The position numbers and the translations under genes are program-made. A model generated the notes under the pieces. The model was given only the letters and a program-made list of their open reading frames with translations. It did not search any database and was not told the origin of the DNA. DNA of 60,300 nucleotides, filler included, from Sphacelaria rigidula (lineage: Eukaryota): assembly GCA_964200075.2 (NCBI GenBank). It is 7 parts of 7 records of this genome, joined end to end, with 100 filler letters (N's around TTAATTAATTAA, not from the genome) between each part and the next. Parts side by side here need not be neighbours in the genome. Positions count along the whole stretch, not along the records: positions 1 to 8,530 come from CAXNAA020010875.1; 6 more parts are not named here. One strand, 5' to 3'. Of this stretch, positions 1-60,300 are shown piece after piece (within the stretch, counting starts at the first letter, position 1; each line of letters opens with the position of its first letter).

Positions 1-220
1 TATGAAAGTCATTTGTCTTGAATTTGGGTCAGGAAAAGCACGGCTTTTGAGTTGAACCTCATTTTTTTTCAACCCCATTTTCGAGAATCGGCTGTTGGAT
101 GGTGTACATTCCGCGCGAGAGTTCACCATCGGAAGAATACGGAAACAAATACGCCCTGAAAATACCTGAATTTCTGAAATGCAGAAATGACCCGTGCGCA
201 CACTCAATGCACCCATGCAC

Positions 221-259
221 CTCGATGCGGCGGTCCAGGAGAGCCGGTACCAGTTCTCC
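221..259 (-). CDS. Short FMO exon (GELVPALLDRRIE)
   Basis: Acceptor tctacccccag, donor GAG|gtgcat. Continues IDK-G...IEV as in FMOs. Confidence 0.7.
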
Positions 260-3200
260 CTGGGGGTAGACACCACCAAAGTCGCAGATACGTGAGAAGT
301 ATGCGTATGGTTTGTACAGGTATCGTCAAGTATTTTGAAATTCCACACCAGAATACATGAAAAACTATCTTCAAGATATTTTTCACGCCGGTCATGACTT
401 CGACGTGCAGAGCCAAGCAACGTGCTGAAAAACGGGCAGCGCTGTGCTGGTAGTGTACAACGCGTGGCGGCTGCCTCCAAATCAGACGCCAACTCAATAG
501 CAGGAGTGCTATGCACGCAGCCATGTCTTGCCTTGTCGATGCACGGTACTCGCCCGGACGAGCGAGCCTGCCAGGTCTGTCGCAAGCCCTTCGGAAAAGC
601 ACGGTGCCTCCAGTTCTTTCCCCATCTCGCCATGCCAAACGCCACTAAAACACTGTCCACGAATTTCGAGGGCAGGTACTGTATCGACCTGTTGGGGTGT
701 CCGACATATCAGGACAATCACCGCCGTCACAAACACCTCAAACAAGGCAAAGAGCGGATGTGACAACATCACGTGTGTGCATGGCCTTGTGATTTGATTT
801 CACGTCTGCTAGCACTCCTACTGATGTCATGATTTACTACCGGTTCCCGTCAAAATAGCGTAACTTTTCGTCGGCCAATAAACACAACCCAACGGTTGCA
901 CTGACAAATCACAGCGGCGTGCGATCGGACCGCGTCAGAACACGCTGGCGCACCTGGAAACCCACTCCAGCGATAGAGGACCCCACTGTCGCATGATAAT
1001 AGGGGGTGCCGATCGCGTGGATATGTAAACCTTTCCAGCTCCGTACTCCAGCAAGGCTGCCACGTAGGGGTAGGGCATACAAGGGCAATCGTGGGGCCCG
1101 AAGGGAGACTTGGGGTAGGCGGAGGTGGGTATGTATACCCATCTTGCAAAAGATTCAATTCCCGTTCATACTGATGGGGACTGTAAAAAACATGGTGAGG
1201 TACGAGAAATAAAAACGTGGTCGAACGCATGAGGCAAATATCACAAAAAAACGTAAGCATGAGCACTATGACACGGTGTGCATGCTTGTCGCACATCAAC
1301 TGATCTTCGACAGATCCAGGCGTAGTGACACGATTGACATGCCCAAGGCCAGACGAAAAGTGGTACAAGGTATACAAATCACAAGCGGGCGGCAGCCAAG
1401 CGTGTACCTCTTTTTGGACTGACCATTGCGCGGGTACAACACAGCCAACGCTCCCCCCGACGCTGCAAGGTCAGCAGCATTGCAAATAACATGCTTCTTT
1501 ATTAGCTTGTCTATTTTCATGAAAGGCGGAGCGAGTCCCTTTCACCCACCCGCCCACCTCCTGCATTCCTCACCTAGAGCAAGGTCGCAAGCGCTGTTGC
1601 CCATGCCGACGATGCACACTTTCCGACGGGCCAACGCCGATATTCCCGATACCTTGCTGGAGTGGACGACCTCGCCGGAAAACGTGCCCAGGGTGCGTAG
1701 AATGTCCGATGGTACAGCTGGAGAGGCGTTTTTACCCGTTGCTACCACAATATGGGTACACCGTACCACGCTGATCGTGGCAGCACCGCCGGGAACGCTT
1801 GCTCTGTTCTCAACGGTAAGCGCATTGCGAGAAGCAGTCAAAGATACGCCGAAGTAGAGTCAACACACCGATCCACAACTTCTGCAGAACCCGTATCCAA
1901 ACGTGCACCTCCGTCGCAGTTGGTGCAAAAAGTCATCATTTTTTCAAGAGTCGTTGTCATAAGAAGTGCATAATTTTGGACATAATTCACCCACCACTAT
2001 GACAGGAAATGGACTCTTCACGGTGCTGAAGCTCACAGGTGTGAAATAAAAGAATCTCAGCAGCAGTCTCCCGTCGTGAATCTTACACCCTATCCTCACA
2101 GTTGGACCGGAGGAAAATCGAACTCATTTTTTTTTTGTAGCTTTCGGGTTGAAAAATTCGAAAGATGATTTTTTAAACGGTACATTGGATGGAGAGCGCT
2201 GCTGGGTTACTGAGGTTGAGTTCAAACTCACCATACGTGTACCGTACATTCAGTACAATGCAGTACGCCGAGTACAACTCGCTGACAGTTACAAAACGCG
2301 AAGTGCAGTGTATTCATCATTTCATTATGGTGAACAGGACCATAAGTTGTGTGCTTCAAAAAACGTCAGGGTCACCCACATCACAAATATGTGCAAGCGT
2401 CATGGTCGGTCAGCCGTGCTCAGCGGTATACCAGTGACTCACAGTGTCGATAACACACTCCGTACACACAACAGGCGGAAGCTACCGAGGATTTCGCGGT
2501 ACTCTGTACATGAAAAGTTGTAGACAGTACAGTGCCGTAATGTACGGACTGCAAACTGCGCTGTGCGGTGATTCGTACTAAACTGCGCTGGCTGAAGGAT
2601 ATTCTGTGCTGACTATACTGACCGCACAATACGCAAGACAGTAGGGATTAAAGGAATATGTGGAAAAACTCCAAGTTGATCAGCCCAGGGGCCCCGAGGT
2701 CATAGTCATTTTTCGACCCCACAGCACGTGATCGTCATCATTAAATCACACTAGTTGTCTCATGTAGCTCAAGTCTCAAACTGCCATATACATTGTTTAC
2801 CAGGGCGCCCCAACTTTTTTGGTAACTCGTGCGCTGAACGTCGTGGACTAATTCCCATCATTTCAACCTGTGCCAACGCTACAGCTAGGAACCTTCCTGG
2901 CGACATTCATGATATCCTCGCTTCAACATTTTCTCAGATAACGAAAAACACGCACAAGGTCAGCCTGATATCTATTCTCAGCCACTTTTTGCTCGGCCCT
3001 TCGGAACACCACAGCTCCCCCCCCCCTGCCGGAATAACGTGAACACATCTGTGCTGTGCCCCAAAAGCCACATCTGCGGAAGATGGCCGAAATGGTACCC
3101 TCTTGACTGCGGGTCTGAAATATATCCGTTGCACTTTTTTTCGTCCAAGGTAAACCAACCGCAACGGAGGTGCGTGCTCGTGCAGCGTTCGCACTATTTC

Positions 3201-6200
3201 GACGCACTTGGCTTCCTTCCGCAGGAGCACCTTACTCCCCCGTTCAAGCGCTTAGCGCGTGGCATAAGAACTCCGAGTGATGGTGCGACTACAGGCTTGG
3301 GGGTTCGTGTGGGAGCTACTTCGGCAAATACGCGCAACTGATCGACGACTGAGCGACAATGTGACCTAGCAATACCTTCGAATTTGGAGACGTATACCAC
3401 CGTGTACCCGATTGAACGCTCCTTCACCATCCGCATGCTCTTGCTCGGCACTCAAAACCTCGGTGTCCGTTGCGACATCCAGGTCGAAACGTCGGCAGTA
3501 GCCCGTCAAGTATCTGTGGGAACAAATGCCGACGAATCGCGACCCTTGTGGAGTTCACCAGCACAGCAATCATACGCGCAAAGTCTCCACACGAGCAACA
3601 ACCCCTGTGAAAGTTCTGGCTACTCTCAACGTCGGAGATACTCCTATGAGGACAAATGAGCCACTCGCCTGAGAAAATCCGGCGCTGATAGCTCCCCGTC
3701 CCCTCTCTCGCAAAACCCCTCTTTAGGCACAGGCCACCCCGGCAAGCCGCAGTGCTTGTGCCGGGTGGTGATTTTGAGTCCCTCGTACTGTGCTGCCCAC
3801 GAGCCTCCCACGCTGCTAGATCTGCCGAAGGAGGGAAATGTCGTCCGGGATTCGCTTTAAACTGTTGATAGTCGCTAGAGTCCGACAGCTGGTAAAAATA
3901 CAGAACTTCCGGCGACCGAACGTTGACGTCACTAGGTATCGTGTGCGCTTGCGAGGGCTATGACCACGGCAGGAGTGGTTACCACTTGGCGCTGTGCGAT
4001 ATTGAGACACGTGTCGAGACTCGTCGGTACAGGATGTCCATGGCGTTTTCATGGCTCATGGGGGGAAAGGGGCGAAGCCATGAACCTAAAGGTGAATCGG
4101 ATTGTACAGAATAGGTTTACTCGTACACCGGTACGTGATGCGGGAGACCTGCGTGTGTATGGAAATTGTGCAGCAAACTCGGCGTGTGGAATGTTCGTGA
4201 GTGAAATGGAATCGGTAGGCCAAAAAAAGAGAGACACGGGAGAGAAAATGGCGAAGTATCGACGACTAAAGAGTCACATACTTTCAACGGATCGCTGCGA
4301 ATCATCCGTTTTCTTCAATTTTTTTCGAGACTTATGCAACAACAGATCGCGGGAAACAATCGGATACACGAAGACAGAAGATGAGATAGGGCACTTTTGA
4401 AAAGTATTTGATGAACGCTTCGGCTTTTCGAGCAAAAGTGCAGACTTTGCGCCATTTTTTCGCACATTGTTGATATCTTCTCAACGAACCAAACCTCAGA
4501 TCAACGGTGAACAGCAGGATGCGTAGGGAACACTTGTGATAAAAATAATTGCTCTAGCGTCGAGCAATGCCCATTTATTTATCACTTTTACCCTGTGAAA
4601 AGTGTTGAGCATTTCTGAAAAAACAAATCTTGCCCACTGTTGCAACCCTTGCCACAAATTATCGCACAGCTTGACACAGCAAGTAACGCCGAAGTCGTGC
4701 AAAAATCCCGCGATCAAATTTATCGTTCTGGCATCGACTTCATGTCTGTCCGCTATTTTTATACCTGTGGGATACTTTCGATCGCCTGAGGCACAGGTGC
4801 CACACTATTTGATGGGGAAAAGTGCAGTAAACTCCTCTTTTCAACGATTTTACGAGCAAACGGTGGGATATATGATCGTATGGATAAGGGCGCCGCACTT
4901 TTAAGGCTGCAGTTTGAGAATAAATAAACAGTTGTTCCGAGCAATGTCTAACTAGCTGACGCTCCAGTATGCTACTGAAGTAGCCAATTTTCCCGCTGGT
5001 CGAATTTAGACTTCCATCTCGGCCCTCGAGTTTCAAGAATCCTCAGACGTCCGAATCATTCGTATTGTTTCAGACTTTGGACGGAATTGGTTGTGCGTGC
5101 TGGTCCTGTCACCTAGCTTGTCAAATGCCCCGAAAATGCAGACGCCCTATTTTGGGTTGCCTATTTTGATTCATTCACCACAAGCGCAGTACCCACGATG
5201 GAGCCCAAGACGTACATTGTCGGATAGCTATGGATCCCTCACGTTCCAGCGGCCCTAGCAACGTCTTCATCGCGATCATCTGCATCTCGACGTCTGCCTC
5301 TACGTGCATTACTTAAACGCCGGAAGCTGAGAGGGGAGGGGGGCGCACTCAATAGTTGCTTGCCTTAGTTATTTGATCACCAAACACGCATCCCTTTCGA
5401 GATGGAGCACCATTCCTACCCGGAAACTGACTAGGAATCGCTGAAAATTCAATGCTTTTGGAACGAATTGGGTCGTACCTGTAGTATTGAGTAGACCGCC
5501 GCTGGAGTATGACAATGTACAGTAGCACTCACCTCTCGAGGAGTAGCACGTCATGCTCTCCGCGCCTCTTCAAGCAAGCAGCAGCACTCAACCCGCTCGC
5601 GCCGGCACCAACGACCACCACTCGGCAAAACTCCGGAAACGAGGATGGCGCAGGTTGACTAACCGCGTCAGTCACACCACTAGCTTGCTGGTTCTCCGTT
5701 GAGGTGGAGAATGACAGGTTACCGCTGTCGCCCCAAACAGGCAATGGGGGCCACACCGCTGATGAAACGCGTGGGTCCGTGATGCCCGTGGCATCACGGG
5801 ATGGCTGGGTGCGTTTGGGACTGTGGGGGATTGTGAAGCCGCATACCCTGGAAGCTCGGAGGGTGACGTCCATACGCGTCACGTCCACTTTGCCGATCTC
5901 ATGGTGCGTCCAGCCCATGCTGCGGTGCACCACGGCGGCCGCGTGGCAAGCATACACCTTCGCGCCGTAGGATGGGGTAGCGAAGCCGCAATTCAATTGT
6001 ATTGATTGTCATTTTCTCGCCAAATTTCCAAGCACTGTAGATGGGGATAGCTGTGCTTGCAGGCACATAGCACTCTAGTCGCGTTTGCTCAGAAATTCGT
6101 GTGTGGTGGTTGGAGCTGCAGGTGTGACACTTGCGGCTCATCATGATCCCGAATTTGAGCGATATCGTGGAGGTGTAAGCAACACAATGGTCGTAGTGGG

Positions 6201-7467
6201 ATACAGGAAATGAAACGGGCGTTACTGCGCCGCAGCGAGATGTACTTGCGCACGTGTTCAGGAAACTCCACGTGACGAGGCCGTAAAATTTCCTCCATGA
6301 GGGTTTTTAAGGTGCGTTGGTACGTATTGAGGCAGACATTGTAACGAATAGGTTGTGCGTGGGATTTTCACGAGTTGCACTGTACTCAGTACTTGCATGC
6401 TCGCCGCTGTTAATGTGAGTTGATGTCCACGAACATTATCGGCGGCTCCGTGACGTTACCCGGGGTACACTGCAGTATAATACTCTACTCTCCAGTATGA
6501 ATCTCAATCGACGGGTCATGTGCTCCCGTTCTTTTGTTTACTGTAGCTCTGCGAACCTCTACTTTCCATGGCCTGATACTAAAACGTGGCACGGTTCTCC
6601 CGTAGCATCCGTCACTAACATCAAGTTTGTTGCAGAGGAAGGATGTAGGTGTTCATGGACGCGTTGTCAAAAACTCGACGTCCACTTTTGCGCGCACTCT
6701 ACCGCGGCTGAAGGTTGTCGGTTTGGAGTTGTCTACAGGTGAGTAGTTGCACAGGTCTCATCTTACAGCTGTACAAAGTATACTATTACGGCGATGACAA
6801 GTAAACGATCGAAGCATTACATAAAAACGTCAGCCCTTGAATGTACGACCGCTACGTCGGCACAGTAAGCTGCTGTCTGTGCTGGGCAGTATCCACGACG
6901 AGACGAAATTGAACCAGCACACGACGTGTGATCATGCGAGACTTCTCATTAGTTAGTCGCTTGCGTGTGATCGACGCGTGGGGCTACCACTCTATGCGTA
7001 TACACGTACATGCCGTCATACAAACACTCAGTCTAGTAGTTTTCCAGGCCCTCATACTTAGCATGTATACACCGGGAATTTGACAGCTTCCAAAAAGGAC
7101 GTCAACCAATTGAACATATAATCGATATAACCTCCCAATAGCCACCCTCAGGTTCTTTCAACAACCGTTCGGAAAGGAACGTTGACCAACGCCGCAAATG
7201 TCTACTCTCCGACGTGTTCGAAGTTGGTTTGGCACAAGCTAGAAGCAAACCGTCATGTCGCCAAGGTCCCACAACGCACCTATCGGGTCATGTGTATGAC
7301 AACACACCTCATCATGCGGAAGCAACACGTGGAACTGCCGCGGAGTGCAAGCAGTCTCCTCCAACCTCAAAATGCCGCCGCTGGCGACGGTGACGTCGGG
7401 ACGGTATCCCTCGAGCGGACACGGGACGGCGAACACGACGGCTGAAGCATTCAGTGGCAAATGTTGC
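221..7467 (-). CDS. Partial multi-exon gene: WAX2 C-terminal (CER1/CER3-like) domain fused to a class-B flavin-containing monooxygenase (YUCCA-like FMO)
   Basis: Hand-spliced exons 7467-7308, 5957-5533, 3821-3669, 3513-3376, 1803-1574, 1056-954, 688-532 and 259-221 (1405 nt) are all phase-compatible with no stops. WAX2_C-like segment: VFAVPCP...[36 protein letters not shown]...GF. FMO motifs: GAGASG (FAD), ER-SSSVGGSW, VVATG, FSGEVVHSSK, GMGNSA (NADPH), TRS, GRVPCIDKG. No start or stop codon was found; the ends probably lie off the contig. Confidence 0.9.
532..688 (-). CDS. FMO exon (SIQYLPSKFVDSVLVAFGMARWGKNWRHRAFPKGLRQTWQARSSGRVPCIDK)
   Basis: Acceptor acaccccaacag, GC donor AAG|gcaaga. 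Resembles the LP...VD...G...GKTPVLDVG segment of YUCCA-type FMOs. Confidence 0.82.
954..1056 (-). CDS. FMO exon (ALLEYGAGKVYISTRSAPPIIMRQWGPLSLEWVSR)
   Basis: Acceptor ctacgtggcag, donor AG|gtgcgc. Phase 1-2 fits both neighbours; contains the RS NADP(H) 2'-phosphate site. Confidence 0.85.
1574..1803 (-). CDS. FMO exon with ATG motif, FMO signature and NADPH-binding motif
   Basis: ASVPGGAATISVVRCTHIVVATGKNASPAVPSDILRTLGTFSGEVVHSSKVSGISALARRKVCIVGMGNSACDLAL; donor G|gtgagg. Confidence 0.9.
3376..3513 (-). CDS. FMO exon (YLTGYCRRFDLDVATDTEVLSAEQEHADGEGAFNRVHGGIRLQIRR)
   Basis: Acceptor tttgttcccacag, donor AG|gtattg. Has the YLxxYxxxF FMO helix; phase 2-2. Confidence 0.85.
3669..3821 (-). CDS. 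FMO exon (SSSVGGSWAAQYEGLKITTRHKHCGLPGWPVPKEGFCERGDGELSAPDFLR)
   Basis: Acceptor tttccctccttcggcag, GC donor AG|gcgagt. The GGxW..xY..L pattern is typical of FMOs. Not in the ORF track. Confidence 0.88.
5533..5957 (-). CDS. Fusion exon: end of WAX2_C (5957-5826), ~66-aa linker, start of FMO Rossmann fold (from 5627)
   Basis: One uninterrupted frame VYACH...GFTIP-linker-CRVVVVGAGASGLSAAACLKRRGEHDVLLLER. Donor AG|gtgagt. Confidence 0.9.
7308..7467 (-). CDS. Exon of WAX2-FMO gene (WAX2_C domain: QHLPLNASAVVFAVPCPLEGYRPDVTVASGGILRLEETACTPRQFHVLLPHDE)
   Basis: Acceptor ...ttttcccccgtgcacgctgccaccacag, donor GAG|gtgtgt. Joins VYACH in phase 0. An alternative acceptor at 7441 is possible. Confidence 0.8.
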
Positions 7468-8530
7468 CTGTGGTGGCAGCGTGCACGGGGGAAAACGCAA
7501 CCGAGCGGATAACCGACGGCGTGAGAACCGTAAGCAGGATAAGTTACTCTGTGGTGCTCCGCAGTCAACGGGGTCTCGTATCGAACATAATCCGGGGCCG
7601 CGTGGACACACGCCTTGAATCGCCCCGAACCATGGGAGCAGTTGAACAGCTCATTTGAAACGTACGAGTCGCAAGCAAACGCATGCGACCTGTGCTGTCC
7701 AATGAAGTTGATCAACGACACGACTTGATACCTGTCACGTGATCACTGCATCCAGTACCGTTGCACTACAACTGCCAGTTCTAGGTTATTTAATGCCATG
7801 TTGGAGTTTAGGGTTGTTCCTTACTCAGCCTCACGTTCTTCGACACCTACCGAAAAGCAGGACGAAGTCTGTATATTACAGTCGGATCAGACGGAGTCGG
7901 TGATTTCTTGCCCGCGATAATACTATCGCTCCCACCCCTCGCCGACGTCGTTGTTAGCGTAGTACCGTGTTGGAAACAAATATCCCGGCGTTCAGGGCAT
8001 GGAGGGGATGCTAAAGCAGCACCCTCGGGCTAGCCTTTCTTTGGAACGCGTCTCCCGATACCACCCCGCACATAGTTGAAATGCTTGTTGTGCTGATGGT
8101 CATGCACGTTTGTGATATAGTGGTGCCCCCACTTCACGGAGGTGGAAAATCGGCTGAAACTGTTACATCCCTGGGAGATGAGGCCCCATCCACTGCAAGG
8201 TCGAGTGCCATTTGAAGGCAGTCAATTTTCTGCTTGCACTGTACCGCCTTGAATTGGAGCTCCCAATGTATCGTGGTACGGCACTACTGTTGTATATCGG
8301 CATCCGCGTGGCCCATATTTTGCTTGTGGAATGGAGGATCATGGTGGTTACGTAGCTAGCCAGACGAGCCAAGATCGCAAAACTGTCTGGAGAGTGATGC
8401 CGCGATAGCCCCCCCCCCCCACCTCCGTTTCCGCTCCGTTCCGTCTCGAAAGGGATGCGTGGTCAATGGTCAAACGACTAAGGCAAGCAACAAATGAGTA
8501 CGCCCTCCCCCCCCTCCCCCATCATGATAG

Positions 8531-8630
8531 NNNNNNNNNNNNNNNNNNNNNNNNNNNNNNNNNNNNNNNNNNNNTTAATTAATTAANNNNNNNNNNNNNN
8601 NNNNNNNNNNNNNNNNNNNNNNNNNNNNNN
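8531..8630. other. Artificial contig spacer N44-TTAATTAATTAA-N44
   Basis: 100-bp N block with a central linker containing stops in all six frames. Confidence 0.98.
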
Positions 8631-10380
8631 GTGACCTCCCTCGGGTTCTGGTCAAGTAGCATCGTCATGGAAGCACAACAGACAGGGATGATGCACAGAA
8701 AGGACCTCGTTTATCAGCGGTTGCTATCGACCGTCACCGGTCCAAATAACACAGTTTTAGGCTTCAGCGCGATGAGTAGGTAGAAAGTCAATCATATAAT
8801 CATCCATTTTCATTTGTTGACGAGAACGAGCAGGACTCCTTCAATCGAGCAAAAATACCCAATGGTCAAAACCTGGGCCTGGGGCTAGGTAGTTGAAGGA
8901 CCCCAGAAAACCGTTCAGCCCCTACGCCGTGGGGTACTGAGTGCACAGATGATTTTGTTTCGGGATGTGGAGCGGATACGTGGTATTTCTCGATCCCCAA
9001 ACTTTGGAACCGAAAGTCCACTGGGATGAGCAGTCGCACGCGGGAACACTAGTGAAATCCGCCGACTACGAAACAATTGCAATGGATCCCTTATTCCAGC
9101 TGCAAACTACTGTAGTCCACCTGTGGGGGAACATGGTGACCATTCTGATAGCCGTGAGTGGTGAAAATGGTCACTCCGTTCCTCTCGGGCCTCGCTCCTG
9201 GCTTGGAAATTCCCGTGGGAACTTCCAAACACACATGGTCGGTTTGGTGAGCTGTTCGGCTGTTTTTCGGCTGTTCTGCGCACAGGCCCCCACCCCCTGT
9301 AAAAAAACACCCCCTCGCCCCCCTGGAAACTCCCGGATGTCTCTGGACTCAGCCTGTGTAACTGCTCCGAGGCGACGCTCGCTGTCTCAGGGTTCGTTTT
9401 ATACCAAGAGGTTACTTGATTTAGGAATAGGGGGGGGAAGTTACTTGAACTGAGTAAAGGTAAACCAGGGCACTTGATCTTTGACTAGCTGAGGCGATTG
9501 TGCTTGCGCCACATGAGTATTTTTTGGCCTAGTTTCCGCTGCATTCGTGCAAGCAACATAACTGTGTGCTTCCAGCCGGCAGTACAACGAGTACTGTACT
9601 GACTACGGTTCGGATTACGCCTCGGCAGGGCTGGAATACCCGCGATCTATCCGTGAAATTGCAACGCTTACTTTGTCTTATTCTGAAACCAGTGAAATGG
9701 TAAAAAAACTCCGCGAAATTGGGACCACGCGGCTGTCGGACAAAGCTGAAGATATACACGCGGGAGTAAGACAGGTTGTAAGTTGCAGGTTGATCATGAT
9801 GCAAGACAACAGCAACCGCCGCCGTCGTCATCAGATTGTCGTGGTAGCCGGCTCGAAAGTCTGGTACTGTCTGTTAGGGGACGTTGCCCCCATCCCAAAC
9901 AGCGTCACGGTGGTCCTTGGCACAAAACGCTGTTCTCTGTGGGTCAGCCGTACGCCCGCGTCTTGCGCGGAACGGCGTGTAACACCCAAGGGCATCTACC
10001 TCTAAGATATGACGAACCCTTACTGGTGGTTGTGTCCTGTGTTGATGCAAGCGTTGACTGATAAGCGGCCGATCTAAACGACACCGCTGGCAAGATCTGC
10101 CACTGCCTCCGCGCGGACTTGATTAGGTTCCCCCGACGGTTGTCATCAAAAAGCGAGAAGTGTTCCGAAAGAGCTCCAGCATCATGCATAATCATCCTTT
10201 CAACCCACGCAGGCAGGGAATGTCTTGGGTCGCCAGAACTACTGCGTCAACACCAACCTGTGACTCGATGCTGTACATACGTGGAAGTATCAGCATCATC
10301 AGACGCCAGGCGCGCTGTGGTTGGGCGCCTAGCCTTCAAAGCTACCGCCTACATATTGTTGAAAATAAAGAACGCTTGTA

Positions 10381-10719
10381 GGTCGCCCCGGTGGCTCAGT
10401 TGGTGACCTGGAAACCTTCTGACGGTTGGGTCATGGGTTCGAATCTCGGAGCGATCTCGGATTATTTCTCATGCCCAACAGTGGAGAGCGACTATGTCGT
10501 GGGCACAAAAAACACGACTCCACGGTCGACGAGTGGAAGGGGCTGCTGAACCCCTCTCGAGATAAAAAATGAAAGGCAAGCACCGCAGAAGGAAGGTGGA
10601 ATACCAAAATGAAATAAAAAAAGGAAAAACTCCTGTGTTGATCTTCCCCCGCTGGTGCGCCCACATATGCCGAAAGGTGAAGACCGGCGTCCAGAATAGA
10701 TCGGACGACAACACACACA
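10381..10719 (+). mobile_element. tRNA-derived SINE, family 1 (full length)
   Basis: Head ggtcgccccggtggctcagttggt (A box), aacc-TTCTGAC-ggtt anticodon-like arm, ggttcgaatct (B box). Body shared with three other copies; (AC)n-type tail. Confidence 0.85.
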
Positions 10720-11245
10720 TACTGCAAAACAAGTTTTTGAGTGATCAAAATCGTCCACGAACAAAGGGCAATTTCAAGAACAAAAGGCGACCGAGAGTAT
10801 GTCTCCCGGCCCACCAGGGGGCGCGGCGGGTGGTGAGGGTCCAGGACTAATTGTTCTTGCAAATCCTTCGGTGTTCCTGGTTGTGCTCCTATACATGCCT
10901 ATGTTCTATTTTGTCCTGTAGTGTCATCTCTTCCGTAATTTTCTTCTCCGCTCTCTTCCTCTCCTTCTCCCTTTCTCTTGCTCCGTTCCTCTCGGCATTT
11001 TCGAAGATGGGGGCTGGAATTCCGACGTGACATTTATATCATCAATACACGGAAAGTGGCGGAAGCAGCGAAGAAAAAAAATTGGAGTGTTTTGAAATTC
11101 ACGAAAAAATGCCATGAAATGATGCAGAAGAAGAAAAAACGCTGGCTGCCTTCGTGAACAAGTTCCAGGTTGCACACAAAGGCCCCGTCAAACGTCCGGC
11201 GCAAAACTCGTAAAGTTCAGGCAGGAATTACACTTTATCAAGGGT

Positions 11246-11708
11246 AGGTCAGGTAGAGTATATCCGGTACTCGGTATTTATCAAAAGTGACACTCTCAGT
11301 ACCCAAAATTTGGGTAGAGTATTTGATATCATCGGCAATCTACCCAAAATTTGGGTGGAGTTTTTTGAGGTGATATTCAATCTGCCTAAATTTTGGATAG
11401 ATCATTGAAGTCACACCCAAGTTATACTCTATACTCGAGTGTTACTGGTAGTACTCACCCAATATTGGGTAGAGTATTTGAGGTCGTACTCAATCTACCC
11501 CAAAATGGGGTAGAGGATGGAGGTCATACCCAAGTGATAATCCATACCCAGATATTGTCAAGAGCCCTTACCCAAGATTGGGTAGAGTGTCTGAGGTCGT
11601 ACACAACCTACTCAAAATTTGGGTGGAGTGCCATACTCGGTTTACCCGAACGCTGGGTAGAGTGTGTATTTTACCCGAGTATTCAATAGTACATACCCTA
11701 CCCGACCT
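11246..11708. mobile_element. Foldback/MITE-like element with internal palindromic subrepeats
   Basis: Terminal inverted repeats aggtcaggtagagtat / ataccctacccgacct (14/16). Internal array of tacccaaaat(t)ttgggtagagt units. Confidence 0.75.
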
Positions 11709-13132
11709 GCGGTTGCACTTTTTGTGTGGCGCCGCTGCACTCAGCTGTCTGGCTGGCATAAGGGACTGTGATCAGGGTGGAAGGTCACGAATTTGAATCC
11801 CGACAGTTTTTTTTGTGCAGAATCTGATCCCGTCGTGAAGATTATACCTTATCCAATATATTTACTGTTTTTTAGCGGCAAATATTGTCGTCAGCAGGTT
11901 GGTCTGCAGTTCACAGCGATATCCTCACATAGTGTCGAGAAAAGTCCTCTCTGGAGCACGTGAAGCGCAGTAAACTTTGTCGCCAGGTTGAGTGTCCAGC
12001 ATTTGGTTCAAGGCTATTTTGATGATTCGCTCTAGCTTGATCAATTTTTCGTTTTTTCGTTATGTGTATGTGTGTCTTTGTTGCTTCTAGGGCCGATCTC
12101 ATGTGAATAATGAAGAATCTCCTTGGAAGCTGCCTCTTTGGTCTTTCTGCGTCGTTTAACGTCCTGAAAGAACGTTGGCCGAATCTTGGCACCTTGGGAT
12201 GACTCACTATACGGTCTGAGACCGTTCCTGGACACCTTTGCATTTTCCGGTGGCCGCAGTTTTTTTTGCTTACAACTGCCATTTTTTTATTGCTTGACTG
12301 TTATTTAAAATGCAAGTTTAGCCTAAAGTACCCGCGGTCACCGGGAAACGCGAAGGTGGCCTGGAACGATCTCAACGAGTATAGCAAGGCATTTCAACGT
12401 GTCGAGATTCGCCTAGCCTCTTTTAGGGCGTAAAACGACACAGAGGGACCACAAGGATAATTTTCAACGAATTCTTTTGAGTTGCACATGAGAAGTGGCC
12501 TAAATCACCTTTTCTCACCGTGTTTTGTTTTAGTTGGATTTTCAGTTTTGGAACATACGCCCAGTTTTTGGCCTTGAAGTATCGCCATCCCATGTCGTGA
12601 AACTTCGCATCACCCTGCCGAGGAGAATCCTAGCCCACTTTTCCTGTTCGCTTGACTCCAGTGTTTCCGACATGCCCCCTCATGAAAAATCCAACCAGAC
12701 ATGATAAATACGGTGTCTGCATCAGTAGTTTTTCAATATTTGCACATCGTGCTCACATTTTTTCATGTCCAGTTGGATGTCTTTTCAGAGCTATCGTCGA
12801 AACGTCGGAGTAAAGCGAATCGAAGAGGTGGACTAAACTTCATTCGGTGGGGTGATGCAAAGCGTCCCAGGCATGTGTTGACGCCCTATTTGGAGGCCAA
12901 AAGCTGGGTCAAATGCCCCGAAACTGAAAGCAGAAAAATAGAGGTCCATCAATGCCATGTGCTTACAGCTGCACGTCGATATCCTACTCGGGGACATCGA
13001 AGGCACCAGTGGCAATTTACCACAGGAAGCGTATAAGACCTAAAGTAGCATTTCGGCAGTAGATACTGTTTCAGGAATAGATCGAATATGTATGTGATTC
13101 TGGAGTTGTAGATTTTTTCTCCAATACTTTTG

Positions 13133-14110
13133 GGACCGGGCCTCCAGAACGACCAATGAGGCTGGTTAGGAATGGCGTGTCTGGCGTCTGCACGAAACAG
13201 TGAATTCATGTAGCTGGAAATCAACGTATGTAACCGCGGGGTTGGGAGGAAGACCGAAACTTTTATCCAATCTATTTTCAGGTGCAGGTACAAACTGTAA
13301 TTGGGGTGAGGTGAATATTAGGTAATAAATAGATTTCACAGGCAGTATGAGTCACCGTAGAAAGTTTTCAACAGGATGTGGCCACCGGCGGGCCGCCCGC
13401 CACTTGTGACGGTCGATGTTTTTAGCGTCCCCATCACCTTGACACAGCCCTTTGTGGTCGGGGTGGGCCGCTATTCCCCTCCTTGTTGCAAGCGGTAAAT
13501 TTTCTTCGAAGGGCATAGGTGTTGTGGTGCACACACAGTGCACCATGCCTCTCCGACTGCAGCAGCAGCAGCTGCTGCTGCATACTCCCTTACACGTTCT
13601 GGGCAGTTCGCAGCTACGGAGATCAGCTACCTATACACGGCTTGTTCATCCCCGCCCACTATATACATGTTTACTGCACGCCGCAAGGCATCGGCAAAGG
13701 GATAGGCGGAACTCATGACTATAGCTTCTTCTCTCGTTCCACGGTCCAGCTGAGTTTGGTGCCCTCGTGAAAATGACCACACTGTGGCATGTACTCGACG
13801 CTTTTTCCCGACTTCCCCCCCCCCCCCCCTCTCACCAATTACGTGTTGGTGTAATTACTAACTTTTAGTATAGCTTGGCGACCATTGAAAAATCCGGGAA
13901 ATCACGGGAGCGCTATACTGAATGTAACTAAAACGAAAAATCGTTCCCCAACCATCCGCGCATAGGATACATGGGAAGGCGTTTTATCTGGGCCAGGAAC
14001 AAGGCCCCCACATGATCTTGGTAGTGACATCAAATTCGGTTACAACCCCCGCACTGGTCGTTCGGATCTGGACAATAAATTTAGCCTCGGCGTGATTGGG
14101 CAAGTCGCTC
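13133..14110. repeat. ~1-kb dispersed repeat of unknown class (copy 1)
   Basis: Colinear with 40065-41023, from ggaccgggcc..cagaacgaccaatgaggctgg to gattgggca.gtcgctc. The adjacent 12954-13025 recurs at 42972-43044. Confidence 0.8.
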
Positions 14111-16892
14111 CCTAACTTTTAAAATTATTTTTCGAAGACATGGAATATACATTGATGACATCCCACGGCAAAGAGCTCTCATTCGAGCAGCTCGTCGACT
14201 GACTCGGCGGAGTATTCTCCAAGGAACACAAGTCGTTAAAGGGATTCAATTTTTCGACTATTCGGGTTCGTACTCTCAATTGAATGCCTGATGCTCACTC
14301 TGGCAAAAAGACGCTTTTTCGAACTATGCTTGATTTTGCAGGATCTCTGCTTGCCCTTGTGGGCATCACGTACAAAACTGCCTTGTACAGTACACCAGCA
14401 CACAGGTGACTGCGGTCGATGTGACCATGCGGTCATGACCGGCCGCACGTGTATTCGCCATTACCCAGGGTGCACATGAAATTCAAGTATGCACCTGGTG
14501 CACATAAAATTCATTCCTTTCATTTGATTATTTTTTTCCCTGCGTTATCTGTACCCTTTTTTTTTTTTTTTTTTTTTTTTTGTTTTTTCTTTTTAATTTA
14601 CTCTACTTTTGTTTTTTTTTCTTCTCCCTTTTGCTTTTTTTTTTCTTAACGAACCTCTCCGTTTTTCACCTTGGGTGCGTCTATCCTGTCTCCACGGCTG
14701 GGTCGCTCGGATTTCACTTGATTGTGCGACGTCAAACCGAATCATATCACTCAGTATATCACAATATCAATGTTGAATCAGGCCGCTTTTGGAGCCTGAG
14801 GGGCATCGATCTCTGACTCGATCGTTTTGCTCGCGCACAAATGATGAGGGCGTTACCTATTTCACGGGTTCATGACCACACCGTGCTGTAGATCACCTGT
14901 TCGTGCCGTGCTGTGCAAAGCACGCTAGCGGCGTTAACACGTAAGACGCCCATCCCATCCCTGGTGAGCGAGCGTGATGAACATGGTGAAATCCAAGTGT
15001 CTAGTCGTGTTTGGCCTGACATTTAGGACCTGATTTTCTGACTGACTTGTGAAGGAGTCATGGCGGACCCGTGATTGGCGGGCCCCGAAGCGTTCCCGTC
15101 ATACGAGTAGCTCTTTTGATGGTCTTTTTTTTCAAACGCTTCACCGCCAGGGCGGATCATCTGTTTAGTCGGCGCCACTTGAAAGTGATTGGAAGACCCA
15201 GATGACCTATTCTGGCGATCGAAGGGTCTAGCCATTGGACGGGTTGCTGCCTTACTGATGGTTCGGGAGAATAAACGGGCAGGATAACGGGAACATGGCC
15301 AGGGACACGGCGGTTCTGTACCGATCATGTGGTATGGCTTGGAACCTCACGTTAGGATGCACGCAGTAGAATATCTCCACGATGCGAGCTCTATTGCTCG
15401 CATGGTATCACGCAGACCTGAATATAGCTTTTACTTGGCAGTTGACTGAGTATGGTGTACTTGTATGGGCTCGATCCAACAAGAACTGGACGAAAAGCGA
15501 TGTTTTTAGATGCCATGAAACAGTCCACGAGTAATGCAAACGATGCACAAACTTCCCCGTTTCCATTTAAACCTCTTGACTGCCAGGGTGGCTCATTTGG
15601 ATCATGCAGTCATTGCTCGAGTGAAGGTAATCCCGAATCATCAGACTACCCCTCCTGACGGCCAAACGGTAGCATTTTGGGTGTCCGTCTGGGTGTCGTT
15701 CACCCCGTACTGAGCGGCTTCCCCGTGAACTAATGCGTCTTGTAGTAGGCTAGAAGAGGGATCACGACAGATGTATTGACCTGTGGTTGAGCGCTCCGCA
15801 GATGCTGACAAGAACGATTGTACGTGGAAGAGTATTTACATTTTGCATGAACCCGAGGAACGTCGAATAAATCGTCAATGATTCCTGTTGAACGAGAGCT
15901 AGGCCCTGCAGTACCCGGTTCTGTCAAGTTTCCGTCCGTCTCTTCGATCATGTTGTAAGTTTAAACCCCGATCTCCCGATAACGAAGAACGAACCGACTC
16001 GGATCGAGAGTCATTTTCGCATGAAGTGGGTCAAGATTTGCCCCCAAGACCATCTCTCGAAGACACAAACTCAGGGACACACGAAACTGGGTGATCCTAT
16101 ACCGGGTCGCACATGGAGGCCAATTTTGTCGTTTTCAACCGGGTACCAGAAGTGTTGGTCCGCCATCCTCGAGAGCCCACAGCTATCCACCACGCTCGCC
16201 CATGAGGGGTGATATGTTCATATATATTTGTGTGTGATGATCGCTTTTGGCATGCTTCGCATGTCACGGCACGAAGAGACTGCGAAGTCCCGTCACCGGT
16301 AATAAACAGCACACCTGCCTTCACCAACAGTCTCGTGGTTTCGGCATGCGCGAGTATGAGTACACCCCCCGCCCTACCCTTTCCCATACTATAGAAAGTA
16401 GACACTCTTGAGTGGTGCCATTCCTTTGTGAATATTGTCGGTGAGCCCTTCTCTTGGCACCGTGAGAGTTGGGACATGATGTTTGGTTGATACGATTGCT
16501 CCGTCTTCTACTCACGCTGCGTTCGATCTTTTTATGTTCCCGACCACTGAAAACCCACGTGTCACATCTGCCTAATCAACCTGTCGAGCATCATGTGACT
16601 CCGCTCATACTGCTGTGTGCAGTGCATTCTCACCCATGTTTTCACGGCGTGTACCGTGTCTTACCTGCTTACCTTTGCGCTTATGTTTCACCCAGTTTCG
16701 CTCATGTCTGCATCCTGTTTTCGACGGAGCGCCTGGGTTGAACCCAATAAATGCACCCACCCATGTGATGTCATTAACAGCCGGTGTCGCTATTCCATTG
16801 TCCACTCGACCCCGACAAAAACCCGAAGCCCGACTCAACCAACCCCAAAAATGAATCGTCCCCACAACCCCCCAATCATTTCTGGGTATCAG

Positions 16893-17044
16893 GAGCGCCC
16901 GTCGCGATACATGCCGGCGTGGGGAGGATTTTGTTCGTGGGGTATCTCAAATGAAGATTGGTGGACTAAAGATAGTCTGGGCCCCGATGCAGATCCGCAC
17001 AGCTGGCTCATCACCGACGACGGCGTTCTGCATTTTTTCCGCAG
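16893..17044 (+). CDS. Internal exon of a YHS-domain (YHS/seleno-protein family-like) protein
   Basis: cag|ERPSRYMPAWGGFCSWGISNEDWWTKDSLGPDADPHSWLITDDGVLHFFR|gtgagt. Matches the PxxYxPxxGGxC...DPxxWxIxDGxL pattern. Confidence 0.75.
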
Positions 17045-17159
17045 GTGAGTGGTCTATGGTTGACAGCTGAGTTGTCGATGTCGTAGTCTTATTCGCCGCC
17101 CATGGAAGACGTGGAGCCGGCGGCGGCAACGGATACAAGAATTCCAGCCTCAGTCGCGG

Positions 17160-17259
17160 NNNNNNNNNNNNNNNNNNNNNNNNNNNNNNNNNNNNNNNNN
17201 NNNTTAATTAATTAANNNNNNNNNNNNNNNNNNNNNNNNNNNNNNNNNNNNNNNNNNNN
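17160..17259. other. Artificial contig spacer
   Basis: Identical N44-TTAATTAATTAA-N44. Confidence 0.98.
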
Positions 17260-17870
17260 TATACTGTAACGCCGTACGGGTCAGGGCTTTCCTATGTTTT
17301 TGTTGTCTTAACATTACAAACCGTTCCGATATCTGCGCGGTACATCCGTACTAGGCGTCCAATGCGAACGCCTTCCGTGGTCACAGGCTAGCTTCTTATG
17401 ATAAGGTATGAGGGGGGGAAAAAACTCAGAAAAAAACACAGACGCGATACAAGCAAAATAGGAGTAAAGAAGAAAGAAGAAGGAAGAAGGAAGAAAGAGA
17501 TATACAATGGCTAACCTCAAAAGACCAGGTGCCGCAGGTGGCCATCCGGATTTCAGGGGGCGGCCTGCGCCCGACTTTTCAACTCGACGCGCGAGGCCAA
17601 GTAGAAATGGACATAGGGTCTTACTACGGGCCAAACGCAAGGCCCCAAGACCACCAACCAAAGAACTAAGAATGGCAAGGTTCTACCCTTCTACCTCTCG
17701 ACGGACAGCCACACTACAAGCACACAAGGCAATTCAAGACAAGCACCCCATGACATAACGACATCCCTCATCCCCCCTTCTCTGGACCGCCGTCGTTTCT
17801 GTGCTGGCTTCGTTAGTGTCTCGTTCAATCGCACGCAGTCGGTTGGCCTCCTCTTCGAGTAAACACAAAT

Positions 17871-18245
17871 TGTGTGTGTGTGTGTATGTGTGTGTTGTCA
17901 CCCCATCTATTCTGGACACCGGTAACCATTTTCGGTCTCCGTAGGTGCATCAGCCGGGGTAACACAAGAGGGAGGCCAACGCAGGACCTTTTCTTTTTTC
18001 TTCAAGTTCTCCACCTTCCTTCTGCGGTGCTTGCCATATTCTTTATCGCGAGAAGGGTTCAGTGGTCCCTTCCCCTCGTCGACCGTCAAGTCGAATTTTG
18101 TGTACCCATGACATAGTCTCTCTCCACTACTGTTGGGTATGGTGTGAGAACAAATCCCAGATCGTGTGACTGCACCGAGATTCAAACTCACGACCCAACC
18201 GTCAGAAGATTTCGAGGTTACTAACTTAGCCACCGGGGCGACCGG
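17871..18245 (-). mobile_element. tRNA-derived SINE, family 1
   Basis: Reverse-complement homolog of 10381-10719 with a (TG)n tail. Confidence 0.85.
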
Positions 18246-19664
18246 CACTCAGAAGTTGCTTTTTCGACTTACATGTGTGTGGAGTTACGTCGTCGCCGAA
18301 AGTTCGAACGTTTCTCGTTTCTCGCTTCGGTGTAAATTCGTCGGAGTAACTTGATGAGAACGTGGTGGAACTGAACATGAGAACTTGGTGGGACTCGTTC
18401 TACGGTGGTCCCCCCCCCCCAGCTTGGTAGCATTTCTTTCACGAAAAAATGGTCATACAGCGCACAGAGATATGACTGGTTTTAGAAACCAGATCGTAGA
18501 ACTCATTGCGACGTATAGCTGATTTCACGAAGGGGCCCATGAAAGGGGTGGTTCTGCGATTTCAAGCCTGGCTGATTCGCTTCCATTCTCTCGTACCCGA
18601 CTTTTGGGTGATAACACGGTAGCCCTTCCTTGGAAAAGTGCAGTGGGGACCGAGGCAGTATTTACATGTGTGTGGCGTGTTTAGAGCTTGTTTCTGAAAC
18701 CAGCTCTATCTGCCTTTTCAAGATATATTTCAAGAGCTGGTTTCTGGAGCCAGCTTCTGCATTCTTTACGTAAGAAGTCTAAGACACGGTTTCTGAAACC
18801 GCCCATCATCTCGATACGCTGCCTGGTCAATTCTTCGTTGCAGCTATTTGACATTTTCGGGAGGGGAAGGCAATCGTGACACAACTTCCTTTTTCTGTGA
18901 GGGGGGATGGTATGGATGTTATCTTAAAGAAGGGGTGAATTAACACGAGTGGATATCGAGGACTCATGATCTCTGCACGAATAGAAAGTAGACGACATGT
19001 ACAAAAGTATCTCTGGCATCTCACCTGGAAATTTTGCTGCTGTTGTACATCTATTATTTACGACTCTTGTCTTGCATTCCCTGAAAAATAAACAGCTGAA
19101 TGTTGCATAGAAAACGGGATTTTCCGGCTGTGTGGAAGGATATGTGTGGCAGTATAGCTTACCACTTGGGAGGGTGCTATGGTTGATTTTTAGTCCGACT
19201 TGACTTTAGTGTGGACACCGAAATCCGTATCTTTAATGGGGATGTGCTCCAAGCGCGCTCCTGGCATTCACAGAACGCGTTTTTGTCTAAATAGACGCCT
19301 GGGGCGCCGATTTGAGGTTTGGCAACGCACACTTCGCCTAGGGAACATTTTTATCTCCCCTTGCCCGAGGGTTCCGGGTATGCCTCCGTTGGGGTCAGGG
19401 TTAGTATTAGTGTTATAGTTTGTTCGAAATCATAAATTTCCAAGAAATTTCTCACCCTTCCCGAGGTGCTGACTTCGTCATCCACGGTAGTTCAAATCTC
19501 TTTTCTTGTCCACGGTCGAACTAGTGCTGCGGAGGAGCAGCTAGGGTTGGACAAAGATCTCAATATTCGTGCGTTGAATGATGGAGAAGGTTGGCCTGTT
19601 CAAAGGATCGCCAGGTCTCCGCTGTTTTTATTGTCAAAGGAACCTCTTCGTATTCCCAGTTGAG

Positions 19665-19922
19665 TGATGCCGCGACAGCCCGCCCCCAAACCGCCCCCGA
19701 AACTGTCACGAAGAAAAATAGAGCCATACAGCACATGATAGCTGTTAATAGTTTCAGACCGCGTGAAGCGCCTCATGTAAGCCACATCGGCGAATACGGT
19801 CCCAAGCGTGGGGCTCCCAGCTGCTCGGTATGCTCGGCTTGTGTCATTTTGATTCATATATATGTATATATATTACCTCCTCAAATCAGCCACTTCTCTG
19901 GGGGGGCGCTATCGCAGCATCA
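19665..19922. mobile_element. MITE family with tgatgccgcgatagc-(C)n terminal inverted repeats
   Basis: Left tgatgccgcgacagcccgccccc, right ggggggcgctatcgcagcatca. Homologous copies at 26404-26643 and 47321-47562; isolated end at ~8395. Confidence 0.75.
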
Positions 19923-21444
19923 GTTAGTAGTATAATGGACAGGCCATGGTAGGTACCGTCATTTTGTACGCTTCGTGGAACGAGTCGAGGGAAACGGTCT
20001 AAGCAAGACATCAGGCATCGCTGAAATGCCTCGAAGGTGGCTTGAGTACACAATGTACCAGGTGGCATCTACCAAAACAGCGAAGGAATTACCCTATTCC
20101 ACTAGTTTGAGCGAGTTTTTCTGTCGGCATTCTTGAGCGCGGTTTACAGAGACCTAGGCAAGGGTCTCCGTAAAGCATGACATTGAGGAAAAGTCGTATT
20201 CGCAGAGTGATCCCCTGATGGAGGTATACTCATGATCTTGCATGCTGTAGTCAGACGACCATTGACCTCGCATCGCTACAAAGCCGGTGTGGAGCAAGCT
20301 GGTTTTTTGTCGAACCAGGCTCGCAATCAATCACCAAGCGCGAAGCGCCGTGATGTGTTCGGCGAGTCGCATGTAGGGTGAGCTGCCTCCTGCTAAGATT
20401 GTTCGCCCTGAAGCGGAATGCTTATCTTGCTCGTGGATGACAGACTCGAATGAGATACTTCATTTTCTGGTATCGCCACTTCCACCCCCAACGGGAAGGG
20501 GGGGTGCTCTTTAGGGGCGAAGATGGGCGCTGCGACTTCAATGTTTACACTCTACTGTACAGTGATGTATATCGGTAGCTGCTTCCAGTTTTTGCTCAGT
20601 AGCATCGTTTTTGCTCTTCTTCACAGTATACACTTGTCTTCCATATCACTGATACAGCATTGACTGCACATCTCAATGTAGAAGCTTCTTCCCATATATT
20701 TCATCACACGAAGGCACTGTGGTGCACATGCCCAGCAAATGTTCCAGTAGCTCGCGGGTTTGCGCTTGATACAAGCTACGTACTGTGGTACGAATGTTCT
20801 ACTGTAGCACGCCCGAGATTCATGCTATTTACGTGCGAAGTAGTGAGGGAGCAGTAGCAAGTAGCATAAGTGTGAATAACACAAGACTGGCGGCAAGTCC
20901 GTGTTGAGATTTTGGGTAAAGCAAGAGCTTCCGAATCTAACAATGATGCCGAGCTCGACACCAGCTACAAGTAAAAGCTTCATGCTATATCAAGTTGTCA
21001 AAACGGATTCGCTCCCAGTCTTTTTGTAAGTTGATGCTATTTGCCTTGATCTAAAGTTGTTCTCACAGGATTCTTAATTGTATAATGATACCTCGTCGTT
21101 TCGAATTACCAATAATAATTCATTCAAAATCAGGTATGAATGAAATCATGTATGCCCCCCTCTCCCCCCCACACCCTCTTTTTCGTTGTTGTTGCTCCGT
21201 CTCGAAAGGGATGTGTGGTCAATGATGGCCAAACGACAAAGGCAAGCAATAAACGAGGGCGCCCCCCCTCCCCCTCCCCCCGTCCCGGCTTTGTGGGGAT
21301 GCGACGTCAATGGCCATATGATTACGGCATGCAAAATCATGAGTGCACCCCCGCCCCGCCGCCGCCCCCCCCCTTATCGTAGGATCACCATGCAGTAGAA
21401 AATAGTACCTTCTAGATCGCGCTGCGTGTAGTACGCTGCCCTGT

Positions 21445-21750
21445 TTTTTGGCCCGCTGTAAATCCCTCTACTTCCTCAAGACGAGTCCGTGGTTTCAAGG
21501 GATCAAATCATATCTCCTGCGGTACACGCCTTTGCAAATTTGGTATCGCGGATTGGGTCATGACCATCAACACTCCCGCACCGTGTCGACTCTCGTCAAA
21601 TAAGCTTTTTAGCTACTCTCGTTCTCTCGTTTTCAACGACGGAAATGAAGAGCTTTCTCAGAAATTTCCCGAATTCATCTGTCGGGAATCGAATCCGTAC
21701 GTTTCCCGATCAAATAGCTTTCAATCGTACCATTAGATCACCGGAGCACC
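21445..21750 (-). mobile_element. tRNA-derived SINE, family 2
   Basis: Minus-strand head ggtgctccggtgatctaatggt...ggattcgattccc (A/B-box-like). The 3' half recurs at ~32605-32730 (+). Confidence 0.65.
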
Positions 21751-22487
21751 GCGTTTTGTGGTAGTTAACGTAATGTCGCCATTGAGAGAGATTCTGCGTT
21801 AAAGCAATGCCTAGACCACGCACGGAAGGGGGACGCGCGTGCCTGGATACAGGAAGTTCACCCCCGTAGCGCCCAGGTCGCTAGCTGAACGTCTGGTGTA
21901 CGAATTATCGAAAGGATTCGGAATACGAGTTGTTTTTGGTCAAGAGACAGCGCCTAGATGAAAAAACAAACATGACTACTTTTGGGTCGAAAAGGCCGTG
22001 GCGTTCCTATGCCTTGTTTCACAACTGATCGCACATCGGACAGCTCATGAACTACCTGAAACAGTTGATCAAGGAGGACTCTCAGATGCAATGGTCCAAA
22101 AACGAAAAATACGTGACCGCGGTGTCAGAGAAGTCAAAGCGCAACTTTTGTGCTACACCGCGTCCTCGGCGTCCAGCGCTGTACGGAGAAAATATGGGAA
22201 CAGGGCCCAAGTGAGCTAGCTCATGATTCAGAACAGTATGTTGAGGAATACGCAGTATGTATACACTGTGTTTTGCCAATTAGGTAGACTCACCAGTAGA
22301 CACGAGACTTTGTGAAGTACGTTCCAGGAATAAGAGTTGTTCGAGAAAAAGAGACTTCGAGGATAGCGGGCGGTTAGTACGGGCGATTTCCCTAGTTAGC
22401 GCGTGATTAGTGCGGGTGATCAATGCGGGTGATTTCCCCAGCGAATTTTAGAATTCGGGAGATAGGAGGAGCTGGGCAGGAAAGGGA

Positions 22488-22497
22488 NNNNNNNNNN
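22488..22497. other. Internal 10-N scaffold gap inside a short tandem repeat
   Basis: Flanked by ggaggagctgggcaggaaaggga and ggaagagctaggcaggcaaggga. Confidence 0.85.
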
Positions 22498-23702
22498 GGA
22501 AGAGCTAGGCAGGCAAGGGAGCCCCCCTTTTGCTTACTTCCTTCCGAATTCCTTCCGACGTATTTTTTTTTATTTTCTTCTGACAGCTAGCTTACCGCTG
22601 TCTACGTCTACTCCTCGGTAAAGCATAGTACGCCGAGTACATCTCTGGTTAGGGATTGAGAGCCACTGAGAGCCATCAAGGTTCTCCGATAATAATAAGA
22701 CGTTTAGATCATTTCCACCATCAGGACACGCTTGACTGCTGTCTGAGCATGGTGATTGCTCCAGCGTCTGAGACTGAAAGCCGTGTCCACATTCGTGAAC
22801 CACCACGGTTAAATCAACACAGTATACTACTGAAAAGTACTCCGGAGTAACCTTTGGGTAACTCATGAGCTGTCCGACGTGTGAAAATGACCGTGCGCAC
22901 ATGGTGCGCGACAACAAACATGGGATACACTTGACCATGATGTGTCGAACCTACTATTATGAGATGATCGTGTTAGCAGCACTCTTGCTCATTCATCCTT
23001 GTAACAATATTCCACAGACCGTAGCCTAAGGGCGCGCCGTGGTTTACAGTACGTCCTAGTATCCGTTCGGCGCCGACTCAACCATAGCTGACGCGGCCAT
23101 AAATTGTGTCAAGATGGCACCCGACACCTGATAGTTCCGTTATGGATTATACCCTAGTATTTTATGTTGTAGTCAGGCTGGAGTCTCAAACGAAACGATG
23201 TAGGGCTCTATGTATCGTAAGGAATAGCATGGTCTTGGTACGACGAGCTCACGTCTGTGACCACGAGTTCGAGAGATCAGACTAATGTGCGAAAACAATA
23301 ATAATAGTAACAATCCTAGGAGCCAAGGAGAATGCCAACAAGAATGTTGAGCGCCAATGCCCAGCCGGCGTCTATCTATCCTTACCCCAATCGATGACTG
23401 TCCAGATCTCGGGATCTTCAGCTGCTCATCACTAGACATTATTTTTATCGTTAGTGGAATGCTCGGCAAACCCGGGCAGCTGTACGAGCAGCGTACTTGC
23501 CGACTCTGAATATATGAGGATATATCAAATTATCGTCTAGGCAATATCACTATATTTCCTTCTACTCCTGTTTCGGCTGTTGAGTCGAAGCTCTCCCCTG
23601 CGAGGTGCATCCTATCTCTCGCTTCGGCAATTATGATTTTTCATGAGCATTACATGTACGCAAAGTGAAGAAAACTGTGGTGCTTTTAAAAAAATGTTTG
23701 TG

Positions 23703-24007
23703 AGAAAAAATTCGACTTGATAATGATCGACGAGGCAAAGGACCTGCTGAGCCCCTCTCGCGATAAAAAATAAAAGACAAGCACAGCAGGAGGAAAATAG
23801 AGAACTAAAACAAGATAAAAAAAAAAATCCTGTGTTGGCCTTCCCCCTGTCTATGGCATGCACGAGCAGGAGTACCCCCGGGGGGCCCCCCGCTGGGGGG
23901 CCCGATCATGAGTACACCCTGTGTGACCCCGGCTGGTGTGCCCATATATACCGAAAGGTGTAGACCGGCGTCCAGAATAGACGGGACGACAACACACACA
24001 ACACGCA
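23703..24007 (+). mobile_element. SINE family 1, 5'-truncated, with GC-rich palindromic insert
   Basis: 3' part ccgaaaggtgtagaccggcgtccagaatagacgggacgacaacacacac matches the other copies. Confidence 0.8.
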
Positions 24008-24049
24008 TATGTTTCCATGTGTGTGTGTGCTTTAGTCTGCTTTGTTTGT

Positions 24050-24413
24050 CTTTGATTGAGTGATTGATTGTCGCACTTTAACTGACCCCCCAGGGGTCCA
24101 GCTGTGGTCTCTGTTATAGCTTTTCAGTTTTTTTCAGTTTTTTTCAGCGAGTGTTTCCGTTTCCGTTGTATTTACCTCGGGTATCGTACATCTATCTTTT
24201 GGATAATGACCAAGACTGGGTCCCTCGTGGGTCGGTTAATGTGCCACAATCAGTCAAAATCAACCAAATGTATTCACATATTTTCTGCACTGCCATTGGA
24301 GATCGGATACCTTATATGCCTTGGGTACGTCCACCCTGTGACAACGGCTGTGTTCGCGGCGGAGCAGTTAATGTTGACGTGCGATTGTCCACCAATCGAA
24401 TCAATCAATCAAT
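24050..24413. repeat. Cluster of three copies of a (CAAT)n-tailed short repeat
   Basis: Copies at ~24050-24135 (-), ~24165-24265 (+) and ~24318-24413 (+). Further copies at ~14660-14745 (+) and ~53480-53600 (-). Confidence 0.65.
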
Positions 24414-24423
24414 GTGTGCGCAG

Positions 24424-24582
24424 GCGAGGGCGGAGATCAAGCGCATTGATACGAGACTGACCACGACTTCTATGAAGCTGGTGGAGGAGAAGGCCCAGCT
24501 GCGCCGAAAGGAGCATCTCAAGGCCAGGGTCAAGGATCTGGCTAGCTTCGAGGCATCCCTTGCCGATATTCAGGCTCTCAAG
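24424..24582 (+). CDS. Internal exon of a coiled-coil protein resembling Bfr1 / proton pump-interactor 1 family
   Basis: cag|ARAEIKRIDTRLTTTSMKLVEEKAQLRRKEHLKARVKDLASFEASLADIQALK|gtgcat; 159 nt, phase 0-0, GC3-rich codons. The TxxMKLVEEK motif is recalled from the Bfr1 family. Confidence 0.65.
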
Positions 24583-25788
24583 GTGCATATGTTTTTGCGA
24601 TAGGCGTGTGGGGTGGATCGTGCCCGTACTTGAGCAAGAGATAGTCTAAGAAGGCCTACTGCTGATGAAATTTAGTTAGGTGGATCATGTATTGTCTACG
24701 TTACACCACATTTTCCCGGGCGTGGGTCGAAAATAATCAAGACCCATCGGCCGTAGCTGCTGGAACCTCCATCTCGTCTCTGAACCCGCTGGTGCGACCC
24801 AACCCTAACAAAAGTTAGGTTTACACCCCCACTAATTTGATGTCGTAAAATCGATTTTTGGGTTTACAGTTCTGATGAACTATCTGCCATATGTCGAAAG
24901 TGGATATGCCATATTCACAAAATGGTCATCCACAATTTTTAGAATAACCCACCCCAAATTGGAGTCTTGCACTAAATTTCCTGTCAGATCCCGTTTTTCA
25001 GTCTTCTCAATTTTTGTATGAACTCCCGGTGCACCTCACTAGCCTCCGTGATCGTGGATCTGCTCTAAGTGCGCTCCTGCCCCGTTACCTGGAGGGGTAT
25101 GGTCAATGGTTCAGCAAGGAAGGCCTTCAGGACAAAAAATAAATGAATGAAAAAAGCATACAGCAGCGCGGAAAGTTAACTGCTGGCCTGTTTGTGTGAA
25201 GTTGATTGCAGAAACGCTCATCCTGTCGCTTGTTTGTTTACGCCTTACTCTCGCTCAAGCTGGCATTTTTGTTACAGTACTTCCAGTTACAAAAGGAGAC
25301 GTAATCAATTTATTTGTTTATTGTTTTTTTTTCTGAGTGTATCTGTCGCAACGTATTTGCCACCATCTACCCTCCCTTGTTTGAAAATACATTATTGGAC
25401 TTGTTGTCTTCCTCTGCGTTGATACCATTATACAGACGATGCACTCCATCGGGGATGCCAACAGAGTATTCTCAATGTTGAAACGGTCCCTCATGTCATG
25501 AAGCACGCCTTCGCTATGGCCTACTACTAGTCGGAACTTTGTGCCCCCCCCCTCCCCTTGCGCGGTGAGACACCGATGAGGCGATGTGTAACCCGTGGCT
25601 GTCTCTGGAAGTGGCGACACCAGCAAATTAAGTAACTCATTCGAGGCTGTCATCCATATGCAAACACTCAGTCCGCTTCGGGCCGAACAATCTTAGCAGG
25701 ATGCAGCTCACTCTTCATGCGACTCGTCGAACACGTCACGGTGCTTCGCGCTTGGTGATTGATTGCGAGCCTGGTCCGGCGAAAACCC

Positions 25789-25888
25789 NNNNNNNNNNNN
25801 NNNNNNNNNNNNNNNNNNNNNNNNNNNNNNNNTTAATTAATTAANNNNNNNNNNNNNNNNNNNNNNNNNNNNNNNNNNNNNNNNNNNN
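25789..25888. other. Artificial contig spacer
   Basis: Identical N44-TTAATTAATTAA-N44. Confidence 0.98.
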
Positions 25889-26001
25889 GGGGGGTGGGGG
25901 CGGGGGAGCGGGGGGGGGGGGGGGGGCGGGGGGCATCCTAAGGTAGACCTTTGAGCGTTGCTTCCTGATGAAATAATACGGTACTGTACAACAGAACCAT
26001 A

Positions 26002-29000
26002 TTATATGGCAGCTACTCCGAATACAGTCATGTATGGGCACGGCATCCTGCTGTTCACAGCCAGTCGACATCCGAAAGCTTTCAACTTGTTGAGAGAAAA
26101 CTCGTCAAAGGCATCAAGAACATCTGCGTAGCTGGTATACGGCGCTGCAAACAATAACTGGAAGGAGATACGTAGCGCTTGGTTCGGTGGGCGTTGTGGA
26201 CAGGCACAAGCGGCCGTGCTGGAAGCTGTGTTTACCGTAGTGAGGAGCTGCAGAAAAAGACGGAGATCGGCGATTAATACTACACAAGCCATGAAGCATC
26301 AACTTAAAAATGGTAGCCGTGACGCGCAGAAGACGAAACCTCCACATAGGTCGCGGCTACAAGCTTCCAACACTCAGCTGGAAAAAATACGCACATGGTT
26401 CTTCCACGATACCTGCCCCCCCCAAAGCCAACCCAAAACTGTCACAAGAAAAAGGGCTGTGCAGCCCCCAATATGTTTGGTTTCAGGCTGCATGAAGCGC
26501 CTCATATGGGCGACTTGGGCGAAAACGAACTCAAGCGTGGGAATTCCTAGCTGCTCGTTGTGCTCGGCTTTTTCCAATTCGATCCACGTGTAGATTTCGC
26601 CTCCCGAAACCAGCCACTTTTCAGGGGGGGGGGGGCTATCGTAGAAAGCGTTACATACCTGACTGTCCCTCAGAACTGCTCACATAACTGCCATCATCCG
26701 AGTAACCGTCTCCGTCAGAGAACCCTTTTCCTTCCCCACCGCTCTCTTCGCCCTCCCCGCCGCCATCCCTGTCATCATTGTGGCCGCAGGGGCTATCGGC
26801 GCTCTGAACCCCGGTGTCGTCATCGCGAGGACTAATGGGCACTCCTTCACCACCGTCTTCCTCTCCCTCGTCATCCGCATCCACGTCTTCCGCCAGCTGC
26901 TCCGTCAGTAGAGGGTCGGGAAGTCCGCCCCTACCGTGGCCGTGTAATACTCCGTCATCCGCGACCCCTTCCATGAGGTCGTCCCAGGCGTGCTCGAAAA
27001 CTGCATCGTCGTCTTCTTCCTCCGCTGCCACGCCGAACGCCTCGACGTGAAGACTGTCGCCGTCTCCGGGGAGAGGGGTATCGGTCGCCCCTCTTTTCAC
27101 TCGCATTAACGCGCGGTCGCTACGTTTGCCAACGCCTCTACCCGGTGATGCGAGTTCGCCGTCCCTAAATAACTCGTCTTCCGACGATTCTTCGTCAGCG
27201 TCGGCGCCTGCATCGGAACCCCAGCTGTAGCTGTCGCCACTACTATCACCGCCGCCGCCGGTGAGGTACAGACTACGCTCACCGGGTAAGCCGTCTAGTG
27301 GCTTCACGCCGCCCTGCTCTTCCCCGTCCATGTCTCCTAGCACGAACAAGACAGGGTCACCTTCATCATCATCGCTACCACCACTGCCATCGTCATCATT
27401 GTCGTCATTGTCTTCGTGCTCTGCGTCAAAGTCACCATCAGTTGGTTCTAATACCTCTACTATATCGCCGCCGCCAGCAAAGCCACTATCAGTGGTACCT
27501 TCATCAGCACCCCTCCCTACGGTTTGTGCGCTGCCGTCGTCCACATGCCCCCAGCCTCCCAACTCCTGTGGCCGCCCGGGGCCGGTGACTCTGGCAGGCC
27601 AAGCGTTACCACCCCTGCTCTCGTGCTGGTCAAAAGTCCCAGTTGCAGCGGTGTTACAAGACGGAGAGCCGTGGCGGCCTTCCTCCAGTGTCGTTCTCGG
27701 CTTCGTCTTGTCGCACCAAGGAAGCTTTGTCTCGGTGACCCCACCACTTCCAACAGTGCTCACCCTGGCTAGTGGAATAGGTCCTGCCTCGTTTTGGCGG
27801 GCCCTGTCACCGCCCCGCCCGTCATCAGTAGCGCACCCCGCGTCTTCATTTTTCCGCGCCCGCGCTTGTTGCTCTTCTCCTTCCCGCTGCTGCTGTTGCA
27901 GAAGTACGTACTCTTCCTGGGGAGAACTCGCGGGTAACGGCGCCCCCCGCGCTTCCGCCGAGTTCAGCATACACCTATCGTCGCTCAAGTTGAAACCGTT
28001 CGAAAACACCGCAGGCCGTGGCAACCCGCCACCGCCGCCGCGGTCCACGCGATCGGGTTGGCAGCTGCACGCAACAACATCGCCCACTACTGTGTCAACA
28101 AGACCCGGATAAATGACATCACTTGCAGCGGTACCACTACTGCCAACAAAGGGAACAACCTCGTCGGCTACGGCCTTGACGTGCTCCTCGATGATGACGG
28201 CGTGTCCGAAGGGCGCGGCAACTTCGTCTTCCTCCTCCGATTGCGTCGGCGGACCGATGACTACGCCCGCAACCGCGCCCGCCGGGCCAGGCGGGGGAGC
28301 GGCGGCGGCGACTCCCCCACTCTCTCCGCGCGGAGGGCAAGCGCCGACGGCGGGGTCTTCGAGGAGAGCGGGGTCGGCGGCGACCACGGCGGCCGCTTGA
28401 GTGCCTCCCACGTCCTGCTTGTCTAGTGAGGAAAGTGGAGACAGAGACATACCAGCAGCGGCGCCGCTGACGTTGTCGCAAGATGACGGGGCGGTGGTTG
28501 CTTCCCCTGTAGGAGATGATACTTCCATGTTGTCATCGTCGCATCGCACGGGGTCCTCATCATCACTCTCTACTAAACGGGGTGCGGCGGCGGTCGGTGT
28601 AGGTACAGCAGAAGCAACAGTCGAGATCGACTCTTGTGTGCTGTCATCATCTGCGGCTGTGACCATGTAGCTCTCGTCCAGAATTGCGTCCGCCATTGCG
28701 TCTGTGTCGAATCCGCCTATGTACGCGATAAGTACGGGATAAGTACGGGACAAGACCCGGAGTCAAGTCATTCGACAGTCACAGACGAAGCCCGAAGACA
28801 TGTTCAACTCGGCGAAACAAAGAGATGGGCAATTGCCGCTTTTTCTTAGCTAGTTGCTGTTGGTTACAATAACGACGTACTGGCCTATTATTGTTATTAT
28901 GAGGCTGAGGGTCAGCCGTAAAGTTTGCTATAATCGCGACTTTACTCAAAATGGATTACCTGGTTGTTGCTGTTCCGTTTGCTGATTTCCGTTGGCTGCC

Positions 29001-29410
29001 GGGCTACCGCTGCCGCCGCCGCTGCGTTGACGATGTTCAACACTGTTATCGCGCATAGCCTCAGCAATTACATCTACCACGGATCGACACCGCACTACCA
29101 CCCTCTCCTTTTCTTCTTTCTCCTCCACCTCCGTCTCCGCCGCCGCTACCGTTTCACTAAAACCGTTCCTCCAGCTCACGCGGGCTGTGCTGTTGCCCAA
29201 GGGCTGAACCACCACTGCCGCCGCTGCTGCTGCCGCTGCCGCTGCCGCCTTACCAATAACCCCACTGCAAGGCTCCACCGACAGTGACTCGTTTGCGGTA
29301 GAAATGTGCACGGCTGGCTGCTCGCCGCCGATGACTCGAGAATACGTCCCACCCGCCCCGCCTGACACCACCTCCTTCGAAGTTTGCGCCGCAGCGGCCG
29401 TGCTGGCCAT
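26002..29410 (-). CDS. Three-exon gene for a ~883-aa acidic, low-complexity, probably disordered protein of unknown function
   Basis: Exons 29410-28960 (ATG...CCA G|gtaatc), 28716-26659 (atag|...TCA G|gtatgt) and 26144-26002 (ttgcag|...TAA). Both introns are phase 1; 2652 nt total. Rich in D, E, G, A and S. The start codon and last exon are less certain. Confidence 0.72.
26404..26643. mobile_element. Same MITE family, inside intron 2 of the acidic-protein gene
   Basis: Internal ccaaaactgtcacaagaaaa...gaagcgcctcat...agctgctcg.tgtgctcggct shared with 19665-19922. Confidence 0.7.
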
Positions 29411-32400
29411 CCCCTGCCTTTTCAACGTCGGCGGCGTTCTCTGAACTACCGGCCTTGACTCGGAGACCCGTTACCCCACAGCCCTGGTGATAACTTATCT
29501 TTGCAAGGAGTCGTTTGAGCGTGCGAGCTGTGTTTTTGGGCGCCCTTCAAATGCGTTTGACAAATGACTTCTGTTATTTAGGAGTACTGCAGAAGTTTTT
29601 AATCAATTGCGCTTGGTAGACTGTTGTAGAAGTTAGACAGCGGCTTTGATGCGGGAGAACACGCCCCGTGGTCGATTGAGCCTGCCTTTGTTGTCTGGTG
29701 TTGTGCTACAGGGTCGCAGCAGCCCTCTCTCCCCTCTGCCTCTGCTACAAAGACAACAATTCACATCAACCTCAGAGGCGTTATTCTATGACGTACGTAC
29801 TTCTGTGATCCCCTGCTGCGTTCCCGTCGGTCGCTTCACGCCGCACAACTTGTACCTGACCATTGTCTGTCCCTGCTATACCGTTGTTTGTCTGTTTGTA
29901 CTGAAACCGTCACTCCGCTCTCCCTCGACGAACCGAGCCGGAGTGTGTGTCGGGATCGACCGCCCTGCATCGTATCACATCACAAGGTACGACATGCGCG
30001 AGATTTTTAGCTGCATAGCCCAGGATAAAGAGCATTGAACGGGGATCATCTGGTTTTGTCGTCGGCTGCAGTGGGTGGGGCATGAGGGGGAGGGGGGTCG
30101 TGTGCTAAGATCGTTCCCCTCTCGGCTGTCTGCTCGGTCATTTGTGCGAATGAAAACGGCTGGTGCCCTGTGCTCGCCGAGGCGGCTTTGGGTTGATACT
30201 TGCATATTTTGGACACAACACAGACATATAGCATTGTGCAGCAAAAATGCCCCTCATGACCTTGTGTCACGTGTCTCGAACTTCGACTTTTCCCCTTGAG
30301 AGGTGCCGCACCCACCAAAGAGCGACTGCCCGAAATTTGGCTCAGACGAAAGAGCGGAGCAGCGCACGCAAGGCGACGTTGCCGCTACAAGAGGTATTGT
30401 ACGGTACCATATACCATGGCAGCACCTGATCAAGATACAATCCTGCATGTGCTGTCAAGATGCGAGGTGTGCCAAGCAGGACAGGTACGATGGGTCATAG
30501 GAAGGAGGGAAGGGGATACGGATATCTTCCCTGATTTGCCGTTGTTTGCACCGTTGTGTGTAGTACTTGTTCTCTTCTTCACATTTGAAAACTACCGTAC
30601 AACAATGGTCCATAGCATACAGTATACAGTACCACAATGTTCGCAGCATCAATAATGTTGCTCTTCAGCCAATGTTTTGGTCGACGCTGGTTGAAATGCT
30701 CGTCTCCGAACGGTTTCACATTTATCCAGTCAAGATCCAATAGATTTGATCGCGTCGGGTTGAATGCAGTCACCAGGCAAAACTAGGTGGCCGAGTACAG
30801 CGCCCCCCAACCATCCCTCCGCCGGGCGCGAGATTTCCCGACTTGACTTTTCGAAAATGTAAATCGCACCCTCTCGGAGAGGTTCTCCAAGATGGGTGGA
30901 CGACCTGCTGAGGTTTGGACGCGAATGGTCGGAAAGTCGGTCTTCGCTGGTCGCCCTCAGGCCGAGAATCTTAATTCTTCCCACAGAGGGTGTTGTTCAC
31001 CGTGATTTGAAAACAGGGACGACGACGGTACTCGATGGCAGGCGTGAGCGAGATGCAGCGAAGGGGCCCACTGCGCTTTATCTCCTTCGCGCCGACCTTG
31101 CTTTATTCGTGTTCTTGTGTGTAATTAAGAGGAGTTGATGGATTGGCTTTCCCTACGACGCACAGCATGCCAAGGGTAACTCGGGAGTCATGTTACGGTA
31201 GAGGTTGCGCATTTGGGCCCAGGCCTTTCTCATTCAGGGGCTCCCAAAGTTAGGAGCTACACAAGAATATGGGTCAGGGCATTACCGTTTTTCAACCTTT
31301 TTGGAACTCATTGCCGATTTCTGTGTTTGTGAATCGGCATCATTTTCAGTCATTTTTCAATTCAAAATGATCCTGATTCACAAAAACAAAAATCGTCTCT
31401 GGGTTCCGAAAGTTATTTCATTCGGAATATTCCTAGCCCATTGGAATGCTTATCGTGACGTGCTCTCACGTATTTCCTAAGCCGATTTCTGGACGAGACA
31501 GAGTGCTCTCGAACACTCCAGACCTCAGAAAAAATTGCACACTCCTCCCGTGGCACCAGTCTCGGGCTTAATTTTTCTATTCGTGCCATTGGTTGCCCCG
31601 ACCCCGACTCTCATAGCGAGTTTGGCAATTATCAGCGGGTCTTTTGCCCCCCCGAAATCCCCACAAAATTTTGAGGAAAAAAGTGTTCCTCCGAAAAGTG
31701 TGAGAGCAGATTTCTCGAAAAATCCAGCGTCGGGTTCTCTTCAGTACTTTTTATTTTGGGACACGCCGGGAAAAAAATAAAGAATAAAAAATAAAATTTT
31801 TCGGGAGTATTTGACATGAAAAAAAACTGAAAAACGTACGTCGTTCACGAGAGCCCTTACGGCCATTCTTAAAGATCAGTTTACCCTTAGAAACCTTGCA
31901 TGCACTTTTCCCTTTTCCACCTGGGAAAAAGGAAAAACAGTATGCCTTGGTTTGTTTCACTCTGAACAGTTGGGTTCCCCGTCCACATTCCACATCCGAT
32001 CACACCGTGTGATGCAAGAAGCGCAAGGACCCAAAACCTCATCACCGATCACCAAAAACAGCAAAATCACATCAACATGCAGTGCAGTCATGGTGTGCGC
32101 AATACAGTGGCTGTGCGTTCCCCAAACTGCTTGGAACAAGCATCCCTGCCGATATTCAGATGTGCCCACTTTGCAATTTTATGTATGGAAAAGAATAACG
32201 CCCTGAGGGAAGGATCATGCCCACCCAAATGAACCCTTAGACCGCCAGGGTAGTCCATCTGGATCATCCTTTTTTCTCAGTAGAATCGATGCCGATTCAA
32301 CAGATGGCCGGCTCTCGCCGTCGAAGAGTACAATAAGAAAGGATGCGAAATAGGTACGAAAAAGTGCAAAAATGCGGGAAAACATTACCCTTATTTGCGA

Positions 32401-32604
32401 AACTTCGAGAACGAGGTTTAATCTAGACCACAGTACTAATAAGACGACCCAGTCGCATACAGTGAGATCACTATTATTCTTATGGAGAGGAGTCAGATGA
32501 GCACTCAGATCACCTGATGTTATTGCTCAGGATGTGTCCGGTAATTTGGGCCTCACATTACGTTGACGTTCAGGTCGCCCTTGATCCGTGTCATGGCTGT
32601 GTGA

Positions 32605-32730
32605 GAGTCATGATCTAATCCGCGATACCAAAATCCAAAGCGTGTGCCGGGGAAAAGGTGAATTGATCCCCAGAGACCACGGATTAGTCCCGGAGGAAGG
32701 GAGGGATTGAAAGTAGAAAGAAGAAAAACT
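32605..32730 (+). mobile_element. SINE family 2, 3' fragment
   Basis: catga..aatccgcgataccaaa...gatccc..gaccacgga...gaggaag..gagggatt matches the reverse complement of 21445-21565. Confidence 0.6.
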
Positions 32731-33189
32731 GACAAAAAAATCGATTAATGATTTCGGCAAATACTCGAGCCGACGGAAAATTATTTCGTGCCCGTGCGCC
32801 CACTGTCCTGGGTACAGTGGAAGAATGTACCCGCTGTCCGCGAGTCCCTTTTTATATGGACGTCAAAATCGCACGCGACTTTCTGTATTTCACACAGTAA
32901 AATAACAAAAGCCTGTCGGCATTGCAGCACAGCACCGTCATTGGTCCGGCTCTCTCTCACACACACATACGAAAAACACAAAACACCCATATTCCGGTCA
33001 GCCCAGTGCCTAACGTCTCTTGCCGTGAAAGCGTGCCGTTCTGGGTTAACTACCCAGAACTGTACACGGTAAGACATGGAATCATGGTTCCTTTGGCTGC
33101 AGCGGATTAACTAGATGCCACCGCTGTAGTTGGGGGTGGGGGAGGAGGAGGGGTGATTACCAGCTCGCTGTATCTGATACGCCTACTTT

Positions 33190-33846
33190 CAAGCCCAGGG
33201 CTGCCTCTGTTGAACGTCGTCATTTTCCATCCCTGTCCAGGTGTTTGCCACGATTCCTTTGGGTGAACAAGGGGCTTTCCACCCCCTGTCCGTCACTCCT
33301 CTTCACAGCCCAGTCTTGGAGTCCCGTAAGACCCGTCCAGTCTCTGTCTACGGGACGCATTACACGCCCCATGGCTCCCCACTAAGAAGCTGTTGCCGGT
33401 ACACCCACCATCCTTAGCACCGTGTGGAGTATCCGCTTTCCGAGTCCCTTTCGCATTGGGAGCCAGGGTAGGGCCGGTTTTTGCCTTCTTCGTCGCACAT
33501 GTGAGGTAAGTCAGGCGTCGAAGATGTCATCGCCGGCCAAGAGTAACAAAGCGAAGCTAGTCCTACGGTTGATGCCGGAATTGAGGGGACTCGCTGACAG
33601 CGGGTACGTTTCGCTTTACCCGTCACGGTGGGCGTACGGGGAATAGCTTCTTACTTGGTGGAGTGCCACGGGACGTGAAATGGGTCTGATGTGCGTGTAA
33701 CGATCGTACCGGACTGCAAGACTGGATTGTGAAAAATGAGCGGCTGACGGGGGTGCGGAAAGCCCACTGTTCACCCAGAAAAAATATGACACTCACCCGG
33801 ACAGGGGTGGACAATGGCGATGTTCAAGACGGCCAGCCTGAACTTG
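33190..33846. mobile_element. Non-autonomous DNA transposon with ~60-bp terminal inverted repeats
   Basis: Left caagcccagggctgcctctgttgaacgtcgtcattttccatccctgtccaggtg versus reverse complement of right caagttcaggctggccgtcttgaacatcgccattgtccacccctgtccgggtg. Confidence 0.75.
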
Positions 33847-34416
33847 TAATTAGGCGTACCGCATGTAAAGAGTGGTGGTCATCATATCTGAACAACGTGC
33901 TGAGAACACCTGAGGTCTCCGAGGGTAAAATGGTCTTGATTTGAGCATGCAAACTGCATGCTTTTGTTGTTTTTATACTTGATATTGATGTTAGAAAACA
34001 AACAACAATTTATGACCCCCTTCGTTTAGGTTTCGGAATCTACCCCTGACAGACGCATATATTACGCGCCAACAAACAACGCAGTCTTACGCCTAAAGAA
34101 AAAAAAAAAATCTAGATTCGGAACAGAATCCGACATCTTTTCGGCCCGATACGCACGCACCCACAACGCTACCCCAGATTTTACAACATGAGGTTGTTGC
34201 CTATAGTCTACACGACATGCGTACGAAGTTTCAGCGCGTAAAAGTACCGACAGCGCGTGTACGGCCGTGCCTCCTGATTTGAGGACCTCTACAGACAATA
34301 CCCGAATTTGTACCGCACAGAATGTCATCATCCGCAATGGGTGCCAGCACAGATCGATGTTTGTTTCACGGCGCAGAAGCTGAATAGTACGTTTTAACGT
34401 GGAAGTGAAGGCACCC

Positions 34417-34516
34417 NNNNNNNNNNNNNNNNNNNNNNNNNNNNNNNNNNNNNNNNNNNNTTAATTAATTAANNNNNNNNNNNNNNNNNNNNNNNNNNNN
34501 NNNNNNNNNNNNNNNN
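34417..34516. other. Artificial contig spacer
   Basis: Identical N44-TTAATTAATTAA-N44. Confidence 0.98.
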
Positions 34517-35269
34517 GGTACCTAGCTGTCTTCCCCTCCATATGCCCCCCCCCCCCCTCCCCCACTTTTCTTTTTGTGTTTCTCTTGTCTTCTTGTGAGT
34601 GAAATAGTTGTATTTTCAATGCATGTGGACTGGGTTGAATCGCCTCCCCGTTTGGACGATTAAGTTGTGTACGCTGTGTACATATCATTGCCGAGTTTCC
34701 CCCGCCTGGATGGCCATGGCTACGTGTCCTTCTGCATGTTGAGGGCACGATCATTGTTAGAGTTGGCCGTGTTTGTATTTTGAGGCTTGATTGATATAGT
34801 TCTGGAACTGTACTGCATTTGTTCGAACGACTGCTTCATGTATCCATTTGGTACCATGACCAAGTGACCCATCCGCATAGAAACCGATCGTTCTTCCGTT
34901 TCGACACTTAGTACGACCAACCATTCAAGCCCGCCGTACGGTATTTTCTGGAAACTCTAAAACATGAAGTTTAACATTCGACGAGCCACCCGTAATTAGC
35001 GCGCTGGTGAATTGATTGAGGACTTTGTGAACGTCTTCATCGAGCGATGCCACAAACTGCGAATATCCCCACAGTTTTACTCTCTTCTGTTCTCGTTCGG
35101 ATAGACGTCTATCGAGACAAGAGACCGCATTGTCACTGTCCCACCTCGTTGTGGTAATTCCCTTTTGTGCAAGGATACGCGCAACAGATTTATCTCGGAT
35201 AGCTGTGGGCACCTCGGCCACCTATTTCTTTCTTCTCTCTTTTCTTTTGTTTGCTCCTGTGCCTCTCCG

Positions 35270-35675
35270 GCATTCTCGCAAGGCCTGCCGATACCCTAAG
35301 GGCGGTTCTAGTGAACTGGTGGGACAACCCAAAGTCCTTGTTTTGCTCAAACCAACATTTACGCAAGGCTGACCGACACCCTAAGGACGTCCCACGTATA
35401 TTTTTACATTACGTTACCCGCTACTTTCCCCAAAATTTGCGCACAGATGACAGATACCCTGAGGGTATCCTCGATGAATTGTGATGTGTTCTAACGGTGT
35501 CTTGTTTCTTCATTCAACTTTACTGTTTCCAACATTTGCGCCAACGAATGGACGATACTCCAAGGGTATCATAAGTAATTTGTCATGAGTTTTGGTTTTT
35601 CTTCCCGTTAATCGCTCTCTTTTCTCGACATTTGCGCTAACGAAAGATCGACACCCCAAGGGTTTTTTCAGTGAA
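35270..35675. repeat. Degenerate ~85-100-bp minisatellite, 5 units
   Basis: Recurring (a)catttgcgc...gataccctgagggtatc-like palindromic core. Confidence 0.65.
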
Positions 35676-37874
35676 GTGTTACGCGGCGACCGCTGCTGCA
35701 TGCTCCTCGAGCATATACCACGAACTACCTCGTCAGTCCATACCATCGGCACGAGTATTGCATGTACGATCTCACTGTTGGGGTGACATATCCTTGATTA
35801 TTATGCCTTGGTGGGCTCCTTGATACTGAGTTACGTGACATCCTACCGCGCGTAATGCGCTTCCCCTACGATGCTCGTTTCGACCGTTTGTATTGCACTC
35901 CTAACTGGCTATGGAGGAAGGTAATACATCTACATTGTCTATGTTAGAGACTGGTCAACAGTGCGGCCATCCGGATCATGCGCTGATCCTGAGAGTCGTT
36001 TCTTGTCCGATGCGAAGGTGACTTTTGATTTACTTCCATTTTTCTATAGGTGTGAGAGGTTGTTGTGAAACGTGTGTCTTCGCAGCTCCTGAAGAGCTGC
36101 TGCAGAGACACGCTTCAGAGTGGGCTATTGTTACGGCACTTGAAGGCAAGGTTCCGGATAGGGTACGCCGTGTACAATCGTTGCGCACAGCTGTGTACAC
36201 GTAGTTTCATCAAATGGATGAGACCTCAGGATTCGAATTGACAGTAATGGATTTTGCAGATGACTCATCGTCGATTTCGCCTGTTCATAGCGCACGAATT
36301 TCATTTGAGAGTTGGATATTAACGACTCCGACCTGGGCATGATCAACGGGTGAATTACAGAAGAGGCATCCAGGGATATCGTTGGTTTCGCGGAGCATCA
36401 TCCGGTGCTCGGCAGATTGTTAGAGGCCAATCTAGCGGCCAGCGGCTATACCCGGCTTTCATGAGTGTTCCTTGCTTCGGGTATATCGTCGAGTTCTGTT
36501 CAGAAGAGGACTGATCAGGGCTGGTTGAGCAGAGCTTGCTATGAACGTTGTTTGGGCGTTAGTTTGGTTAAATCCTGGTTCTTGGTGTGAGAATGACTAC
36601 ATGTGCGAGGTGTGTCTCGGTAGTGAAATGGCACGAGTCCCAATCGCCTGTCACTCTTAGTTTGGGCCTAACCAATGACCTTCTTCCACCGAACCCTCGA
36701 GTCCCTGTTGATGAGACTTGTTTGTGGGTGAGGCTTGCTTGTTCATTTTGTATCCTGTTTCGATACCCACTCCCCGCCACGTTGATTGGGCTGACTGCAG
36801 TACCCCCACTGTATACGCGGTGAAGTGCAGTTCACGAAACAATCCAACAAGAGTCTTTGTTCGTGCGAATTCAGGGCGAGGCATTAGTGGGCCTATTTCC
36901 ACGGGCGTTCACACTAAATCCTACAAGAGTTCCCGGCTTACTTCCCTCGCACTGCAAACCGGGCACACGGGGTGGCGCACAATTCGCAACGGGTCTCATC
37001 AGAAGCGCGGTCACTCGTTTTGCTAGTCTTGAGAAAAAATGGTTCGCCAGCTTCAACAAAACTGTTAGCGCCAGCCAGCAAACGTTCAGCAGAGGATCAC
37101 GGATACCTGCTTGCTTTTTTCTTGTCCCAACTGATGGGAAGTTACAGGAGTGCAGTTTTTTAGTCAAGTGATTTCTCTCACTGTACGGGCTGTTTAGAGA
37201 ACCAGTTCGAAGCACTGAACTCTCTTTAATAAATCAGGTCGAACGTAATCCCTGCCAACACAAACACACGCGATATTGCCTACACCATCGGATCATTTGT
37301 TGTGTCAATACAGATGCCAACACAGAAGAACGCACGCTCTGCATTCGTACCCCACGCTCCACGGGTCAGGATTGGTGGTAGGGTTGTCGATACCCTCCCG
37401 ATACATCGGAAGGAAGAAAAATGTCTTACAATGATTTGCTTATTGTCCGCTGAGATTCTCCCCGGGCCTGATCATATCAAAGCATTTTCGTGTATCTGGG
37501 ACCAAGAGTACTCGGTAAATCCTCGGGCCTAATGGATAAAATAGTACCTCATAGAGTACCCAGTTCGTTCCGTGTCGCCCGGTGCCAATCTCTACTGCAA
37601 CAGTTGACGCGTTTGATGCAAACTGCACGACGACGGATGAGATATGTGAACACGTTGCAGCCCATGCATTGCATCATTGAATCACATTGTGTTCTGTTGC
37701 GCGTTGTTCGCACCGGCCTCGGTGGTGCATGCCCTGTTGTCAGAGCTATCGTGGTTCAGGCTGATCTACAGAGCTTGAAACACAGCGTACTGCAACAACG
37801 GCGTACAGCAGGCCGCAGCTAACACGGCAAATTGCACGCGTATCTGACGGTGACAAAAACCTCTGAGATCGATC

Positions 37875-37950
37875 GATTGATTGACTGATTGACTGACTAA
37901 CTGACTGACTGATTGACTGGTTGCTTGCTTGCTTGACTGGTTGGTTGATT
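37875..37950. repeat. Compound tetranucleotide microsatellite (GATT/GACT/GCTT/GGTT)
   Basis: Read directly from the sequence. Confidence 0.85.
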
Positions 37951-38338
37951 AATTATCCGATTGACCGATCAATTGATTGTCGCATATGAAGTGGTGCACC
38001 ACGTATTTATCAGTGGTCCACAAGATACAAGTATCCAATGTGTATAATCCGGAGAGCTCGCCAAGGAAACTCGAAAAAGAATAAATATGAACAAGGAGGA
38101 GCGAACACACAGTAAATCTGCAAACAAAACAAAAAACACACCAGGCTAGTAGCGAATACAGGTCCCAGAATAGAAAATGAAATAATGACAGGAAAGGACT
38201 CGTACTAAATGTTGCCGAAATGTCACCGGCAGAAAATGAGTAGTATTGTTTACTGCTCTTGCCTTCGATATACAACCTACATGGTGGAACTTGACAGCGA
38301 CTGCCCCCCGCCTGTGCGGACAATCGAGCGACACTCAC

Positions 38339-39193
38339 CAGATGTCTCCGATACACGTGTTCGTACTGGTCCTCGTCGACCTCTTGCAGACACGCAACGT
38401 CAGGCTCGAAGTCCAACACCTAATTGGGGAGGAGCGGGGATCAATGTAGCGTGCAAAAGTTGGGAAAATACACACACCCCACCGTGGTGAGAAAAGGGAA
38501 TAACTTTTATTTGTTATGAGCACCGGGAACCGTGGCGTGTTCGTAAGGTGGACAGATTTGCAATTCCCCATACACGTCGTTCGTCCAGCGGAACAGCAAA
38601 TCCGATCTACGGTAACCTCAGCAGGGAGAATCTCACGGTGTTCTCCTCGCCCCGACTTCTCCTTGGGATGCGATGGTCTCGGTTGCTGCTGGCCGACTAC
38701 ACTATGGGTTTTCTCGCTCAGGTACAATAAGCTGAATAGTATACACACTCAGACACAGGCGCTCCACCGCCCGTCTCACCTTCTGCAATATGCGCCCCGG
38801 TCTCGCGTTCCACGCTGCCTGGTTCCAGCCCTTGCAGTACGGGATATACTCGAAGCTCACTAAACTGTCTGCCAGTACATTGTACGAGACCACAGAGATG
38901 CTGCCCGGAAGCGAGGACTGGATCATGGCACCCGCCGCCGCCGAATCAAGATTTGGAAGGGTATGCTCGCTTGTCACGCTATCGACGCTTTGCATCGAGC
39001 TGACGAGGTTTGCATCGTCGGACGGGCGTGTTGTGGGCTCACCCTGTGGGGACAGTGGTGTTTGGTACATAGTCCACGGCCGTCCTCCAGTAGTGTAGAG
39101 GTTCTGCTCAGCATGAAGTGGTAGTTGTCGTTGTTGTCGCATTGGGGTGGCGACATGTTGTTGCAAACGGCGAGCGCAGGGTGGTTTACACAT
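38339..39193 (-). CDS. 5' exons of a CCR4/nocturnin/angel-family exonuclease-endonuclease-phosphatase (EEP) protein
   Basis: Exon 39193(?)-38780 ends ...SISVVSYNVLADSLVSFEYIPYCKGWNQAAWNARPGRILQK|gtgaga. Exon 38419-38339 is VLDFEPDVACLQEVDEDQYEHVYRRHL|gtgagt. Has the SYNVLA and D-x3-LQEVD motifs. Start uncertain; downstream exons not identified. Confidence 0.85.
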
Positions 39194-40064
39194 GTGAGGG
39201 GCGATGTATGATCAATCCTTTGGAGCAACATGAGGTGGCGTAGGGCGAGGGAAGGCAAAGTTTGTTGCTCCTTTAATGTTCGTGACCCCCTCTCCTTTGA
39301 GGGTGGGCGCCGCTTGGCAACGACGTTGTCAAAACACGCCACGTACTGCGGAAGCTAGGCAAGCAGGTCACCGGGGGGGGGGGTTCTCACTTGCGTTGTT
39401 TTTTGTGGTACCCACGATGGTGGTTAGTTAGATCATAATGTGCGGGGTGGAGAACCTCATCTCCGTGCAAAGGGGAAGATTGCACCACGCACTGTATAAA
39501 TGTTGAGACACCCATGAGGCAGTGTAACCCGTGGCTCTGTCTGGAAGTGGCGATACCAGAAAATGAAGCAACTCATTGTAGGCTGTCATCCAAATGCAAG
39601 ATTATAACCAGTACCCTTCGGGCCGAAGTTTCTTAGCACGATGCAGCTCACCGTCCATGCGACTCGCCGAACACATCACGGCCCTTTGTGCTTGTTGATA
39701 GATTGCGAGCCTGGTCTGGCGAATACCCGGTGTGCTCCGTCCCGGCTTTGCAGGAATGCGACGCCAACGGTCATATGACTACGGCATGCAAATTCATGAG
39801 TAACCCCCCCCCCCCGCGCGCGCGCTAGCGAGCGGACCAGCTCCAACGTGTTGCGAGATACCGCTACTCGGGTTTTTACAAGCCTCATGAAGTGGACATC
39901 CTGGTTGTAGTCCGATAACGTGTGGGGATGGTTCGCAAATCCCGCTTGACTTCACTTCAGTGCGAACTGTGCCCAGGTAGCCACGATCTGGATGGCTGCG
40001 ATATCATCCTCCCAGAATACGTCAATTGCAAAAATCGATGGTGAAAAGTCTCTGAACCCTTTCC

Positions 40065-41023
40065 GGACCGGGCCTTCAGAACGACCAATGAGGCTGGTCA
40101 GTAATGACGTGTCTGGCGTCTGCACGAAACTGTGGCGTGTTGCTGAAAATCCGCGTATGTAACCGCAGGGTTGTGACGAGGACCGAAAGTTCCGTCCAAT
40201 CTATTTTCAGTTGCAGGGTGCGCATTAGGCGGTATACATCTGATGCGGCAAGCAGTATGGGTCGTGATAGGAAGCTTCCAACAGGACGCGGCGAACGGCG
40301 GGCCGCCCGCCACTTGTGGCTTTGGATTATACTATTGTCCCCATCACCTTGCCACAAAGCCCTTTGTGGTCGGGGTGGGTCGCCATTTCCCCCTATCTTG
40401 CATGCGGCAATTTCTCTTCAAAGGGTATCAGCGTCGCGGCGTGCATGCACACAACAGTATAGTACAGTACAGTGTAGTACGCCTCTCCGACTGAAGCAGC
40501 AGCTGCCGCTGCATGCTCCCTTGGACGTTCTGGACAATTCTCAGCTACCGAAATCAGCTGCCTAAATACAGCTTTGTCATCCCCGTCCACTACGTACATG
40601 TGGACTGCACACTGCAAGTCATCGGCAGAGGGATACGCAGAATTCATTACAGTAGCTCCTTTTGTCTTTCCACAGCCCACCTGGATTTTGTGCCTCGTGA
40701 AAATCACCACATTGTGGCATGTACAGTCCTTCCCGTTTTTTTCCGCTCCACCCTGTGTTAGTGTAAATTACTACGTTTCAGTATAGAATTGCGACCCAAA
40801 AAAACACTGCGGAAAAACTCGGGAACGGTATACTGAGTGCAAGTAATACCATAAAACCAAGCTGAGACCACCCTGCACTTGGAAACCTGGGGAGGCTTAT
40901 CTGGGCCAGGGATAGGGTCCCCACACGATCTTTGCAGTGGCATCACACTCGACAACAATCTACGCGCTGGTCGTTCGGGTATGGTCGATAAATTTCGCGT
41001 CGCTGGGATTGGGCAGGTCGCTC
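40065..41023. repeat. ~1-kb dispersed repeat of unknown class (copy 2)
   Basis: Colinear with 13133-14110; no intact ORF. Confidence 0.8.
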
Positions 41024-41922
41024 GAAGACATATTTTTCATTATTCCACCAACACAGGGGTAATCCTGTGTTAGTGGGGGTCCGGCCCCAAAAGAGTTGAT
41101 TGTCTAACCAGGGAGCAGGTGCCCATCTGCTCAAAAGTTTGAGCCGCCCATATTTTCTCGTTGACTCAACCCCGTGTCTAGTACTTCCTATGCCTAACGG
41201 AGATGGCGTTCATAACAAAATCTATATAAAAACCCCGATCGATGCATTCAGCGGATGACGACGAATTTTGGTGTGGACACTCTCTGGAGTAAGTGGAGAC
41301 GATAGATACTCTCACCCTCACCTAATCCATTATCTATCCCGAGATATGGCGCACATAACTTTTCATACGAAAAATCATTACATTATGAGCAGAGGCACTA
41401 GATGTCCTAAATCTGGATATCGCGTCTGAGTTTTTGCGAGTTGTTCAGTAAAATTTCGTGTGGTGAACCGCTAGTGCATGATAGAAGAAAAAAAAACAGC
41501 TTTTTACTTTTTTCATTTTTTGTCATTTTTTTCATTTTTTTTCGTGTTTTCAGTGGAGTTTCGAGAAGACATGATCTTGCTCTTGGGCCTTATCTCGATG
41601 TTTTGGCTCAACTTTTAGAATTGTATTTTGAAAATTATCATGGGGAACCACAAAAGCGGTCCGAATGAAAAAAAAAAGTGGGCCTTCATTTTTTTTCATA
41701 GAGGTTAAGGCGTTCTCGTGAAGAAAAGGTCTTTACCCGCATACTCGAACGCCCAAAGCCAGTGAAAAAGTAATTGAAAAACATGACCCACCAAGTGTTG
41801 TTAAGTATGCCTTAGAGAGCGCCCACACAAAATTTCAATACACGAAAACAAAACGTGGGCCGGTGAGTGGACTTCGAAATACTGTTCCGAACTTTTACCG
41901 ATCCATTCTTCAAAGGCCCACG

Positions 41923-42166
41923 CTTAGCCCAATATTTAGAGTTGGAGCGTGAAATTTGGTATGGACAATGCATAGGGCATGAAAAAAAATATTACGTTGG
42001 AACCATTTTTTTTCACGAGTTCAGGGCAATAATCAGTTTTCAGGCATCAGTAAAATGCCTTTAACTCATGGGGAAAAAAAAAAATTGGTACCGACATATT
42101 TTTTTTCCATGCCCCATGCATTGTCCATACCAAATTTTACGCTCCGACTCAAAATATTGGGCTGAG
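41923..42166. mobile_element. Hairpin (foldback) module A, part of a larger element ending in gctggcccagctcg-TA at 42581
   Basis: ~90-bp inverted arms cttagcccaatat...ggcatg / catgcc...atattgggctgag. Homolog at 51773-52070. Confidence 0.8.
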
Positions 42167-42529
42167 GCCGGATGTTATGGCAAACAGATTTTTGCCCCAC
42201 GGATTGTTCACCTTTTGGGCGTTTGACCCACCTTTTGACATCCAAGCCAAGAGAACTGCCAACACACGTCTCGGACACTTTGCATCACCACACAGAGAGG
42301 AGCCCAGTCTGCTTTTCAGATTTTTGCGCACAAAATTTTATTCAGCGGCCAATCTCGAACCTCGGAGCCAAGCGAATCTGAAAAGTAGACTAGGCTCCTC
42401 TCAGAGGGGTGATCCAGAGTGTCCGAGACGTGTGTTGGCGGTTTTCTTGGCTTGGGGGTTAAAAGGTGGGTCCAACGCCCTAAAGGTGAACAATCCGTGG
42501 GCCAAAATCTGTTTGCCATAACATCCGGT
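42167..42529. mobile_element. Foldback MITE B with ~155-bp inverted arms
   Basis: 42167-42322 is the near-complement of 42375-42529, with a 52-bp spacer. Absent from the homologous site in the 51773 copy. Confidence 0.85.
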
Positions 42530-43044
42530 CTTGAGCATGGGCCTGCAAACTTCAAATCCGCGTCTAGGCTGGCCCAGCTCGTATCTTTTACCCCCCCCCG
42601 GCGCCGCCGGAACGAGCCTGGTCCTGTTTTCTTGTCTTTTGTATTGCTTTCTTTAAGTTTTATTCTCTTATATTTCTTTTCTTTTTCTTTCCTTTTTCTT
42701 TCCTTTTTCTTATTTCTCTCCTTTTTTTTCCCTGATCCCGAGCTGGAGTGTTGCAATCAGCTACGTAATGCGCGATCATCATCTTTTTGTGCTTTCCGTG
42801 CTTGTGTTTGTGTTTGTGTATGTGTTTGTCTGCCGTTATTTTGCTGTTTTTGCGGTTAACAAGGTTTTCGTGAGATTGAGAGTTGGGTGCGGATTGAGAG
42901 TGGCTTTGATCATGCGCTTTAACTTTGCCAATTTCCCATTCCGTGTGTGTGCTTTTCGTCATGTCATCACTGCCATGTGCTTACAGCTACACGTTGATAT
43001 CCTACTCAGGGGTATTGAGGGCCTCAGTGGCAAGCTACTACAGA

Positions 43045-43144
43045 NNNNNNNNNNNNNNNNNNNNNNNNNNNNNNNNNNNNNNNNNNNNTTAATTAATTAA
43101 NNNNNNNNNNNNNNNNNNNNNNNNNNNNNNNNNNNNNNNNNNNN
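43045..43144. other. Artificial contig spacer
   Basis: Identical N44-TTAATTAATTAA-N44. Confidence 0.98.
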
Positions 43145-43549
43145 GAGCTGCCATCACCAGTGCTGTCGCGGGCGTTCACGACATCCGCCACCGCCTCACT
43201 TATGATATTTGTCCTACGGCTGTGTTCTGTAACCTTGGTCGTTATGGGGCAGGGTGTCTAGTTCCGTTTCATAGCCCTGAGTTTGGCACCAACGCTTTGG
43301 GATGTCTAGCAACTCAGGGTTTTTTTGAAAAATTAAAAATTAAACCTGAGTTGCTGAGCATGTCTCTTCTCAGGGTTCAGTTTTCGGGGTTAACCTAGGG
43401 GAATTCGTCATATCCTGGCCTTAAATCCCAACTTTCTTAATAATCCCTGAGTTTTTCCTTATTCCTGAGTTCTGATTTGTGTTTACCAAACTCTCTAATA
43501 TCGAAATCCCTTGAATTGTTTTGAGGCACTTGTGCTATGGAAATCCGGA

Positions 43550-43935
43550 ATTTGAACAGCCTCTGCTGTTCGGAATATATCCTTAATGCCCGATCCCAAA
43601 TTTCGAATCGGGAATGAAGGATATATTTCGAGCAGTAGGAGCTGTACAAATCCCATACAGTATGCACTGGCAGATGGGATTTGAAAACAGCAGAAGAAGC
43701 TGTTCGAAATAAATCCTCATATTGCCCGCCAATTCATTCTGTAATTGGGCAAAATAATTATTTTTTTGCGAACAGCCTCTGCTGTTCAAGTCCCACACAC
43801 TGCACCGTAATCAGCGGATGAGATTCGAGAAGCAGCAGAAATTGTTGAAAATTCATCTTCTTGCCCTCCAATTAATATCTCAATTGGGCGAAGGGATAAA
43901 ATTCTTCAACCGCCTCCGCTGTATACAGATTCCAT
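43550..43935. repeat. Degenerate array of direct and inverted modules (cagcctctgctgttc / ttgccc..caatt..aattgggc)
   Basis: Repeated and inverted motifs read directly. Confidence 0.55.
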
Positions 43936-44039
43936 ACACCGATTACGAGTGCATGACCACACGGCTGTGCTCGGAAGCATCTAGCTTTATCTGCTGCTGT
44001 GGTGATGGTAGACTGATGGTACACAGATCATCAAGGTGC

Positions 44040-45350
44040 TTATTGCGAGTCGAAGGGAATCCTCCCAGTGGCACAATTCAGTTTCCGCCCTGGCCGGTCT
44101 ACAGTCGACACATAATGTTCCTTATGCACAGGCTCCAAGAACTGACCAGAGAGAAGAATCTTCCTCTGTACATGTGCTTCATCGACTTCCAATAGTCATG
44201 CGACTCAGTGGACCGCTCTCTTCTCTGCAAAGTTCTAGCACGCTACGGTATCCCCGCCAAGGTAATTTCCGTCATCCGCCGATTCCACGACGGCATGTGG
44301 GCATGCGTACGCCTGGACAGCGGCGAGACGTTCGAGTGGTTTAACGTTAACCAGGGCCTCGGCCAAGGGTGTGTGCTTTCCCCGGTCTGTTCAACATCTT
44401 TTTCGCGGCGGTGCTGACGGTAACGTTCGACCGCTTCTCGATAAAAAAAGTGGTGGTGCAAGACTTCATCCGCATCGCTGAAAGGGGCGGGGAGACCAGG
44501 GACGAACTCAGCAAAGTGCTCTGGGCTATGCTATACGCCGACAACGCTGGCATCGCTTCGCGTTCCCGGGAAAGCCTGGCAAAAATGATCACAGCCGTCG
44601 TCGAAGTACATGCAGCATTTGGTCTCGTCGTCGCGGAAAAGAAGACGGTCACCATGCACATGCGCTCCCCGAACATGGAGACGGATACGATCGAGGTGGA
44701 GGCAGCGGCTCAAAGATACAAACAAATTGAGTCGTTCCTTTACCTTGGCGGAAAAATCAGCAGCATCGGGGATGTCACCCCAGAGATCCACAGCCGAAAA
44801 TTGGCCAGGCCTGGACGTGCTTCTACAAGTACAGCAAAGCGATATACGGCAACCCGTACATCGCCCTCGACACCAAGGTTCGTCTCCTGAAAACTGAAGT
44901 GATCGAGGTAATGCTGTACGGCTGCGTGACCTGGACGGCCGCACACGACAATTTTTGTGCCTCAACAAGCATACCTCAAGCCGCAGCGCCCCTGTCTACC
45001 ACATGCTGCCGTACCACGCGGTTCTCGAACAAACTAGATGCGAGTGCATTGAAGCCACAGTGATGGAGCGAGCCCTCCTACATGCCGGCCGCGTTGTGCG
45101 CATGCACGATGGATGCCTCCCCAACATCGTCATGCGTAGAGTCATATTTGGGAGCAAGACGAGGGCAGGCCGACGAGCAAGGCACCTACAACACTGTATC
45201 ACGGACTACTGCTCGTACTTCGGGATAAATGCGAAATCGTAGACGCAGGCTGCCCAAGATTTGTCTGAATGGTCCCGAGCGTTAGAGGACGGGATTAACA
45301 TGTACATGGCAGCCTGGACGAAAGCACGCCACGCTGAGGAACTTTTTGCT
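44040..45350 (+). mobile_element. Decayed non-LTR retrotransposon (RTE-like LINE), reverse transcriptase region
   Basis: LYMCFIDFQ*..DSVDR, YGIP, QGLGQGCVLSP.LFNIFF, MLYADN, FLYLGG, MLYGCVTW. Contains stops and frameshifts. Confidence 0.92.
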
Positions 45351-45950
45351 GCGCCACCACTAGAGCTCTCCCAGTGCCTACCGAGGCCCCTCGAGTAACC
45401 AGTAGTCCATCGGGTAGTACACTCACTAGTAAATCTGCGGTCTCTCCAAACACTGGGTGGTGGTCTAAAAGGGTGCCTGGGGTTGTTTTTTGAGTTGCCT
45501 CCCGCCGAGTGGCCTTGCGAATCCCTTGTGCCGTCTGTCTTTTCTTTTCTTTCCCTTTCCTGTGGGTGTGCTTTTCTCAGCAGATCGGAGTTTTTTTTCA
45601 CCTCGTTGAACTCGGGGAAGCTACTTCTCATGTTTTTCTTGGCGCCTCTCTTCTTACTTTTTCTCTGAAGTTTCGTTTTTGGGTAACTCCGAAAGATTGG
45701 GGCTGCAACGCAGCGCTTCGGCTAAGCTGCTCTGTGTGTACGCCGTTGTGCTCGCAAGCGTTCGAAAGTCATCAGGTACCATGCCAGTCTCGAGAATTTC
45801 AGAGATGTCTGAAAAAACGATGCTGATAATGGGCCTTAGTTGGAAAAAAGAAGACTGTGGGGGGATGATGGGGAGTCCTGCCGCTTCCGCCATGTTTACT
45901 TGGGTACAAGGTGGTTACGCATTCTTCCATCTCCTCCCTCCTCTCCCTAA

Positions 45951-46067
45951 CCCTTTTGGAACCCATTGACGGTGTTTGTTTTTGTGAATCGACATAATTT
46001 TCATTTATTTTCAAGTCGAAATGCTGCCAATTCAAAAAAACAAAATTGTCAGTGGGTTCCAAAAGGG
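45951..46067. mobile_element. 117-bp piggyBac-like MITE
   Basis: TIRs cccttttggaacccattgac / gtcagtgggttccaaaaggg (19/20). Flanks CTAA and TTGA are each one change from TTAA. Confidence 0.7.
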
Positions 46068-46074
46068 TTGAAGC

Positions 46075-46660
46075 TCCCGTTTAACCGCACGTATTCGGCT
46101 GGCCCCCTCCTCCTTGTGCCAAGAGGTCAAAAACCTCTCCGCTCCCTGGAGCATCCCCGCGTCCCACGGTATCCCCCCTTCCTTCTTCGCTGCTGAGGAC
46201 CAAAGAGCACTTTCAACTCCAAAGGCCTGTCGGTTGTCGTCCGTAGAGGCCTTTGCGGCTCCGAAAGCTTGAAAATCGTCCTTCTGACACTTGGGCCAAT
46301 TTGCTTCGGGCATCTTGGCCCTGAGTCTCTCCCTCCCCCCACGACTGTTCCGACTGCCAGTCGCGTCGTTAGTCGTTCGTCCGATTGTCTAGCCAGGGCT
46401 CCCGCGAACAGCAGTCGCCCTTGCCAGACGATGGCTTCAGCACTTGAGCATCCGGTCTTCTTGAGCGCCTGGGCGTACGACAGCTGTCGGTATTTGCCAC
46501 GCACTCGGCGGTATCTGATAATTCACAGGAGGAGCCGGCAGTGTACCGTCCTCAGCAACTGGCAGTGCTCGCGGCGCGGGGCTCACATCATGCATCCGTA
46601 AAGTAGCGCTTCCATCGCCTCCGCCTTCAGCAGTCGGACCTTGAGTCTCCACAGTGCTTT
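46075..46660 (-). mobile_element. 3' fragment of a second RTE-like LINE
   Basis: LSYAQALKKTGCSSAEAIVWQGRLLFAGALARQSDERL..GTVVGG resembles the C-terminal ORF2 region of the 44040 element. Confidence 0.8.
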
Positions 46661-47320
46661 CGCTCAACTACAGCATAAAAATGACTGGTGTGGGAAGTGC
46701 CTTGTTCGTTTGACGAGAAGTCAAACCAATCAACACATGAAGTTTCCAATAGTGTGTGGACAGCACAGCGCGCCGACCAACATTATGATCTCTCATAGAG
46801 AATACAGTGACAACAAGGCAACTCAGGCAATCCCAGCAGAGACCAAAACATCTGCGTAAATATCTCAACACACTACAGCGCAGTGACAGCTACAGCACAT
46901 GAGAGAGAACATGAGTGCGTTTGTGCTGCAGCACAGTAAAACAGGACATGTTCCGTGATCGAGTTCCTCCCCTGATTTTGAGCGGGCCCTCAATTTATGC
47001 CGGGTGCGGATATTACACACTCGGCCATAATCGCGCTTCGAGCAGAAATCTTTTGAATTCACTGTGAGTTAGTTACCCCTTTATGCGGGAGGTGAGCCCA
47101 TCAGGACATTGTTGAGTACGATCTTAATAGTACTATTCTACCCGAGTTTTGGGTGCTGGAAAGAAGATTATTCGAAATACAAAAATGCAGGAAAAACGCT
47201 TCCCACCACACCCTCGAAAATGAGTTTCATGTGGACGACCTTATGCCCCCCGACCAGCGGGAAACTTATTTTGAAAGTTATCCGTCTTCGGTTCCCCGAA
47301 GGGTATGTGCGAATGAGCTA

Positions 47321-47562
47321 TACCGCGATAGCAACCCCTCCCCTCCAAACCAGCCCCCAAACTGTCAAGAATAAAATGATATACGGTATGATAGCTGGTT
47401 TAAGACTGCACGAAGCACCTGATATGGACGGTATTGGCGGAAACAACCCCAAGTATGGGATTTCCCAGCTGCTCGGTGTGCTCGGCTATTCTCATTTGAT
47501 TTGCATGTGAGTTGTTCCTCCTCACACCAGCCGATTTCCTGGAGGGAGCTATCGCGGCATCA
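47321..47562. mobile_element. Same MITE family
   Basis: Ends ccgcgatagc...gctatcgcggcatca and a shared interior. Confidence 0.7.
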
Positions 47563-47754
47563 GTCAGAAGCACAATTTTCGGGCTAAAAAGTGTCCCTTT
47601 TTCCACCCCAAAACCGAGGCGAAAAAGCGCTTTCGCACATATCTCTTGAGGGAACTGATGACGGGAAACTCCTCAAAATAATTTCAAGAAGGTCGGGGGG
47701 AATGATTTCGTCCATATTAAAGTCGTTTGTCATGACTTGGTGTCAGGGAAAACA

Positions 47755-48065
47755 GCACGAGGTTACAAGTACAGGCTGTACTTCGGAAACAAGTGCAGGC
47801 TGTACTTGTAACGTTGTGCTACTGTATTTCCGACTACAAGCTGTACTCTGCAACCACCTTAATGCGTGTAAGGTTGCAAGTACAGCCTGTATTCTGCAAG
47901 CACAGCTGTACTCGCGACCACAGCTGTACTCGCCAACACAGTATGGCGGTGCATGGTTACAAGTACAGGCTGTACTCGCCAACACAGTACGAGACGGTTG
48001 CTGTACTTTGAAAATACAACAGACAGTAGTGGTACAAGGATGCAAACACCCTGTACTTGGCACAC
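47755..48065. repeat. Degenerate array of acaagtacaggctgtact(cgc) palindromic units
   Basis: Multiple agtacaggctgtact-type palindromes; inverted cctgtacttg at the right end. Confidence 0.7.
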
Positions 48066-48809
48066 ACAGTAGCACGAGGTAGTTCATCATTTGTTCGCGA
48101 CAACGGGAGGCAGGCTCAATTGTGGCAGCGGGTGATGTCGACAATGCCTTCAGTTCTACACCGTCTTGGCTGTAAGGTTCAAGGCTACATGCAGATGCAC
48201 GTACATGGTGGTGCATGCAAATGCAGAGGATATGACTTCTGCCTGCTCTACGGTACACGTGCAGGCTCTACTTTGTTTACGAACACCCGTAACCGTCTTG
48301 AGTTATACAAACTGGGCTCCCGAATTGAGAAACAACGACGCAAGATCGGTCATAATGAAAGGTGTGGGTGGATTTTTATACCCCCCCATGTGGGGGTGTA
48401 TAATTTTCCCGGACCGCGATGTAAACCTGTCATACATACATATGTGCATACATACGTACGCCTGCCTTTGACGGCCGTGATGAGCCATCTTGTTTGTCCA
48501 TGTTACATGTATACATACATGGAACGAAGGGTGCCCGATATAGTTTTGTCTACGAAATCCGAGGACGACTCAAGCCGGCGTTCAATCACGTTCACGATCT
48601 GTTGTGTGTACAGTATATGCCGTCGTGCGAATGGCCAAGTATTTGAAAAAGATTGAAAATTGAAAACAAGAAAATGAAGAGAAAAGAGGAGATATGAAAG
48701 TATTACGGTCAAAAACGAACGAACGATACACTGTAGAGAGAGCAACGTTACACAATAAGATAATGCGCCTACGCTCAAACATACGACGGGCCACCGTCAG
48801 CATCACGTA

Positions 48810-49133
48810 CACGGTAACGTCAACGCGGTTAACACTGGTAAATGAGCCGCGACATACACAGAATGAAACGTTACATTCGAACGTTACACGTGTCAAAGAA
48901 ACGTTATATTGGACGTTGCACGTTCCATGAATTTTTCCTTATTACGTTCCACGTAACGAAACGTAACGTAACTTTTTTACGCGTGATAAACGTATCGTGA
49001 ACATTGCGTTGAAGTTTCAAATAAAACGTTAACGTAACGTCAAATTTTACAACGTGCCAAACGAAACGTAACTTGAACGTTCAATTTTACAAACGCGTGA
49101 TGAACGTGACGTGAACGTGTAACATGTACCGTG
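48810..49133. mobile_element. TA-flanked MITE-like element filled with AACGT(T) units
   Basis: TA-cacggta...taccgtg-TA ends; the interior is a dense aacgt/acgtt array. Confidence 0.55.
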
Positions 49134-49644
49134 TAGACCCCTAATCATCTTGAAGCTTAAAATCCTGTGCTCGCTTACTTTCAGCGCTTGTATAATGCAC
49201 ACCGACAAATTATGAAGGAAAAGAGCTGCCGCTTTGTGTATCCAGAGGCACAGAGAACCCAAGGCAGAGAGCGTGGCGTGTACCGGAACAGAGAACATCA
49301 TGACGATTGTATTGAGTCTATCAGTACCGCCATGTGTGCCATGTCGTCTCTGCAGCAAAACAAGTGATGACGTAGTGATAGGACAGCACATATGACACTG
49401 TAGGTGGACGGAAAACCCAACTAAAACACACAGGACAGTGCAATGCTGTACAGTTTTGTGCAATCTGACGTGACGTAGCTCGACGTTACTTCCTTGTTCG
49501 CAGTGATTGGCCGCAGGTTGTCCCACGGAGTGCGGGATCGACTAGCATCCGGCTCGAAAATGCATAGGTTATCACGGCACTGCACAGTAGCGAGCTCCTA
49601 GTAGAAACAGTACTTTACTACTGTATTTTGCCATACCATGCGGC

Positions 49645-49745
49645 ATCGTACCGTACCGTACCGTACCGTACCGTACACTACGCTTCACTGCACTTGCACT
49701 ACTTCACTGCACTACAGTATAGAGTACAATATAGTACAGTGCAAC
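49645..49745. repeat. Pentanucleotide microsatellite (ACCGT)n grading into degenerate pentamers
   Basis: Read directly from the sequence. Confidence 0.8.
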
Positions 49746-49922
49746 GCAATGCAGAACCCGGTACGGTACTGCGCAGCGATATCGCACATCCAGTACGGCA
49801 GCATTTCCGAAAAAACAGAGAAAGCCGCATAGCAACGGTTTTGCAACGTGTCACCCATAACGGTGTTGCAAGACGTTTGACTTCTAATGGATCGCAGTGC
49901 AGCCAAGTGCAGAACTACTTGG

Positions 49923-50287
49923 GTGTTGTGTGTTGTGTTGTCGTCCCATCTATTCTGGACGCCGGTCTACACCCTTCGGTATGTGTGGGCGCACCAGCCG
50001 GGGTCACACAGGAGGAAGGTCAACGCCGGAGCTTTTTTTGTTTTACTTGTTTTGTAGTACCCCCCACCTTCCTTCTGCGATGCTTGCCTTTATTTGTTTA
50101 TCGCGAGAGGGGTCCAGTAGCCGCTTTCCCTCGTCGACCGTTAAGTCGGCTTTTGTGTACCCACGACAAAGTCGCTCTCCACTGTTGGGCATGGTGTGAG
50201 AAAAAATCCCACATCACTCCGAGGTTTGAACCCACGACCCAACCGTCAGAAGGTTTCGGGGTTACCAACTGAGCCACCGGGGCGACC
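49923..50287 (-). mobile_element. tRNA-derived SINE, family 1
   Basis: Reverse-complement homolog of 10381-10719 including the A and B boxes. Confidence 0.85.
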
Positions 50288-51672
50288 AGCACTCTAAACT
50301 GTGGATCGTTCACACCGTCTTGATCCAGCTGAGGCTGACAATAGTCAGCTGTGCCCAAGGCAGCGTCTTGTGCGCGCCTAGCTTTATCGTTCACGCATCA
50401 CAAGCAGGGAAATGCTGATACCACGACGGCGGCAGAGAGGCCCTCTGTGTGCCAAGGGTTGCTACTCCGTGACTGGTCCACTGTAGTGTGATGAACACGA
50501 TAGTTGTGATAGATGCCCAACTTTGCTTTTCATGGCACAGCGTATAGATTGTTGAGCGGCTGTGACAGTGGTTGTGGGTGTGGTGTTGGATCCTCTTCGG
50601 TCCGTACTGAAGACTGAAGAGTCATATCTGATTTCAGTATGGAGTGCTCCAAACACGGCCCTGATGCTGAAGGTTTTTCACTGTGGAATTCATACCGTTA
50701 TCGACTTTCCCCCTTCCGTTCTGACCCCGAAACGCGAAAAAAACAGTCTTTGAAACTCTGCAATTTCCGCAGGTACTGGTAGCAGCCGATCTGACTGGTA
50801 GCCGCGAGGGACGCGGATTTGGCGCGCTCACACCGACAACTCGCCAGAGACACTGGTTGAAACTTACTTATTGTTGCTGTTATTGTTTGCTGTGGTTGTT
50901 TTCACACTGAACCCGTTCGGTAACTGCGCAGTACCCCACTGCAGGTATCCGATTCGGACGCCCTCCATGGCCACAGCCTCACTACCCGAAATTAGGTTTG
51001 TTAAGGAAACAAAATATAAAAGACGGACACAGACAGGTTCACACAGACGCGACGCAAGAAAAGAAAAACAAATACCTCTACCCTTGTAAGTTCCGGTGCC
51101 GCAGCTGACCGTTCGGATGGCTGGAGGCAAAGTCGAATGCTTCCACTCGGCGCGTGAAGCCAAACAGAGATGAAGCCAATAAACTCAGAAAAAAACATAC
51201 ATCAACCACAGCAACAAAAATCGCAAGGTTATATCCTTGTGTCTATCGAGGGACAACTTTACGTACGAATAAATTTCGCAGAGCGAGGAAGACATCGCAT
51301 GACAACACATCACCTCGGGAAAGGGGTACATGGGGAGGCAGGAATTAGTAAGAGAAAGGAAGACGTGGGAAGATGGTGGGGATTCCTGCTACCTCCGCCA
51401 TGTTCACAGTCCGGTACATATCTGGCTACACTTTCTGCCATCTCCCTCTTGCTCGCCTCGGCCGCATTGGTGTCCTCATTGTGAACCTTTCTTCGCCCAC
51501 TCCTCTGTTTATCCCCCTCCTCCCTCTGAGTCATCATGCTCCGTCTCGAAAAGGATGCGTGGTCAAAGGTCACACGACGAAGGCAAGCAACAAATGAGGA
51601 CGAGCACGTGCCCCCCCCCCCTCCCCAGCGTCTCCAGCGTCGGCAACACCAACTAGCGGAGACGGATAGGGA

Positions 51673-51772
51673 NNNNNNNNNNNNNNNNNNNNNNNNNNNN
51701 NNNNNNNNNNNNNNNNTTAATTAATTAANNNNNNNNNNNNNNNNNNNNNNNNNNNNNNNNNNNNNNNNNNNN
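51673..51772. other. Artificial contig spacer
   Basis: Identical N44-TTAATTAATTAA-N44. Confidence 0.98.
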
Positions 51773-52070
51773 ATTTGGAGTTAGACCCTGAAATTTGGTA
51801 TGGATTATGCATGGGGCAAAATAAAAAATCGGGAAGAAGCACATCAAGTTTTTTTTATTTTTTTCGTGAGTTTAGGGCGATAATCAGTTTTCAGGTTTCA
51901 GCAAAGCGCCCTCATCACACGACAAAAAAAAAAAATCAATGTGCTTCTTCCCGATTGTTTATTTCGCCCCATGCATCATCCATACCAAATTTCAGGGTCT
52001 AACTTCAAATATTGGCCGGCGCATCCGCCTGCAAACTATCATGCAGCCTCTAGGCTGGCCCAGCCTGTAG
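51773..52070. mobile_element. Hairpin module A, second copy (truncated by contig start)
   Basis: Inverted arms around gataatcagttttcagg, followed by gcctgcaaact...tctaggctggcccagc. Confidence 0.75.
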
Positions 52071-53730
52071 GGTTGGGGCTAACGCTTACTCGAACCATAC
52101 TGATCCATCGATATCAGTATGTGTCAATTGGCGATTGTCATCATTCAGTGGTCCTATTGCAGCCCTATGACAGGAATTCCAGGTATACTCTTGATTTTGG
52201 TTCAGAGCGTTGGCATTTGTTGACCCATCCACTGTGTGTCCAGGAAAATAACTTGCGGGGGAAAACAGCCAACATGTGAACAATAGGAACATGAAGTAAT
52301 ACCCCGGTCTTCTCCATCTGATGTTGGAGTTGAATCTATAACGGCAGCACTTCTACGCGCAGTTTGCGCGCCGTCGAACCCTTTCCTGCCAAATAAATAA
52401 CGGCAGTATCACATGCATCTGAAACAACCCCGTATAAAATTAAATGACGAAGAAGAAACAAAAACCATGGTGTGGATGCTAGAAGCCCAAGGTCTTCGAG
52501 ATAGACGGACCAGAGAGCAAATCTCGCAACTTCGGAGTTTCACATAGCAACCGCACCTTGGTTTCAACATATGACCCAAAAATTGCGGGAAAATATTGTA
52601 CGTCACTTATAGGAATATTGCAGAAATACAGTTCAAGCATGACACACATGCGTCAGTGCGTGCAACATACGGCGACAACGGGATATAACGATCAATAAAT
52701 GAATAAGTAGCCCATAAAAATGCCAGAATGCAAGAAAACTCGAAAACATTATATTACAGTTGACGTCGAAAGTAGCAATCACGACTGTCACAACTACGAA
52801 CGACCGCCTCCAAGGTCTACATCTCGCCGCCGTCGATAACCTGCAAAGGTTTCAAGTTCGCTTTGCAAGTAGACGCCTCCGCTGTGTCAGTGGAAGTCTC
52901 CGTAGATGGCTGCTCCAAATAACTCAATCTAGTACGTAGATCGTCGGACGAATGTGGTCAGTCTGCGAGGTTGCGCTGCACCATCGGCATTCGTGTTTTC
53001 TTGCATCACGGCACCTGCAACACAGTGTTCGTAATGGTTAACACAACAAGCAAGCAAGTCCAGAGTCGTTAAGCAACGCGAGTTAACTTCAGCAGTATCG
53101 CGTTTCTGTGGATCATGTGAATTCATCAATCCAAAGGGTTACCTGTAGTTCTTGAGCTTGTTTACACGTACTGATTGGCGTCTACAGTAGAGCAGCCAAG
53201 AATACCAGGACATGCTCAATTCACCGAAGGAATATCCGATTGTGTACAGTAAACGTTTTGAGTACGTGAGCTCTCCTGGGAAAATAGTTCCTGTCTCCCC
53301 CCCCGACTCCTCAATCTCTTGAATATATCAACTTCCTTAGATACCCTGCTTTGTACCTCGCAAAGAGACAAGTGACGAATTGTGTGATATTTCCACGAAA
53401 CGGGTCCAGCCTGTGTGCAGGGTGCGGACGATGTGACGGTAACCGGCCACGCGTCAACAAGGGAAGGCCTGGCTCGCGCAGATTGATTGATTTGATGGAG
53501 TGATTGTCGCACTTTGAGTGACCCCCCAGGGATCCAGCTGTGGTCACATTATAGACATGCCCAAGAGAAACTAAGCTGAAACACTCGCTGAAGAAAAAGA
53601 AGGAAGAAAGCAGAGTGCTAACTAAATGCAGATGTGTTCGTGGCAATAATCATCATTACATCAATGTGGTTGCGAATGGACGGTGGTTCTTGCTTCGTTC
53701 ATAATACCGCGAGATGACACGATGACGGAT

Positions 53731-54323
53731 ACGAGCTGGGCCAGCCACGAGCAGGTGTGAATCTCGTCCAGGCGACGCACGGCGCAATATTAGGAGTTGG
53801 TTGCTGAATTTTGACAGCAGCTTTTTATAACCGAAATGCAGAAGATCCCGTGAGCAGCAAAGAAAAAAAGAAGTAATTAGTCAGAGGTATTTCAAATTTC
53901 ACAAAAAACAAGAAAATGTCGGAAGTCCAGGAAAAAAAGGAGAACCTGCAGCTGGTCACGTGAGAGCATCAGTTCCTTGGGTGCAGAAGGTCTACCCGAA
54001 ATTTCAATAGTCGTCGAATTGAGCCGTGCGTTTACCGTTTTCTGGGACGCTGCTGCACCCCTATAAATCGAGTGATAGGAGACTCCAGCTATGGAGGTCA
54101 TGAGTTCGAATTCCGACAGATTATCTTTTATGTTCTCGTCCGTCGTTAAGGTCACACATTATGCAGCACATTTGTTTTCATTTTTTTTCATTCAGCGGCG
54201 GTGCCGGGTGTTACCAGGTTGGTCTACACTTCACAGTGATATGCTTACATCGGGTTCATCCGGGAAACTGGGAAAGCTGTGGTGTGAGCAAGTTTCAGCC
54301 ACTTTGAAGCTGGCCCAGCTCGT
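53731..54323. mobile_element. Non-autonomous Tc1/mariner-like element
   Basis: Perfect 15-bp TIR acgagctgggccagc / gctggcccagctcgt in a TA-CGAG context. Subterminal sequence shared with 58622-58752. Confidence 0.75.
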
Positions 54324-54611
54324 CGTGAAAACTGCTCAAGACTAACAGTGTCACGATGCGATATATCAATGCGATGCGGGACAGAAAGCTGTGGTGTGAG
54401 CAAGTTTTAGTCACTTTGAAGCTGGCCCAGCTCGTAGTGAAAACTGCTCAACACTAGCAGTGTCACGATGCGATATATCAATGCGATGCGGGACAGAAAG
54501 CTGTGGTGTGAGCAAGTTTTAGCCACTTTGAAGCTGGCCCAGCTCGTAGTGAAAACTGCTCAACATTAACAGTGTCACGATGCGATATATCAATGCGATG
54601 CGGGACAGAAA
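54272..54611. repeat. Near-perfect tandem triplication of a 112-bp unit
   Basis: Units start at 54272, 54384 and 54496. Confidence 0.95.
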
Positions 54612-55466
54612 CGAAATCCCTGGCGAAAACCACATGATTGAAGCTGTCGATATCTGGCTCAATATCAAAACACTTTTTCTAGGCGTGGGCACCGAATGAC
54701 TGTGATTTGTTGTGGAAGTGTCATCTGGGGAAAGTTATTCGACGACTCGAGTTTTTCATACGAGGGTAGTATTTTACGGCAAGTAGTAGATACGAACTAT
54801 CTATTTTCTCCGCAAACACTAAGACTCACACAACAAAGAGGATGTGAGATATGACCGCGCAGCACAATCTTTGTCTCAAAATATGGATCATAGAACGGAA
54901 CTTGGATGGATTTCAGCGAATTCCGGTCGTGAACCTACAGGTCGGGAACTTGGTTAGGTCGAGCTGACATCAACTATTTCAACTTGCCACATACAGCTTC
55001 AGCAGCAAAACCCCTCCGGTTTCAAGATGTCTACTGCCAGAACACACGAACAGCCACGAGCTTCAAAGGCTTTGAAAAACCGAAACCCTCAAATTTCACT
55101 TCACAATTTCAAAGCTCCAAGGAGCTGGCCCGCAAGTATGTTTGGAACCCAGTTGTGAAATATTCGCAGGCAGGGTCAACCTGCTTGGAGGTGTCCCTTA
55201 GACTTGTTTTCCACGACCATACCACGTGTTTGTGGAAACAAGATGTATCTAATCAATTGCAACAATCCCGCATCAGTAGTTATGCCCCCAAACAAATCCC
55301 TGTCAGAGATGGAACGTGGCGCCACCTCTAAATATGTGCAGAGGTTCCTTTCTTGAAAACAAATGCCGTTACTTCTAATCCAACACCATCGTTTATTGAA
55401 AACAATCGTCACCGGAGCCCAAGTTCCTGACCTCAAAAGTGTTCCCGCTTCGCGTAATGGATTCAA

Positions 55467-58400
55467 TTACGTTTCTGGAGCTCCAAACAACGCCATCATC
55501 TCCTCTTCGAGATCCTGCGCTTGGTCCAATTGCCCTTCCGCGCGGCAAGCCGCCACGGCACCATTGTAACTCTTTTCACTCGGCGCCAGCCCAGCCACCG
55601 ACGTCTCCCTCAAAAGTCCCACTGCCTCTTCCCATTTACCACATTTTCCGCACCCTGTTATTGCCGAAGCGTAGCTTTGTGCATCCGGGGCAATCCCCAC
55701 CGTCTTCATCTCCCTCAATAAAGTCATGGCTTGTCTCCACTCGCCACTAAACTCGCACGCTGCAATAGCAGAATTGTAACTAGTCAGATCCGGCGCGATG
55801 CCAACCACGGCCGGTGTCTCATCGCTCCTCTTACTATCGTCATCATTTTCAACCGCTGCTATAACCGAGTGGTAACTACTCATATTCGGCGTGCCACCCG
55901 CGGCGGAAATTTGTCTCAGCACGACCAGGGCTTGCTTCCACTGACCACCCTTCGCACACCCTGCGATGGCCGCATTGTAGCTGGTCAGATCAGGGATAAC
56001 CCCAACCGTCTGCATCTTTTCTAGCAACGCAAGCCCCTCCTGACATGCACCGCCATTTCCGCACGCCGCGATAGCCGCGTTGTAGCAGATCACATCCGGT
56101 GCCACCCCTGCCGCTTCCATTTCCACTAACAACGCCAACGCCCGTTCCCACTCGCCGCCATTTCCGCACGCGGTAATGGCCGCGGAGTACGAATACGCGT
56201 CCCCAGAGCATCCTGCGGCTGACATTTCCGACAAGAGAGCAACGGCCTGTTCCCATGCACCATCGGTGGCACACGCCGCGATAGCCGCATTGTACGTGAC
56301 TGTATCAGGACTTACTCCAGCGGATGGCATACCCCTCAGCAGAGTCAATGCTTCGTTCCATCTTCCGACTTTAGCCAACGCTGAAATCGCCGTGGCGTAG
56401 ACGTGAACGTTTGGGACGACACCTGCGGTTAGTAGCTCCTCCAAAAGGGCCAACCCCTCCTTCCACTCACCAGCGTCCCCGCAGGCCGTGATAGCCGAGG
56501 AGTAGGTATATATGTCGGGAGCGATTCCCGACTTTTGCATCTCCCTCAACAGTGACACTGCCTCCCTCCATTGACCACCATTCCCGCACGCCACGATGGC
56601 CGAATTGTAGCAAATCGCATCCGGCATGATATTCGCTCCCGGCATCTCTCGCAACAAATCCACTGCCTGCTGCCACGCCCCGGACTTCGCGCACGCGGAA
56701 ATCGTAGCCCCGTAGATGAAGATGTTCGGGGCGATCTTGAGAGTGTCCATCTCTCGTAACAACGCCAGGGCGTGCTCCCACTGACCAGCCCTGCCTACAG
56801 CTTCAATGCATTCCCTGTAGCACACATCATCCGGGTTTGTGCCCGCCGCAGGCATCTCTCGCAGCAGAGCTAACGCCTGCTCCCACTCTCCAGCATTCGC
56901 GCAGGCCTTGATTGCAGCACTCATGCAAAATACATCAGGTTGCACTCCGTCGGCCCGCATTTTATCCAAAATACTTCGAGCCTCTTGCACTTTACCGGCG
57001 CGCCCGCAGGCTGCTATGGCCATCGCATAGCATACGATATCAGGGGGTAAGCCAGTCGTCGATACCTCCTCCAAAAGATCCAGTGCTTCAGCCCACCTGC
57101 CACACTTTCCACAAGCCGTAATGGCCGCCCTATAAGATGCAATGTCCTTGAAAATTGCCATCTGGTCCATTTCCTTCAACAGGGCCAATGCCTGCTCCCA
57201 TTGAGAAGCTCGCCAACAGACTGTAAGGGCAGCATTATAGCTCACCACGTTCGGAGCGATGCCCACTTCTGGCATTTTTCTCAACAGATCCATGGCCTGC
57301 TGCCACTCATGGGCAAGGCCACAAGCCGTAATGACTGTAGTGTACGATACAACGTTCGGCTTGGCGCCGGATTCTGATATGCCCCTCAACATCTCCAAAG
57401 CCTCTTTCCACTCACCCGCCTGGGCGTGGGCGTTTAGCGCAGCATTCCAGCAATATACGTTCGGTTTGATCCCGGCAAGCTTCATCCTGTCCAGAATACC
57501 TATGGCGTCTTGCACTCGGCCACACTTTCCCAACTGGCGGATGCAGCTGCCGTACATGTACAATGTCACGACCGGAATCGTGCCACCACCAGCCGCTCGC
57601 CCTGCAGTCCGAACGGTGACCCACAGGGAATTGGTTTAAAAATTAAGTCGAGAGGGGAAAAGAGCAGATATTCATGGCAATCCTTACCCCGTACATTTGA
57701 AAAAGCCTCTGCATTCACGGTTCATTGGCGAAGAGATGGGTGGACGAATTCCGCGACAATTTCACACCTGACCACGGCTGTCATCCTGTTGACTATGCTG
57801 ATACGTAATGCACACAAAAATTGATAGTTCTACGAGTTGGGCCGGCCATCAGTGATTTTTTAACGCAGAGTGGAGATGCTATTGGCATTTCGAAGAGTTG
57901 GATGCTGAAATTTTGACACGACATTTCTATTATCAATCCGCGCAACCCCGTGAGGGGTGCCACGGGGGAAAAAAAAAAAGGGAATTAGAGCGGGTTGAGG
58001 TTTCAGCAAAAATAGGGAAAATGCATGAACTTCATCAAAAATTGGTTAAAACGATGACAACGCTACGGCACATACGGGTACTCGCGTCAACCACATCCTT
58101 GTAAAGTTTCAGCTGGAAATACGTAAAATTGAGCTTAGAGTCGCACTTTTTGTGTGACCCCGGTGGTCAAACTGATACAACAGCCTTAAATGATACAGGT
58201 CACGAGTTCGAATCCCGACACGACAACAACTTTTTTGTGCACACTAATCGTGCATAATTTCTCGTACCTCTGGGTTGCAAAGGGTCTCGATATTTTGGTG
58301 ACGGTCTTGCTTTGGGGGGGGGGGGATGACGCAGTTTTAAGTAGTACTTCTCTCTCGTGCGGTGATACACGACAGTTGGCTCGGAGGTTCTCTCCCATTA

Positions 58401-59083
58401 TGGAGCTTATGACGAGCTTGATGCCATCTTGCAGCACGACCAGTGTGCTCTTGCCCGGGCATGTCGGGTGTGCATGTGCTTATGCGGCGCACCGGTCTAT
58501 CGTACTTCCGCCGCATTTTGTTAAACGAAACGTGACCAGACACGTTGTCACGCAATGGCGAGAGACGTACCTGGTACTCAATGCAGAACAATAACATCAT
58601 CGCCAAAACTGCGCCAATCAAGCAGCGGCGGTGCCGTGTCTTACCAGGTTAGTCTGCAATCCACAGCGATATGCTGAAGTCGCGCTGATTCGGGAAACTT
58701 AAGCAGTTGTAGTGCAGAGAAAGGATGTGGGATTTACTGCCGGCCCAGCTCGTGCCTCATATTTGAACATGTTTACGTCGAGTATAACTTTGCGGTGTTG
58801 AGTATTTACCGGCATTAGGAAAAAAATAGTGGGTCTTTTCTGGGCATCTCACCATATTTGCCTGCACTCGCCGTTCCGCCTGAAGAACTTTGCTTCTCCA
58901 AGGCTTCTGCTTCATCCAGGGCACGCATGACGCTTTGCCAGTCACCTCTGGGGAGACGCTGAACGTTCTCCACGAAGTGTCTCGAGTATGCACTATCTTG
59001 CCGTCGGCTCGCCCAAGAAATACATGCATTAGCACGTGGTGTTCTAAAACCGCCACGGACTCCCCCGCCGTCGTCTGGCGTGC
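55467..59083 (-). CDS. P-class pentatricopeptide repeat (PPR) protein, 20 motifs (motif 17 degenerate); 5' end incomplete
   Basis: Terminal exon 57601-55467 (ctgcag acceptor, TAA stop) has 35-aa repeats of type DVVSYNAAIxACxxxGxWxxALxLLxEMxxxGxxP. Upstream exon 59083-58853 (cccag|...TAT G|gtgaga) is phase-compatible. Confidence 0.93.
57833..58752. mobile_element. Tc1/mariner-like non-autonomous element in the PPR intron
   Basis: TA-cgagttgggccggc...gccggcccagctcg-TG; same TIR family as 53731. Confidence 0.7.
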
Positions 59084-60300
59084 CTGGGCAGAACAGGTTG
59101 GTCGTAATGTTGCGGAATCAGTACTGCAGCAGCATTTAGCATGCTGTACCGACCTGCTTCGAAGTGACGAGCACAGCAGCTTGCCAACGTCCACGAGGAA
59201 AGGACATGGTACCACATGCCTAGCACATAAAAACGACGCAAGCATCAAAGCATGTCCCCCATATCTGCCACAGCCGTGCATGCCCAACAAGGGGGATAGA
59301 CGTGTGTAGACAACACCCTCAGAAGCACAATTTACGGTTTAGTCAATACAATACATTTAGTGCTGTGATATGATACGGCACTGTAAGTTCTCCAATACTG
59401 ACATTTTTGTCGTTTGGATACTGCGAAGGTTTTTCAACGGGTGATGGTACAATGATTCTACAACACCGTACTGCAGTGTACCGCCTGTACCGCAGTATCA
59501 CCGTCGACCCTCCTGACGTGGTATGTCATGTGGGAAAAATACTTACGAACTTGTGGCAATTTCATTGAAACAGGTACAGTCGCTAGGAGCATAATCAATT
59601 GTGAGTGAAGGAAGAATGTTGATTGCAACACGAGAGATTAGCCGCTGCCACCCCAAGACAAACCTGTTTCCAAAAACTACCCGGGTTAATGGAGCAATGC
59701 TTACGGTACTGTACTGGATGGAATGTACAATGCGACGGTACCACCAAAATATACATGAGCCATGAAAAACCCCACCAATCCAACTTTCGTCACACACAAG
59801 AGACTGCTACCTAGGCAGCAGCTGCCAACAGGAGGGGCGTTGCATTGCCACAGCGACGACACCAACAGCCCGTGAGAAATGCAAGCTGAAGTTGACGTAG
59901 AGTGGCCCGGATTGTCGCTGACTGGGAACAAGGGAAGAAGGTGAGGGGCACCCGGGAACTGGCATTCCTGTCTATTCCAATGGATTACTGTATTTTCTCC
60001 TTGGCTTGTAGCTCCACCTCTGTTTCCTGGTTCTGTTTATTTTTCTTATATTTGTTCCCGAATTTTTGTTGTATACGTTCCTCATTTTATTTTCCCCCGC
60101 ACCTCTTCGTCCATTTCTTCCCCCTTCCAAAGCCAGAGGCGCAATGGACATGGACGAGGCAATGCAAAGGGAAGAAGAAAGAACGCTCCGTTCTTGACTA
60201 TATAGTGGTATAGCATGAAAAGAGTGAAGAAATGGAAGTACATGTGTGCGCGGTAGACGTGGGAACCACATATCACTGCCTAATATGGACAGAAAGCCAA

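Follow-up and report, generated by a model that had tools for sequence, protein, structure and literature searches.

The window is a stretch of 60,300 nucleotides from the brown alga Sphacelaria rigidula, composed of seven contigs of about 8530 nt each, with spacers of the form N44-TTAATTAATTAA-N44 between them. A gene fusing a reductase unit of AAR (acyl-ACP reductase)/WAX2 type to a flavin monooxygenase (FMO) was located on the minus strand of contig 1 (1-8530), and was truncated at both ends of that contig. Exons 5' of position 7467 lay off contig 1, which held the last ~105 residues of the reductase unit, with ~260 aa upstream being absent. The last ~90 residues of the FMO, including its second ATG motif, were absent from contig 1 as well, and residues 919-1009 of the Nemacystus orthologue (P0006) had no match in the window by tblastn. 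The public gene model on the contig (P0011) was partial, and its splicing differed from the RNA-supported one.

In 4 of 4 RNA-like runs (X1-X4), all of one study, spliced contigs linked eight exons; the label RNA was a guess, though the contigs skipped introns. Each run provided one spliced contig of 2.9-4.7 kb; that of X3 comprised all eight exon pieces, that of X4 seven as listed, that of X1 six and that of X2 five, and every exon joint was reported in all four runs. The first exon on the contig (7308-7467, minus strand, as all that follow; 160 nt; AG acceptor and GT donor; tblastn with P0006 residues 259-311) encoded a middle-to-late part of the AAR/WAX2-type reductase (..AVVFAVPCPLEG..RQFHVLLPHDE), and was followed by the junction exon (5533-5957; 425 nt). 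The boundaries that the first-pass annotation had drawn for these two exons were exactly those of the RNA-like contigs in all four runs, and the joints linked six more exons to them. The latter were FMO exons at 3669-3821 (153 nt; joints and tblastn with P0006 residues 596-633), 3376-3513 (138 nt), 1574-1803 (230 nt; joints, Pfam FMO-like and motifs), 954-1056 (103 nt), 532-688 (157 nt) and 166-259 (94 nt; covered by the X3 contig at 165-258), with those at 3376-3513, 954-1056 and 532-688 being placed by joints, intron ends and tblastn with P0006. Intron ends were GT..AG, except for two GC..AG introns: the one at 3668-3514, and the one after exon 532-688 if its joint is shifted one base to the right. 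The last exon, previously ended at 221, ran to 166, and the X3 message extended 26 nt past 165-258, beyond the contig end.

The spliced frame comprised 486 codons with zero stops, so that the product on the contig was 486 aa rather than the 468 aa given earlier. This product aligned in one piece with residues 273-769 of the full-length relative P0018 (E 1e-82), and the alignment therefore spanned the junction between reductase and FMO. Upstream of exon 7308-7467, each spliced contig carried a further ~1.56 kb of message, room enough for the 260 aa that the reductase unit lacks on contig 1. The completeness of the gene, of which the NAD(P)H part of the reductase and the FMO C-terminus were off the contig, rests on the RNA-like contigs. 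The fragment is part of a real, expressed brown-alga gene, transcribed as one message, and a public protein matching it at 100% identity carries the name Sphacelaria rigidula; the transcript check proposed in the first-pass annotation, across 5957-5533 and all junctions, returned that single message in 4 of 4 RNA-like runs.

The frame at 6008-5532 was open over 159 aa, and passed from a reductase-type motif (...HHEIGKVDV) through a low-complexity stretch to CRVVVVGAGASG. The junction exon thus held the end of the reductase, the linker and the start of the FAD-binding region of the FMO in one open frame (open frame, Pfam and RNA-like contigs), as had been proposed. The RNA-like contigs covered 5533-5953 without gaps or joints in 4 of 4 runs, and no joint, insertion or deletion inside 5957-5533 was found in the spliced contigs of any of them. 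The linker (5628-5834, computed coordinates) was rich in Ser, Pro and Thr, and was 69 aa long instead of the 66 aa first counted. Among relatives it was weakly conserved and differed in length; the gap between the HMM matches of reductase and FMO went from ~12 aa (P0025, P0039) up to ~270 aa (P0004).

The open reading frame of the junction exon matched CER1-like_C (PF12076) with 27.4 bits and E 3.4e-6 over positions 123-162 of the 164 in the profile, just below the cut-off of 28.3 because no more than the final quarter of the domain is in the exon. Orthologues scored above the gathering score (54.6 bits in P0006, 42.4 in P0004 and 46.7 in P0018), and in P0006 the match covered the whole profile, with FMO-like also found at 52.4 bits. 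The spliced window protein scored 84 bits against a home-made HMM of stand-alone relatives (HMM positions 249-354), and a profile of 14 stand-alone relatives matched AAR 6jzq with E 1.9e-14 over chain residues 70-335. The Cys codon at 5946-5948, in a YACHA motif, aligned with the catalytic Cys294 of AAR (family profile vs PDB 6jzq). That Cys column was invariant in the 14 stand-alone relatives, and the window retained it, as did 6 of 6 further proteins examined; all 9 family-conserved columns within the part present in the window were kept. The NAD(P)H-binding segment G-x-T/S-S-K-x-G was found in P0006, P0018, P0025, P0039 and P0027, and the corresponding part of the gene was off the contig. 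In the AlphaFold model of P0018 (pLDDT 83, pTM 0.85), residues 5-393 matched AAR (6jzq_A) with Z 31.0 and rmsd 3.4 over 313 of 340 aligned residues, at a sequence identity of ~19%. Judged by Pfam, by the profile against 6jzq and by this model, the first segment is assigned to the WAX2/CER1-like_C family, related to cyanobacterial AAR, in agreement with its earlier identification.

Families of FAD Rossmann folds matched the junction exon (Pfam; NAD_binding_8 with 27.7 bits, and DAO), which carried a FAD-binding GxGxxG motif, GAGASG, at 5592-5609. The exon reading frame at 1545-1859 matched FMO-like with 30 bits (Pfam; cut-off 22), and motif search placed a NAD(P)H-binding GMGNSA at 1607-1590. 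The same exon (1574-1803) contained VVATGKNA at 1748-1725 and an FxGxxxH motif, FSGEVVHSSKV, at 1682-1650. The FMO-identifying motif is FxGxxxHxxx[Y/F]; the window sequence fitted its first seven positions, and had V at the last position in place of Y or F. Of 14 fused proteins, 7 had the pattern with V, A, T or I at this position, whereas no match to it was found in the remaining 7. Residues 416-870 of the P0018 model matched Stenotrophomonas FMO (4a9w_A) with Z 29.8 and rmsd 2.9 over 321 of 330 residues, and the model matched DiatB (8z12) with a Foldseek E of 1.4e-21, these two being the closest solved structures to the FMO half. The closest stand-alone FMO sequences were bacterial proteins of ~380 aa, and the nearest full-length stand-alone FMO proteins shared 27-30% identity. 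Based on Pfam FMO-like, the dinucleotide motifs and the model, the second segment is classed as a class B FMO, as first annotated, and it is of the short type that includes Stenotrophomonas FMO and sequences auto-named YUCCA. The link to YUCCA consisted of an automatic IMG name only, on cluster members and bacterial relatives.

The fusion is conserved across algal lineages. Full-length fused relatives were recovered from brown algae, from Symbiodinium, from a diatom and Mallomonas, and among cryptophyte-like metagenome sequences, with database records from Ectocarpus, Nemacystus, Symbiodinium, Thalassiosira pseudonana and Mallomonas. The first-pass annotation had considered the fusion undescribed: a literature search for a WAX2-FMO fusion found no paper describing it, which agrees with that view, but the architecture was already on record in sequence databases. 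Symbiodinium records were auto-named 'CER3' and 'Protein ECERIFERUM 3', and IMG members 'indole-3-pyruvate monooxygenase'.

In trees, the fused proteins grouped together by either half. The nearest relatives of the reductase unit were WAX2-type domains of CER1/3-like proteins, and in the reductase tree (46 rows, quick search, SH-aLRT support; midpoint root for drawing only) a split with 99% support separated 10 of 10 fused reductase units from 10 of 10 proteins bearing FA_hydroxylase. The fused FMO domains (16 of 16) fell in one set of 19 rows with support of 97, apart from 98 of 101 stand-alone FMO rows.

Comparison with known systems placed AAR closest in the reductase half. AAR (6jzq/6jzu) shares the whole-unit fold with the P0018 model, and the fused proteins would share with the AAR-ADO pair the logic of an aldehyde maker plus an aldehyde consumer using O2, although ADO is a di-iron enzyme and the partner here is a flavoprotein, covalently fused. 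Excerpts of PMC8341465 and bioRxiv 10.1101/2024.10.28.620694 describe AAR as working by a ping-pong mechanism via Cys294, with the aldehyde handed to an oxidase, and PigE as an AAR-like reductase fused to an aldehyde-consuming aminotransferase, the bifunctional mechanism of PigE being a proposal in PMC8341465. The layout of PigE (PDB 4ppm), with an AAR-like thioester reductase at the N-terminus, resembles the present one, and stand-alone relatives matched PigE model NF053554, and 4ppm at E 4.8e-9; however, PigE is bacterial, belongs to secondary metabolism and has a PLP aminotransferase as partner instead of a flavin monooxygenase. Plant and green-alga CER1/CER3 have Pfam CER1-like_C and the YACHA...HEVG motif region in common with the fused proteins, from which they differ by carrying FA_hydroxylase, by their separate tree branch and by ending in CER1-like_C (residues 461-632 of 653 in P0084), where an FMO follows in the fused proteins. 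Short class B FMOs (4a9w, 8z12 and bacterial proteins named 'CzcO/indole-3-pyruvate monooxygenase') match the P0018 model in fold and share both dinucleotide motifs, ATG motifs and Pfam FMO-like plus Pyr_redox_3; the fused domains differ in forming their own branch and, where the pattern was found, in the non-aromatic last residue of FxGxxxHxxx[Y/F].

The gene almost certainly encodes a real fusion of two enzymes. The polypeptide would consist of a complete AAR/WAX2-type thioester reductase unit, a disordered linker and a short class B FMO, and reductase followed by oxygenase seems the most reasonable order of action. The conserved Cys of the reductase would take over the acyl moiety of a thioester, either acyl-ACP or acyl-CoA, and NAD(P)H would reduce the acyl-enzyme to a free aldehyde, as in AAR. 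With NAD(P)H and O2, the tethered FMO would then generate a C4a-peroxyflavin that attacks the aldehyde carbonyl. The most economical outcome would be an insertion of Baeyer-Villiger type that produces a formate ester, whose hydrolysis would release formate together with an alcohol shortened by one carbon. A precedent appears in the part of PMC12930011 dealing with YUCCA10, in which formyl groups are deformylated in Baeyer-Villiger style via a formate ester. In place of the alkane of AAR-ADO, a shortened or oxygenated alcohol or ester would be expected. Taken as a whole, the two-enzyme polypeptide with reduction followed by Baeyer-Villiger oxidation is the explanation that we favour by a little; the Baeyer-Villiger route on its own, with its presumed substrate, step order and product, has at best about an even chance, and the atypical last residue of the FMO motif counts against it.

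Class B FMOs oxygenate N and S atoms as well, so the atom attacked need not be that of the aldehyde. The halves may be coupled through a different chemistry, namely oxygenation of a heteroatom (N or S) or of another carbon of a thioester- or carrier-bound substrate, or oxidation of the aldehyde to an acid. Matches of the P0018 model included N- and S-oxygenating FMOs, and also the Ox-ACP didomain of polyketide synthase LbmA (8odw), which acts on a carrier-bound amine; along with the atypical FxGxxxH motif, these matches speak for a reading that we still regard as rather unlikely. Its acid variant would reduce and then re-oxidise, a futile and costly thioesterase, and in three characterised contexts, ADO, CER1 (partly PMC13326499) and the PigE aminotransferase (excerpts of PMC8341465), the partner of the AAR-like unit consumes the aldehyde carbonyl. 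A further step away, and improbable, is a reductase-like unit that makes no fatty aldehyde, acting on another carrier substrate (e.g. a 2-oxoacyl or aminoacyl thioester) or in a redox-neutral NAD-dependent reaction, with the FMO catalysing YUCCA-type oxidative decarboxylation. A redox-neutral NAD-dependent reaction is what has been suggested for terminal amidation domains, and the one of carmabin (9e4s_A) matched the P0018 model strongly (Z 27.8); the automatic IMG name would fit an oxygenase of this type. AAR was nevertheless the better match by structure and the best by profile, with the amidation domain absent among the 60 matches listed, and the closest relatives, the WAX2-type domains, are linked to fatty acyl metabolism.

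In its fuller form, the proposal of the first-pass annotation placed the CER1/CER3-type domain behind a His-rich fatty-acid-hydroxylase domain, which would make a hydrocarbon-forming enzyme of three modules derived from CER1/CER3. The Pfam name of the domain and a third, N-terminal membrane module in several relatives other than brown algae would agree with this. However, FA_hydroxylase (PF04116), seen by Pfam in the CER1/3-type proteins P0083, P0084 and P0123, was found in none of 8 fused relatives (P0004, P0006 and P0018, at E up to 0.01; P0023, P0025, P0026, P0027 and P0039, at E up to 1e-4). For the third module, a Pfam scan of 4 carriers at E up to 10 gave no match, FA_hydroxylase included, and the module was not detected in brown-alga P0004 and P0006; with the tree split, these results did not uphold that placement, and leave the three-module enzyme very improbable. 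An artefact, be it an assembly error, a merger of gene models or a pseudogene no longer functional, is hardly credible: in its favour are the shortness of the contig and a public gene model that departs from the RNA-supported splicing, but the junction is intra-exonic and covered without indels in all four runs, the frame is open across eight exons, and the same junction was present in at least 5 other lineages.

If the favoured route of reduction followed by Baeyer-Villiger oxidation is true, the fusion would stand as a flavin-based equivalent to the pairs AAR-ADO and CER3-CER1. The fusion is an enzyme design common to several algal groups, which may shorten or oxidise fatty chains.

On the minus strand of the first of the seven contigs (~8530 nt each, separated by spacers of the form N44-TTAATTAATTAA-N44), a 159-aa open frame at 6008-5532 led from a region of WAX2-type motif, across low-complexity sequence, to a FAD-binding GxGxxG motif. 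As a single exon, this frame scored 27.4 bits against CER1-like_C (PF12076; cut-off 28.3; profile positions 123-162 of 164) and also matched FAD Rossmann families in Pfam; the exon ORF at 1545-1859 matched the FMO-like family (30 bits; cut-off 22; Pfam). Four sequencing runs of one study (X1 to X4), presumed from the run to be RNA, each contained one intron-skipping contig of 2.9-4.7 kb. With joints set at splice signals, these contigs delimited minus-strand exons at 7467-7308, 5957-5533, 3821-3669, 3513-3376, 1803-1574, 1056-954, 688-532 and 259-166. Intron ends in the spliced contigs were GT..AG in 5/7 and GC..AG in 2/7 (3514-3668 and 260-531, minus strand). The first-pass annotation had placed the first two exons exactly where the spliced contigs have them, and it gave the right number (six) for the remaining ones.

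The junction exon (5957-5533), which joins the two enzyme halves, had zero joints, insertions or deletions in the contigs of X1 to X4, with no letter differences in X1 to X3 and four single-letter differences in X4, and the spliced frame was open over 486 aa. The contigs extended ~1.56 kb upstream of 7470, and those of X3 and X4 extended past 165; running past both ends of contig 1, they indicate that the gene is cut at both contig ends. Residues 1-258 of P0006, a full-length relative from Nemacystus decipiens, had no match anywhere in the 60.3-kb window (tblastn with three full-length relatives as queries). The public model at the locus (P0011; 384 aa, partial) showed 100% identity to a stretch of the junction exon, retained intron sequence, and matched the RNA-supported product at 89% identity (383 columns). 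Its start falls within the junction exon, and it therefore lacks the reductase half. A fusion arising as an artefact has that truncated model on its side and the uninterrupted junction exon in all four runs against it; that the protein is a real fusion of two enzymes is almost certain.

Two arms of a 74-nt inverted repeat (82% complementary) lay at 5333-5406, within the intron that follows the junction exon, and at 8440-8513, near the contig end. Summed depth of RNA-like contigs was in the hundreds at ~5131-5415 and >100,000 at 8266-8530, loose ends being numerous at both places, and the element resembles a dispersed repeat with a high level of transcription. It had no Rfam match on contig 1; Rfam gave no match on contig 1 as a whole at E up to 0.01, and none window-wide at gathering score. 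Elsewhere in the window, an uninterrupted 722-aa ORF on contig 7 (55470-57635, minus) encoded a pentatricopeptide-repeat protein (PPR_2, 417 bits, 15 stretches), and a 703-aa open frame on contig 4 (26654-28762, minus) had an Ala/Asp/Ser-rich start and no Pfam match at E up to 0.001. A weak reverse-transcriptase fragment on contig 6 (44351-44887, plus; RVT_1, 20.9 bits, under the cut-off) is probably a decayed retroelement.

In full-length relatives the reductase unit covered ~350-390 aa, compared with 164 aa for the Pfam domain, and it occurred stand-alone (350-390 aa), behind FA_hydroxylase (CER1/3 type), behind MMPL, or before the FMO. The stand-alone members weakly matched the NCBIfam acyl-ACP reductase (TIGR04058) and PigE models. 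A profile of 14 of them matched the cyanobacterial acyl-ACP reductase AAR (6jzq; E 1.9e-14; chain residues 70-335) and PigE (4ppm; E 4.8e-9), and in its alignment a family-invariant cysteine fell on AAR Cys294. With its single sequence as query, the fused protein P0018 (874 aa) matched only FMO chains in the PDB; the link to AAR was found through the family profile. The AlphaFold model of P0018 (39-row alignment; pLDDT 83.1; pTM 0.85) had AAR 6jzq_A as its best match among 48,161 chains (Z 31.0; rmsd 3.4; 313/340 residues; model residues 5-393). Of the reductase unit, HMM positions 249-354 lie in the window, and 9/9 conserved columns in that part were kept, including the cysteine at 5948-5946. 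In AAR, according to two sources, the acyl-enzyme intermediate sits on this cysteine, and the aldehyde is handed to the next enzyme (PMC8341465; bioRxiv 10.1101/2024.10.28.620694). In P0046 (890 aa), a related protein whose cluster has 55 members, an MMPL transporter domain was fused ahead of an AAR/WAX2-type reductase unit, and this architecture shared a side of the reductase tree with the FMO fusions.

The motifs of the FMO half appeared in the expected order: GAGASG (FAD; 5609-5592), VVATGKNA, FSGEVVHSSKV and GMGNSA (NAD(P)H; 1607-1590), the second ATG motif lying past the contig end. The P0018 model matched the Stenotrophomonas FMO 4a9w_A (Z 29.8; 321/330 residues) and DiatB 8z12 (Z 29.4; Foldseek E 1.4e-21); an open-literature search on DiatB returned nothing relevant. 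The nearest full-length stand-alone FMO sequences were bacterial (~370-400 aa; 27-30% identity). Complex prediction with the two halves of P0018 gave a score of 0.28 and a mark of 0.34, which is evidence neither way.

With the junction exon as query, 22 longer proteins were found, among them the fused relatives P0004 (1084 aa; Ectocarpus sp. 4), P0007 (Ectocarpus fasciculatus), P0006 (1009 aa) and P0018. The spliced window protein aligned in a single piece to P0018 residues 273-769 (35% identity; E 1e-82) and in two blocks to P0006 (68% and 56% identity) with a variable linker between them. An exhaustive phmmer search with P0018 across 1.84 billion representatives returned 1624 matches at E up to 0.001. 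By cluster look-up, fused forms were present in Symbiodinium species under the names 'CER3' and 'Protein ECERIFERUM 3', in Thalassiosira pseudonana (XP_002292151; 1343 aa; 'FAD/NAD(P)-binding domain-containing protein') and in Mallomonas annulata; the P0018 cluster carried the IMG name 'indole-3-pyruvate monooxygenase' and had cryptophytes as its closest named relatives. NCBIfam gave only sub-threshold FMO and SDR matches on the fused proteins. Linker length varied from ~12 to ~270 aa among fused relatives, while the fusion was kept across distant algal lineages. Fused forms being found in several database clusters, the architecture is already on record, under names that are automatic and partly misleading.

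Near-duplicate cluster members and rows covering <270 (reductase) or <230 (FMO) HMM positions were excluded from the trees. In the reductase tree (46 units; quick IQ-TREE), 10/10 fused and 10/10 FA_hydroxylase-bearing units fell on opposite sides with 99% support; on the fused side there were also 7 rows carrying N-terminal parts of other kinds, along with 3 short rows of which some are likely fragments. In the FMO tree (124 domains; FastTree), 16/16 fused domains, including that of the window, fell within a 19-row set (support 97). The three rows of this set in which the FMO stood alone were short, and one of them, P0180, belongs to the Symbiodinium fusion cluster. The first-pass annotation had entertained a CER-type enzyme of three modules, to which the CER1-like_C similarity of the junction exon lends itself; Pfam found the FA_hydroxylase domain in 0/8 fused proteins scanned, and the CER-type units stood across the reductase tree. 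As judged from these phylogenies, the fusion has one origin, and a derivation from CER1/CER3 is not borne out.

Other lineages carried a third, N-terminal hydrophobic module of ~200 aa: Thalassiosira, Mallomonas, the cryptophyte Baffinella, Symbiodinium (partial) and several further sequences. It preceded the reductase unit in the related proteins P0039 (88-299), P0027 (5-202), P0026 (1-197), P0062 (2-200), P0041 (6-206), P0024 (131-287), P0053 (139-326) and P0313 (two copies). Its conserved positions included HExWxxLQHxN, YWxRE, YHxxK, FDTxxH and WxxHA, with invariant His, Asp and Glu. The reductase unit was present in 17/17 module carriers (16 by Pfam or our own HMM, P0093 by phmmer match), and the FMO or its start in at least 8/17. 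The module was not detected in the brown-algal P0004 and P0006, nor in P0018, P0023, P0025 and P0044. In the four carriers scanned with E as high as 10, Pfam gave no family for it but a single stray weak match (DUF7475; E 0.074; P0062 residues 22-70), and there was no usable protein-atlas match. Its model was a helical bundle of high confidence (pLDDT 85-97 for most of residues 1-150), for which Foldseek gave no match at E up to 0.001 and VIA-align wide gave a best helical match of Z 6.1. Scores against di-iron helical bundles (8fhc, Z 5.4; AurF 2jcd, Z 5.0; CmlI 5hyh, Z 4.7) lay in a range common for helical bundles, and the likeness of the predicted fold to a di-iron bundle is a lead only.

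The observed basis for a mechanism was one message encoding two enzyme folds, with cofactor motifs and catalytic cysteine intact and the fusion kept in distant algae. In all three characterised contexts known to us, the AAR-type unit supplies a partner that consumes the aldehyde: ADO, CER1 or the PigE aminotransferase. The peroxyflavin of class B FMOs acts on carbonyls to give Baeyer-Villiger products. YUCCA10 deformylates formyl groups via a formate ester, according to a study that also cites fungal FMOs doing likewise on aliphatic aldehydes (PMC12930011).

Oxidation of the aldehyde back to the acid would be futile. This futility, the partners of AAR units, the carbonyl chemistry of FMOs and the YUCCA10 precedent together favour, by analogy and at slightly under even chances, a route through a formate ester. 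The reductase would convert an acyl-thioester to an aldehyde in the manner of AAR, and the FMO would consume that aldehyde, its peroxyflavin attacking the carbonyl in a Baeyer-Villiger reaction to give an alkyl formate, which would then yield a C(n-1) alcohol and formate. Two rivals are less likely: in one the FMO performs a heteroatom or other oxygenation, and in the other the substrate is non-fatty.

The first-pass annotation knew of no described WAX2-FMO fusion. As regards the open literature this stands, no description of an AAR/WAX2-FMO fusion having been found there in the main texts of open-access papers; as regards sequence databases, the architecture is present. In the available part of a 2026 review of CER3 evolution, WAX2-only proteins are described from bacteria and archaea, and CER1/3-like proteins with two domains from cryptophytes and diatoms, and that part does not mention an FMO fusion (PMC13510223). 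The window gene is a new member of an uncharacterised family visible in databases, and the enzyme design is a variation on the known principle of an AAR-like reductase plus an aldehyde consumer. The fusion would be a flavin-dependent counterpart of AAR-ADO and CER3-CER1.

Taken jointly, a tentative and rather doubtful reading is that secondary-plastid algae carry, on one polypeptide, a pathway that leads from acyl-thioester through aldehyde and formate ester, without release of the aldehyde, to formate and either a C(n-1) alcohol or some similar oxygenated lipid. In the same reading, the N-terminal membrane module seen in diatoms, synurophytes, cryptophytes and dinoflagellates would stand in place of the hydroxylase-like domain of plant CER1 and may be a lipid-modifying domain of a new, metal-dependent kind. 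If true, a single enzyme taking acyl groups all the way to an (n-1) alcohol or formate would be of interest to lipid biochemistry and biofuels. The database names 'CER3' and 'indole-3-pyruvate monooxygenase' are corrected for these proteins. In known routes from acyl chains to hydrocarbons or shortened products, a reductase that forms the aldehyde is coupled to a metal oxygenase (ADO, CER1, insect CYP4G), or a photoenzyme is used. The conserved fusion of an AAR-type reductase to an FMO, spread over brown algae, diatoms, dinoflagellates, synurophytes and cryptophyte-like organisms, points to a different, testable chemistry for fatty-aldehyde disposal.
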